Shown here: positions 1 to 38,068 of the stretch, piece after piece
Layout: the number at the start of each line of letters is the position of its first letter
Numbering within the stretch: the first letter of the stretch is position 1
IMG/VR virus record: IMGVR_UViG_2534682157_000015
Length of the DNA: 38,068 nucleotides
DNA from: a virus
Taxonomy: Duplodnaviria > Heunggongvirae > Uroviricota > Caudoviricetes
Reading direction: 5' to 3' (one strand)
The notes under the pieces: model-generated
What the model saw: only the letters and a program-made list of their open reading frames with translations
The model's database searches: none
Told to the model about the DNA's origin: nothing
Translations under genes and position numbers: made by a program

Positions 1-1053
1 TTACGGGGTAATGCCAACCGCTGCCGCCACTTTGTCGCCACTTGGCAGCGTTGCCAGAGGATTGAAACGGAGCGCCGTTTCCAGATGATCCGGTGCCAGA
101 TGTGCGTAACGCATAGTCATTTTTATATCGTGGTGTCCGAGAATTTTTTGTAAGGCCAGAATGTTTCCACCCGACATCATGAAGTGCGCCGCAAACGTAT
201 GGCGCAGAACGTGTGTGAGTTGACCGCGAGGGAGCACGATAGACGTTTTTTCCATCACGGATAAAAATTGAAAATAGCAGTCTGTGAAGAAATTGAACCC
301 ATCAAGCGCCATGATCTCTTCGTAAAGCTCTTTACTGATAGGGATGCTTCTGTTTTTCTTCCCCTTCGTTCTGACAAAGGTAATTCGGTATTTGGTCACC
401 TGTGAGCGGGTAAGATTTACGGCTTCACGCCAGCGTGCGCCTGTGCTTAAGCATATCTTAACTACCAGTGCCAGAATTGGGTCCTGACGTTTGCAATCAG
501 CCAGCAATTCAACAATCTGCTCATGGGTAAGCCATGCTATCTCTTTTTCTGCGATGGTGAATTTTCGCATGTTCTCCAGTGGGTTCGGATACGACCATTC
601 GCCCAGACGGGATAGTTCGCTAAAAACACTACTTAGATAGCTTTGCTCCAGGTTAATGGTGACCGGGCTTGCTCCTTTCTTCCATTTCTCGCTGAAGTAG
701 ATCTCGCCTGTCAGGCGTTTATCTCGATAGTGGGCAAACATTTTAGAGGTGAGATCGGTTGCAAGAGGATTGCCTAGGGCGTCAACCATCAGCAGCAATT
801 TGTCATAGACATGCTGTCCAGCAGTCAGAGATTTACCATGTAGTTTGAACCATAGCTCAACCACGTCTTTCAGGGTTCGACGATCCACTGATTCGCCCAG
901 CCAGGGCTTTGATTCGGTTTCTTCCATCGTGTGACGCTCAAAAGCCAGAGCTTCGCCTTTGGTGGCGAATTGTTTACGCACACGACGCCCACTTCGTCCG
1001 GCGGGGTAACATTCGCAAAGCCATTTCCCTGTGGTGAGTTTTCGTACTGCCAT
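1..1053 (-). CDS. int: Tyrosine integrase (P2 Int-like), 350 aa
   Basis: Translation starts MAVRKL (P2 Int-like N-terminus) with GGAGG-like SD upstream; catalytic-box-like segments LSTGARWREA, HVLRHTFAAH, MRYAHLAP; ORF-track start at 1209 is likely an upstream over-extension. Confidence 0.9.
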   Translation of the reverse strand: MAVRKLTTGKWLCECYPAGRSGRRVRKQFATKGEALAFERHTMEETESKPWLGESVDRRTLKDVVELWFKLHGKSLTAGQHVYDKLLLMVDALGNPLATDLTSKMFAHYRDKRLTGEIYFSEKWKKGASPVTINLEQSYLSSVFSELSRLGEWSYPNPLENMRKFTIAEKEIAWLTHEQIVELLADCKRQDPILALVVKICLSTGARWREAVNLTRSQVTKYRITFVRTKGKKNRSIPISKELYEEIMALDGFNFFTDCYFQFLSVMEKTSIVLPRGQLTHVLRHTFAAHFMMSGGNILALQKILGHHDIKMTMRYAHLAPDHLETALRFNPLATLPSGDKVAAAVGITP

Positions 1054-1241
1054 AAAAAATGCCCTCCAGTAGAGAGCATTTTTACTGTATGTATAACCAG
1101 TATCAATGTATGAAATCCTACGACCATACATCTCACTGAAGCCATAATGAAGTTGGCTATTCTTTTTGCTATGTGAGCATGTAACTTTTGCGGTTAACCT
1201 GCGGCTCATTTTTATTTTAGACGCAGATATAAAAGCAAAAG

Positions 1242-1433
1242 TTATCGTGAGTTTTTAGTACAGATTTTTTTGGATTTACTAATAGTTCCATCATTGCAAA
1301 CGAATTTGCCATCTGAGGTACAGTGAGAAACACCTCCCTTTTTCCCTGAGCAGGGATAATTTCTAGCATAGGTAGTTAGTGGGTTTAATAACAAAGAACA
1401 TGACAAAACCACAAAAAATACCTTACCAAGCAT
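1242..1433 (-). CDS. Small cysteine-rich hypothetical protein with predicted N-terminal signal peptide (63 aa)
   Basis: Hydrophobic N-terminus [16 protein letters not shown] followed by 5 Cys in 45 residues; AT-rich spacer between int and repressor. Confidence 0.4.
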
Positions 1434-1448
1434 AGTTTCCTCCCGGTA

Positions 1449-2018
1449 CTATTTAACATACTTGACTGTTAAACTTATAATTCTACCAATTATTTCAATG
1501 TCTTCTATCTTGCATTCGAAGGCCCTGTTTCCACCCTCGACGAAGATTCTTCCACCGGGTAAACGAGTAATGTCACGGATCGTTATTTCGCCATCAATAC
1601 TTATTACCCATTTACCATCACGTATATCATCAAATTCTTTATCACAAATAAATTCAGAATTGTTATCTGTGATGACAAAAGGTTTTTTAAACGTAGAGGG
1701 TAGAAATCCCTTATCAAAAATATAAAAACCGTCTTTCTGCAATGCTCCATCAGACAATAAATATTTTTCTACTTCTATAGTATTTGTATTTGCTGATGCT
1801 TGCTTTGAACCATGCCCTGTTGTTAGCCAATTAAGCGAGGTGCCCGTTTCAAGGGCGCACTGGATTACCCAATCTGCTGGAAAAATATCACGCATATAGC
1901 GCGTTGCCATGGTGCTCTTAGAAACACCTAAATGATCACAGAGAGCCTGACGAGTACCGAACCCATATGCTTCAACTAAACGTTCTATGGCTTTCTTACC
2001 GCCGCTATTGAAATCCAC
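1449..2018 (-). CDS. cI: CI-type immunity repressor (phage 186 CI-like), about 189 aa
   Basis: Motifs VEAYGF, CALETG...NWLTTG and C-terminal ITRLPGG...FECKIEDIEIIGRI resemble 186 CI as recalled; GTG start at 2018 preceded by GGAGG (track ORF extends to 2105). Confidence 0.75.
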   Translation of the reverse strand: MDFNSGGKKAIERLVEAYGFGTRQALCDHLGVSKSTMATRYMRDIFPADWVIQCALETGTSLNWLTTGHGSKQASANTNTIEVEKYLLSDGALQKDGFYIFDKGFLPSTFKKPFVITDNNSEFICDKEFDDIRDGKWVISIDGEITIRDITRLPGGRIFVEGGNRAFECKIEDIEIIGRIISLTVKYVK

Positions 2019-2163
2019 AAGTCCTCCAAAGAAATCCAAAATTCGTTGACAGATTCCAAAAGCGATCTTAAAGTTGAACCAGAAGTGTTCTTTTGGAGCC
2101 TTCACTACTAATCACGACAAACAACGGCTCGCCACAAGCCATATCTAGAAGGAATGTTGCCTT
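2019..2163. promoter_or_regulatory. Lysis-lysogeny switch region between divergent repressor and apl/cox-like gene (promoters/operators not resolved)
   Basis: Intergenic position between divergently transcribed cI and first early gene, as in 186/P2. Confidence 0.4.
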
Positions 2164-2367
2164 ATGACACCTAACATTTCAATTACTCTGAATACACCAC
2201 ATGTCACAATCGAACGTTATAGCGAACTGACTGGCCTTTCTATTGATACGATTAACGACATGTTGGCTGATGGCCGACTACCTCGTCATCGTCTTCGTAA
2301 AGACAAAAAACGTGAAAAGGTAATGATTAACCTGGCTGCTCTGACTGTTGATGCTTTGTCTGCTTAA
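2164..2367 (+). CDS. apl: Apl/Cox-like small DNA-binding protein (excisionase / switch repressor), 67 aa
   Basis: First gene of the early rightward operon, small basic protein, position equivalent to 186 apl / P2 cox. Confidence 0.5.
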
Positions 2368-2431
2368 TAGACGTCTATTTTCGCAATAAGACGCTGAGTT
2401 CGATTTTGCGATAAGTTCGGAGTTGAAAACC

Positions 2432-2941
2432 ATGTTTGATTACCAAGTTTCCAAACATCCACATTTTGATGAAGCCTGTCGTGCATTCGCACTGCGCCAC
2501 AATCTGGTGCAACTGGCAGAACGTGCGGGCATGAATGTGCAGATTCTGCGGAACAAGCTGAACCCAGCTCAACCTCATTTATTAACCGCACCAGAAATCT
2601 GGCTGCTTACCGATCTGACTGAAGATTCAACGTTGGTAGATGGTTTTCTGGCACAGATTCATTGTCTGCCATGTGTACCGATTAATGAGGTAGCAAAAGA
2701 GAAACTGCCACATTACGTCATGAGTGCAACCGCAGAGATCGGGCGTGTTGCTGCAGGTGCGGTATCTGGCGATGTAAAAACCAGTGCAGGTCGTCGTGAT
2801 GCTATCAGCAGCATTAACTCTGTAACACGACTGATGGCGCTGGCGGCTGTTTCATTGCAGGCCCGTTTACAGGCTAATCCTGCGATGGCGAGTGCAGTTG
2901 ATACCGTGACTGGCCTCGGTGCTTCCTTCGGTTTGCTGTGA
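2432..2941 (+). CDS. cII: CII-like lysogeny-establishment activator, 169 aa
   Basis: ATG at 2432 (track ORF starts at upstream TTG 2423); length and N-terminus [19 protein letters not shown] resemble 186 CII as recalled. Confidence 0.65.
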
Positions 2942-2948
2942 GGTGCTT

Positions 2949-3245
2949 ATGCTGACGAAAGAACCATCATTTGCATCGCTGCTGGTAAAACAAAGCCCGG
3001 CAATGCACTACGGTCACGGCTGGATCATGGGTGAGGATGGTAAACGCTGGCATCCGTGCCGTTCACAAGATGAATTGCTGTCTGAATTGACCACGGGGAA
3101 ACGGAGAAAGTCAAAATGTATGCAGCGGAAAGTGAAGTGGTTTATCAGTTTCGTTACAGAGGGGAGAGTTATTCAGTACCTGAAGATGATTTGCTCTGTT
3201 GTTATCCGTCGTTGTCGGGCGATGGCAGTTACTTTTTCACGCTAA
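2949..3245 (+). CDS. Hypothetical early protein (overlaps next ORF; 3' part may be out-of-frame read-through)
   Basis: ATG with GAGGTG SD; C-terminal third has atypical W/C-rich composition. Confidence 0.3.
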   Translation: MLTKEPSFASLLVKQSPAMHYGHGWIMGEDGKRWHPCRSQDELLSELTTGKRRKSKCMQRKVKWFISFVTEGRVIQYLKMICSVVIRRCRAMAVTFSR

Positions 3246-3340
3246 AGGATGGGACGTTTTTACGGGGAGAGCAGGTTAAAGAGATGATACGAAAAAATAT
3301 ATCTCCTCTTGAGCGTTACCGTAAGAACAAAGAGCGATAG
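3116..3340 (+). CDS. Hypothetical early protein, 74 aa
   Basis: ORF with normal amino-acid composition in the early operon; overlaps previous ORF. Confidence 0.4.
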   Translation: MYAAESEVVYQFRYRGESYSVPEDDLLCCYPSLSGDGSYFFTLKDGTFLRGEQVKEMIRKNISPLERYRKNKER

Positions 3341-3362
3341 TTGCGTTTTGGGGATATGAATT

Positions 3363-3704
3363 ATGGCAATTAATGGCGCTGCGGCGACTGTTCCATTAAG
3401 CCCAGGTGAACGCCTGAATGGACTTAATCATATTGCGGAATTAAGGGCGAAAGTATTTGGCCTGAATATTGAGTCAGAGCTTGAGCGGTTTATTAAAGAT
3501 ATGCGTGATCCACGGGATATCAATAATGAACAAAATAAACGGGCACTGGCTGCCATATTCTTTATGGCAAAAATTCCAGCTGAACGTCATAGCATCAGCA
3601 TTAATGAGCTGACCACTGACGAAAAGCGGGAGCTGATTAAAGCAATGAATCATTTTCGTGCAGTGGTGAGCTTATTTCCCAGACGGCTAACCATGCCGAA
3701 TTAA
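3363..3704 (+). CDS. Hypothetical early protein, 113 aa
   Basis: ORF in early operon, ATG start. Confidence 0.5.
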   Translation: MAINGAAATVPLSPGERLNGLNHIAELRAKVFGLNIESELERFIKDMRDPRDINNEQNKRALAAIFFMAKIPAERHSISINELTTDEKRELIKAMNHFRAVVSLFPRRLTMPN

Positions 3705-3771
3705 CCAACTAATGAAATTAATGGCGTAAACCCGCCGGGCATCCCTTTATCTAAATTCAGGAGAATTGATT

Positions 3772-4005
3772 ATGCGTAATATTGAAACCCTCACGACTAA
3801 AACCGGACCGGATGACGCAGGGCTTAATATTTTACTGACAGAGGCTCGTCTGGAAGAACGCCGGGCAAGGGCTGAAGCAATGGCTGCCCGCCTTGATAGT
3901 CTTGCGTGTCATATCACATCCCGCCAGCTAAACCACGTCGAAGCGGCAGAACTGCTGCGTGTGACCGCTGAAGCAATCCAGAACGAAGCGCAGGAGATCC
4001 ACTAA
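3772..4005 (+). CDS. Hypothetical early protein, 77 aa
   Basis: ATG at 3772 with AGGAG SD; stop overlaps next start (TAATG). Confidence 0.5.
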   Translation: MRNIETLTTKTGPDDAGLNILLTEARLEERRARAEAMAARLDSLACHITSRQLNHVEAAELLRVTAEAIQNEAQEIH

Positions 4006-4232
4006 TGGCTGATGCAATGGATCTCGTACAGCAGCGCGTTGAAGAAGAACGCCAGCGCCATATCCGTGCTGCCCGTGCCAAAACACCGGGCGTGTCTCGC
4101 GTGCTTTGCATTGAATGTGAAGCGCCAATTCCGCCAGCACGACGCCGCGCCATTCCGGGAGTGCAGTTTTGCATTACCTGTCAGGAAATCGCAGAACTGA
4201 AAGGCAAACATTACAACGGAGGTGCTGTATGA
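4005..4232 (+). CDS. TraR/DksA-family C4 zinc-finger protein, 75 aa
   Basis: CxxC-17-CxxC arrangement (CIECEAP ... CITCQEI) typical of phage TraR/DksA-like proteins. Confidence 0.7.
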   Translation: MADAMDLVQQRVEEERQRHIRAARAKTPGVSRVLCIECEAPIPPARRRAIPGVQFCITCQEIAELKGKHYNGGAV

Positions 4233-5086
4233 GCACCATCCTGAAATGGGCGGGAAATAAAACGGCCATTATGGCAGAACTGAAAAAATACCTTCCTGCT
4301 GGCCCGCGACTGGTTGAACCTTTCGCGGGTTCCTGTGCAGTGATGATGGAGACGGATTACCCCAGCTATCTGGTTGCGGATATTAATCCTGATTTAATCA
4401 ACCTCTATAAAAAGGTTGCCGCTGATTGTGAATCGTTTATATCTCGCGCCAGAGTTTTATTTGAGATCGCAAACAGGGAGGTGGCTTATTACAACATAAG
4501 GCAGGAGTTTAATTACTCAACTGAAATTACTGATTTCATGAAAGCGGTATATTTCCTGTATCTCAATCGTCACGGTTACCGTGGTTTATGTCGCTATAAC
4601 AAGAGCGGGCATTTCAACATTCCCTACGGTAATTATAAAAATCCGTATTTCCCTGAAAAAGAAATTCGCGCATTTGCAGAAAAGGCCCAGCGAGCAACGT
4701 TTATCTGCGCCAGCTTTGATGAAACGCTGGCGATGTTGAAGGCGGGGGATGTGGTGTATTGCGATCCGCCGTATGACGGTACGTTTTCCGGCTATCACAC
4801 TGACGGCTTCACTGAAGATGACCAGTATCACCTGGCATCTGTTCTTGAACATCGGTCATCAGAAGGACATCCGGTCATTGTTTCTAACAGTGACACATCC
4901 CTGATCCGTTCGCTGTATCGCAATTTTACTCACCACTACATCAAGGCAAAACGCAGCATCGGTGTGGCAGCTGGCGAGGGTAAATCAGCAACAGAAATCA
5001 TTGCTGTTTCCGGGCCGCGCTGCTGGGTGGGATTTGATTATTCGCGTGGCGTGGATAGTTCTGCCGTGTACGGAGTACGTGCATGA
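4229..5086 (+). CDS. dam: DNA adenine methyltransferase (Dam family), 285 aa
   Basis: N-terminal [11 protein letters not shown]-binding motif and DPPY catalytic motif; start overlaps previous stop (ATGA). Confidence 0.9.
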
Positions 5087-7497
5087 GTCATGCCGATATG
5101 AACAACTGCTGCGGCTTTAACGAAGCTGCCGCATCGTTCTCATGGAACAGCCCGAAAAAGGCCATTAACCCTTATCTGGACCCGGCGGAAGTTGCGCCGG
5201 TTTCTGCGCTTTCAAACCTGATCACTCTGTACGCTACCGATAACGAGCAGGAACAACTGCGCCGCGAGGCACTGAGTGATCAGGTCTGGGAGCGTTATTT
5301 CTTTAATGAATCCCGTGATCCTGTCCAACGCGAAATGGAGCAGGATAAGCTCATTAGCCGGGCAAAGATGGCGCATGAGCAGCAGCGTTTTAATCCAGAC
5401 ATGGTCATTCTGGCGGACGTCAACGCCCAGCCTTCCCATATCAGCAAGCCGCTGATGCAACGTATTGAATATTTCAGCAGCCTGGGCAGGCCAAAGGCTT
5501 ATTCCCGCTATTTGCGTGAGACGATTAAGCCATGTCTGGAACGACTGGAGCATGTACGCGACAGCCAGCTATCTGCATCTTTTCGTTTTATGGCAAGCCA
5601 TGAAGGGCTGGACGGCCTGCTGATCCTGCCTGAAATGAGTCAGGATCAGGTGAAACGCCTGTCTACTCTTGTCGCTGCGCATATGAGTATGTGTCTTGAT
5701 GCCGCTTGTGGTGATTTGTACGCCTCCGATGATGTTAAGCCAGAAGAAATCCGCAAGACATGGGAAAAGGTGGCAGCAGAAACCCTGCGACTGGATGTCA
5801 TACCGCCTGCGTTTGAGCAACTCCGCCGGAAAAGAAACCGCCGCAAACCTGTGCCTTATGAACTCATTCCGGGTTCGCTGGCGCGTATGCTGTGCGCCGA
5901 CTGGTGGTATCGGAAATTATGGAAGATGCGTTGCGAATGGCGGGAAGAGCAGTTGCGTGCTGTCTGCCTGGTCAGCAAAAAAGCATCTCCCTATGTCAGC
6001 TATGAAGCCGTGATGCATAAACGTGAGCAGCGCCGTAAGTCGCTGGAGTTTTTCCGTTCTCATGAACTGGTGAACGAAGACGGCGACACGCTGAACATGG
6101 AGGATGTGGTAAACGCCAGCAGCAGCAACCCGGCGCATCGCCGCAACGAGATGATGGCCTGTGTTAAAGGCCTGGAGCTTATCGCGGAAATGCGTGGTGA
6201 CTGCGCCGTTTTCTACACCATCACCTGTCCGTCACGTTTCCATTCCACGCTAAATAACGGCAGGCCAAACCCGACCTGGACCAACGCGACAGTAAGACAA
6301 AGCAGCGATTATCTGGTCGGCATGTTTGCTGCATTTCGTAAGGCTATGCACAAAGCCGGGTTGCGCTGGTATGGCGTGCGGGTGGCTGAGCCGCATCATG
6401 ACGGCACAGTTCACTGGCACCTGTTGTGTTTCATGCGCAAAAAAGACCGCCGTGCCATCACTGCATTACTGCGTAAGTTTGCCATCCGTGAAGACCGCGA
6501 GGAGCTGGGCAATAACACTGGGCCGCGCTTTAAGTCTGAGTTGATTAACCCGCGCAAAGGAACGCCGACAAGCTACATCGCGAAATATATCAGTAAGAAC
6601 ATTGACGGTCGTGGTCTGGCTGGCGAGATCAGCAAGGAAACGGGTAAATCTCTGCGTGATAACGCTGAATACGTGAATGCGTGGGCGTCTCTGCATCGTG
6701 TTCAGCAATTCCGCTTCTTTGGTATTCCGGGGCGTCAGGCTTACCGTGAACTTCGCTTGCTGGCTGGTCAGGCGGCAAGGCAACAGGGTGACAAAAAAGC
6801 AGGTGCGCCGGTACTGGATAACCCGCGTCTTGATGCCATTCTGGCTGCTGCTGATGCTGGTTGTTTTGCCACCTACATCATGAAGCAGGGCGGCGTACTG
6901 GTTCCCCGTAAATATCACCTCATCAGAACCGCTTATGAAATCAACAAAGAGCCGACCGCCTATGGCGATCACGGCATTCGTATTTATGGCATCTGGTCAC
7001 CCATTGCAGAGGGCAAGATCTGCACTCATGCAGTGAAGTGGAAAATGGTTCGTAAAGCCGTTGACGTTCAGGAGGCGGCAGCCGACCAGGGCGCTTGCGC
7101 CCCTTGGACTCGTGGCAATAACTGTCCCCTTGCTGAAAATTTGAACCAACAGGAGAAAGATAAATCAGCAGATGGGGACCCCAGAACGGACATTACCAGC
7201 ATGGATGACAAGGAGTTGCACGATTTCCTGCACAGTATGAGCAAAAAAGAGCGCCGAGAACTGGCAGCAAGGTTACGCCTGGTTAAACCGATACGGCGTA
7301 AAGACTACCAACAGCGAATTACAGACCATCAGCGACTGCAGCTCGTCTATGAGCTGAAGTCCAGAGGATTTGATGGTAGCGAGAAAGAGGTCGATTTACT
7401 CCTTCGCGGCGGCAGTATTCCGTCAGGAGCAGGCCTGCGTATCTTCTATCGGAACCAGCGTTTGCGGGAAGATGATAAGTGGCGGAACCTGTATTAA
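5083..7497 (+). CDS. A: Replication initiation endonuclease A (rolling-circle HUH Rep, P2 gpA-like), 804 aa
   Basis: HUH-like HWHLL motif and paired tyrosines YIAKYISK; size and position as P2/186 A. Confidence 0.9.
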
Positions 7498-7590
7498 TTA
7501 CGCGGGTTAACAATTCGTGCTCTTAATAATACCCGGCATATCAGGCTGATGAACGTAAAAAACGTTTTACATCAGTAAGATTATTATATA

Positions 7591-7606
7591 CTGTAAATAT
7601 AAACAG
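7591..7606. promoter_or_regulatory. LexA box (SOS operator) CTGTAAATATAAACAG
   Basis: Perfect CTGT-N8-ACAG with AT-rich spacer, 44 nt upstream of the ATG at 7650. Confidence 0.7.
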
Positions 7607-7649
7607 TGGATATGTATACAGTATTGCTTGTGGTGTCATAGGAGGAAAA

Positions 7650-7838
7650 ATGCAGGACTATTTTTTGGAGTCTTTGAAGCTCCAGCGCATTGATTTTTTT
7701 CTTAAGCTTGTAGCGGCTAGTGAGTGTAGTGATGAAGAGAAGGGGCTGGCTCTGCAGTGGGTTTCTGAATTGACTGATGAACTCATGGCAAAAATCAGAA
7801 CTCACGAATACAACCGCTCAATGGATGTCATCAGTTGA
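7650..7838 (+). CDS. Small protein downstream of LexA box; possible N-terminal part of a Tum-like antirepressor, 62 aa
   Basis: GGAGG SD; position matches the SOS-controlled tum locus of 186; continues into the DinI-like frame if an A5 run (7790-7794) is read as A4. Confidence 0.4.
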   Translation: MQDYFLESLKLQRIDFFLKLVAASECSDEEKGLALQWVSELTDELMAKIRTHEYNRSMDVIS

Positions 7839-7848
7839 GGTGACTTTT

Positions 7849-8082
7849 ATGCGCATTGAAATAATGATCGATAAAGAGCAGAAGATTAGCCAGTCTACCC
7901 TGGACGCCCTTGAATCCGAGCTTTACCGCAATCTGCGCCCCCTGTATCCCAAAACGGTAATTCGTATCCGTAAAGGTAGCTCTAACGGTGTGGAACTGAC
8001 CGGACTGCAACTGGACGAAGAAAGAAAACAAGTGATGAAAATTATGCAGAAGGTGTGGGAAGACAACAGCTGGCTGCATTAA
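7849..8082 (+). CDS. DinI-family protein, 77 aa
   Basis: MRIEIMIDKEQ ... C-terminal WEDNSW resembles DinI (MRIEV... WE...W) as recalled; GAGGTG SD. Confidence 0.7.
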   Translation: MRIEIMIDKEQKISQSTLDALESELYRNLRPLYPKTVIRIRKGSSNGVELTGLQLDEERKQVMKIMQKVWEDNSWLH

Positions 8083-8090
8083 GAAACGTT

Positions 8091-8121
8091 GCTGGCGTCA
8101 GTAATTAATTCTGACGCCAGC
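8091..8121. terminator. GC-rich perfect palindrome between convergent operons (possible bidirectional terminator)
   Basis: GCTGGCGTCAG-9nt-CTGACGCCAGC, 11-bp stem; no clean U-tract. Confidence 0.35.
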
Positions 8122-8176
8122 ACGTTGAACAGCAAGTAAGTCAAGGTGTTAGTTAAAAAAACACCTTATAAGCCAT

Positions 8177-8860
8177 CTATGATTGAAGAGCAATCTTTCT
8201 CAACGTATCAAATACAATTTTTGTAAAATTATTTTCATTTTTAACGTCAATGTAAGCAAGAGCGTTATTAGTAATTTTAAGTTTACCAGAATACTCTAAT
8301 GAATTAACGGAGCAAACAAGTTTGTCAATTCTTATTTTCTTCCCCTCTAATTCTTCTTTATAATATTTTCTAAGGTCACTGCTGCCAATTATTTGCATTT
8401 TAGCTGTAGCGTAATCAGCGACTCTAACTCTAGAAATATCCAGCTGTGTTAGATTTATATTCACATTTGAAGATATTTCGTTGAGCCAGTCCATCGGATT
8501 TATATCAATCTCTTCTAGGCTAACGCCTAAGCCAAGATTTCTGACTAAGGCCTGTGAAAACGGTTTTAAAGTTCGCGGAGGGTTAGTAAGTTGCATTATA
8601 GGAAGAGTATCTAAAGATACACTGAAATTAGTAGTGCGGTATTCGACTCTTTCTACGATAGTTTCGCTTCCGTCAAAATTAGAAACTTGATCGTGATAAA
8701 TAATACGCTCAACAAAGCGTCCATGTGCAGAATCATGACGTATTTTATCAAAAATAAACCCTTTCCCCTTATCCTCGGTAAAAGAATCAAGAGAAAGACG
8801 TTTAACAGCTTTTTCAAATTCAAGCCGTATGTTTAATTTGAGCCACTTAACCTTCTTCAT
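8177..8860 (-). CDS. Hypothetical protein, third gene of accessory operon (227 aa)
   Basis: Start lies 14 nt inside the 3' end of the previous gene; no family recognised. Confidence 0.6.
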   Translation of the reverse strand: MKKVKWLKLNIRLEFEKAVKRLSLDSFTEDKGKGFIFDKIRHDSAHGRFVERIIYHDQVSNFDGSETIVERVEYRTTNFSVSLDTLPIMQLTNPPRTLKPFSQALVRNLGLGVSLEEIDINPMDWLNEISSNVNINLTQLDISRVRVADYATAKMQIIGSSDLRKYYKEELEGKKIRIDKLVCSVNSLEYSGKLKITNNALAYIDVKNENNFTKIVFDTLRKIALQS

Positions 8861-9926
8861 GTTCGTTTACCTCTGGTCCTATTATTATATTATAGGCATT
8901 TTCAGCGGCTGACTCAATTAATTCACTAATATGTCTTTTCTCTTGTGCCGTTGCCGCACGAATTGTCACATTGAATCCGTCTTCTTTTTGATTATTTATC
9001 CCTTTAATTTGATAGGCAAAGTCACAGCAATTTTCAGAGTCTTTGAAAAATGCTTCAACGTTAATTCTGTCACCAACTCCACTTGTCGGTTTTGAAGACC
9101 ATGCGATACGGCCTATATAATAACCTTTCTCGTGTAGTTGAGAAAATATAGGCGAACTATTAACACCTTCACCATTCAAAACAGCTTTCTTGACGAATCC
9201 GGTATCGATTGTTTCTTCTTTGTCTTCATCTTCACTTGCGTCAATATTGCGATTTAATTCTACTTTCGTTACATCATCAGTCTCATAACCATGTAGTCCA
9301 TTCATTAACTCTTGAAAGAACTGGCTTCGCAATGTAGGGTCAGTGATTGCCATTAAAGAAATTTCAAAACGTTCAATAGGCTCAGATTTGATTTTAGACA
9401 GCTCGTTTTGCAGACCCTCAATAACTTTTTTTGCCTCAGGATTCTGTGGCATACGTACTTCAACCTTGTCAACACCAGGGCGAAGTTCTATTATGACATT
9501 CCGTTTATCTATTTGACGCAGAGCGGTTTTAGATAAGTCTATTTCTTCATAGTTATATTCTACTGTCAGAGAACCATCTTTTTTCGCTACGATATTCAAG
9601 CTTTGCCCTTTACTGGGTGAACATGTTTTTTTCAATGCTTCAGCTGCGCTCTTTAATTCGGCCTGATTTGTTGTGGTCTGAAAACTCACACTGGTAATGC
9701 TTTCTCTTGGATCATATGTTTTGACCATCTTTTTTATATGCTCTAATTCATTAAAACCATGGGGGAGTTTTGATATTTCCTCGATAAGTATTTCCTTGTC
9801 GAGTTCTGGTGATAAAAAAACACCTCTATTTAGCAATAATTCATGTAATTTTGCAGGGGTTATTCTTTTATGATGCAAAGCATCATAAATATTCTTGTCA
9901 GTCGCAAAGTATAATTTTTTAGCCAT
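8847..9926 (-). CDS. Hypothetical protein, second gene of accessory operon (359 aa)
   Basis: Start overlaps upstream stop; acidic patch SEDEDKEETID; no family recognised. Confidence 0.6.
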   Translation of the reverse strand: MAKKLYFATDKNIYDALHHKRITPAKLHELLLNRGVFLSPELDKEILIEEISKLPHGFNELEHIKKMVKTYDPRESITSVSFQTTTNQAELKSAAEALKKTCSPSKGQSLNIVAKKDGSLTVEYNYEEIDLSKTALRQIDKRNVIIELRPGVDKVEVRMPQNPEAKKVIEGLQNELSKIKSEPIERFEISLMAITDPTLRSQFFQELMNGLHGYETDDVTKVELNRNIDASEDEDKEETIDTGFVKKAVLNGEGVNSSPIFSQLHEKGYYIGRIAWSSKPTSGVGDRINVEAFFKDSENCCDFAYQIKGINNQKEDGFNVTIRAATAQEKRHISELIESAAENAYNIIIGPEVNEHEEG

Positions 9927-19189: not shown

Positions 19190-19685
19190 ACGCTGCCTTG
19201 TCGGGGCCGTGCTGGCTATTGCTGCCACGCTGCCGGGTTTTCAGCAGCTTCACACCTCCGTGGAAGGGCTGAAACTGATTGCCGATTACGAAGGTTGTCG
19301 TCTGCAGCCGTATCAGTGCAGCGCGGGTGTCTGGACCGACGGCATTGGTAATACATCGGGCGTCATCCCGGGCAAAACCATTACGGAACGACAGGCAGCG
19401 GAAGGGCTGATCTCCAACATGCTGCGTGTGGAGCGGGCGCTGGAAAGGTGTGTGAAGCAACAGCCGCCGCAGAAGGTGTATGACGCGGTGGTGTCGTTTG
19501 CCTTCAACGTGGGAACGGGCAATGCCTGCAGTTCCACGCTGGTGAAATTGCTCAATCAGCGGCGCTGGGCGGATGCGTGCCGACAGTTGCCGCGCTGGGT
19601 TTATGTGAAAGGTGTTTTTAATCAGGGGCTGGATAACCGCCGTGCGCGGGAGATGGCCTGGTGCCTTAAAGGAGCTGGACTATGA
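19170..19685 (+). CDS. K: Endolysin (lysozyme-type, possible signal-anchor-release form), 171 aa
   Basis: Hydrophobic N-terminus then LIADYEGCRLQPYQCSAGVWTDGIGNT lysozyme-like segment. Confidence 0.85.
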   Translation: MNPSIVKRCLVGAVLAIAATLPGFQQLHTSVEGLKLIADYEGCRLQPYQCSAGVWTDGIGNTSGVIPGKTITERQAAEGLISNMLRVERALERCVKQQPPQKVYDAVVSFAFNVGTGNACSSTLVKLLNQRRWADACRQLPRWVYVKGVFNQGLDNRRAREMAWCLKGAGL

Positions 19686-20110
19686 CGCGTGCGCTGGCAG
19701 TAGTGGTGGCGCTGGCACTCGTTGCGCTGGGCTGGCAGTCGTGGCGGCTTAACAGCGCCAGCCACACCATCGAAACGCAGCACGCGGCGCTGAAAAGTAA
19801 AGCGCAGGAACTGACGAAGAAAAACAGCCAGCTTATCAGCCTGTCCATTCTGACTGAAACCAATAACCGGGAGCAGGCGCGGCTCTATGCCGAAGCAGAA
19901 CAGACCAGCGCACTGCTGAGACAACGACAACACCGGATCGAGGAACTGAAACGTGAGAACGAGGATTTACGCCGCTGGGCTGATACTCCTTTGCCTGCTG
20001 ACATTATCCGGCTGCGGGAACGTCCGGCACTCACCGGAGGTACAGCTTACCGTCAGTGGTTGTCCGCGAGTGACGCCGTGTCGGCTGGATCAGGCAACGC
20101 CGCGCACTAA
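19682..20110 (+). CDS. lysB: LysB / Rz-like inner-membrane spanin, 142 aa
   Basis: N-terminal TM segment then Q/E/R-rich coiled-coil-like region; follows endolysin. Confidence 0.65.
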   Translation: MTRALAVVVALALVALGWQSWRLNSASHTIETQHAALKSKAQELTKKNSQLISLSILTETNNREQARLYAEAEQTSALLRQRQHRIEELKRENEDLRRWADTPLPADIIRLRERPALTGGTAYRQWLSASDAVSAGSGNAAH

Positions 20111-20243
20111 CGGTGATCTGAACGCGTTGCTGGATGAAACGGAGGCCGCCTGGGCGGTCTGTGCAGACAAAGTGGACATGATTATTGCGTGTCAGGAGCG
20201 AAACAGTGAACAAACCACAATCCCTGCGCCACGTCCTCAATAA
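19953..20243 (+). CDS. lysC: LysC / Rz1-like outer-membrane lipoprotein spanin, +1 frame overlapping lysB 3' end, 96 aa
   Basis: Lipobox LTLSGC; embedded/overlapping frame typical of spanin pairs. Confidence 0.6.
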   Translation: MRTRIYAAGLILLCLLTLSGCGNVRHSPEVQLTVSGCPRVTPCRLDQATPRTNGDLNALLDETEAAWAVCADKVDMIIACQERNSEQTTIPAPRPQ

Positions 20244-20637
20244 AGCGGTGCCTTATGTCCGCAATAACCCGGACAAACTGCATCTGTTTGTGGATAACGG
20301 TTCGCTGGTTGCCACGGGGGCCAGTTCCATGTCGTGGGAGTACCGTTACACCCTGAACGCGGTGATTGAGAATTTCAGCGGCGACCAGAATCTGCTGATG
20401 GCCCCGGTTTTGCTGTGGTTGCGGGATAACCAGCCCGATGCCATCAATAACCCGGCGTTACGGGAAAAACTATTTACCTTTGAGGTGGATATTCTGCGCA
20501 ACGATGTCTGTGATATCAGCCTTAACCTGCAACTGACGGAACGTGTGCTGGTCAGCACTGACGGCAGTGTGTCGAGCGTTGAAGCTGTAGCAGAACCCGA
20601 TGAACCTGAAGAAATGTGGACGGTGAAACGTGGCTGA
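20206..20637 (+). CDS. R: Tail completion protein (P2 gpR-like), about 143 aa
   Basis: GTG at 20206 in frame with track ORF (TTG 20185); position before S. Confidence 0.7.
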   Translation: MNKPQSLRHVLNKAVPYVRNNPDKLHLFVDNGSLVATGASSMSWEYRYTLNAVIENFSGDQNLLMAPVLLWLRDNQPDAINNPALREKLFTFEVDILRNDVCDISLNLQLTERVLVSTDGSVSSVEAVAEPDEPEEMWTVKRG

Positions 20638-21076
20638 ACTGCAGAAGGTGGACGACTGGCTTAGTGCCTTACTGGCGAATCTGGAACCAGTCGCAAGAAG
20701 CCGCATGATGCGCCAGCTGGCGCAGGAACTGCGCCGGACACAGCAGCAGAATATCAGGATGCAGCGCAATCCAGATGGCAGCAGTTATGAACCGCGCAAG
20801 GTTACGGCGCGCAGTAAAAAAGGCCGCATCAAACGTCAGATGTTTGCAAAGCTGCGCACCACCAAATACCTGAAAACCGCCGCCAGCGCCGACTCTGCCA
20901 GCGTACAGTTTGAAAGTAAGGTGCAGCGCATTGCCCGCGTTCACCATTATGGCCTGCGCGATCGCGTCAGCCGCAAAGGACCGGAAGTGCGTTACGCAGA
21001 GCGTCGTTTGTTGGGTCTTAATGGTGAGTCTTACGTTCTAACTCTTGATATATTGAATAGATTCCTTCTGTCTTGA
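20630..21076 (+). CDS. S: Tail completion protein (P2 gpS-like), 148 aa; last codons run into AT-rich inserted DNA
   Basis: GTG start overlapping R stop; composition changes abruptly near 21030. Confidence 0.75.
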   Translation: MAELQKVDDWLSALLANLEPVARSRMMRQLAQELRRTQQQNIRMQRNPDGSSYEPRKVTARSKKGRIKRQMFAKLRTTKYLKTAASADSASVQFESKVQRIARVHHYGLRDRVSRKGPEVRYAERRLLGLNGESYVLTLDILNRFLLS

Positions 21077-21434
21077 ATTCACCATATGCCCAATGAATTG
21101 CATTTTTTTGTTCAGTCAGAATATATTTCCTAACTTTTTTAGAATAGTGAATGGTCAGTATAAAACCCAAAGAAATCCATAATAGAATAAATATGGTTGT
21201 TGGGGCAAAGGAATAGATAAAGAATTTGTCTTTAACGAAATTCTTGACTTCTTCATCAATGTAAGCATTCCCTTCATCAGTGGTTAGTAGTTTACAAAGA
21301 ATTTCTTTATGCTCGATAGTTAATGATTTGTACTTCTCTGTACTGGCAGAGGATGACTCTTCGCAATCATCCTTTGATATTTCCCAATCAGGAGTGGTTA
21401 ATATTGTAGCTGCAGTCGCCAGTTTTTTTGACAT
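21018..21434 (-). CDS. Hypothetical protein with one predicted transmembrane helix (138 aa from ATG 21434; track ORF extends to TTG 21536)
   Basis: AT-rich ORF between S and V; hydrophobic segment FFIYSFAPTTIFILLWISLGFILTI. Confidence 0.45.
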   Translation of the reverse strand: MSKKLATAATILTTPDWEISKDDCEESSSASTEKYKSLTIEHKEILCKLLTTDEGNAYIDEEVKNFVKDKFFIYSFAPTTIFILLWISLGFILTIHYSKKVRKYILTEQKNAIHWAYGEFKTEGIYSIYQELERKTHH

Positions 21435-21598
21435 ATAAAATGATTCACCGGATTTTATCCAATAAAGCAATGTGCTATTTGGTGGGGTTCTAATGGCTTG
21501 GATGAAAACTGGACCAAAAATATAAATTGCACACAAAAAAAGAAGTGAAAAGAGAACCGTGATTGATTTTTCAGCCCATGTGATAGTAGGCAGCCTTT

Positions 21599-21823
21599 TT
21601 AATGATATTCGTATAAGAAAAAATTTAATATAAACGCAGGTATTCCTGATTTTTTCAAAATTACATCATGAGATTTTCTATATTTGAATAGTGCTCTTAT
21701 AACTATCGTCACCAAAGTTATAACAGCTCCAATAATGGAAATCCATGCGGCAAGTGCCGCTGCCGGGGTGTTTAAAAATTCAGCATTAAATATATTAGAA
21801 CTTATTGGATTCATAACACTCAT
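21599..21823 (-). CDS. Small hypothetical membrane protein, 74 aa
   Basis: GGTGG SD 5 nt before ATG; hydrophobic segment AALAAWISIIGAVITLVTIVI; AT-rich. Confidence 0.45.
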   Translation of the reverse strand: MSVMNPISSNIFNAEFLNTPAAALAAWISIIGAVITLVTIVIRALFKYRKSHDVILKKSGIPAFILNFFLYEYH

Positions 21824-21862
21824 TTATCCACCTATTGGTTGTTTTTTATCCTTTTATCAATT

Positions 21863-21880
21863 TGTACCATCGATACCACA
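21863..21880 (+). promoter_or_regulatory. Late-promoter activator dyad TGT-N12-ACA upstream of V, with TATAAA -10-like element downstream
   Basis: TGTaccatcgataccACA about 47 nt upstream of V ATG. Confidence 0.5.
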
Positions 21881-21926
21881 ATTTGCAAGAAGTTATAAAC
21901 AAGTTTTCAGCTGTCATCATATATCT

Positions 21927-22505
21927 ATGAACGCACAACTAACCGAAATCATGCGCCTTATCACCAATCTGATCCGCATAGGTGTAGTCACCGAAGTGGA
22001 CCGGGAAAACTGGCTTTGTCGGGTGAAAACGGGCGACCTTGAAACCAACTGGATTAACTGGCTGACGCTGCGCGCGGGTAATGCCCGCACATGGTGGCGA
22101 CCATCGGAAGGTGAGCAGGTGGTACTGCTGAGTCTGGGCGGCAATCTGGAAACAGCCTTTGCTTTGCCCGCCATCTATTCTAATCAGTTTGCACCGCCGT
22201 CGCAGTCGGTGGACGCCTGTGTGACAGAACATCCTGATGGTGGCTGGTTTGAATACGAACCCACTACCGGGCGCTGGTATGTCAGGGGCATCAAATCCAT
22301 GGTCATTGAGGCTGCCGACAACATCACCCTGAAAACCAGTGAGTTTGTGCTGGAGGCTGACCGCACGCGTATTAACAGCGAAGTAGTGATCAATGGTGGC
22401 GTTACCCAGGGCGGCGGTGCAATGAGTTCTAACGGAATTGTGGTTGATGCACATCAGCATACTGGCGTCCTGAAAGGCGGCGACACAACCGGAGGCCCGG
22501 TATGA
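21927..22505 (+). CDS. V: Baseplate spike protein (P2 gpV-like), 192 aa
   Basis: ATG at 21927 in frame with track ORF 21684-22505; position and size as P2 V. Confidence 0.85.
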   Translation: MNAQLTEIMRLITNLIRIGVVTEVDRENWLCRVKTGDLETNWINWLTLRAGNARTWWRPSEGEQVVLLSLGGNLETAFALPAIYSNQFAPPSQSVDACVTEHPDGGWFEYEPTTGRWYVRGIKSMVIEAADNITLKTSEFVLEADRTRINSEVVINGGVTQGGGAMSSNGIVVDAHQHTGVLKGGDTTGGPV

Positions 22506-22861
22506 CGCTTTATAGCGGGATGAACAATACCAGCGGCAAAGTCATTACTGATATTGACCATCTGCGCCAGTCGGTGCGGGACATTCTGCTGACGCCGCAG
22601 GGTAGCCGCATTGCCCGTCGGGAATATGGTTCCCTGCTGTCGGCACTGATAGATCAGCCACAAAATCCGGCGTTACGCCTGCAGGTCATGTCGGCAGTGT
22701 ATGTGGCGCTGAGTCGCTGGGAGCCACGGCTGACGCTGGATTCCATCACCATCAACAGCCATTTTGACGGTTCAATGGTGGTGGAGCTGAGCGGGCGGCG
22801 TAATAACGGTGTGCCTGTTTCCCTTTCCGTATCAACAGGAGCAGAGAATGGCAGTGATTGA
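22502..22861 (+). CDS. W: Baseplate wedge protein (P2 gpW-like), 119 aa
   Basis: Size and position as P2 W. Confidence 0.85.
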   Translation: MTLYSGMNNTSGKVITDIDHLRQSVRDILLTPQGSRIARREYGSLLSALIDQPQNPALRLQVMSAVYVALSRWEPRLTLDSITINSHFDGSMVVELSGRRNNGVPVSLSVSTGAENGSD

Positions 22862-23756
22862 CCTTTCGCAGTTGCCTGCGCCGCAGATTGTGGATGTGCC
22901 GGACTTTGAGACGCTGCTTGCCGAACGCAAGGCCGAATTTGTGGCGCTTCATCCGAAAGATGAGCAGGAAGCAGTGATCCGCACGCTGGAACTGGAATCT
23001 GAACCCGTTACCAAATTGTTGCAGGAGAACGCTTATCGTGAGTTGCTTCTGCGCCAGCGCATTAACGAAGCCGCGCAGGCGGTGATGGTGGCTTACGCGA
23101 TGGGCGGCGATCTTGACCAGCTCGCTGCTAACTACAACGTGAAACGCCTGACGGTGACACCTGCTGATGATGACGCTGTACCGCCCGTTGCGGCTGTGAT
23201 GGAAAGTGATGAAGCGTTACGCCTGCGTGTGCCTGCAGCCTTTGAAGGGCTTTCTGTTGCGGGGCCAACTGCCGCTTATGAGTTTCATGCACGAAGCGCC
23301 GACGGTCGGGTGGCGGATGCCAGTGCAACCAGTCCGGCACCTGCAGAGGTGGTACTGACTGTCCTTAGCCGCGAAGGCGACGGAACAGCAGAAAAAGACT
23401 TGCTGGATGTGGTGGAGAACGCCCTGAACAGTGAGAACGTCCGCCCGGTGGCTGACCGTCTGACGGTTCGCAGCGCAGAAATCATCCCGTACCGCGTGGA
23501 AGCCACCATTTTTCTTTATCCGGGACCGGAAGCAGAGCCGGTAATGGCAGCGGCAAAAGCCAGCCTGCAGAAGTACATCGCCAGTCAGACGCGGCTTGGT
23601 CGGGATATTCGCCGTAGTGCCATTTTTGCCGCGCTGCATGTTGAGGGGGTTCAACGTGTGGAGCTGACTTCACCGCTGGCTGATGTGGTCCTGAACAAAA
23701 CACAGGCCGCCTCATGTACGCAGTGGAGCGTAACCAACGGAGGAACGGATGAATAG
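22848..23756 (+). CDS. J: Baseplate protein (P2 gpJ-like), 302 aa
   Basis: ATG at 22848 with AGGAG SD; size as P2 J. Confidence 0.9.
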   Translation: MAVIDLSQLPAPQIVDVPDFETLLAERKAEFVALHPKDEQEAVIRTLELESEPVTKLLQENAYRELLLRQRINEAAQAVMVAYAMGGDLDQLAANYNVKRLTVTPADDDAVPPVAAVMESDEALRLRVPAAFEGLSVAGPTAAYEFHARSADGRVADASATSPAPAEVVLTVLSREGDGTAEKDLLDVVENALNSENVRPVADRLTVRSAEIIPYRVEATIFLYPGPEAEPVMAAAKASLQKYIASQTRLGRDIRRSAIFAALHVEGVQRVELTSPLADVVLNKTQAASCTQWSVTNGGTDE

Positions 23757-24354
23757 TCTGCTGCCACCAGGTTCAACGCTACTGGAGCGCCGACTGGCGC
23801 AGACCTGTAGCGGGATTTCTGATCTGCAGGTGCCGCTGCGTGACTTGTGGAATCCGGCAACCTGTCCGGTCAGTTTCCTGCCTTATCTCGCTTGGGCGTT
23901 CTCTGTGGATCGCTGGGACGAGGGCTGGACTGAAAGCGTCAAACGTCAGGTGGTGAAGGATGCTTTTTATATTCATCAGAATAAAGGAACCACCAGTGCC
24001 GTGCGGCGGGTGGTGGAACCGTTCGGATTCCTGATCCGCATTATTGAGTGGTGGCAGACCGGCGAAACACCGGGCACGTTTCGCCTGGATATCGGCGTGC
24101 AGGATCAGGGCATCACTGAAGATACCTATCTGGAACTTGAGCGACTGATAAGCGATGCCAAACCATGTAGCCGTCACATGATCGGCATGTCCATCAATCT
24201 GCAGACCAGCGGCCCGCATTGGGTGGGAGCCGCCAGCTATCTTGGCGAAGAAATCACGATCTATCCGTATATCAACGAAACAATTATTTCCGGCGGCACC
24301 GCGCATGAAGGCGGGGCGGTCCATGTTATTGACACAATGAGAGTGAATCCATGA
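23749..24354 (+). CDS. I: Baseplate protein (P2 gpI-like), 201 aa
   Basis: Overlaps J stop and H start; position as P2 I. Confidence 0.85.
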   Translation: MNSLLPPGSTLLERRLAQTCSGISDLQVPLRDLWNPATCPVSFLPYLAWAFSVDRWDEGWTESVKRQVVKDAFYIHQNKGTTSAVRRVVEPFGFLIRIIEWWQTGETPGTFRLDIGVQDQGITEDTYLELERLISDAKPCSRHMIGMSINLQTSGPHWVGAASYLGEEITIYPYINETIISGGTAHEGGAVHVIDTMRVNP

Positions 24355-25733
24355 GCACAAAATTTTATACCCTGCTGACGGATATTGGCGCGGCGAAACT
24401 TGCCAGCGCCGCCGCGCTCGGTGTGCCTTTAAAAATTACCCATATGGCGGTCGGCGATGGCGGCGGAACATTACCAACGCCGGACGCAAAGCAGACAGCA
24501 CTGGTAAATGAGAAACGCCGGGCTGCGCTGAATATGCTCTATATCGACCCGCAGAACAGCAGCCAGATTATTGCTGAACAGGTGATCCCTGAAAACGAGG
24601 GCGGTTGGTGGATACGTGAAGTGGGCTTGTTTGATGAGTCCGGGGCATTGATTGCCGTGGGTAACTGCCCGGAAAGCTATAAGCCGCAACTGGCTGAAGG
24701 CAGTGGGCGTACCCAGACCGTGCGCATGGTGCTGATTACCAGCAGTACGGGCAATATCATCCTGAAAATCGACCCTGCTGTAGTGCTGGCAACCCGCAAG
24801 TATGTGGATGACAAGGCACTGGAGCTGAAGGTGTACGTGGATGACCTGATAGCAAAACATCTTGCCGCACTGGACCTGCATTCACAGTATGCACCCAAAG
24901 AAAGTCCGACATTTACCGGAACCCCCAAAGCGCCAACGCCAGCGGCGGGGAATAATACCACTCAGCTTGCGACCACCGCATTTGTTCAGGCGGCACTGAC
25001 GGCCCTGATTAATGGTGCGCCAGCCACGCTGAAAGAAATAGCCGCAGCCATTAACAATGACCCGAAATTCAGTACCACCATTAACAATGCGCTGGCACTG
25101 AAAGCGCCGCTGTCGAGTCCGGCACTCACCGGAACGCCAACAGCCCCCACGGCGGCGCAGTCGGTCAACAATACACAGATTGCCACTACGGCTTTTGTGA
25201 AATCGGCGATTGCGGCAATGGTGGGTTCTGCACCTGCGGCACTGGATACACTGAACGAACTGGCGGCGGCACTGGGGAATGATCCGAACTTTGCCACGAC
25301 AATGCTTAATGCGCTGGCAGGTAAACAACCGCTGGACAATACGCTGACTAATTTGAGTGGAAAGGATGTAGCTGGTCTTCTCACATACCTTGGTTTGGGA
25401 GAAGCCAGATATGTCATTCAGCGAGGAGCTAATGTCAATGGTGCATGGATACGCTGGTCAGATGGTGCAATAGAAGTATTTGGAACTGGTGGTTCCAATG
25501 ATAATGGGCTGGCTAAAGTCGTTTATCCAATTGCACTACCTAAGCTTTCACGTTTTATCAGCATAGCGGAAAGAATAAGAACAGATTACGAGGCCACACC
25601 TAATAACGTTCACGTTTCAATGATCGTGGATGACCAGGTCAGTAATACAGGTTTTTATGTCCGCTGCCAGATGTACGACGGAAGACCATCAACAAGTGCT
25701 TTTTCCTGGAGAGTTTATTGTGCGCCTGTTTAA
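24351..25733 (+). CDS. H: Tail fibre protein (P2 gpH-like) in its current orientation; C-terminal part lies inside the invertible segment
   Basis: Ala/Thr-rich repeated segments (TQLATTAFV, TQIATTAFV); recombination site inside the gene at 25378-25403. Confidence 0.85.
   Translation: MSTKFYTLLTDIGAAKLASAAALGVPLKITHMAVGDGGGTLPTPDAKQTALVNEKRRAALNMLYIDPQNSSQIIAEQVIPENEGGWWIREVGLFDESGALIAVGNCPESYKPQLAEGSGRTQTVRMVLITSSTGNIILKIDPAVVLATRKYVDDKALELKVYVDDLIAKHLAALDLHSQYAPKESPTFTGTPKAPTPAAGNNTTQLATTAFVQAALTALINGAPATLKEIAAAINNDPKFSTTINNALALKAPLSSPALTGTPTAPTAAQSVNNTQIATTAFVKSAIAAMVGSAPAALDTLNELAAALGNDPNFATTMLNALAGKQPLDNTLTNLSGKDVAGLLTYLGLGEARYVIQRGANVNGAWIRWSDGAIEVFGTGGSNDNGLAKVVYPIALPKLSRFISIAERIRTDYEATPNNVHVSMIVDDQVSNTGFYVRCQMYDGRPSTSAFSWRVYCAPV
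25378..25403. repeat. Left inversion crossover site (hix/gix/cix-like, 26 bp), inside tail-fibre gene
   Basis: Reverse complement TTCTCCCAAACCAAGGTATGTGAGAA matches right site in 22 of 26 positions. Confidence 0.6.
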
Positions 25734-25917
25734 TCCTGTTACTTTGACTGAAGTAATCCCCGGTCTTCATGACGTGACCGGGGCTGTGGAATTACCAGAA
25801 GATAACTGGTTTTTTACTGCATCTGAAATCCCTGAAGGAATGGAAATATCTGTTAACGAGAAGGGCGAACCCATTCTGATTGAGATTAAACCATCTCAGG
25901 TGGAACTGGCCAGATAA
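25729..25917 (+). CDS. Putative tail-fibre assembly chaperone (active-orientation cassette), about 63 aa
   Basis: GTG overlapping H stop; position immediately after fibre gene; short, assignment by position only. Confidence 0.35.
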   Translation, partial: FNPVTLTEVIPGLHDVTGAVELPEDNWFFTASEIPEGMEISVNEKGEPILIEIKPSQVELAR

Positions 25918-26152
25918 CCCCCGGCGCGGTGCTGGTATCTGCTTCCATCACCGCGTCGATATTACCAACATCATATTCAGTCATTTCCGGTTCCGGTGGT
26001 GCTATAAACTCTCCGTCAGAATAGAACCAACCGACGCCTGCATCTATATGATCAACATTTATAATTTCGCAATTAGAGAATAAATCACCATCTCCATCCC
26101 AGATAATAATATTTTTCACCACGCCATGTTCAATCAGAGCAAAATTACTCAT
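25886..26152 (-). CDS. Putative tail-fibre assembly chaperone of the alternative (inverted) cassette, 88 aa
   Basis: Start overlaps stop of alternative fibre C-terminal ORF; assignment by position only. Confidence 0.35.
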   Translation of the reverse strand: MSNFALIEHGVVKNIIIWDGDGDLFSNCEIINVDHIDAGVGWFYSDGEFIAPPEPEMTEYDVGNIDAVMEADTSTAPGVIWPVPPEMV

Positions 26153-26885
26153 CAGGCATACTCCTCAACAATAACTATTCCCGGGGCACCGTCACCTCCC
26201 GATTGAGCCTCACTTCCAGCAGGTGCGCAGGCTCCGCCTCCGCCAGCACCAAAGCCCTCAGCTTTACCACCACCACGTCCTCTGAATGATGAAGAACTTG
26301 CACCACCTATACCGCCTGAACCTAATGGTGTATCCCCCCCGGTACCACCTGCTACAGCTTTAACAGAGATAACCATTGCTCCTGGTGTTTTTGCACTACA
26401 GCGAAATGCTCTTAGTACAGTGCCGGACGATGTCGGACTGGCACCCCATGAAATACCCTGAATATATGATGTGTTTGCAGATGCTCCCCCCGCGCCACCG
26501 CCTGTACCACCAGGTGCAGTTATCATGGAACCGAAATAAGTTGTGCCACCTTCACTACCTGAATTTCTTCCGGCTCCCCCCCTTTACCTGCAGCACCGAT
26601 AATAACGTTGACTTCGAAATCATTATCAACCTCGAAAAATGCTTCAATAAATGCGCCGCTCAATCCAGCTCCGGCTGTTGCCTGCTGATTTTCTGTTGTT
26701 TCAGGAACCCCACCGCCGCCGCCGCCACCACCAGAGGCAATGACCCTTATCTTTTTTGTCCCTGGTGTTGGGATATATTTTCCAGAACTTTTAAAAATAT
26801 TCGTGTTTAACAAACGACCAGAGAATCTGGCTTCTCCCAAACCAACGTTTATGAAAATGCAGAGATAACGGCTAACTGGCATCAT
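26152..26885 (-). pseudogene. Alternative tail-fibre C-terminal cassette (promoterless, fused to H constant part after inversion), split by a 1-nt frameshift at a G7 run (26576-26582 on plus strand)
   Basis: Begins GLGEARF mirroring GLGEARY at the H crossover; Gly-rich fibre-like sequence; ORFs 26523-26885 and 26152-26526 join if the run is read as G8. Confidence 0.6.
26832..26857. repeat. Right inversion crossover site (hix/gix/cix-like) TTCTCCCAAACCAACGTTTATGAAAA
   Basis: Inverted copy of the left site; lies just upstream of the invertase gene. Confidence 0.6.
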
Positions 26886-26912
26886 CCCCGGTTTTTATTC
26901 AGGGGATTGATC

Positions 26913-27479
26913 ATGCTTATTGGCTATGTACGCGTGTCAACAAATGACCAGAACACCGATTTGCAACGTAATGCACTGAACTGCGCGGGATGTGAGCGGA
27001 TTTTTGAGGACAAAATCAGTGGCACTAAGTCCAACAGACCGGGGCTGAAAAAACTGCTCAGGACACTATCGGCAGGAGACACGCTGGTTGTCTGGAAGCT
27101 GGACAGGTTGGGGCGCAGTATGCGGCATCTTGTTACGTTGATAGAAGAGTTGCGCCAGCGAGGTGTGAATTTCCGAAGCCTGACTGACAGTATTGATACC
27201 AGTACCCCAATGGGCCGTTTCTTTTTTCATGTCATGGGTGCCCTGGCTGAAATGGAACGCGAACTGATAGTTGAACGTACCAGGGCGGGGCTTGCTGCAG
27301 CTCGCGCCAAAGGCAGAGTAGGTGGACGCCGTCCTAAGTTGACTACCGAACAGTGGGCACAGATTGGACGCTTACTCGAGGCCGGAGAATCAAGACAGCG
27401 TATTGCACTGATTTTTGATGTGGGTGTTTCCACAATTTATAGAAAATTTCCGGCAAATAAGAGTAATGAATCCCCCTGA
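26913..27479 (+). CDS. Serine DNA invertase (Hin/Gin/Cin/Pin family), 188 aa
   Basis: N-terminus MLIGYVRVSTNDQNTDLQRNAL and GDTLVVWKLDRLGRS closely resemble Gin/Hin as recalled; ATG at 26913. Confidence 0.9.
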   Translation: MLIGYVRVSTNDQNTDLQRNALNCAGCERIFEDKISGTKSNRPGLKKLLRTLSAGDTLVVWKLDRLGRSMRHLVTLIEELRQRGVNFRSLTDSIDTSTPMGRFFFHVMGALAEMERELIVERTRAGLAAARAKGRVGGRRPKLTTEQWAQIGRLLEAGESRQRIALIFDVGVSTIYRKFPANKSNESP

Positions 27480-27527
27480 ATCAGCATTATTTTGATTATC
27501 CCTGAAAGCAGACAAATACCGTCATTT

Positions 27528-27545
27528 TGTGTGAATAACGGTACA
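27528..27545 (+). promoter_or_regulatory. Late-promoter activator dyad TGT-N12-ACA upstream of FI
   Basis: TGTgtgaataacggtACA about 77 nt upstream of FI ATG. Confidence 0.5.
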
Positions 27546-27621
27546 ACTGCGCTTAGCTGTTTGTCAGGCACAATCACTTCAACATAGGGCGAAGCCTAAT
27601 CCAATCAGGAGGTTCGCCACT

Positions 27622-28793
27622 ATGGCTCAGGATTACCACCACGGGGTGCGCGTTGTTGAAGTCAACGAAGGCACCCGATCCATTACCACGGTGAGCACTG
27701 CCATCGTGGGTATGGTATGCACGGGCGATGATGCCGATGCAAAAATGTTTCCTCTTAATAAACCCGTGCTGATCACTGATGTGCTGACTGCCAGCGGTAA
27801 AGCGGGTGAGTCAGGCACGCTGGCTCGTTCGCTGGATGCCATCGCTGACCAGGCAAAACCCGTGACCGTTGTTGTGCGTGTGCCGCAGGGTGAAACGGAA
27901 GAAGAAACCACGACCAATATCATCGGAGCAGTGACCGCTGAAGGTAAAAAACAGGCATGAAAGCCCTGTTATCTGCCCAGTCACAGCTCGGCGTTAAACC
28001 GCGCATTCTCGGCGTGCCAGGTCACGACACGAAGGCGGTAGCTACTGAGTTGCTGAGCGTGGCGCAAAGCCTGCGTGGATTTGCTTACCTGTCAGCGTAT
28101 GGTTGCAAGACGGTGCAGGAAGCAATCACTTACCGTGAAAACTTCAGTCAGCGTGAAGGAATGCTGATCTGGCCCGACTTTACTGGCTGGGACACGGTGC
28201 TGAATGCCGAAGCAACGGCTTATGCCACCGCCCGTGCGCTTGGTCTGCGCGCCAAAATTGACGAGCAGACCGGATGGCACAAAAGCCTGTCCAACGTGGG
28301 CGTTAACGGTGTCACCGGAATTTCTGCTGATGTGTTCTGGGATCTGCAGGACCCGGCAACCGATGCGGGACTGCTGAACCAGAACGACGTCACCACCCTT
28401 ATCCGCAAAGACGGTTTTCGCTTCTGGGGTTCCCGCTGCCTGAGTGATGACCCGCTCTTTGCCTTCGAAAACTACACCCGCACGGCGCAGGTGCTGACGG
28501 ACACGATGGCAGAAGCGCACATGTGGGCGGTGGATAAACCGCTGAATCCGTCGCTGGCCCGCGACATTATCGAGGGTATCCGCGCCAAAATGCGCAGCCT
28601 GGTCAGTCAGGGCTATCTCATTGGTGGTGATTGCTGGCTGGATGAGTCGGTGAACGACAAAGACACGCTGAAAGCCGGAAAACTCACCATCGACTACGAC
28701 TACACGCCAGTGCCGCCACTTGAAAACCTGATGCTGCGTCAGCGCATCACCGATCAGTACCTGGTGAATTTCTCCAGCCAGGTCAGCGCGTAA
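27622..28793 (+). pseudogene. FI: Tail sheath protein (P2 gpFI-like), interrupted by a 1-nt frameshift at an A6 run (27946-27951)
   Basis: ORFs 27622-27960 and 27957-28793 in different frames; reading the run as A7 gives one ORF of about 390 aa; N-terminus [19 protein letters not shown] sheath-like. Confidence 0.85.
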
Positions 28794-28802
28794 GGGGACA
28801 AC

Positions 28803-29318
28803 ATGGCTTTACCACGCAAATTAAAACACCTGAACCTGTTTAATGACGGGAACAACTGGCAGGGGATCGTTGAGTCGCTGACGCTGCCGAAATTTACCCG
28901 CAAATATGAGAAGTATCGCGGCGGCGGAATGCCGGGTGCAGTGGATGTGGATCTGGGGCTGGATGACGGCGCACTGGATACGGAATTTTCCATTGGTGGT
29001 ACTGAACTGCTGCTGTTTAAGCAGATGGGCAAAGCCACGGTGGATGGTATCCAGTTGCGCTTTACCGGCTCTATCCAGCGTGACGATTCCGGGGAAGTGC
29101 AGGCCGTGGAGCTTGTGGTGCGTGGACGTCACAAAGAAGTGGATTCCGGCGAGTGGAAGACGGGCGAAAGCAACACCACCAAAGTGACCAGTACCAACAG
29201 CTACGCGAAGCTGACTATAAATGGTGAGGTGCTCTATGAAGTGGACCTTATCAACATGGTGGAAATTGTGGACGGTGTGGACCTGATGGAAGCGCACCGC
29301 AACGCCCTCGGCCTCTGA
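28803..29318 (+). CDS. FII: Tail tube protein (P2 gpFII-like), 171 aa
   Basis: Size and position after sheath. Confidence 0.9.
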   Translation: MALPRKLKHLNLFNDGNNWQGIVESLTLPKFTRKYEKYRGGGMPGAVDVDLGLDDGALDTEFSIGGTELLLFKQMGKATVDGIQLRFTGSIQRDDSGEVQAVELVVRGRHKEVDSGEWKTGESNTTKVTSTNSYAKLTINGEVLYEVDLINMVEIVDGVDLMEAHRNALGL

Positions 29319-29372
29319 TGTATCTGAACGGCGCGGGATACCGCGCCAGAACCCAATTTACAGGACAGCAAA

Positions 29373-29675
29373 ATGAGCGATAAGCAGACTGAAAAGACTA
29401 TTCAACTGGATACCCCCATCAAGCGCGGTAAAACAGAAATCACCGAAATTGTGCTGCGTAAACCGCAGTCCGGTGCGCTGCGCGGTACACGCCTGCAGGC
29501 CATTATGGATATGGATGTGAACGCGATGATGACCGTGATCCCCCGCATCTCCAGTCCGGCACTGACTGCACAGGAAATTGCAGAGATGGACCCGGCAGAT
29601 CTCACTGCCATGTCGGTTGAGGTTGTCACTTTTTTGTTGAAGAAGTCGGTGCTTGCCGGTTTACCGACAGCCTGA
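29373..29675 (+). CDS. E: Tail assembly chaperone E (P2 gpE-like), 100 aa
   Basis: Position before tape measure; contains slippery TTTTTTG near 3' end. Confidence 0.8.
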   Translation: MSDKQTEKTIQLDTPIKRGKTEITEIVLRKPQSGALRGTRLQAIMDMDVNAMMTVIPRISSPALTAQEIAEMDPADLTAMSVEVVTFLLKKSVLAGLPTA

Positions 29676-29808
29676 CGGTTGACGATCTGGTGGCTGATAT
29701 CGCCACCATCTTTCACTGGCCGCCATCCGTTACTGACGTTATGCCGCTGACCGAAGTGCTGGAATGGCGGTATAAAGCGATTCAGAGAAGCGGGGCCAAC
29801 GATGAGTG
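29373..29808 (+). CDS. E': E+E' extended chaperone made by programmed -1 ribosomal frameshift at TTTTTTG (about 29630-29636)
   Basis: -1 frame after the heptamer is open to a TGA at about 29806-29808, overlapping the T start; conserved P2-family arrangement. Confidence 0.6.
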
Positions 29809-32800
29809 ATAATAACCTGCGCCTGCAGGTCATTCTTAATGCGGTTGACAAACTCACCCGCCCATTCCGTGCTGCACAGGCCAGTTCGAAAGAGCTGGCT
29901 GGCGCAATTCAGAATACCCGAAACAGCCTCAAAGAACTGAATAAGCAGGCTGGCAGAATTGATGAATTTCGCAAGACGCGCTCGCAACTAGCCATAACAG
30001 CCAACAACCTGAACGCAGCCCGCGAAGAGGCGGCAAAACTCGCCACACAATTTGCTGCCACTAACAGGCCAACCGCCGCGCAGGCAAAGTTATTCAGTCA
30101 GGCCAAAACACGAGTACAGGAACTTCAGCAGACCTATAACGGCTTGTTGGGGGCGGTCCAGAGACAACGTCAGGCACTTAAAGAATCAGGGATTGATACC
30201 AGACAACTCAGTAGTGCCCAGCGAGAACTTAAGAAAAATGCCGAAGAAACTCGTCAGGCACTGGAGGGCCAGCAAAAAGCACTTAAACGTCTGGGTGAAC
30301 AACAGGCACGGATGAACGTTGCCAGAGAACAATACTCAAGACGGCTTGAAGTGCGCGATCGCATCGCAGGAGCCGGAGCCACCACCACGGCTGCAGGGCT
30401 GGCAATGGGCGCGCCAGTGATGGCGGCGGTAAAAAGCTATACCAGCATGGAAGATGCCATGAAAGGTGTGGCAAAGCAGGTCAATGGTCTGCGTGACGAT
30501 AATGGCAACCGCACTGCGCGTTTTTACGAAATGCAGGATGCCATCAAAGCTGCCAGTGAACAGCTGCCAATGGAAAACGGTGCTGTGGACTTCGCCGCAC
30601 TGGTTGAAGGTGGTGCGCGCATGAATGTGGCAAACCCTGACGACAGCTGGGAGGACCAGAAACGTGACCTGCTGGCCTTCGCCAGTACGGCAGCAAAAGC
30701 GGCAACAGCCTTTGAGCTGCCAGCGGATGAACTGTCAGAAAGTCTGGGGAAAATCGCCCAGCTCTACAAAATACCAACCCGCAATATTGAACAGCTCGGT
30801 GATGCGCTGAACTATCTGGATGATAACGCTATGTCGAAAGGGGCAGACATCATTGATGTCATGCAACGCCTGGGCGGTGTGGCTGATCGTCTGGATTATC
30901 GTAAAGCGGCGGCGCTGGGTTCCACCTTCCTGACACTGGGGGCTGCGCCGGAGGTCGCTGCCAGTGCTGCCAACGCGATGGTGCGTGAATTGTCCATTGC
31001 GACCATGCAAAGCAAGAGTTTCTTTGAAGGAATGAATCTGCTGAAACTCAATCCTGAAGTGATTGAAAAGCAGATGACGAAGGATGCGATGGGAACTATC
31101 CAGCGCGTACTGGAGAAGGTGAACGCACTGCCGCAGGATAAGCGCCTGTCTGCCATGACCATGTTGTTTGGTAAAGAGTTTGGCGATGATGCGGCGAAAC
31201 TGGCAAACAACCTGCCGGAACTGCAGCGCCAGCTAAAACTGACAGCGGGCAATGATGCGCTCGGTTCGATGCAGAAAGAATCCGACATTAACAAGGACTC
31301 ACTTTCTGCGCAGTGGTTGCTGGTCAAAACCGGAGCGCAGAACACCTTCAGCAGCCTGGGCGAAACGCTGCGCCAGCCGCTGATGGATATTCTGTACACG
31401 GTGAAAAGCATCACGGGGGCGTTGCGTCGCTGGGTGGAAGCTAACCCTGAACTGACGGGCACACTGATGAAAGTAGCCGCGGTTGTGGCTGCTGTTACTG
31501 TGGGCCTCGGCACCCTGGCTGTGGTGTTGGCTGCTGTGCTGGGGCCGCTGGCAGTCATCCGTCTGGGATTCTCTGTGCTGGGTATCAAAACGTTACCTTC
31601 CGTTACGGCAGCAGTAACGCGAACCAGCAGCGCGTTGTCCTGGTTGGCTGGCGCACCACTTGCACTGCTGCGACGCGGGCTTGCTTCATCGGGCAACGCC
31701 GCAGGTTTACTTACTGCGCCGTTGTCGTCTTTGCGCCGCACGGCATCACTGACGGGAAATGTCCTGAAAACTGTAGCAGGTGCGCCGGTTGCACTTTTGC
31801 GGTCTGGATTATCCGGTTTACGTGCTGTTGCTGTGATGTTTATGAATCCTCTGGCGGTACTGCGCGGTGGACTGGCCTCCGCAGGCACGGTGCTGCGAGT
31901 ACTGGCATCTGGTCCACTAGCGATGCTGCGCGTTGCCCTGTATGCCGTATCTGGTCTGTTAGGTGCTCTGCTCAGTCCGATAGGTCTTGTGGTTACTGCA
32001 CTGGCGGGCGTGGCGCTGGTTGTCTGGAAATACTGGCAACCCATCACCGCATTTCTTGGTGGCGTGGTGGAAGGATTCAAAGCGGCGGCAGGTCCCGTCA
32101 GTGCAGCATTCGAACCGCTTAAGCCCGTGTTCCAGTGGATTGGCGACAAAGTACAGGCGCTGTGGGGCTGGTTTACTGATCTGCTGACGCCCGTTAAGTC
32201 GACCTCTGCCGAACTGCAGAGTGCAGCGGCAATGGGGCGGCGATTCGGGGAGGCATTGGCGGAAGGGCTGAATATGGTCATGCATCCGCTGGACTCCCTG
32301 AAATCCGGCGTTTCCTGGTTGCTGGAGAAACTCGGCATTGTCAGTAAAGAGGCTGCAAAGGCGAAACTGCCGGAAAGAGTGACGCGTCAGCAACCTGCGA
32401 CGGTGAATGCAGACGGTAAAGTGATGATGCCATCGGGTGCTTTTCCGTCATGGGGATATGGCTTTGCGGGGATGTATGACAGCGGCGGCTATATCCCGCG
32501 CGGGCAGTTTGGCATCGTCGGTGAAAACGGGCCGGAAATTGTTAACGGCCCGGCAAATGTGACCAGCCGGAGAAATACTGCTGCACTGGCTGCCGTTGTT
32601 GCCGGAATGATGGGCGTTGCTGCCGCGCCTGCAGAGCTTCCACCGTTGCATCCTTTGGCACTTCCCGCGAAAGGCGGCGAAGCGATGGTGAGTCGTGCAG
32701 CCACTGTGCCGCCCGTTCACCGGATTGAGGCACCGACGCAGATCATCATTCAGACGCAGCCAGGACAAAGTGCGCAGGATATTGCGCGGGAGGTGGCACG

Positions 32801-32879
32801 CCAGCTTGATGAACGTGAACGCAGGCTGAAGGCAAAAGCCAGGAGTAACTACAGCGATCAGGGGGGATACGACGCATGA
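29802..32879 (+). CDS. T: Tail tape measure protein (P2 gpT-like), 1025 aa
   Basis: Very long Ala/Leu-rich ORF after E/E'. Confidence 0.9.
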   Translation: MSDNNLRLQVILNAVDKLTRPFRAAQASSKELAGAIQNTRNSLKELNKQAGRIDEFRKTRSQLAITANNLNAAREEAAKLATQFAATNRPTAAQAKLFSQAKTRVQELQQTYNGLLGAVQRQRQALKESGIDTRQLSSAQRELKKNAEETRQALEGQQKALKRLGEQQARMNVAREQYSRRLEVRDRIAGAGATTTAAGLAMGAPVMAAVKSYTSMEDAMKGVAKQVNGLRDDNGNRTARFYEMQDAIKAASEQLPMENGAVDFAALVEGGARMNVANPDDSWEDQKRDLLAFASTAAKAATAFELPADELSESLGKIAQLYKIPTRNIEQLGDALNYLDDNAMSKGADIIDVMQRLGGVADRLDYRKAAALGSTFLTLGAAPEVAASAANAMVRELSIATMQSKSFFEGMNLLKLNPEVIEKQMTKDAMGTIQRVLEKVNALPQDKRLSAMTMLFGKEFGDDAAKLANNLPELQRQLKLTAGNDALGSMQKESDINKDSLSAQWLLVKTGAQNTFSSLGETLRQPLMDILYTVKSITGALRRWVEANPELTGTLMKVAAVVAAVTVGLGTLAVVLAAVLGPLAVIRLGFSVLGIKTLPSVTAAVTRTSSALSWLAGAPLALLRRGLASSGNAAGLLTAPLSSLRRTASLTGNVLKTVAGAPVALLRSGLSGLRAVAVMFMNPLAVLRGGLASAGTVLRVLASGPLAMLRVALYAVSGLLGALLSPIGLVVTALAGVALVVWKYWQPITAFLGGVVEGFKAAAGPVSAAFEPLKPVFQWIGDKVQALWGWFTDLLTPVKSTSAELQSAAAMGRRFGEALAEGLNMVMHPLDSLKSGVSWLLEKLGIVSKEAAKAKLPERVTRQQPATVNADGKVMMPSGAFPSWGYGFAGMYDSGGYIPRGQFGIVGENGPEIVNGPANVTSRRNTAALAAVVAGMMGVAAAPAELPPLHPLALPAKGGEAMVSRAATVPPVHRIEAPTQIIIQTQPGQSAQDIAREVARQLDERERRLKAKARSNYSDQGGYDA

Positions 32880-33361
32880 TGATGGTGCTGGGATTGTACG
32901 TGTTTATGCTGCGCACCGTTCCGTATCAGGAACTGCAGTATCAACGCAGCTGGCGACATGCGGCAAACAGCCGGGTAAACCGTCGTCCGTCCACGCAATT
33001 TCTGGGACCGGACAACGACATGCTGACGCTTTCTGGTGTTCTTATGCCGGAGATAACGGGCGGCAGGCTGTCGTTGCTGGCTCTGGAGCAGATGGCAGAA
33101 CAGGGAAAAGCATGGCCCCTGATTGAAGGCAGCGGCACGATTTACGGCATGTATGTGATTGAGGGACTGAATCAGACTAAAACGGAGTTTTTCCGCGATG
33201 GTATGCCGCGCCGGATTGAGTTTACCCTGTCGCTCAAACGGGTGGATGAATCCCTGTCCGATATGTTCGGTGATCTCAGTGCGCAGCTGAATAATTTGCA
33301 GGATACGGCAACGTCTGCCTTAAGCGATATCAGTAAAACGGTGGGAGGGCTGCTGTCGTGA
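32876..33361 (+). CDS. U: Tail protein (P2 gpU-like), 161 aa
   Basis: Size and position as P2 U. Confidence 0.85.
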   Translation: MMMVLGLYVFMLRTVPYQELQYQRSWRHAANSRVNRRPSTQFLGPDNDMLTLSGVLMPEITGGRLSLLALEQMAEQGKAWPLIEGSGTIYGMYVIEGLNQTKTEFFRDGMPRRIEFTLSLKRVDESLSDMFGDLSAQLNNLQDTATSALSDISKTVGGLLS

Positions 33362-34458
33362 ATTTCAGCTCTGAACTGCTTAACAAAGGCAACAAAACTC
33401 CCGCATTCAGCATCAGTATTGAGGGGAAGGATATCACCACTGTGCTGGACAAACGCCTGATGGGGCTTACGCTGACGGATAACCGGGGCTTTGAAGCGGA
33501 CCAGCTTGATCTGGAGCTGGACGACGCCGACGGAAAAATCGTGCTGCCGCGCCGTGGTGCGGTCATTACGCTGGCGCTGGGCTGGAAGGGGCAGCCGCTT
33601 TTCCCGAAAGGGGCATTCACGGTGGACGAGATTGAACACACTGGCGCACCGGACCGCCTGACTATCCGGGCGCGAAGTGCTGATTTTCGTGAAACGCTGA
33701 ATACCCGCCGTGAAAAGTCGTGGCACAAGACCACCGTTGGGGAAGTGGTGAAGGAAATAGCTGCGCGGCACAAACTGAAGATGGCATTGGGTAAAGATCT
33801 GTCAGATAAACCCGTGGAACATATAGACCAGACCAATGAGAGTGACGGCAGTTTTCTGATGCGGCTGGCGCGCCAGTACGGTGCTATTTCATCGGTGAAA
33901 AATGGCAATCTGTTATTCATCCGGCAGGGTCAGGGCAAAAGTGCCAGCGGTAAACCACTGCCGGTGATAACTATCACACGTAAGGACGGCGACAGTCACC
34001 GCTTTACCCTGGCAGATCGCGGAGCTTACACGGGCGTAATTGCCAGCTGGTTGCATACCCGCGAACCCGCGAAGAAAGAAAGCACCACGGTGAAGCGTAA
34101 GCGCAGGACTAAGAAGCAGAAGAAAGAGCCGGAAGCGAAGCAGGGCGATTACCTGGTGGGTACGGATGAAAACGTGCTGGTACTCAATCGCACCTATGCC
34201 AACCGGAGTAACGCCGAACGGGCAGCGAAAATGCAGTGGGAACGCCTGCAACGCGGCGTTGCGTCATTCTCGCTACAACTGGCGGAAGGGCGGGCAGATC
34301 TCTACACGGAAATGCCTGTGAAGGTCAGTGGTTTTAAACAGCCGATAGATGATGCGGAATGGACCATTACGACTCTGACACATACCGTCAGCCCGGATAA
34401 CGGTTTTACGACCAGTCTGGAGCTTGAAGTGAGGATTGATGATTTCGAAATGGAATGA
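33358..34458 (+). CDS. D: Tail protein / late control protein D (P2 gpD-like), 366 aa
   Basis: Size and position as P2 D. Confidence 0.85.
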   Translation: MNFSSELLNKGNKTPAFSISIEGKDITTVLDKRLMGLTLTDNRGFEADQLDLELDDADGKIVLPRRGAVITLALGWKGQPLFPKGAFTVDEIEHTGAPDRLTIRARSADFRETLNTRREKSWHKTTVGEVVKEIAARHKLKMALGKDLSDKPVEHIDQTNESDGSFLMRLARQYGAISSVKNGNLLFIRQGQGKSASGKPLPVITITRKDGDSHRFTLADRGAYTGVIASWLHTREPAKKESTTVKRKRRTKKQKKEPEAKQGDYLVGTDENVLVLNRTYANRSNAERAAKMQWERLQRGVASFSLQLAEGRADLYTEMPVKVSGFKQPIDDAEWTITTLTHTVSPDNGFTTSLELEVRIDDFEME

Positions 34459-34548
34459 TTCTTCGCAATGGAGAACTTTTAAGTTTGCGAAATGGAATAA
34501 TGCGGTATCATTATTGTGATTTTAGCAAAAATGGGGAGAACTCGAAAA

Positions 34549-34767
34549 ATGATGATTTGCCCACTGTGTGGAAGTGCCGCCCATACTCGCAGCAGTTTTC
34601 AGGTATCTTCATTGACCAAAGAGCGTTACAACCAGTGCCAGAATATTAACTGCAGCCATACTTTTGTTACCCATGAAACTTTTGTTCGTTCGATTGCAAC
34701 GCCAAAAGAGTCAAATCCGGTTCAGCCGCATCCAATGAAATCAGGACAGGTGGCGCTCTCTCTTTGA
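34549..34767 (+). CDS. ogr: Ogr/B-type zinc-finger late-gene activator, about 72 aa
   Basis: CPLCG ... CQNINCSHTF Cys4 arrangement; last phage gene before the host junction. Confidence 0.8.
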   Translation: MMICPLCGSAAHTRSSFQVSSLTKERYNQCQNINCSHTFVTHETFVRSIATPKESNPVQPHPMKSGQVALSL

Positions 34768-34853
34768 CGCTGCCGCCATTTTGTCGCCATCGATAAAAAA
34801 CAGTGCTTCTAACATCATGATTTTAAAAGGCATAAATTTCAGGCAACAAAAAA

Positions 34854-34890
34854 CCCATCAACCTTGAACCGAAATGGCGGGGTTGATGGG
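34854..34890 (-). terminator. Hairpin plus T-tract on minus strand; probable host intrinsic terminator downstream of ybjL
   Basis: CCCATCAACC-17nt-GGTTGATGGG followed on minus strand by TTTTTTGTT. Confidence 0.4.
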
Positions 34891-35002
34891 CTCCACAAAA
34901 TGGGGACATCAAAGAAAAGCAGTGGCACTAATTAAGACTGATGCCCTGCGGAAAAGTTCTGCGGTTGTGCAAAAAAATTTCATTTTCAGGGCAACTTCAG
35001 TT

Positions 35003-36688
35003 TTATCCTAATCCTGGCCATACCATGACGATGATTGTCCCTGCCAGCGTCAGCAGGACGTTGGCGATTGCATAGGTGCCCGCATAGCCCAGCGCCGGGA
35101 TGTTACTGCGAGCTGTATCACTGATGATCTCCATTGCCGGCGCGCAGGTACGTGCGCCCATCATTGCGCCGAACAACAGTGCGCGGTTCATTCGCAATAC
35201 ATAAGCACCGAACAAGAAACAGATAACCACGGGCACCAGACTGACAATCAATCCGGCAATCAACATCTGACCGCCAATCGCGCCCAGGCCGTTATTAATA
35301 CCGCTACCGGCGCTCAGACCAACGCCTGCCATAAACACCATCAAGCCGAACTCTTTCACCATGCTTAATGCACCTTGCGGAATGTAACCGAAGGTCGGGT
35401 GGTTAGCACGCATAAAGCCCAGCATAATTCCGGCGAATAACAACCCGGCAGCGTTCCCCATGCCGAAACTGAATGTGCTGAACTGGAAGGTGATCATCCC
35501 GATCATCAGCCCAATAACAAAGAAGGCGCAGAATGCCAGCAGGTCAGTGACCTGGCTGTGAATCGAGATAAAGCCGATGCGATCGGCGATGGTTTTTACG
35601 CGGCGGGCATCGCCGCTGACTTGTAAAACGTCACCTTTGTTAAGCACGACGTTGTCATCTATCGGCATCTCAATCTGGCTACGAATGACGCGGTTAAGGA
35701 AGCAACCGTGATCGGTCAACTTCAGTTGTGCGAGACGTTTACCTACAGCGTTATGGTTTTTAACGACCACTTCTTCAGTGACGATACGCATGTCGAGAAG
35801 GTCGCGATCGAAAACTTCTTTGCCGTTACGGAAGCTGGGATCGAGTCGGGCGTGGGCGTCGGGATAGCCTACCAACGCTATTTCATCGCCCATTTGTAGC
35901 ACGGCATCACCGTCTGGATTTGCCAGAATCCCGTTACGTCGAATACGTTCAATGTAGCAGCCGGTTTGTCGATAAATACCCAGTTCACGCAGATTTTTGC
36001 CGTCGGTCCAGGCCACCAGTTCCGGGCCGACGCGATAGGCGCGGATCACCGGTAAATAAACCTTACGGTTGGCATCAGTGTCCAGGCCACGTTCGCGGGC
36101 GATTTGCTGGGCGCTGGTCTGTAAGTCCTGATGCTGCAATTTCGGCAAGTAACGCGCACCAACAATCAAACTCACCAGACCGATTAAATAGGTTAAGGCA
36201 TACCCGAGGCTCAGATTATCCAGTGCCAGTGAGAGCTGCCTGCTTTCCATGCCGGAATGACGCAGTGTATCGCCAGCACCGACCAGAACCGGTGTCGACG
36301 TCATAGAGCCTGCTAACATACCGGCCGTCAGGCCAATATCCCAGCCAAACAGCTTACCTAACCCTAAGGCGATCACCAGCGCACTGCCAACCATCACCAG
36401 TGCTAACATTAGGTAATTTTTCCCATCGCGAAAAAAAATGGAAAAAAAGTTCGGTCCGGCTTCGACCCCGACGCAGAAAATAAACAGCATAAAGCCAAGA
36501 TTAAGCGCATCGGTGTTAATGCTGAAATGTTGTTGGCCTAATAACAGCGATACGACTAAAACGCCAATGGAATTACCCAGTTGGATCGAACCAAGTCGTA
36601 ACTTTCCGAGACATAGCCCAAGCGCGAGGACCACAAATAATAACAGAATGTAATTCCCATTTAACAATTCGGCGACGTTTATATTCAC
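35003..36688 (-). CDS. ybjL: Putative transport protein YbjL (AAE-type transporter), 561 aa
   Basis: Polytopic membrane protein with central soluble domain; sequence recognised as E. coli YbjL. Confidence 0.85.
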
Positions 36689-36974
36689 GGAGGCTAACTT
36701 CTTGTTTACTAGTAAGCTGTTGAAAGAAATGGTAATTTACGATAATGTTTTTTACCAGAATTCAGGGCGCAGATTCATTCAGCGCACCTAAACGATAGTA
36801 AAGTAACAATATATTTTACTAGTGTAATCACATTAGGTATCAACGGCTATATGAATTGCGTTGGCCTATATTAGCATGGAATGCGAAGCGGCTTTATCTT
36901 ACTGAACGCCACACTGGCGAAAAATGTGTTCGATAGACGCAGTGTCAGGAGGAACGAGTGAAACATAAACAACG

Positions 36975-37334
36975 TTGGCGGGGGCAATCTGCTGTTTTGT
37001 CCTCTTCATTGTGGTGTGCCTTTTTCTGGCGACGCACATGAAAGGCGCTTTTCGGGCTGCCGGGCATCCTGAAATCGGCTTGCTATTTTTCATTCTTCCT
37101 GGAGCAGTCGCCAGCTTCTTTTCACAGCGTAGAGAAGTCCTGAAACCTCTGTTTGGCGCAATGCTGGCGGCACCCTGTTCGATGCTCATTATGCGGCTGT
37201 TTTTTTCACCGACGCGCTCATTCTGGCAAGAGCTGGCATGGTTACTAAGCGCGGTGTTCTGGTGTGCGCTGGGGGCACTGTGTTTCTTATTTATCAGTAG
37301 TTTGTTTAAACCACAGCACAGAAAAAATCAGTAA
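36975..37334 (+). CDS. ybjM: Inner membrane protein YbjM (start uncertain)
   Basis: Hydrophobic 119-aa ORF between ybjL and grxA; track start is TTG. Confidence 0.6.
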   Translation: MAGAICCFVLFIVVCLFLATHMKGAFRAAGHPEIGLLFFILPGAVASFFSQRREVLKPLFGAMLAAPCSMLIMRLFFSPTRSFWQELAWLLSAVFWCALGALCFLFISSLFKPQHRKNQ

Positions 37335-37363
37335 AGCCCTCAACGCGAGGGCTTGTCAGACGA

Positions 37364-37621
37364 TCAGGCGTCCAGATTTTCTTTCACCCATGCAGCAAAA
37401 TCGGTATAGCCGCCGATATGTTGCTGATCGACAAAAATCTGCGGCACGGTTTCTACGGGTTTACCTGCCTTTTGTTGTAGATCTTCTTTAGTGATCCCTT
37501 CCGCACGAATATCTACATACTGATACTGAAAATCATCGCGTTCATTGCTCAATTTCTCAGCCAGATCTTTTGCACGCACACAGTAAGGGCAACCCGAACG
37601 ACCAAAAATAACGGTTTGCAT
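37364..37621 (-). CDS. grxA: Glutaredoxin 1, 85 aa
   Basis: CPYC active site in MQTVIFGRSGCPYCVRA; ATG at 37621. Confidence 0.9.
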   Translation of the reverse strand: MQTVIFGRSGCPYCVRAKDLAEKLSNERDDFQYQYVDIRAEGITKEDLQQKAGKPVETVPQIFVDQQHIGGYTDFAAWVKENLDA

Positions 37622-37780
37622 TATTTCTCTCCTCATAGATTTATGCCTGTAATGATCACGCTAAAATGTATTCGCTGAAAGTAGGTTTAACCTGTTGCAT
37701 TAATTGCTAAAAGCTATAACTGTTAAACACAATACAGTGAAAAGTTTTAGACTGAAGGCTCACTTTGCAGAGGGAAGCGT

Positions 37781-38068: not shown

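Follow-up and report, generated by a model that had tools for sequence, protein, structure and literature searches.

The DNA analyzed here, a stretch of 38,068 nucleotides (IMGVR_UViG_2534682157_000015) that we call the window, is a P2/186-like (Peduoviridae) prophage of the Fels-2 type, and DuoHS of Escherichia coli HS is a close relative. In its early region, an apl/cox-like gene is followed by cII, fil, a DUF5347 gene, a DUF2732 gene, a DksA-like gene, dam and then replication gene A. Just past gene A stands a tum-type locus, a position that is the same in the window, in p95-tum of phage 186 and in tumA/tumB of PSP3. The features considered in this study are as follows (coordinates are those of the window).

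1..1053, strand -: int, tyrosine integrase (Pfam Int_N and Phage_integrase); its start, MAVRKLTTGKWL, was read from the sequence and is common to relatives
1078..1106, strand -: promoter-like site TTGATA-17-AAAAAT upstream of int, found by a promoter scan, with a LexA-like box in its spacer
1449..2018, strand -: cI, 186-type immunity repressor and presumed target of TumA (Pfam Phage_CI_repr and Phage_CI_C)
2164..2367: apl/cox-like gene of the early region
5083..7497: replication gene A (gpA), with the putative SOS operon directly 3' of it
7566..7571, strand +: -35 hexamer TTTACA of the predicted tumA promoter, counterpart of 186 p95 (5/6 match to TTGACA)
7587..7594, strand +: candidate -10 region, either TATACT (7587-7592, 15-bp spacer) or TACTGT (7589-7594, 17-bp spacer)
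7589..7608, no strand assigned: LexA box 1, TACTGTAAATATAAACAGTG, a promoter-overlapping SOS box predicted from sequence and conservation
7604..7623, no strand assigned: candidate LexA box 2, CAGTGGATATGTATACAGTA, a colicin-type proximal box that overlaps box 1 by 5 bp
7640..7645, strand +: Shine-Dalgarno sequence AGGAGG of tumA, read from the sequence and kept in the clade
7650..7838, strand +: tumA, putative 62-aa antirepressor, homologue of the N-terminal part of 186 Tum (ATG at 7650, stop codon at 7836-7838)
7849..8082, strand +: tumB, 77-aa DinI-family protein, counterpart of the C-terminal half of 186 Tum
8085..8126, no strand assigned: strong hairpin (-27.3 kcal/mol) at the predicted end of the operon and the border with a variable cargo region

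A preliminary description of this locus had placed a small ORF with a strong Shine-Dalgarno sequence (start at 7650) past a LexA box, and behind it a DinI-like gene at 7849-8082. Both genes are there: AGGAGG at 7640-7645 precedes the ATG at 7650 of an ORF of 62 aa, and the product of the second gene matches Pfam DinI (PF06183) with an E-value of 2e-21 and 76.5 bits against a cut-off of 24.2, over the full length of the profile (positions 1-63 of 63). TumB also falls into PHROG 189 ('RecA filament binding protein DinI'), where it covers positions 71-148 of the 151 in the profile, and it shares 41% identity with 186 Tum over Tum residues 71-145. The gap between the tumA stop codon and tumB is 10 nt, with GAGGTG at 7837-7842. 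To place these genes in a wider context, we used 48 loci from Enterobacterales, one genome per species, that encode a relative of the 62-aa ORF. A tumB gene lies downstream of tumA in just 20 of these, at a distance of 9-12 nt, and the remaining picture is one of tumA under a LexA box without a nearby DinI gene (28/48 loci). Because it is present in this form, TumA is the conserved core of the module; TumB looks accessory, and probably modulates RecA filaments, hence the strength or duration of the SOS signal, as its family annotation suggests.

The relationship of the 62-aa ORF to 186 Tum is visible by profile methods only, and pairwise BLASTP between the two finds no match. A local HMM made from 43 diverse relatives together with the window ORF recognizes residues 5-43 of 186 Tum with 33 bits, compared to 10.1 bits for the best of 4000 shuffles; the same HMM gives 38 bits for a Yersinia protein annotated as 'tum protein'. 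Comparison of the 62-aa family with 186 Tum by hhalign aligns residues 3-45 of both, with a probability of 96% and an E-value of 4.5e-9. Judged by sequence, the two ORFs are the two halves of 186 Tum as separate genes. The alignment of both proteins with 186 Tum and DinI, proposed earlier as a check, has thus been run, and they are related, TumA by profile methods only. The TumA protein of PSP3 goes unrecognized by the family HMM (2.6 bits), and its BLASTP comparison with 186 Tum is negative as well; we do not claim sequence homology of the 62-aa ORF to PSP3 TumA, with which it shares the layout alone.

Close homologues of TumA are readily found. It is 98.4% identical to STM2728 of Fels-2, 88.7% identical to the SopEPhi protein, and identical in 61 of 62 positions to ECHS_RS04495 of E. 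coli HS, which has been published as 'tum'; a large protein collection holds 492 matches. When a profile of close relatives was searched against 1.84 billion representatives, 87 cluster representatives were obtained (E<0.001), nearly all of 50-75 aa. There was no fused Tum of about 146 aa among those 87 matches, which is why the wider local HMM and hhalign were needed to make the link to 186 Tum. The ORF has no Pfam or PADLOC match and belongs to a PHROG of unknown function. The AlphaFold model of TumA is a helical hairpin (H5-23 and H28-61, pLDDT 88); searches of the PDB, by structure with Foldseek and by sequence profile, returned generic helical hairpins and nothing significant. RefSeq, PHROGs and most phage records list the gene as 'hypothetical' or of 'unknown function', and it occasionally appears as 'levan regulatory protein'; the functional label goes to the adjacent DinI gene rather than to the 62-aa gene.

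Downstream of tumB, similarity to relatives stops at about 8080-8131, a region that contains the hairpin at 8085-8126. Its folding energy has a z-score of -5.9, and folds as good were seen in 0/200 shuffles; on the + strand the hairpin has no T-run, and it was not called by the terminator scan. In the window we found no homologue of a third SOS-operon gene such as orf97 of 186 or STM2726 of Fels-2. Its place is taken by cargo on the opposite strand, a three-gene Hp1-3 candidate defense system. Of 5426 complete E. coli genomes, 1260 had a match to a query spanning 7400-12700 of the window.

The presumed target of TumA, the CI repressor, matches Phage_CI_repr (3.2e-31) and Phage_CI_C (2e-29), and is 33% identical to 186 CI and 86% identical to DuoHS CI. 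A complete Peptidase_S24 domain was not found in CI: the match scores 16 bits, compared to the cut-off of 23.3 (E 0.0097), and covers only profile positions 56-116 of 116 in the C-terminal part, so that roughly the first half of the profile is unmatched. This sequence is consistent with a CI of the 186 type that is not self-cleaving. The CI of Fels-2 is 39% identical to that of the window overall (69% for the N-terminal domain, 26% for the C-terminal one). Phages with TumA at least 98% identical to that of the window have CI identities of 69-81% in the N-terminal DNA-binding domain and 26-42% in the C-terminal domain; the corresponding values for 186, which has a divergent Tum, are 37% and 31%.

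Upstream of tumA, a perfect CTGT-N8-ACAG operator had been noted at 7591-7606, and CTGTAAATATAAACAG stands exactly there, as the single such pattern in the window. It should be noted that this 16-mer alone is not significant, as 0.52 occurrences are expected per window, and at least one was seen in 39/100 shuffles. The 20-mer TACTGTAAATATAAACAGTG has three mismatches to the LexA consensus TACTGTATATATATACAGTA, and an equal match was found in 0/100 shuffles. In an alignment of six Peduoviridae genera (the window, Fels-2, PSP3, 186, a Yersinia phage and an ESSI2-like phage), TACTGT...ACAGT upstream of tum/tumA is invariant, while the flanks diverge. For the 48 loci, we counted as a box any CTG-N10-CAG that differs from the consensus in no more than five positions. 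In the 120 bp upstream of the tumA homologue, 42 loci have such a box, and the other 235,627 bp of the loci contain just 2; the density upstream of tumA is thus more than 800-fold above that in the rest of the same loci. The box is missing from six loci, one of which is cut by a contig end, and several of the box-less loci (L040, L056) also have a truncated ORF, as expected of decaying prophages. Since box 1 is invariant across genera with diverging flanks, and since boxes are enriched upstream of tumA, box 1 is not a chance match, and we infer from these sequence patterns that it is bound by LexA.

Box 1 overlaps both candidate -10 hexamers of the predicted tumA promoter. One of these, TACTGT, is the hexamer annotated as the p95 -10 in the 186 record, and the position of TTTACA corresponds to the annotated p95 -35 in the same record. 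Among 23 aligned upstream regions of the Fels-2-like clade, there are three conserved blocks, namely the A-tract with TTTAC(A), the stretch from TATACTGT to the end of the operator, and the Shine-Dalgarno sequence; the spacer between -35 and -10 and the stretch from the operator to the Shine-Dalgarno sequence are variable. The tumA promoter was not called by a consensus scan because its -10 is weak, a property that it has in common with the 186 promoter annotated as SOS-dependent.

The operator appears to be double. Together, boxes 1 and 2 make up a 35-bp element laid out like the operators of colicins E1 and Y, with overlapping boxes downstream of the -35, the second of which has a degenerate left half. 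A sensitive plasmid search with 7560-7650 matched small Col plasmids over window positions 7589-7625, immediately 5' of the genes for colicin Y (cya) and colicin E1 (cea); the operators align base for base (TACTGTAAATATAAACAGTGGATATGTATACAGTATT in the window, TACTGTACATAAAACCAGTGGTTATGTATACAGTATT for colicin Y). The double layout is present in 21 of the 48 loci, all of the Fels-2-like clade, and in 21 others there is one box, near the ribosome-binding site; single boxes are also seen in 186, PSP3, the Yersinia phage and the ESSI2-like phage. The three best sites for a LexA matrix in the whole window, on both strands, are a box upstream of int, box 1 and box 2, with a wide margin to the next site; the matrix was home-made and missed published heterology indices by up to 3.6 units, and only its rank order within the window was used.

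The best LexA-like site of the window by this matrix is thus not the one at tumA; it is TACTGGTTATACATACAGTA at 1083-1102, about 30 nt upstream of the int start. This putative site has three mismatches to the LexA consensus. In phages of the same int lineage, the box is kept and its spacer changes, and ESSI2_ev040 has a perfect CTGT-N8-ACAG. Phages with int directly or closely downstream of cI, such as 186, lack the box. A pattern scan of IMG/VR gave at least 120 matches, and among the matches listed at least 112 had an int start about 30 nt later; the pattern had fixed CTG and CAG bases, and the scan therefore speaks to the link with int and to the variety of spacers, not to conservation of the half-sites. 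These sequences suggest that a LexA-repressed promoter of its own may drive int, uncoupled from the cI transcript.

Published experiments on relatives of the window bear directly on its function. DuoHS no longer gives lysis or viral foci in response to mitomycin C when it carries an in-frame Δtum, or when its host has a lexA(Ind-) allele (Phollow study, Nat Microbiol 2025, PMC12055606). We mapped the primers of that deletion to the window: NHR24 corresponds to 7630-7652 with one mismatch, its end being the ATG of the 62-aa ORF; for NHR28, the 3' portion corresponds exactly to 7836-7858, from the stop codon of the ORF onward (PMC12055606). With the primers at the ORF borders, the DuoHS Δtum removes exactly the 62-aa ORF and leaves the dinI-like gene intact. 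The tum genes of Fels-2 and PSP3 are split by a stop codon (Lemire et al. 2011, PMC3121763), and PSP3 genetics assigned antirepressor activity to the upstream gene (PMC3121763). According to citing papers, including PMC3121763, Bunny et al. (2002) attributed to Fels-2 the lethality of a lexA null mutation in Salmonella. Exposure of Salmonella to the mutagen MX alters the expression of the Fels-2 operon STM2726-2728, with STM2727 up 5.5- to 14.8-fold (PMC2225428). Tum reportedly mediates the induction of SopEPhi in the inflamed gut, and this wiring has been linked to the transfer of SopEPhi there. Direct binding to CI is described for full-length 186 Tum only (Shearwin et al. 1998, as cited in PMC3121763).

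Taken together, we consider it very likely that the region is a LexA-repressed tumA-tumB SOS operon, in which TumA inactivates a 186-type CI and thereby induces a Fels-2/DuoHS-like prophage. The parallel with the LexA-repressed tum locus of 186, which had been suggested from the layout, is one of true homology: TumA corresponds to residues 3-45 of Tum and TumB to residues 71-145, the position after gene A is the same, and so is the type of CI. In a lysogen, host LexA on box 1 (over the -10) and on box 2 (over the transcript start) would keep the promoter shut. Upon DNA damage, active RecA would cause self-cleavage of LexA, the promoter would fire, and TumA would be made. Like the N-terminal part of 186 Tum, TumA would then inactivate the non-cleavable CI, with release of the early lytic promoter and induction as the outcome. 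By analogy, TumA would have antirepressor activity; it would bind CI and block its operator binding, as full-length 186 Tum does. TumB, translated from a start 10 nt downstream, would have an accessory role, probably in modulating RecA filaments and the SOS signal.

Several other explanations have to be weighed against this one. TumB, rather than the 62-aa ORF, could be the inducer, for example via RecA filaments, with the small ORF serving as a leader or accessory element. TumB is the sole product with a curated family assignment, databases label the whole of 186 Tum as a DinI-type RecA-filament binder, and the 62-aa family is one of 'unknown function' in PHROGs and is absent from Pfam. However, the DuoHS Δtum joins the start codon of the 62-aa ORF to its stop codon and spares the dinI-like gene together with its ribosome-binding site, and induction is lost all the same; the LexA-controlled tumA genes without a nearby DinI gene and the PSP3 genetics (PMC3121763) point in the same direction, and we regard an inducing TumB as very unlikely. 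Still less probable is induction mainly by RecA-stimulated autocleavage of CI, as in lambda, with the LexA-controlled operon only modulating SOS. The faint, partial Peptidase_S24 match in the C-terminal part of CI could be read in this way, but it is below the cut-off and lacks about the first half of the profile, CI fits the 186 CI families strongly, and Δtum abolishes induction in DuoHS, whose CI is 86% identical. The earlier proposal of induction through an antirepressor instead of repressor autocleavage is therefore supported, given the effect of Δtum in the near-identical DuoHS and a CI of the 186 type. Least probable of all, to the point of being hardly credible, is a chance AT-rich palindrome in place of a LexA site, with the operon constitutive or transcribed by read-through from gene A. 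The frequency expected for CTGT-N8-ACAG alone would allow it, and the terminator scan found no clear terminator between gene A and tumA; against it stand the zero expectation of the 20-mer match in shuffles, the invariance of the box across genera with divergent flanks, its more than 800-fold higher density upstream of tumA, and the published SOS-dependent behavior of orthologues (PMC12055606, PMC2225428).

The LexA-repressed operon is thus the preferred reading, and within it the nature of box 2 is a separate question. Instead of a LexA site, box 2 could be a conserved element of the 5' leader, or the site of another regulator that happens to resemble colicin operators. Its left half-site is GTG and not the canonical CTG, which makes it a weak site if taken alone, and it is missing from the single-box loci of the 186, PSP3, Yersinia and ESSI2 types. 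Conversely, positions 7589-7625 align base for base with the double operators of colicins Y and E1, a class reported to bind two LexA dimers (PMC2994835), box 2 ranks third among all sites of the window by the LexA matrix, and in the 23 aligned sequences it is as conserved as box 1, whereas both neighboring stretches vary. On this basis, LexA probably binds box 2, and a role of box 2 independent of LexA is rather unlikely.

A broader reading of the window can be proposed tentatively, and we hold it to be somewhat less than probable as a whole: the prophage would be wired to LexA both at the tumA double operator and at a promoter of its own for int, and TumA would target the N-terminal domain of CI and cross-induce relatives. 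Five sequence comparisons of CI give a hint that the N-terminal domain may be the target of TumA, and TumA may then cross-induce co-resident relatives with repressors that otherwise differ. The colicin-type double operator may set a high, late threshold for the antirepressor. If both links to LexA are real, derepression and the supply of recombinase would both be direct SOS targets. Neither the double operator, nor a LexA-controlled int, nor targeting of the N-terminal domain by TumA was found in the searchable literature. Two details are possibly new, the colicin-type pair of boxes at tumA and the LexA-like box at the int promoter, both inferred at the sequence level. If real, the two would sharpen our models of where the induction threshold lies and how excision is controlled in P2-like phages. 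The window suggests no new principle, and its practical value is one of annotation. The module explains how P2-like prophages of a very common class respond to DNA damage, to antibiotics and to inflammation of the gut.

The element itself is already known, since a split tumA/tumB has previously been described for PSP3 and Fels-2, and the window has the same arrangement of a small ORF followed by a DinI homologue downstream of gene A. What is added to the preliminary description is this earlier record of the split, the finding that the small ORF itself is a Tum homologue, and the double operator. The closest system is DuoHS (ECHS_RS04495/04500), in which TumA is identical in 61/62 and TumB in 76/77 positions, with 96.6% nucleotide identity over window positions 3363-8080. 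DuoHS has the same double operator, integrase, int-upstream box and neighborhood (ogr, then ybjL); in contrast to the window, its CI is only 86% identical, other cargo lies downstream of tumB, and a few positions of box 2 are changed. Fels-2 (STM2728 / STM2726.1) and SopEPhi share with the window the order after gene A and the double operator, whereas Fels-2 has a third gene, STM2726, past the DinI gene. PSP3 resembles the window in having a small gene followed by a 77-aa DinI homologue, annotated as 'UV induction of prophage', and differs in its single LexA box and in a TumA too divergent for HMM and BLASTP.

The p95-tum SOS operon of 186 is reportedly the subject of work by Lamont (1989), Brumby (1996) and Shearwin (1998). 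As in the window, its -10 (TACTGT) is covered by a LexA box, and it encodes a DinI-like moiety as well as an antirepressor directed at a CI of the 186 type. Unlike in the window, the halves are fused in a protein of 146 aa with internal starts, the box is single, and orf97 comes next; the N-terminal parts of 186 Tum and TumA are related at the profile level only. The same logic, likened here by description, is found in GfoA/GftA of the Gifsy phages and in AntC of N15, where LexA represses a small antirepressor of a non-cleavable repressor (PMC3121763), and antirepressor operons of the Gifsy/N15 type often include a dinI homologue (PMC3121763). As for the operator, those of colicins E1 and Y likewise consist of two 20-bp boxes offset by 15 bp, and that of the colicin Y plasmid is 89% identical to the window operator over 37 bp; however, the colicin operators control a bacteriocin and the window operator a putative phage antirepressor, and the surrounding promoter sequences are unrelated.

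The integrase gene int (1-1053, minus strand) is preceded by a promoter-like site whose spacer contains the LexA-like box TACTGGTTATACATACAGTA, and the int start lies about 30 nt further on.

1078-1106, minus strand: promoter-like site TTGATA-17-AAAAAT, upstream of int

This box had the top score in the window with our home-made LexA matrix, which is used for rank order within the window only. We found that the box is kept within the same integrase lineage; it is missing in phages with int directly after the immunity repressor gene cI, or close downstream of it. These features suggest that the integrase is under SOS control.

We compared the 186-type repressor CI, the presumed target of the antirepressor TumA (62 aa), between the window (cI, 1449-2018, minus strand) and five related phage loci (L001 and L065-L068), in which TumA is 98-100% identical. 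The N-terminal HTH domain of CI is conserved (69-81% identity) across these phages, and the C-terminal domains are strongly divergent (26-42% identity). Many repressor variants appear to be served by one antirepressor type. In some records (P0018; Klebsiella phage ST11-OXA245phi3.1), homologues of the 62-aa protein are named "levan regulatory (domain) protein"; no support for this name was found in the present analysis, and the label looks like a mis-annotation passed between records.

At the junction of tumA with the downstream DinI-family gene tumB, the terminator scan picked up a small hairpin, through which translation of tumB could be coupled to that of tumA.

7827-7844: small hairpin GTCATCAGTTGAGGTGAC, spanning the tumA stop codon and the tumB ribosome-binding site GAGGTG

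The window takes in the prophage from the int stop codon to past ogr (regions considered here: 34516-36688 and 1-44). A 561-aa ORF (35003-36688) occupies the position of ybjL, which is next after ogr in E. coli HS, and the primers for deletion of DuoHS, the near-identical prophage of that strain, match exactly at 7-44 and with three mismatches at 34768-34807. Because of this ogr/ybjL-type neighbourhood and the primer matches, the chromosomal site of the prophage is the same as that of DuoHS in E. coli HS.

The cargo region, located between the early/replication genes and the late (capsid and packaging) genes, contains the following features.

8177-10927, minus strand: three AT-rich genes matching the PADLOC models Hp3, Hp2 and Hp1
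11477-12559, plus strand: 360-aa ORF

The Hp matches are full-length (E 5e-144 to 5e-245), one homologue of these genes is labeled in RefSeq as a PD-(D/E)XK nuclease, and the set is a candidate three-gene anti-phage system. The 360-aa ORF lies inside a 1,767-bp interval between the end of the Hp1 gene (10927) and the start of the next large minus-strand ORF (12694); its sole match is a weak one to Peptidase_M48 (E 1.6e-5), with no match in PADLOC or PHROG. Gene content at the Hp position varies among related prophages: where the window has the Hp genes, phage 186 has orf97 and Fels-2 has STM2726; DuoHS has cargo unlike the Hp genes.

Follow-up and report, generated by a model that had tools for sequence, protein, structure and literature searches.

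The accessory DNA between the tail genes S and V of the phage genome described here almost certainly holds a single, frameshifted gene of the DUF6216 family, where a first-pass annotation had read two small membrane-protein genes. The window, by which we mean the whole stretch analysed (38,068 nucleotides of Caudoviricetes DNA, IMG/VR record IMGVR_UViG_2534682157_000015), represents a P2-like prophage whose integration site lies between rcdA/ybjJ and ybjL. The gene is intact, with 268 codons, in almost every other carrier, E. coli BL21(DE3) among them, and the best overall explanation, in which our confidence falls a little short of even, is that it serves in exclusion or defence at the level of the envelope and has been inactivated in the window. 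The relevant features are the following.

20630–21076, plus strand: P2-type tail-completion gene S (PF05069, E=2e-38)
21013–21923, no strand assigned: AT-rich cargo cassette at the S–V (orf30) moron site, replacing about 130 bp of the empty-site relative
21018–21823, minus strand: DUF6216-family gene, 806 nt here and 807 nt (268 aa) when intact, with a -1 frameshift
21018–21608, minus strand: remaining reading frame, residues 73–268, with transmembrane segment (TM) 2, the predicted periplasmic domain, TM3 and the cytoplasmic tail
21599–21823, minus strand: N-terminal fragment ORF of 74 aa, consisting of residues 1–70, four out-of-frame codons and a stop
21618–21623, no strand assigned: homopolymer A6 (T6 on the coding strand), where the 1-bp deletion falls; the run is 7 long in intact alleles
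21827–21833, minus strand: Shine-Dalgarno AGGTGGA, read from the sequence, 3 nt upstream of the ATG at 21823–21821
21863–21880, plus strand: TGT-N12-ACA dyad TGTACCATCGATACCACA, a pattern match inside the AT-rich block
21927–22505, plus strand: P2-type baseplate spike gene V (PF04717 and Apex motif), bounding the cassette on its right

The block is a recombinational cargo cassette with one gene, which is transcribed against the phage late operons. Across positions ~21000–21930 the GC fraction falls from 0.55–0.59 to 0.30–0.37, and the block itself (~21013–21923) has about 33% GC compared with about 56% in its flanks; by gene, the values are 33.1% for the DUF6216 gene region (21018–21823), 57.5% for S and 54.9% for V. 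These data agree with the first-pass annotation, which had placed an AT-rich accessory block of about 0.9 kb between S and V, at the position of orf30 in P2. P2-like phages have three moron regions, of which this is one (PMC6823313), and its occupants differ: P2 has the minus-strand, 261-aa Orf30 (34% GC), in Cartapus the site is taken by an unrelated 176-aa ORF, and phage 500465-1 has an empty gap of 68 bp. Compared with the latter, the block is a replacement that extends from approximately codon 127 of S to the start codon of V, and "insertion", the word first used for it, is loose. An IS or transposon insertion was rejected: terminal inverted repeats and a target duplication are absent, and the DUF6216 gene is the sole gene in the block.

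The exchange reaches into S. The 3' end of the DUF6216 gene lies on the other strand over the last 19 codons of S (21018–21076), and these codons move together with the cargo. The ~19–20 codons that fall in AT-rich DNA encode a sequence unlike that of relatives without the block (...LNGESYVLTLDILNRFLLS in the window versus ...VNDDVEAMTRDMILQWLAG in phage 500465-1), and the C-terminus covaries with the cargo, in that the window, BL21 and Buttiauxella differ from 500465-1, P2 and Cartapus; the last codons of S have been replaced, as had been claimed, to the extent that they differ from those of the relatives, but the length of S is still 148 aa. At its other end, the cassette supplies a putative copy of its own of the V-operon activator site: the dyad at 21863–21880 is expected, from what is known of P2, to serve as the Ogr-type activator site of the late V-operon promoter, an equivalent dyad is located upstream of V in 500465-1, and in the P2 record the interval between orf30 and V bears an annotated binding site for an activator. 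A scan for promoters and terminators yielded nothing convincing upstream of the DUF6216 gene, where no sigma-70 promoter was detected, and no terminator, and an Rfam search of the block returned no match.

When aligned with the corresponding genes of BL21(DE3) (WP_000115390.1) and strain H3, each a single 807-nt CDS of 268 aa annotated as one "DUF6216 family protein", the gene in the window is short by one base. The base is missing from a run that spans codons Asn67-Phe68-Phe69 and that in intact alleles is A7 on the plus strand (T7 on the coding strand). From the native start, only the 74-aa N-terminal stub can be produced, with the predicted periplasmic N-terminus, TM1 (a TM segment at residues 16–48) and the beginning of a basic loop. 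The downstream frame (21018–21608, -1 frame) has no native start codon; it includes the ORF at 21018–21536, which comprises 172 aa when read from a TTG and 138 aa from an internal ATG and which has a C-terminal TM helix. An uninterrupted ORF of ~235–270 aa with three hydrophobic helices is not found in the window, where it is split at 21618–21623, and the gene is effectively a pseudogene; close full-length relatives measure 263–268 aa in all 31 close clusters.

The first-pass annotation had described both minus-strand ORFs accurately, the 74-aa one with its single hydrophobic helix and strong Shine-Dalgarno sequence and the other with its two alternative lengths and C-terminal helix, but they are pieces of one 807-nt gene split by a 1-bp deletion. 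The further reading, in which two separate small membrane proteins act in the window as a toxin-antitoxin or two-component exclusion pair, now has next to no likelihood. Both ORFs exist, the upstream one is preceded by a strong Shine-Dalgarno sequence, and the downstream one has an in-frame TTG and ATG; against this, intact relatives possess a single ORF of 263–268 aa, the split is due to a homopolymer deletion present in ~1–2% of carriers, the downstream piece lacks TM1 and the native start, and other species do not conserve the T-run. As a general architecture the pair is refuted, given the single ORF in all intact relatives, and the toxin-antitoxin and two-component readings fall with it.

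Of the 60 complete genomes that match best, 1 has the T6 allele, and the exact 74-aa stub is present in 19–22 contigs, compared with at least 1000 contigs for each intact allele. Since the contigs come from independent samples, and the allele is present on two haplotypes and in backbones with a 7% difference between their V genes, it is a genuine variant, not an artefact of assembly. A phase-variable contingency gene was considered and rejected, the tract being only 7 nt long and specific to the E. coli allele, with the off allele limited to ~1–2% of carriers. In all other species examined (8 other copies) the run is interrupted by a C and is therefore not a conserved slippery tract.

Assignment to the family is based on Pfam PF19723, for which the intact protein (P0095) scores 44.5 bits and the 172-aa piece from the window 39.7 bits (profile positions 136–266 of 270), relative to a gathering cutoff of 27.3. 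The gene in the window is 99.4% identical at the DNA level to that of BL21, which likewise lies between S and V of a P2-like prophage, at the same rcdA–ybjL site. In a set of 40 sequences with identities as low as 15%, F129, C154 and C177 are invariant and P114, L120, A136 and W147 nearly so; all of these residues sit in the loop domain between TM2 and TM3, and the three invariant ones are present in the downstream frame of the window. Hydropathy, the positive-inside rule, an AF2 model (pLDDT 78.8; three long helices and a domain of four strands and two helices) and the invariant cysteine pair together predict an inner-membrane protein with three TM segments, N-out/C-in. The predicted layout consists of a short periplasmic N-terminus, TM1 (~20–46), a basic cytoplasmic loop, TM2 (~84–112), a β/α domain of ~90 aa that faces the periplasm and in which C154 and C177 probably form a disulfide, TM3 (~203–228) and a basic cytoplasmic tail; lysine plus arginine counts are 0 in the N-terminus, 8 in loop 47–82 and 8 in the C-tail, and the middle domain is net acidic.

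As DUF6216 has no characterised member, membership in the family is silent on function, and a literature search by accession, gene name and guessed locus tags found nothing beyond one mention in connection with H-NS. Comparison of the protein with known structures and defence families gave no match, nor did PADLOC-DB 2.0 at E<=10 with the fragments, the intact protein, a distant member and P2 Orf30; searches of NCBIfam and PHROGs produced no significant match, the NCBIfam hit to TsiR (E=0.023) reaching 14.8 bits where the cutoff is 130. An HP1-type holin (PF16080) was rejected on scores of 17.2 and 14.5 bits against a cutoff of 28.8, with one TM helix only.

Related V genes are found in ~1047 complete E. 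coli genomes and the cargo in 111, so the S–V junction is variable among relatives, as the accessory interpretation predicted. Far from being a core element, the gene is missing from all 51 related deposited phages, and in a phage collection neither the E. coli member nor two distant members had a match, at the level of DNA or of protein. The cargo is 99.3–99.8% identical where V is 93–95% identical, which indicates mobility, and dN/dS ratios of 0.15–0.27 for pairs with dS of 0.37–0.9 indicate purifying selection. Genomes of other genera form a decay series, from an intact prophage in Buttiauxella L020, through patchwork remnants in Serratia, K. aerogenes and K. huaxiensis (in the last of which the gene survives beside a reverse-transcriptase gene) and degenerate S/V/R debris in C. 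youngae, to a lone intact gene adjoining ybjL in C. sedlakii, Scandinavium and MAGs. Full-length genes outlast the prophage in Citrobacter, Klebsiella, Serratia and Scandinavium; the decayed remnants retain 84–88% nucleotide identity in the cargo and 72–77% in the S/V debris, and such retention while phage genes decay extends to at least five genera and two chromosomal sites. This is a strong signature of host-level selection on the cargo. Retention after decay shows a benefit to the host; that the benefit is anti-phage in nature does not follow.

The same distribution bears on a role in the phage's own cycle, such as lysis timing, an antiholin function or the sparing of progeny from injection into lysed cells. 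The location of the gene just downstream of the lysis cassette, inside the late region, the weak holin-like matches and the presence of P2 Orf30 at the same spot would fit such a role, which is nevertheless very improbable: the gene is antisense to the late operons, it is lacking in the 51 deposited phages and in the majority of related prophages, the P2 record lists Orf30 as nonessential, and an intact gene where no phage genes remain cannot be explained in this way.

Expression in the lysogen appears to be restrained. The gene is antisense to the late operons and has its own Shine-Dalgarno sequence, and in BL21-AI, where it is one of three prophage H-NS ChIP-seq peaks, it is derepressed in a Δhns ΔstpA strain, and only upon that deletion (bioRxiv 10.64898/2026.09.05.749240). 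With retron Eco1 removed, deletion of hns and stpA left the plating of T5 and Gostya9 unchanged (same preprint), so derepressed DUF6216 does not visibly restrict these two phages. The lit/Kunado locus of e14 is likewise H-NS-bound and derepressed upon hns/stpA deletion (same preprint), and YmfE "Kunado" is also an inner-membrane accessory protein of a prophage, one that blocks DNA entry; it has no sequence relation to DUF6216. Homology between the two, considered on account of the 234-aa length common to distant relatives, was rejected, as hmmsearch and phmmer scores were approximately zero or negative.

For the intact protein, we regard an exclusion mechanism as the most plausible function, although with distinctly less than even confidence. 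Purifying selection together with intact survival after prophage decay points to a benefit to the host, and the intact gene would accordingly serve the bacterium and not virion production. H-NS would hold down its expression, and the periplasmic domain would interfere with the entry of foreign phage DNA, or with some other attack aimed at the envelope, in the manner of the superinfection-exclusion proteins of prophages. P22 SieA, T4 Imm and HK97 gp15 are small inner-membrane proteins of this kind, accessory to phages or prophages and encoded in AT-rich DNA, and SieA is an inner-membrane prophage protein that blocks DNA entry. They resemble DUF6216 by class description only, and DUF6216 is not known to have an exclusion phenotype; T5 and Gostya9 were unrestricted when it was derepressed.

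H-NS silencing, which is common for toxic immunity genes (bioRxiv 10.64898/2026.09.05.749240), would also suit an abortive-infection effector that, on sensing infection, would make the inner membrane permeable or depolarise it, so that the cell dies before phage release. The protein has several TM segments, and TM1 is weakly holin-like, at sub-threshold values (PF16080, E=0.005–0.04; PHROG holin, E ~0.05–0.3). These matches, however, lie below the cutoff, involve a single hydrophobic helix and are probably due to composition; moreover, the conserved part is predicted to be periplasmic, whereas most Abi sensors meet phage products on the cytoplasmic side, and in the E. coli clade the gene stands alone without a partner. 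We therefore consider an abortive effector improbable.

A benefit to the host need not concern phages, and host-beneficial retention with purifying selection fits any host-level advantage. The protein could be an orphan immunity factor against a membrane-targeting bacteriocin, a CDI toxin or a T6SS toxin, or else a lysogenic-conversion factor; the latter variant would involve a change in colonisation or in the tolerance of envelope stress. The small size, the several TM segments in the inner membrane and the conserved domain predicted to face outward are compatible with such a role, as are the lack of effect of derepression on T5 or Gostya9 and the lack of a match in defence databases. On the other hand, none of the contexts examined has a cognate toxin gene in the vicinity, no immunity family is matched significantly (the TsiR score being the one given above), shrunken prophages keep the gene beside known defence cargo, and distant DUF6216 members adjoin defence-like genes, for example AAA_21+DUF4435. 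An envelope role unrelated to phage seems rather unlikely on balance, and an envelope-level exclusion or defence gene is the explanation that we retain.

The immediate consequence is a correction of annotation, in that two "hypothetical" genes, a likely error, become one frameshifted gene. The intact, H-NS-silenced copy in E. coli B/BL21 (also in REL606), which lies at 885114–885920 of NC_012971.2, makes the function directly testable. The S–V site itself seems to have been overlooked: Rousset et al. (2022), in its available part, analyses the gpA–gpQ locus as a P2 defence hotspot, and the available part of a 2026 NAR survey mentions neither the S–V site nor its flanking genes. The window carries a known set of defence candidates (Hp1–3) at the gpA–gpQ hotspot as well. 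Other moron cargo of P2 (old, tin, fun(Z); gpA–gpQ hotspot) belongs to the same class, that of swappable AT-rich cargo in P2-like phages, but occupies a site different from that of DUF6216 and encodes unrelated proteins. Should the gene prove to act in exclusion or defence, prophage-encoded immunity would gain a new family of membrane proteins, and a role would suggest itself for orf30 of P2, which has long gone unexplained.

P2 Orf30 (NP_046770.1, phrog_2407, nonessential) shares with the DUF6216 gene its locus and antisense orientation, and the two are similar in length (261 and 268 aa) and GC content (34% and 33%). Their computed topologies are the same, with three TM segments, N-out/C-in, and an outward domain of 88–90 aa, and the AF2 models, compared by order of elements and not by superposition, both run from TM1 through cytoplasmic helices, TM2 and four β strands to a short helix with "DC", a helix with the second invariant cysteine and a long helix that contains TM3. 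Sequence similarity between them was not detected by tblastn (no match), hmmsearch (scores of about zero) or comparison with phrog_2407 (no match). hhalign gave a probability of 0.2%, a domain HMM scored against 2000 shuffles gave a non-significant p of 0.02–0.1, and Orf30 was not among the matches of a BFVD fold search; an hhalign match obtained with -norealign was discarded because the reversed control was equally "significant". Homology is unproven, and it is doubtful that DUF6216 and P2 Orf30 are diverged branches of one old family of S–V cargo, an uncharacterised envelope-exclusion class domesticated by hosts after prophage death. Both, if so related, would be three-TM inner-membrane proteins with a predicted disulfide-bonded periplasmic β/α domain. 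One or the other is encoded in ~575 of 5426 complete E. coli genomes (DUF6216 in 111 and Orf30 in 464).

The first-pass annotation of the DNA between tail genes S and V described an AT-rich insertion with two small minus-strand membrane-protein genes, a possible module. The AT-rich block itself is confirmed by the GC content, which drops sharply from 0.55–0.59 to 0.30–0.37 from about 21000 to 21930 of the window, and by the assignment of the flanking genes; GC in the coding part (21018–21823) is 33.1%, versus 57.5% in S and 54.9% in V.

Features of the S–V region of the window
20185–20637, R, P2-type flank gene
20630–21076, S, P2-type gene (PF05069, E=2e-38)
21618–21623, plus strand, remaining A6 run, site of a one-base loss in the window
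21927–22505, V, P2-type gene (PF04717 and Apex motif)

The two open reading frames have the lengths, hydrophobic helices and Shine-Dalgarno sequence ascribed to them, but they are parts of a single split gene. In Pfam, the 172-aa frame covers only the C-terminal half of DUF6216 (profile positions 136–266 of 270). Matching DNA occurs in 111 complete E. coli genomes, most alignments spanning 942 bases versus 941 in the window, and the annotations of BL21(DE3) and strain H3 show one minus-strand CDS of 807 nt here, for a 268-aa 'DUF6216 family protein'. A four-way alignment shows the window to be one base short in a plus-strand A7 run (coding-strand T7, in the context AAT TTT TTT C, Asn67-Phe-Phe), so that the 74-aa frame ends with four out-of-frame codons after residues 1–70, and the remainder of the protein is encoded in another frame (21018–21608). 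The window therefore carries one frameshifted accessory gene, whose intact product belongs to DUF6216; a real moron cassette had been sighted with the wrong gene model, and a two-gene module is highly improbable given the single CDS in BL21(DE3) and H3. The window copy is most likely non-functional, whatever the role of DUF6216.

The exact 74-aa product occurs in 19 contigs, compared with at least 1000 for each of two intact alleles. It is found in independent NCBI assemblies and in metagenomes, on two haplotypes and in prophages whose V genes are 7% apart, which excludes a single assembly error; the allele is genuine though rare. Since a C interrupts the T-run in every other species examined, a phase-variation device was rejected, and the sequence comparison points to an ordinary homopolymer mutation.

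The edges of the block were set by comparison with an empty-site relative, phage 500465-1, in which the S–V gap is 68 bp. Similarity fades from ~21007 and returns three bases ahead of the V start codon, and the block thus substitutes for the last 19–20 codons of S, as proposed in the first-pass annotation, leaving S at 148 aa. The C-terminus of S covaries with the cargo, and S and the DUF6216 gene, lying on opposite strands, share 59 nt at their 3' ends. The block supplies a TGT-N12-ACA activator dyad of its own for the V operon (21863–21880); neither terminal repeats nor an Rfam match were found in it. The block is a recombinational cassette rather than a transposon.

Moron genes are known to occupy the S–V site in P2-like phages, R18C having a 741-bp ORF there (PMC6823313). 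P2 itself carries the nonessential, antisense Orf30 (261 aa, 34% GC) at this position, as had been supposed, and Cartapus an unrelated soluble 176-aa ORF. Far from being core, the DUF6216 cargo was detected in none of 51 related deposited phages by DNA search and tblastn, and among complete E. coli genomes it occurs in 111, a related V gene in 1047 and a P2-type orf30 in 464. Among the E. coli copies, identity is 99.3–99.8% in the S-3'/cargo block, against differences of 3–7% in V, W and J, a sequence pattern that indicates exchange of the cargo between prophage backbones. The gene is variable, mobile cargo in a cassette of ordinary kind, and the window holds a disrupted copy from a family that is catalogued yet uncharacterised, at a known accessory site.

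That family is small: 31 clusters at 90% identity, all from Enterobacterales, 49 representatives at 50% identity among 1.84 billion proteins, and presence in 5 of 185,579 species genomes. Hydropathy and charge counts give three transmembrane helices (~19–48, 84–113 and 201–229), an N-terminus without basic residues, eight K+R each in the 47–82 loop and the C-tail, and a net acidic 113–202 domain, from which an inner-membrane protein, N-out/C-in, with a ~90-aa periplasmic domain is predicted. In the AF2 model (pLDDT 78.8) this domain is built from four short strands plus two helices, and a single long helix then leads into TM3. The only invariant residues in 40 family members (down to 15% identity) are F129, C154 and C177, and the near-invariant P114, L120, A136 and W147 also lie in this domain; conservation of the outward-facing cysteine pair suggests a disulfide. 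Apart from the family match, homology and structure searches gave nothing: PADLOC, NCBIfam and PHROGs yielded no match, Foldseek found no relative in PDB (best E 1.3) and none in BFVD at E<=1e-3. The top non-significant PDB matches (E>1) are mostly claudin/TARP/GSG1L-type tetraspan proteins with an extracellular beta-sheet, a likeness in architecture alone, that of a membrane helix bundle bearing an outward sheet. The weak HP1-holin matches lie below cutoff and span one helix.

P2 Orf30 resembles DUF6216 in locus, orientation, size, GC and computed topology (TM 4–31, 106–132 and 219–241; 88-aa outward domain), carries 'DC' and 'AC(N)KLL' motifs, each with a family-invariant cysteine, and its AF2 model has the same order of secondary-structure elements. 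Sequence tests gave no support for homology (hmmsearch score ~0; hhalign probability 0.2%; phrog_2407, that of Orf30, not matched in PHROGs; domain HMM versus shuffles, p 0.02–0.1), and the likeness is therefore taken as architectural, common ancestry being unproven.

The loci of divergent members form a prophage decay series.

Loci of divergent DUF6216 members
L020, Buttiauxella MAG: intact P2-like prophage, DUF6216 gene at S–V
L008, Serratia rubidaea: patchwork remnant, rpoD–mug; V', S, pieces of O, P, A
L004–6, K. aerogenes: patchwork remnant, rpoD–mug; V' (IS-cut), S, R'
L028 (4895–8989), K. huaxiensis: ybjL, reverse-transcriptase gene, ogr', D', V', DUF6216, S', R', int', rcdA
L012, C. 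youngae: degenerate V/S/R debris
L018, L007, L010, L014; C. sedlakii, Scandinavium, two MAGs: lone gene adjoining ybjL, tiny fragments at most
L025 (6645–7708), Serratia fonticola, and L026/L027 (6654–7708): distant members outside the decay series, 235 aa plus upstream ORF

At every locus of the decay series the ORF is full length (263–268 aa); Nei-Gojobori dN/dS is 0.15–0.27 for pairs with dS 0.37–0.9, lone copies included, and remnants share 84–88% nucleotide identity with the window in the cargo and 72–77% in adjacent S/V debris. Purifying selection acts on the gene, and it persists beyond the decay of the prophage. A role in the phage cycle would suit its place in the late region; with intact copies persisting where no phage genes are left, we consider it improbable. 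In K. huaxiensis a shrunken P2 remnant retains a 257-aa reverse-transcriptase gene and an intact DUF6216 gene, with ogr, D, V, S, R and int reduced to fragments: accessory genes outlast the phage.

The distant 235-aa members sit in other mobile islands, each with a conserved soluble ORF (109–114 aa) 11–17 nt upstream, and may represent a two-gene form of the system lacking in the E. coli clade. Two copies of this ORF are 59% identical; one has a weak NIPSNAP/ABM-like match below cutoff (E=0.0017), the other none. Close to the S. fonticola member lie genes for a resolvase, RadC and a P4-type primase, and a PARIS-like fusion of AAA_21 and DUF4435.

We infer that intact DUF6216 would act at the envelope to the benefit of the host, and its likeliest role, proposed tentatively, would be superinfection exclusion by blocking phage DNA entry. 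According to a 2026 preprint, H-NS ChIP-seq of BL21-AI gives three peaks in the P2-like prophage, one at the DUF6216 gene and two at the retron Eco1 genes, and the DUF6216 gene is up-regulated in delta-hns delta-stpA; without Eco1, the hns/stpA deletions left plating of T5 and Gostya9 unchanged (10.64898/2026.09.05.749240). The BL21 orthologue is thus bound by H-NS, and its derepression brought no visible restriction of those two phages. An envelope or immunity function unrelated to phage would accord with that plating result and with retention of lone copies; we rate it unlikely. Somewhat less likely still is a membrane effector of abortive infection. Exclusion at DNA entry remains the preferred reading, and the locus appeals through its strong retention signature, its architectural echo of P2 Orf30 and easy testing in BL21.

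Stretches 1–1209 and 35003–36688 of the window, and also L015, place the prophage between ybjJ/rcdA and ybjL, the integration site also of the P2-like remnant of E. coli B/BL21, which carries retron Eco1. Contig DAXKRU010000032.1 of GCA_042713495.1 matches the window at 100% identity across R to J. A second, larger AT-rich block (7500–13000, 33–40% GC) occupies the gpA–gpQ (old/tin) hotspot; three of its ORFs have full-length PADLOC matches to Hp3, Hp2 and Hp1 (E 5e-144 to 5e-245), which we take to be the three-hypothetical-protein system of P2 hotspots, and it also contains M48-peptidase-like and DinI-like ORFs. In the region 24351–27479, which also shows a GC dip, a resolvase/invertase gene lies beside tail-fibre gene H and two minus-strand ORFs; it appears to be an invertible host-range segment for tail fibres, of the Gin/Cin type.

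Other features of the window
7777–8082, plus strand, ORF of the second AT-rich block
8177–8860, minus strand, ORF of the same block
8847–9926, minus strand, ORF of the same block
9926–10927, minus strand, ORF of the same block
11477–12559, plus strand, ORF of the same block
24351–25733, tail-fibre gene H, adjoining the resolvase/invertase region
26152–26885, minus strand, two ORFs, one with a Gly_rich_2 domain
26907–27479, resolvase/invertase gene (PF00239, E=3e-53)

Follow-up and report, generated by a model that had tools for sequence, protein, structure and literature searches.

Does gene H of this prophage end in a single tail-fibre tip, or in either of two that are exchanged by inversion of the DNA that encodes them? 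The question is raised by a segment of the window (the whole 38,068-nucleotide stretch of viral DNA that was analysed, IMG/VR record IMGVR_UViG_2534682157_000015) in which two convergent modules, one comprising a fibre C-terminus (tip A) and a 65-aa ORF on the plus strand and the other an alternative C-terminus (tip B) and an 88-aa ORF on the minus strand, lie between inverted repeats and next to a recombinase gene. Tail-fibre inversion of the Din type has been textbook material since Mu, P1 and e14, and a first-pass annotation of the window had likened the locus to the G segment of Mu, a comparison supported by the enzyme, the sites, the in-frame fusions and the flipped loci described here. 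Our analyses indicate that the tail-fibre operon of this P2/186-like E. coli prophage very probably carries an inversion switch of the Pin/Gin type (Din family).

Recombination sites, invertase and candidate enhancer

The arms of the inverted repeat, at 25378-25410 and 26825-26857, are 33 nt in length with 88% complementarity, and are 1414 nt apart. They hold a 21-nt exact core, ATCTGGCTTCTCCCAAACCAA, which occurs twice in the whole window, once on each strand, and this pairing is non-random, as shuffles gave an expectation of only 0.01 matches by chance. Within the arms, a repeat search, comparison with pix and the breakpoints described below delimited two sites of 26 bp. The left site, which is pix-like, lies within H at 25378-25403 with its central TT at 25390-25391, and the right site lies at 26832-26857 with its central AA at 26844-26845. 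The right site has full identity with the pix site beside pinE in e14; what the left site shares with its e14 counterpart is the inner half and the central AA. Read as its reverse complement, the left site is TTCTCCCAAACC-AA-GGTATGTGAGAA and the right site is TTCTCCCAAACC-AA-CGTTTATGAAAA; that is, the central dinucleotide AA is common to both in a same-sense reading, and the AAACC core of the sites is also present in gix. The locus therefore has the pair of inverted, imperfectly palindromic 26-bp sites with one shared central dinucleotide by which the Din family is recognised. The 14-mer TTCTCCCAAACCAA is found at the two sites and nowhere else in the window. A multi-site shufflon was also considered and was ruled out, since only two sites were found in the window, even when 2-3 mismatches were allowed.

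The gene at 26913-27479 (plus strand), which is outside the invertible segment, encodes a Din-family serine DNA invertase of 188 aa. The protein has matches to the Pfam domains Resolvase (E 2.8e-53) and HTH_7 (E 1.4e-15), its residues 1-184 align to the Gin structures 3UJ3 and 4M6F (E 3.9e-92 for 3UJ3), and its identity to PinE is 85% and to Mu Gin 73%; searches of NCBIfam with the invertase produced sub-threshold matches only. Ser9 is held in the motif GYVRVSTNDQ, and the protein has the makeup of a Din-family enzyme: a length of about 190 aa, an N-terminal catalytic domain with the Ser nucleophile and a C-terminal HTH. Comparison with Gin 3UJ3 showed that His106 and Met114 are both in the wild-type state; as Fis-independent Gin mutations map to these positions, this is an indirect indication of the dependence on Fis and negatively supercoiled DNA that marks Din-family systems. 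The first-pass annotation had thus been right to place a Hin/Gin-type serine invertase here, as the two domains, the match to the Gin structures and Ser9 all attest, and its two inverted 26-bp sites were confirmed by the exact 21-bp arms and by the restriction of the 14-mer to two places. Its description of these sites as similar to hix, gix and cix is in line with the e14 pix identity of the right site and the gix-like AAACC core.

In the Hin/hix switch, the Fis enhancer sits within the invertase gene (PMC3798978). A candidate Fis-binding recombinational enhancer was located by homology in a comparable position here, at 26935-26997 in the 5' end of the invertase gene, where the region aligns with the 5' coding sequence of gin and pinE. 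It contains two candidate 15-bp Fis cores, TGTCAACAAATGACC (26935-26949) and GCGCGGGATGTGAGC (26983-26997), whose centres are separated by 48 bp, the distance between the two Fis sites of Din-family enhancers. Between the candidate cores are ATTTG and TAATG, where the Hin enhancer has ATTTA and TAATG between its Fis sites. Synonymous variation in the invertase gene was 0.23-0.30 in codons 1-20 versus 0.47 in codons 34-180. A scan of the site and first 300 bp with the strict Fis consensus GNNYAWWWWWTRNNC (at least 9 of the 11 specified positions) found no match in the window, and for gin and pinE it found non-conserved matches only; because the scan of the window was empty, the enhancer is positioned by homology only. 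From these comparisons we infer that the switch would depend on Fis and its enhancer.

The fibre gene and its two tips

Gene H (24351-25733, 460 aa) encloses the left site and is flanked on both sides by other genes of a late tail operon that is complete (V-W-J-I-H ... FI-FII). Its constant N-terminal part (24351-25389, plus strand, approximately 347 aa) was defined by Pfam, PHROG and RefSeq comparisons as a tail-collar N-domain followed by shaft repeats. Residues 1-150 correspond to Pfam Phage_tail_fib (E 1.7e-63), PHROG tail-fibre families also match, and in RefSeq relatives the constant part carries the annotation "phage tail protein". One conserved shaft repeat of H is shorter than in relatives, by 9 nt lost in frame at 25024. 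The residues GLGEAR are spelled across the sites in both reading frames and, since the sites fall in the L-GLGE codons of the fibre, shaft and tip are joined in frame in either orientation, such that H(1-347) runs on through GLGEAR into one tip or the other.

Tip A, the fibre C-terminus in use in the window orientation (25390-25733, plus strand), is a small all-beta domain of approximately 113 aa that was delimited from its ORF and homologs. These homologs are from enterobacteria only, and many of them are present as silent-orientation ORFs. AF2 modelled tip A poorly (pLDDT 58), and the best fold match of the model was a weak one, to the fibre tip of phage AP22 gp53 (4MTM; E 0.06, TM 0.40), a possible resemblance that we treat as a hint only. 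PDB sequence searches with both full-length fibres matched the shaft alone and no part of the tips, and neither the fibre and its tips nor the small ORFs fell into an NCBIfam family. Coupled to tip A is the 65-aa ORF (25720-25917, plus strand), which has a GTG start and a 14-nt overlap with the H stop, and is represented in relatives by RefSeq WP_001236016.1. It matches phrog_5400, a family of unknown function (E 5e-23), and, weakly, phrog_188, tail-fibre assembly (E 0.004); a Mu-like prophage has it together with tip A, at 77% identity. When the 65-aa ORF was compared by BLASTP with Mu U and with a Caudo_TAP protein, no similarity was detected. It is presumed to be the assembly partner of tip A.

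Tip B, the silent alternative C-terminus (26152-26845, minus strand), is glycine-rich and approximately 231 aa long if intact, as judged from Pfam and the annotation of relatives. The intact form matches Pfam Gly_rich_2 (E 7.7e-8), and its AF2 model (pLDDT 89) had its best fold matches in the fibre of cyanophage Pam3 (7YPX) and the tail tip of Bxb1 (9D93). In the window, a C8/G8 run at 26575 has lost 1 nt, and the resulting frameshift splits tip B into ORFs at 26152-26526 and 26523-26885; the ATG at 26885 is outside the invertible segment and hence is no real start. All six close relatives examined have tip B intact. When the segment was inverted in silico, the glycine-rich tip came to follow the constant part of H in the same frame; the frameshifted form of the window would then give a truncated fibre of 453 aa, and in flipped relatives the fused H' is annotated intact at 580 aa. 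The 88-aa ORF coupled to tip B (25886-26152, minus strand), whose ATG overlaps the tip B stop codon, appears to encode a tail-fibre assembly protein of "mini" size. Pfam gave no hit for it, but its C-terminal sequence, DTSTAPGVIWPVPPE, corresponds to the conserved end of Mu U/U', e14 TfaP/TfaE and the Cartapus assembly proteins, and this assembly-protein motif, DTSxAPxxxWP, is present in the 88-aa ORF and absent from the 65-aa ORF. In another prophage backbone, the 88-aa ORF accompanies the glycine-rich tip at 92% identity.

Much of the gene content initially ascribed to the segment was therefore found. The GLGEAR crossover was there in both frames, as was, on the plus strand, a fibre C-terminus with its small ORF. 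On the minus strand, the glycine-rich tip and its companion ORF were both present, but the tip is split in the window. The label "chaperone" given to the small ORFs stood in part, in that the 88-aa ORF has the assembly motif, but Pfam Caudo_TAP matched neither ORF; we nonetheless infer a chaperone role for both. The two tips show no relationship in sequence or predicted fold, and different receptors are therefore likely, i.e., the two orientations would likely confer different receptor specificities.

Inversion among near-identical loci

The loci available for comparison were near-identical relatives of the window (97-99.6% identity), and the orientation of each was counted from full-length, single-piece matches to the window or to its in-silico inverted sequence. 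In 23 complete E. coli records there were 24 such loci, 15 of which matched the inverted form and nine the window orientation. Three pairs of 9139-bp loci (UC4315 and UC4316, LR4 and LR1, and the two ends of the strain 214-4 record) were 100% identical save for the exact reverse complement of their 1415-bp middle. The breakpoints in all three pairs lie inside the site arms and can be placed only to the shared 21-bp block. UC4315 and UC4316 are each a laboratory "mutant of UC4224". The two "copies" in the 214-4 record are one locus, within an untrimmed terminal overlap of approximately 35 kb, and therefore both orientations were present in one culture; the overlap was probably left untrimmed because its two ends lay in opposite orientations. 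We also asked whether the prophage is tandemly duplicated in 214-4 and discarded this idea, as the record ends within the prophage and starts in ybjO/potI; the host ybjO/potI at its start is frameshifted and recurs intact at 5.10 Mb. Precise inversion between the sites, a further mark of the Din family, is thus a feature of these near-identical loci, and inversion at exactly these sites is real in them. In addition, each tip with its small ORF was found in Mu-like and other myovirus-type invertible segments with the same site type, and this site type bounds every related cassette across three phage backbones.

Proposed mechanism, alternatives and known relatives

The locus is most probably an ordinary, active Din-family switch, and presumably one of the host-range type. 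Dimers of the invertase would bind the two 26-bp pix-like sites, one within H and one immediately before the invertase gene, with host Fis most likely bound at the enhancer in that gene's own 5' end. The enzyme would cut both sites at the central AA/TT dinucleotide, half of the complex would turn through 180 degrees, and religation would leave approximately 1.45 kb inverted. The window orientation would provide tip A (113 aa) and its 65-aa partner, and the flipped orientation the 231-aa glycine-rich tip and the 88-aa mini assembly protein. As the late promoter would read only the module joined to H and the other would be silent, a population of lysogens would be mixed, and induction would give virions bearing one or other receptor-binding tip.

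Might these inversions arise without the invertase, the short inverted repeats serving as substrates for general homologous recombination by RecA? The arms do share 21 bp of perfect identity, and the breakpoint is resolvable only within that block, but in E. coli efficient recombination by RecA needs a stretch of identity about this long, if not longer. The arms are also canonical Din sites, one of them pix itself, adjoining an intact Pin-like invertase; sites of the same type surround every related cassette in the three phage backbones; and flips distinguish laboratory derivatives of a single strain and occurred in one culture, a faster pace than would be expected of such short repeats. Together these points make the RecA explanation highly improbable. 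Less improbable, yet still unlikely, is that the switch is a relic as far as host range is concerned, in which the DNA may flip but the single-base deletions in the window are real. In that event, the flipped state would make the 453-aa truncated fibre, and the loss of sheath and scaffold would mean that no virions are formed. The deletions at 26575 (tip B), 27945 (sheath) and 16210 (scaffold) do break three phage genes relative to all close relatives, and the conserved shaft repeat of H has lost 9 nt. However, each of the four 1-nt indels removes a base from a homopolymer run, the fourth being at 36977 in the host gene ybjM; this is a signature of homopolymer-prone sequencing rather than of selection-free decay and makes sequencing error likely. 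Against a relic, too, are the few substitutions relative to strain 214-4 (99.2-99.6% identity) and the intact C8 run of all six relatives examined. The frameshift in tip B is, then, probably a homopolymer sequencing error.

A different proposition is that the switch mainly serves the lysogen, with a fibre-derived protein from one orientation altering the cell surface or blocking the adsorption of other phages. The precedent is e14, in which PinQ-driven inversion of the P segment is reported to create StfE2, a protein that blocks phage T2 adsorption (PMC12529663), and the site and invertase here are of the e14 Pin type; the candidate defence cluster borne by the same prophage would also fit. 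However, e14 itself is cryptic and has no functional tail, and H, as one of the late genes of a tail operon that is complete, should not be expressed in a lysogen. A mainly lysogenic role seems very doubtful. There is a slim chance that the flip may change the phenotype of the lysogen in addition to the host range of the virion, through an H-derived protein from one orientation that masks a receptor or otherwise blocks superinfecting phages. If so, pix/GLGE would be a shared splice junction that moves tip modules among P2-like, Mu-like and other prophages, and tip-module exchange would benefit the host as well as the phage.

A Din-family host-range switch, the reading that we favour, has clear counterparts. 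As in the P segment of e14, a constant fibre part is followed by two convergent modules of tip and assembly genes and then the invertase, with the crossover in GLGE codons. However, e14 is a lambdoid remnant and the present backbone is that of a complete P2/186-like myovirus; the e14 tips are StfP/StfE rather than a tentatively gp53-like knob and a glycine-rich domain; and its Caudo_TAP proteins have 137 and 200 aa versus 65 and 88 aa for the assembly ORFs here. The G segment of Mu (S/U versus S'/U') has the same mechanism and logic, a related enzyme and core, and an invertase immediately outside, but is 3 kb compared with approximately 1.45 kb, has sites of the gix rather than pix type, and encodes tips and partner proteins to which those described here are unrelated. 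The invertible fibre loci of P2-like phages (the EPEC E2348/69 prophages, Escherichia phage Cartapus and Klebsiella phage KP12) share the backbone and the H-FI position, and the constant part of H and the invertase are 96% identical. Inversion phase variation has been shown experimentally in the P2-like prophages of EPEC E. coli (PMC4272514), in an example with three repeats giving four variants, whereas here there are two sites only. Cartapus differs in its two Caudo_TAP-type assembly genes and its other tips, with 54% of the query covered. The Salmonella Hin/hix system has the same enzyme family and 26-bp site architecture, but it flips a promoter and has Hin inside its own segment, unlike the coding swap and external invertase of this locus.

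The conceptual gain is small, as Din-type fibre inversion was already known, also in P2-like E. coli prophages. There are practical consequences, though. Annotation pipelines label such genes no further than "phage tail protein", "hypothetical" or "recombinase" and call spurious ORFs that start outside the segment, and the alternative fibre is therefore missed. The switch is also a source of assembly artefacts, as in the record of strain 214-4. The tip modules could serve in the engineering of phage or tailocin host range, and the two tips and their tiny partner ORFs would represent compact, portable receptor-binding modules that are found in at least three phage backbones.

Orientation of the segment among relatives

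The fibre segment, bounded by 26-bp sites at 25378-25403 (left, inside H) and 26832-26857 (right), was found in both orientations among complete E. coli records that are 97.2-99.6% identical to the window. The orientation of the window had a full-length, one-piece match in 9 of them, and the form flipped in silico had such a match in 15. The first-pass annotation had proposed a switch like the G segment of Mu, and the proposal was borne out by these counts and by three pairs of 9139-bp loci that are 100% identical except that the 1415 bp between the arms are exactly reverse-complemented. One pair is UC4315 and UC4316, both recorded as mutants of one parent, UC4224, which is in the flipped state; another is LR4 and LR1, from one chicken-farm study; and the last is two "copies" in the record of E. 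coli 214-4. That record starts in frameshifted ybjO/potI and ends inside the prophage, with intact ybjO/potI again at 5.10 Mb, and the two copies are therefore a ~35-kb untrimmed terminal overlap of one locus, which a single culture yielded in both orientations. Sequencing and PCR have shown phase variation by inversion in P2-like E. coli prophages (PMC4272514). Relatives as similar to the window as these provide strong evidence that its cassette would be active.

As a side observation, the RefSeq "complete" chromosome of 214-4 (NZ_CP025840.1) appears to keep this overlap of ~35 kb over the prophage, at positions 1-35071 versus 5103639-5138709 (our loci L001, L006 and L018-L021). The ends of the record contain many frameshifted genes, and the inversion difference between them probably stopped the overlap from being trimmed.

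Recombination sites, invertase and putative enhancer

Inversion by a serine invertase of the Hin/Gin family requires inverted sites with identical central dinucleotides. Both a pair of 26-bp inverted sites and an adjoining serine invertase had been claimed from the sequence, and both stood up. The inverted-repeat arms (25378-25410 and 26825-26857) are 33 nt long with 88% complementarity, and the perfect 21-nt core occurs once per strand and nowhere else in the window (0.01 expected by chance). Written in the same sense, the left and right sites are TTCTCCCAAACC-AA-GGTATGTGAGAA and TTCTCCCAAACC-AA-CGTTTATGAAAA; the right one is identical, base for base, to the site adjoining pinE in e14, the cryptic prophage of K-12, and an AAACC core is common to the window's sites and the gix sites of Mu. 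Since there are only two sites of this type in the window, the switch is a two-state one, and a shufflon was rejected on the same count.

Pfam identifies Resolvase and HTH_7 domains in the ORF at 26913-27479, which has the nucleophile Ser9 and whose residues 1-184 align to the Gin crystal structures 3UJ3 and 4M6F (E about 1e-91); its identity is 85% to PinE and 73% to Mu Gin. Positions 106 (His) and 114 (Met), where Fis-independent Gin mutations map, are wild type, which suggests that the enzyme may be normally regulated and enhancer-dependent. The first ~100 coding bases of the gene align with gin and pinE, and contain two candidate 15-bp Fis cores (26935-26949 and 26983-26997), 48 bp apart centre to centre. 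Din enhancers are well established to lie within the invertase gene, in its 5' part (PMC3798978), and the ATTTG and TAATG between the candidate cores resemble the ATTTA and TAATG between the Fis sites of Hin (PMC3798978). Across seven Din genes, synonymous variation was 0.23-0.30 in codons 1-20 versus 0.47 in codons 34-180. A strict Fis consensus scan of the site and first 300 bp gave no match in the window.

Alternative fibre tips and their partner ORFs

On the plus strand of the segment, tip A (the last 113 codons of H) is followed 3' by a 65-aa ORF that overlaps the H stop and has a GTG start with a good Shine-Dalgarno sequence. On the minus strand lies the silent glycine-rich tip (tip B, a Pfam Gly_rich_2 match), and the ATG of the next ORF, of 88 aa, overlaps the stop codon of that tip. 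Inversion in silico at the central dinucleotides joined H(1-347) to the glycine-rich tip in frame across LGLGEAR, and the 580-aa fusion is annotated as a tail protein in flipped relatives, confirming the earlier suggestion of alternative fusions that cross GLGEAR. The ATG at 26885, the start of the silent "ORF", is outside the segment and therefore an annotation artefact.

The AF2 model of the glycine-rich tip was confident (pLDDT 89, pTM 0.85), with best PDB matches to the cyanophage Pam3 fibre 7YPX (TM 0.61) and Bxb1 tail-tip proteins 9D93, and a weaker one to the ALK/LTK glycine-rich domain. The Pam3 and Bxb1 matches indicate that it is, as modelled, a genuine fibre-tip fold. The model of tip A was poor (pLDDT 58), and its sole suggestive match was the AP22 gp53 fibre tip. 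The small ORFs, both described at first as chaperones, are putative ones: the C-terminal end of the 88-aa ORF, DTSTAPGVIWPVPPE, is a motif common to Mu U/U', e14 TfaP/TfaE and Cartapus assembly proteins, but the motif was not found in the 65-aa ORF and neither ORF matched Caudo_TAP in the Pfam search.

Each tip was also found elsewhere with its own small ORF, tip A with the 65-aa ORF (77% identity) in a Mu-like prophage and the glycine-rich tip with an 87-aa ORF (92% identity) in another myovirus-type prophage, both in pix-type segments adjoining a Pin-like invertase of ~85% identity. This supports tip-plus-partner modules that would be exchanged through the conserved site. In these two prophage loci (L012, 4001-6493, Mu-like; L015, 4001-6677, the third myovirus-type prophage), the modules each face a different alternative cassette, a Collar or another tip plus a Caudo_TAP protein, and use the same TTCTCCCAAACCAA site as the window; this site therefore serves as a shared junction for exchanging modules. 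In the window, the 65-aa and 88-aa ORFs converge and share 32 nt at their 3' ends (25886-25917), read on opposite strands. The same overlap of 32 nt is retained in L012, where a canonical assembly gene lies opposite the 65-aa ORF, so that the module boundary falls within the conserved C-terminal motif encoded by the assembly gene on the other strand.

Prophage setting and state of the window's copy

The window holds a nearly complete E. coli prophage of the P2/186-like type (Peduoviridae). It opens with the integrase (1-1209, minus strand) and early genes of CI/CII/Fil type. Replication gene A (5083-7497) comes next, then the portal and terminase genes (12694-15503, minus strand), those for the head and lysis, and the tail operon V-W-J-I-H (21684-25733). 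Beyond the invertible feature are the genes for sheath, tube and tape measure, then D and ogr; from about 35.0 kb onwards the genes are those of the host (ybjL, ybjM and grxA). The related phages Cartapus, KP12 and 500465-1, from the phage collection, have an H constant part and invertase ~95-96% identical to those of the window, but differ in the cassettes between them.

Two variable regions were noted in passing. Three successive minus-strand ORFs (227, 359 and 333 aa; 8177-10927), between gene A and the portal gene, have full-length PADLOC matches to Hp3, Hp2 and Hp1 (E 5e-144 to 5e-245) and no domain in the Pfam search; they may form an anti-phage defence cluster. The neighbouring ORF at 11477-12559 has a weak Peptidase_M48 match. 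An AT-rich spot at 21018-21860, between a virion-morphogenesis gene and baseplate gene V, holds a minus-strand 172-aa ORF whose only match is to the C-terminal half of DUF6216. In relatives the spot is occupied by a complete DUF6216 gene or by a GmrSD restriction enzyme, making it a second cargo hotspot.

Relative to the closest complete genomes, 1-nt deletions break the capsid scaffold gene gpO (16210, A6 to A5), the silent tip B (26575, C8 to C7), the sheath gene (27945, A7 to A6) and the host gene ybjM (36977, G3 to G2). If real, they would make the prophage defective, and its flipped state would yield a truncated fibre of 453 aa. All four shorten a homopolymer and one of them lies in host DNA; sequencing error is therefore the likeliest cause, and the pattern points to an assembly prone to homopolymer errors rather than to decay. 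The H shaft also has a 9-nt in-frame deletion at 25024 (PATLDTLKEI to PATLKEI), between direct CACGCTG repeats; with it goes part of a conserved "APxxLDTLxE" shaft repeat, which every relative examined has intact.

Overall, the initial observation and its interpretation were essentially correct. The nearest known system is e14 Pin/pix, here set in a P2/186-like backbone with less common tip modules. The feature is ordinary in kind, a Din-family invertible tail-fibre switch that is demonstrably active in the window's nearest relatives.

Follow-up and report, generated by a model that had tools for sequence, protein, structure and literature searches.

The frameshift that splits the tail sheath gene of this P2-like prophage is very likely a 454 homopolymer undercall, in which a run of seven adenines (A7) was read as six (A6) in the draft genome of Escherichia coli DG131. 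The gene concerned, a homologue of P2 FI, lies at 27622-28793 on the plus strand of the stretch of DNA analysed here (38,068 nt in full, hereafter the window), where the deposited letters give it in two pieces and an A7 reading of the run gives a single ORF of 390 aa. We favour an undercall over a genuine mutation because the source is a 454-only assembly, because the near-clonal sisters have A7 and because the window shows six more homopolymer deletions against three substitutions. The frameshift very probably belongs to the deposited sequence and not to the organism, and the real genome would most probably contain a P2-like prophage with a normal sheath gene. A preliminary description of this region had offered two causes, a homopolymer error or a genuine inactivation; this was the right pair, and the evidence strongly favours the sequencing error.

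The window contains a P2-like (Peduoviridae) prophage in which the integrase is encoded at the left end. Genes for the head, lysis, the baseplate, the tail fibres and a Hin-type invertase are followed by those for the sheath, the tube, E/E', the tape measure, U, D and ogr, which show the synteny of the P2 late operon. The insertion site adjoins ybjL-ybjM-grxA of the E. coli chromosome.

Between dinI and the portal gene a cluster of three genes was found on the minus strand (8177-10927; cluster and neighbour, 8177-10927 and 11477-12559), giving full-length matches to PADLOC Hp3, Hp2 and Hp1 with E values from 5e-144 to 5e-245. The precomputed Pfam assignments of this cluster are GAPS4b_N and PDDEXK_GAPS4, and a neighbouring gene encodes a protein of 360 aa whose M48 peptidase motif is weak. 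The cluster is probably anti-phage cargo.

As deposited, the run at 27946-27951 (plus strand) is exactly A6, in the context GAA GGT AAA AAA CAG GCA TGA. The first ORF (27622-27960, plus strand) encodes an N-terminal sheath fragment of 112 aa that matches Pfam Gp18_domIII_N (E 3.7e-12) and ends in ...GKKQA*, its final two residues and the stop being out of frame. The second ORF (27957-28793, plus strand) encodes the remainder of the sheath, 278 aa with the Pfam domains Phage_sheath_1 (E 2.2e-31) and Phage_sheath_1C (E 1.6e-23), and is offset by -1 relative to the first. Its ATG, which is the codon for Met-113 of the intact sheath, overlaps the TGA of the first ORF (ATGA). The A6 run and the two ORFs in different frames are thus exactly as they had been reported beforehand, and the ORF of about 390 aa that had been predicted for an A7 reading is obtained, at 390 aa, when one A is inserted in the run.

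The product of this repaired ORF is 100% identical to WP_000046140.1, as the sheath, also of 390 aa, is annotated in the complete genomes of the E. coli strains 65COLEC and 214-4. There are zero amino-acid changes between the two proteins and therefore no sign of decay. The assignment of the gene as a P2-type tail sheath gene FI, first made from the letters alone, is borne out by Pfam, by PHROG (phrog_23, 'tail sheath', E 2.5e-146 for the repaired sheath) and by the alignment with the R-pyocin sheath 3J9Q, where residues 5-383 of the repaired sheath align with residues 3-381 (E 1.6e-68). In this alignment the junction matches AAGERTGLQALL without gaps, which holds only when the run is read as A7. 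The phage and E. coli relatives that were retrieved first all have A7 and an annotated full-length sheath. The deposited gene does not form a single ORF of about 390 aa, as the spanning sisters fetched and the A7-repaired version do. Since the A7 repair gives a known full-length sheath and the relatives have A7, the split is a true property of the deposited sequence and no chance pair of ORFs.

Five PHROG families of 'unknown function' (phrog_11242, 13288, 12477, 16736 and 20365) match only parts of the repaired sheath, and from these partial matches they look as if they had been seeded by fragmented sheath genes.

In pyrosequencing, a run of identical bases is recorded as one light pulse and long runs tend to be undercounted. 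Positions 17622-37960 of the window are 100% identical to AFDV01000032.1 of assembly GCA_000225125.2, and AFDV00000000 is the genome of E. coli DG131, a Shiga-toxin-producing O174:H8 strain from sheep (PMC3491183). The DG131 draft was produced with 454 Titanium FLX alone and assembled with Celera v6.0, with no second platform (PMC3491183), and is accordingly a pyrosequencing assembly without polishing by another platform. A true A7 in the sheath gene, if called as A6 by 454, would shift the frame and split the intact 390-aa gene into pieces of 112 and 278 aa. From the comparisons that follow we infer that the DNA of DG131 itself has A7.

Near-clonal sisters of the prophage were obtained by exact-protein look-ups with the tape-measure protein of the window, a cargo protein and a fibre fragment, and in the independent assemblies so found this prophage again occupies the ybjL site. 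Four of them (L042, L044, which is the complete genome CP027328.1, L047 and L049) are mutually identical over 27480-38068 of the window and depart from it at one substituted position (29088) and at two runs in which the window is one base short, namely A7 to A6 in the sheath gene and G3 to G2 in ybjM. A fifth, L035, differs by 2 substitutions in 8.9 kb and also has A7, so that A7 is present in all five sisters standing at 0-2 substitutions from the window. The 390-aa sheath is also encoded in all seven other places listed for the exact tape-measure protein (seven among 23 similar places). The comparison with intact FI in related prophages, which had been suggested as a check, thus gave A7 and an intact sheath in every spanning near-clonal sister fetched, and A7 was likewise present in all the other close relatives examined.

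Within its clade the sheath lesion is private to the DG131 assembly. An inherited decay of the gene is not what we observe, because the lesion is private in the clade, the repaired product is unchanged and the lesions are all of one technical type. The other cause to be weighed is a very recent, real one-base deletion in DG131 that inactivated the sheath gene and left the prophage unable to build contractile tails, which we consider unlikely. In its favour, slippage in A runs is a common kind of real mutation in nature. Nevertheless the deletion is absent from every spanning near-clonal sister fetched, so that it would have to be private to one 454-only assembly, and the repaired protein is without any amino-acid change. 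A real mutation here would amount to the ordinary, recent inactivation of a single prophage gene.

The spectrum of differences across the window also bears on the choice between an undercall and a real deletion. Over approximately 36.6 kb compared with the sisters there are 3 substitutions, 7 one-base deletions and no one-base insertions, and all seven deletions fall in single-base runs; against L037 alone, over 1479-22557, the window differs by two substitutions and is one base short at each of four runs. Genuine differences between near-clonal E. coli genomes are mostly substitutions. Because deletions here outnumber substitutions, the spectrum of the window is taken as technical, and the six private homopolymer deletions that the DG131 assembly has besides that of the sheath gene, against three substitutions, are a ratio not expected from real divergence.

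Five of the seven deletions break genes, which encode the capsid scaffold gpO, a DUF6216 protein, a tail-fibre segment, the sheath and the host protein YbjM. In all five cases the gene is mended by the addition of one base, and the products are then identical or nearly identical to intact homologues. The run at 16210-16214 (plus strand) is A5 in the window and A6 in the sisters, and breaks the scaffold gene gpO (214 aa vs 277); the truncated gpO product was found only in the DG131 assembly in an index of 153 billion genes. The run at 21618-21623 (plus strand) is A6 and is A7 in the sisters, and it breaks a minus-strand DUF6216 gene (172 aa vs 268), which is restored to 268 aa by one base and is intact in L037, L039, L042, L044 and L046. 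At 36977-36978 (plus strand) the window reads GG, against GGG in each of the 15 other E. coli loci compared, which puts the conserved host gene ybjM out of frame; that one of the companion deletions hits a conserved host gene also speaks against a real deletion in the sheath gene. Two further one-base deletions are intergenic: the run at 8155-8161 (plus strand) is A7 and that at 11371-11375 (plus strand) is T5, vs A8 and T6, respectively, in sisters L037 and L039. The deletions at 16210, 21618, 36977, 8155 and 11371 all look like 454 undercalls.

The remaining deletion is of a different standing. The run at 26576-26582 (plus strand) is C7 in the window and C8 in L004 and L042, and it splits the glycine-rich alternative C-terminal segment of the tail fibre, encoded on the minus strand, into ORFs of 120 aa and 124 aa (26152-26526 and 26523-26885, both minus strand); the segment is intact in L004 and L042. 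However, L035, an independent assembly of 2017, is 100% identical to the window at this run, C7 included. Because it is common to L035, the C7 in this run, which codes for poly-glycine, may be a real polymorphism, and the homopolymer differences in the window are therefore not necessarily all errors.

This fibre segment, of 1.4 kb, is flanked by 33-nt inverted repeats (25378-25410 and 26825-26857) that are 88% complementary, and the gene for the Hin-type invertase (26907-27479) adjoins it. Two of the sisters, L035 and L042, have the segment in the other orientation, and the switch is therefore active in this lineage. The tail-fibre gene H has, at 25024, a 9-nt in-frame deletion compared with L004, L042 and L044, which leaves one CACGCTGGA copy fewer and a protein of 460 aa vs 463 aa. 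In L044 (CP027328.1), the match to 25918-26770 shows five one-base deletions in C/G runs vs the window and the other sisters, located only within the invertible segment; these are probably errors of the consensus at a place where the segment is present in either orientation.

The three substitutions private to the window (10840, 13987 and 29088) are all T in the window and A in the sisters, the one at 29088 changing Thr to Ser in the tube protein, and they may be sequencing errors too. A mismatch-repair mutator was considered and rejected as an origin of the spectrum, since all three are A-to-T transversions and there are no transitions such as those mutators give; this also weakens the case for a real deletion. 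No further frameshift was found, by gene lengths and coordinates, in approximately 4.8 kb more of host DNA (L045). A look-up of the 98-aa YbjM product gave other strains, this product being a common alternative start call. Most 7-base runs in the window (16) were called correctly, which counts against an undercall. The conserved host gene ybjL served as a control: within 36431-36448, its A8 run is miscounted as A7 or A9 in L004, L010, L011, L020 and L030, where gene calls give ybjL as split or marked as frameshifted, and L004 also shortens the adjoining A7 run to A6; in the window both ybjL runs are correct. The assemblies that miscount the A8 run of ybjL also carry other broken genes or miscounted runs.

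The A6 allele is also found outside the clade of the window, in prophage backbones unrelated to it and for the most part in assemblies prone to error. The exact 112-aa fragment is present on 69 contigs and the exact 278-aa fragment on 24, and the contigs with the 112-aa fragment represent two attachment sites and different fibre modules. Over the 1.17 kb of the gene the A6 copies are 25-57 substitutions apart, and the copy in the window is 4 substitutions from an A7 copy. On this evidence A6 is polyphyletic, or homoplastic, as is also seen from L026 and L030, which fall in a different host clade that includes L046 with A7. Exact matches to the A7 86-mer were found in 68 records of RefSeq complete E. 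coli genomes, and exact matches to the A6 85-mer in none. A scan of genome contigs for the A6 pattern gave no matches.

Several of the assemblies with A6 are themselves of doubtful run lengths. In L010 and L016, both with A6, the lengths of many other runs are wrong as well, and L030, the parent of the IMG/VR contig L009, also reads the G5 run of the tape measure as G4 and the A8 run of the host ybjL as A7. L026 and L030 both have the A6 run and, upstream of the sheath gene, an insertion of the IS66 family; the host clade in which they fall stands at 15-16 substitutions from the window. That the A6 common to L009, L026 and L030 is an inherited real mutation was considered and rejected, as they stand in this other clade, whose third member L046 has A7; such a reading was dropped because the clade of the window is all A7 except for the window. 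L026, which dates from the same period as the DG131 assembly, agrees with the window in having A6 at both the sheath and the DUF6216 runs; this double match, which counts against an undercall, needs either a site-specific systematic error or a parallel real mutation.

The IS66-family element lies between the invertase and sheath genes, at 6999-9621 of L026 and at the left ends of L009 and L030, with its junction at 27465-27472 of the window. The two IS66-bearing assemblies, from the DEC collection, are identical over 10.6 kb. The junction of IS66 and sheath gene of L009 was found in no RefSeq complete E. coli genome.

Other copies of A6 occur in clean-looking recent assemblies, namely L012 and, at the smpB site, L025, L027 and L032, and two megahit metagenome contigs (L029 and L031) have A8, which gives an N-terminal fragment of 125 aa. 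L025 and L032 have in common a 4-nt deletion in the tape measure. These copies suggest that real A6 alleles probably exist in other lineages and that the tract is probably a genuine mutational hotspot there. They are also the points that lend some weight to a real deletion in DG131: A6 in clean-looking later assemblies of other lineages and A8 in the two metagenome contigs, one smpB-site lineage with a 4-nt tape-measure deletion as well, and an IS66-family insertion just upstream of FI in the DEC sister prophages, by which the family does decay.

It could further be proposed that the A7 tract is a hypermutable switch, in which A6 and A8 arise repeatedly and reversibly turn off tail production, the A6 of DG131 being a real variant. 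This would fit the A6 in several clean-looking assemblies at a different attachment site and the A8 in two metagenome contigs, but the clonal relatives of the window are all A7, and we regard such a switch as very unlikely in DG131. The occurrence of A6 and A8 elsewhere leaves the picture within the own clade of the window unchanged.

We also considered that A6 might be real and the sheath nevertheless expressed, either by -1 ribosomal or transcriptional slippage or as an ATGA-coupled sheath in two pieces that assembles, an idea to which we give almost no credence. The wild-type GKKTGMK would be regained exactly by a -1 shift at the A run, and the ATG of the second ORF overlaps the TGA of the first. 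However, the homologues have A7 in frame and need no shift, the heptamer in the zero frame, U AAA AAA, does not follow the canonical X XXY YYZ, and the 79 nt downstream have a minimum free energy of -18.2 kcal/mol (z = +0.65), no better than that of shuffled sequences. The sheath is a major structural protein that is needed in many copies, and low-level slippage would presumably not suffice for it. In addition, the premise of a real A6 is itself unlikely. Low-level compensatory frameshifting on run indels has been documented for the G7 run of the herpesvirus thymidine kinase (PMC5009743), which provides a precedent for such expression. A programmed or compensatory frameshift at the sheath run was rejected, given that there is no canonical heptamer and no structure and that the run is in frame in the homologues.

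A canonical T TTT TTG heptamer is found at 29630-29636, in the frame of the tail chaperone gene E (29373-29675) and upstream of a GpE-family ORF; by its motif and position it is the expected P2 E/E' programmed -1 frameshift site.

Returning to the homopolymer undercall, some caution is called for in the use of such sequences. In this 454-only draft, a P2-like prophage that is very probably intact and probably functional gives the impression of being defective in four genes or more, and ybjM, a conserved host gene, that of being a pseudogene. The sheath fragments of 112 aa and 278 aa are already in protein databases, and surveys of prophage integrity or of pseudogenes that include assemblies of this kind would overcount decay.

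When compared with known systems, the sheath gene has the same domains (Gp18_domIII_N, Phage_sheath_1 and Phage_sheath_1C) as P2 gpFI and the R-type pyocin sheath PA0622 (PDB 3J9Q). It differs from them in that the gene deposited in the window is in two frames, whereas the sisters and the repaired version are ordinary full-length members of the family. The sheath run is in the same tail operon as the P2 E/E' programmed -1 frameshift. However, the E/E' site, 1.7 kb further downstream, is one that all relatives require, whereas the sheath run is in frame in all relatives and is without a slippery heptamer or a stimulatory structure. The 'savior' indels of the herpesvirus thymidine kinase G7 run (PMC5009743) resemble the present case as a one-base change in a 7-base run of an essential viral gene, in which slippage could in principle restore some sheath product, but the sheath indel is unsupported in the DNA and is without a selective rationale. 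With respect to 454 homopolymer undercalls, one of the affected runs has only 3 bases (GGG in ybjM) and the C7 difference is common to a later independent assembly, which is unlike that type of error; the 454-only source, the one-base deletions confined to runs, the lack of one-base insertions and the excess of deletions over substitutions are all like it.
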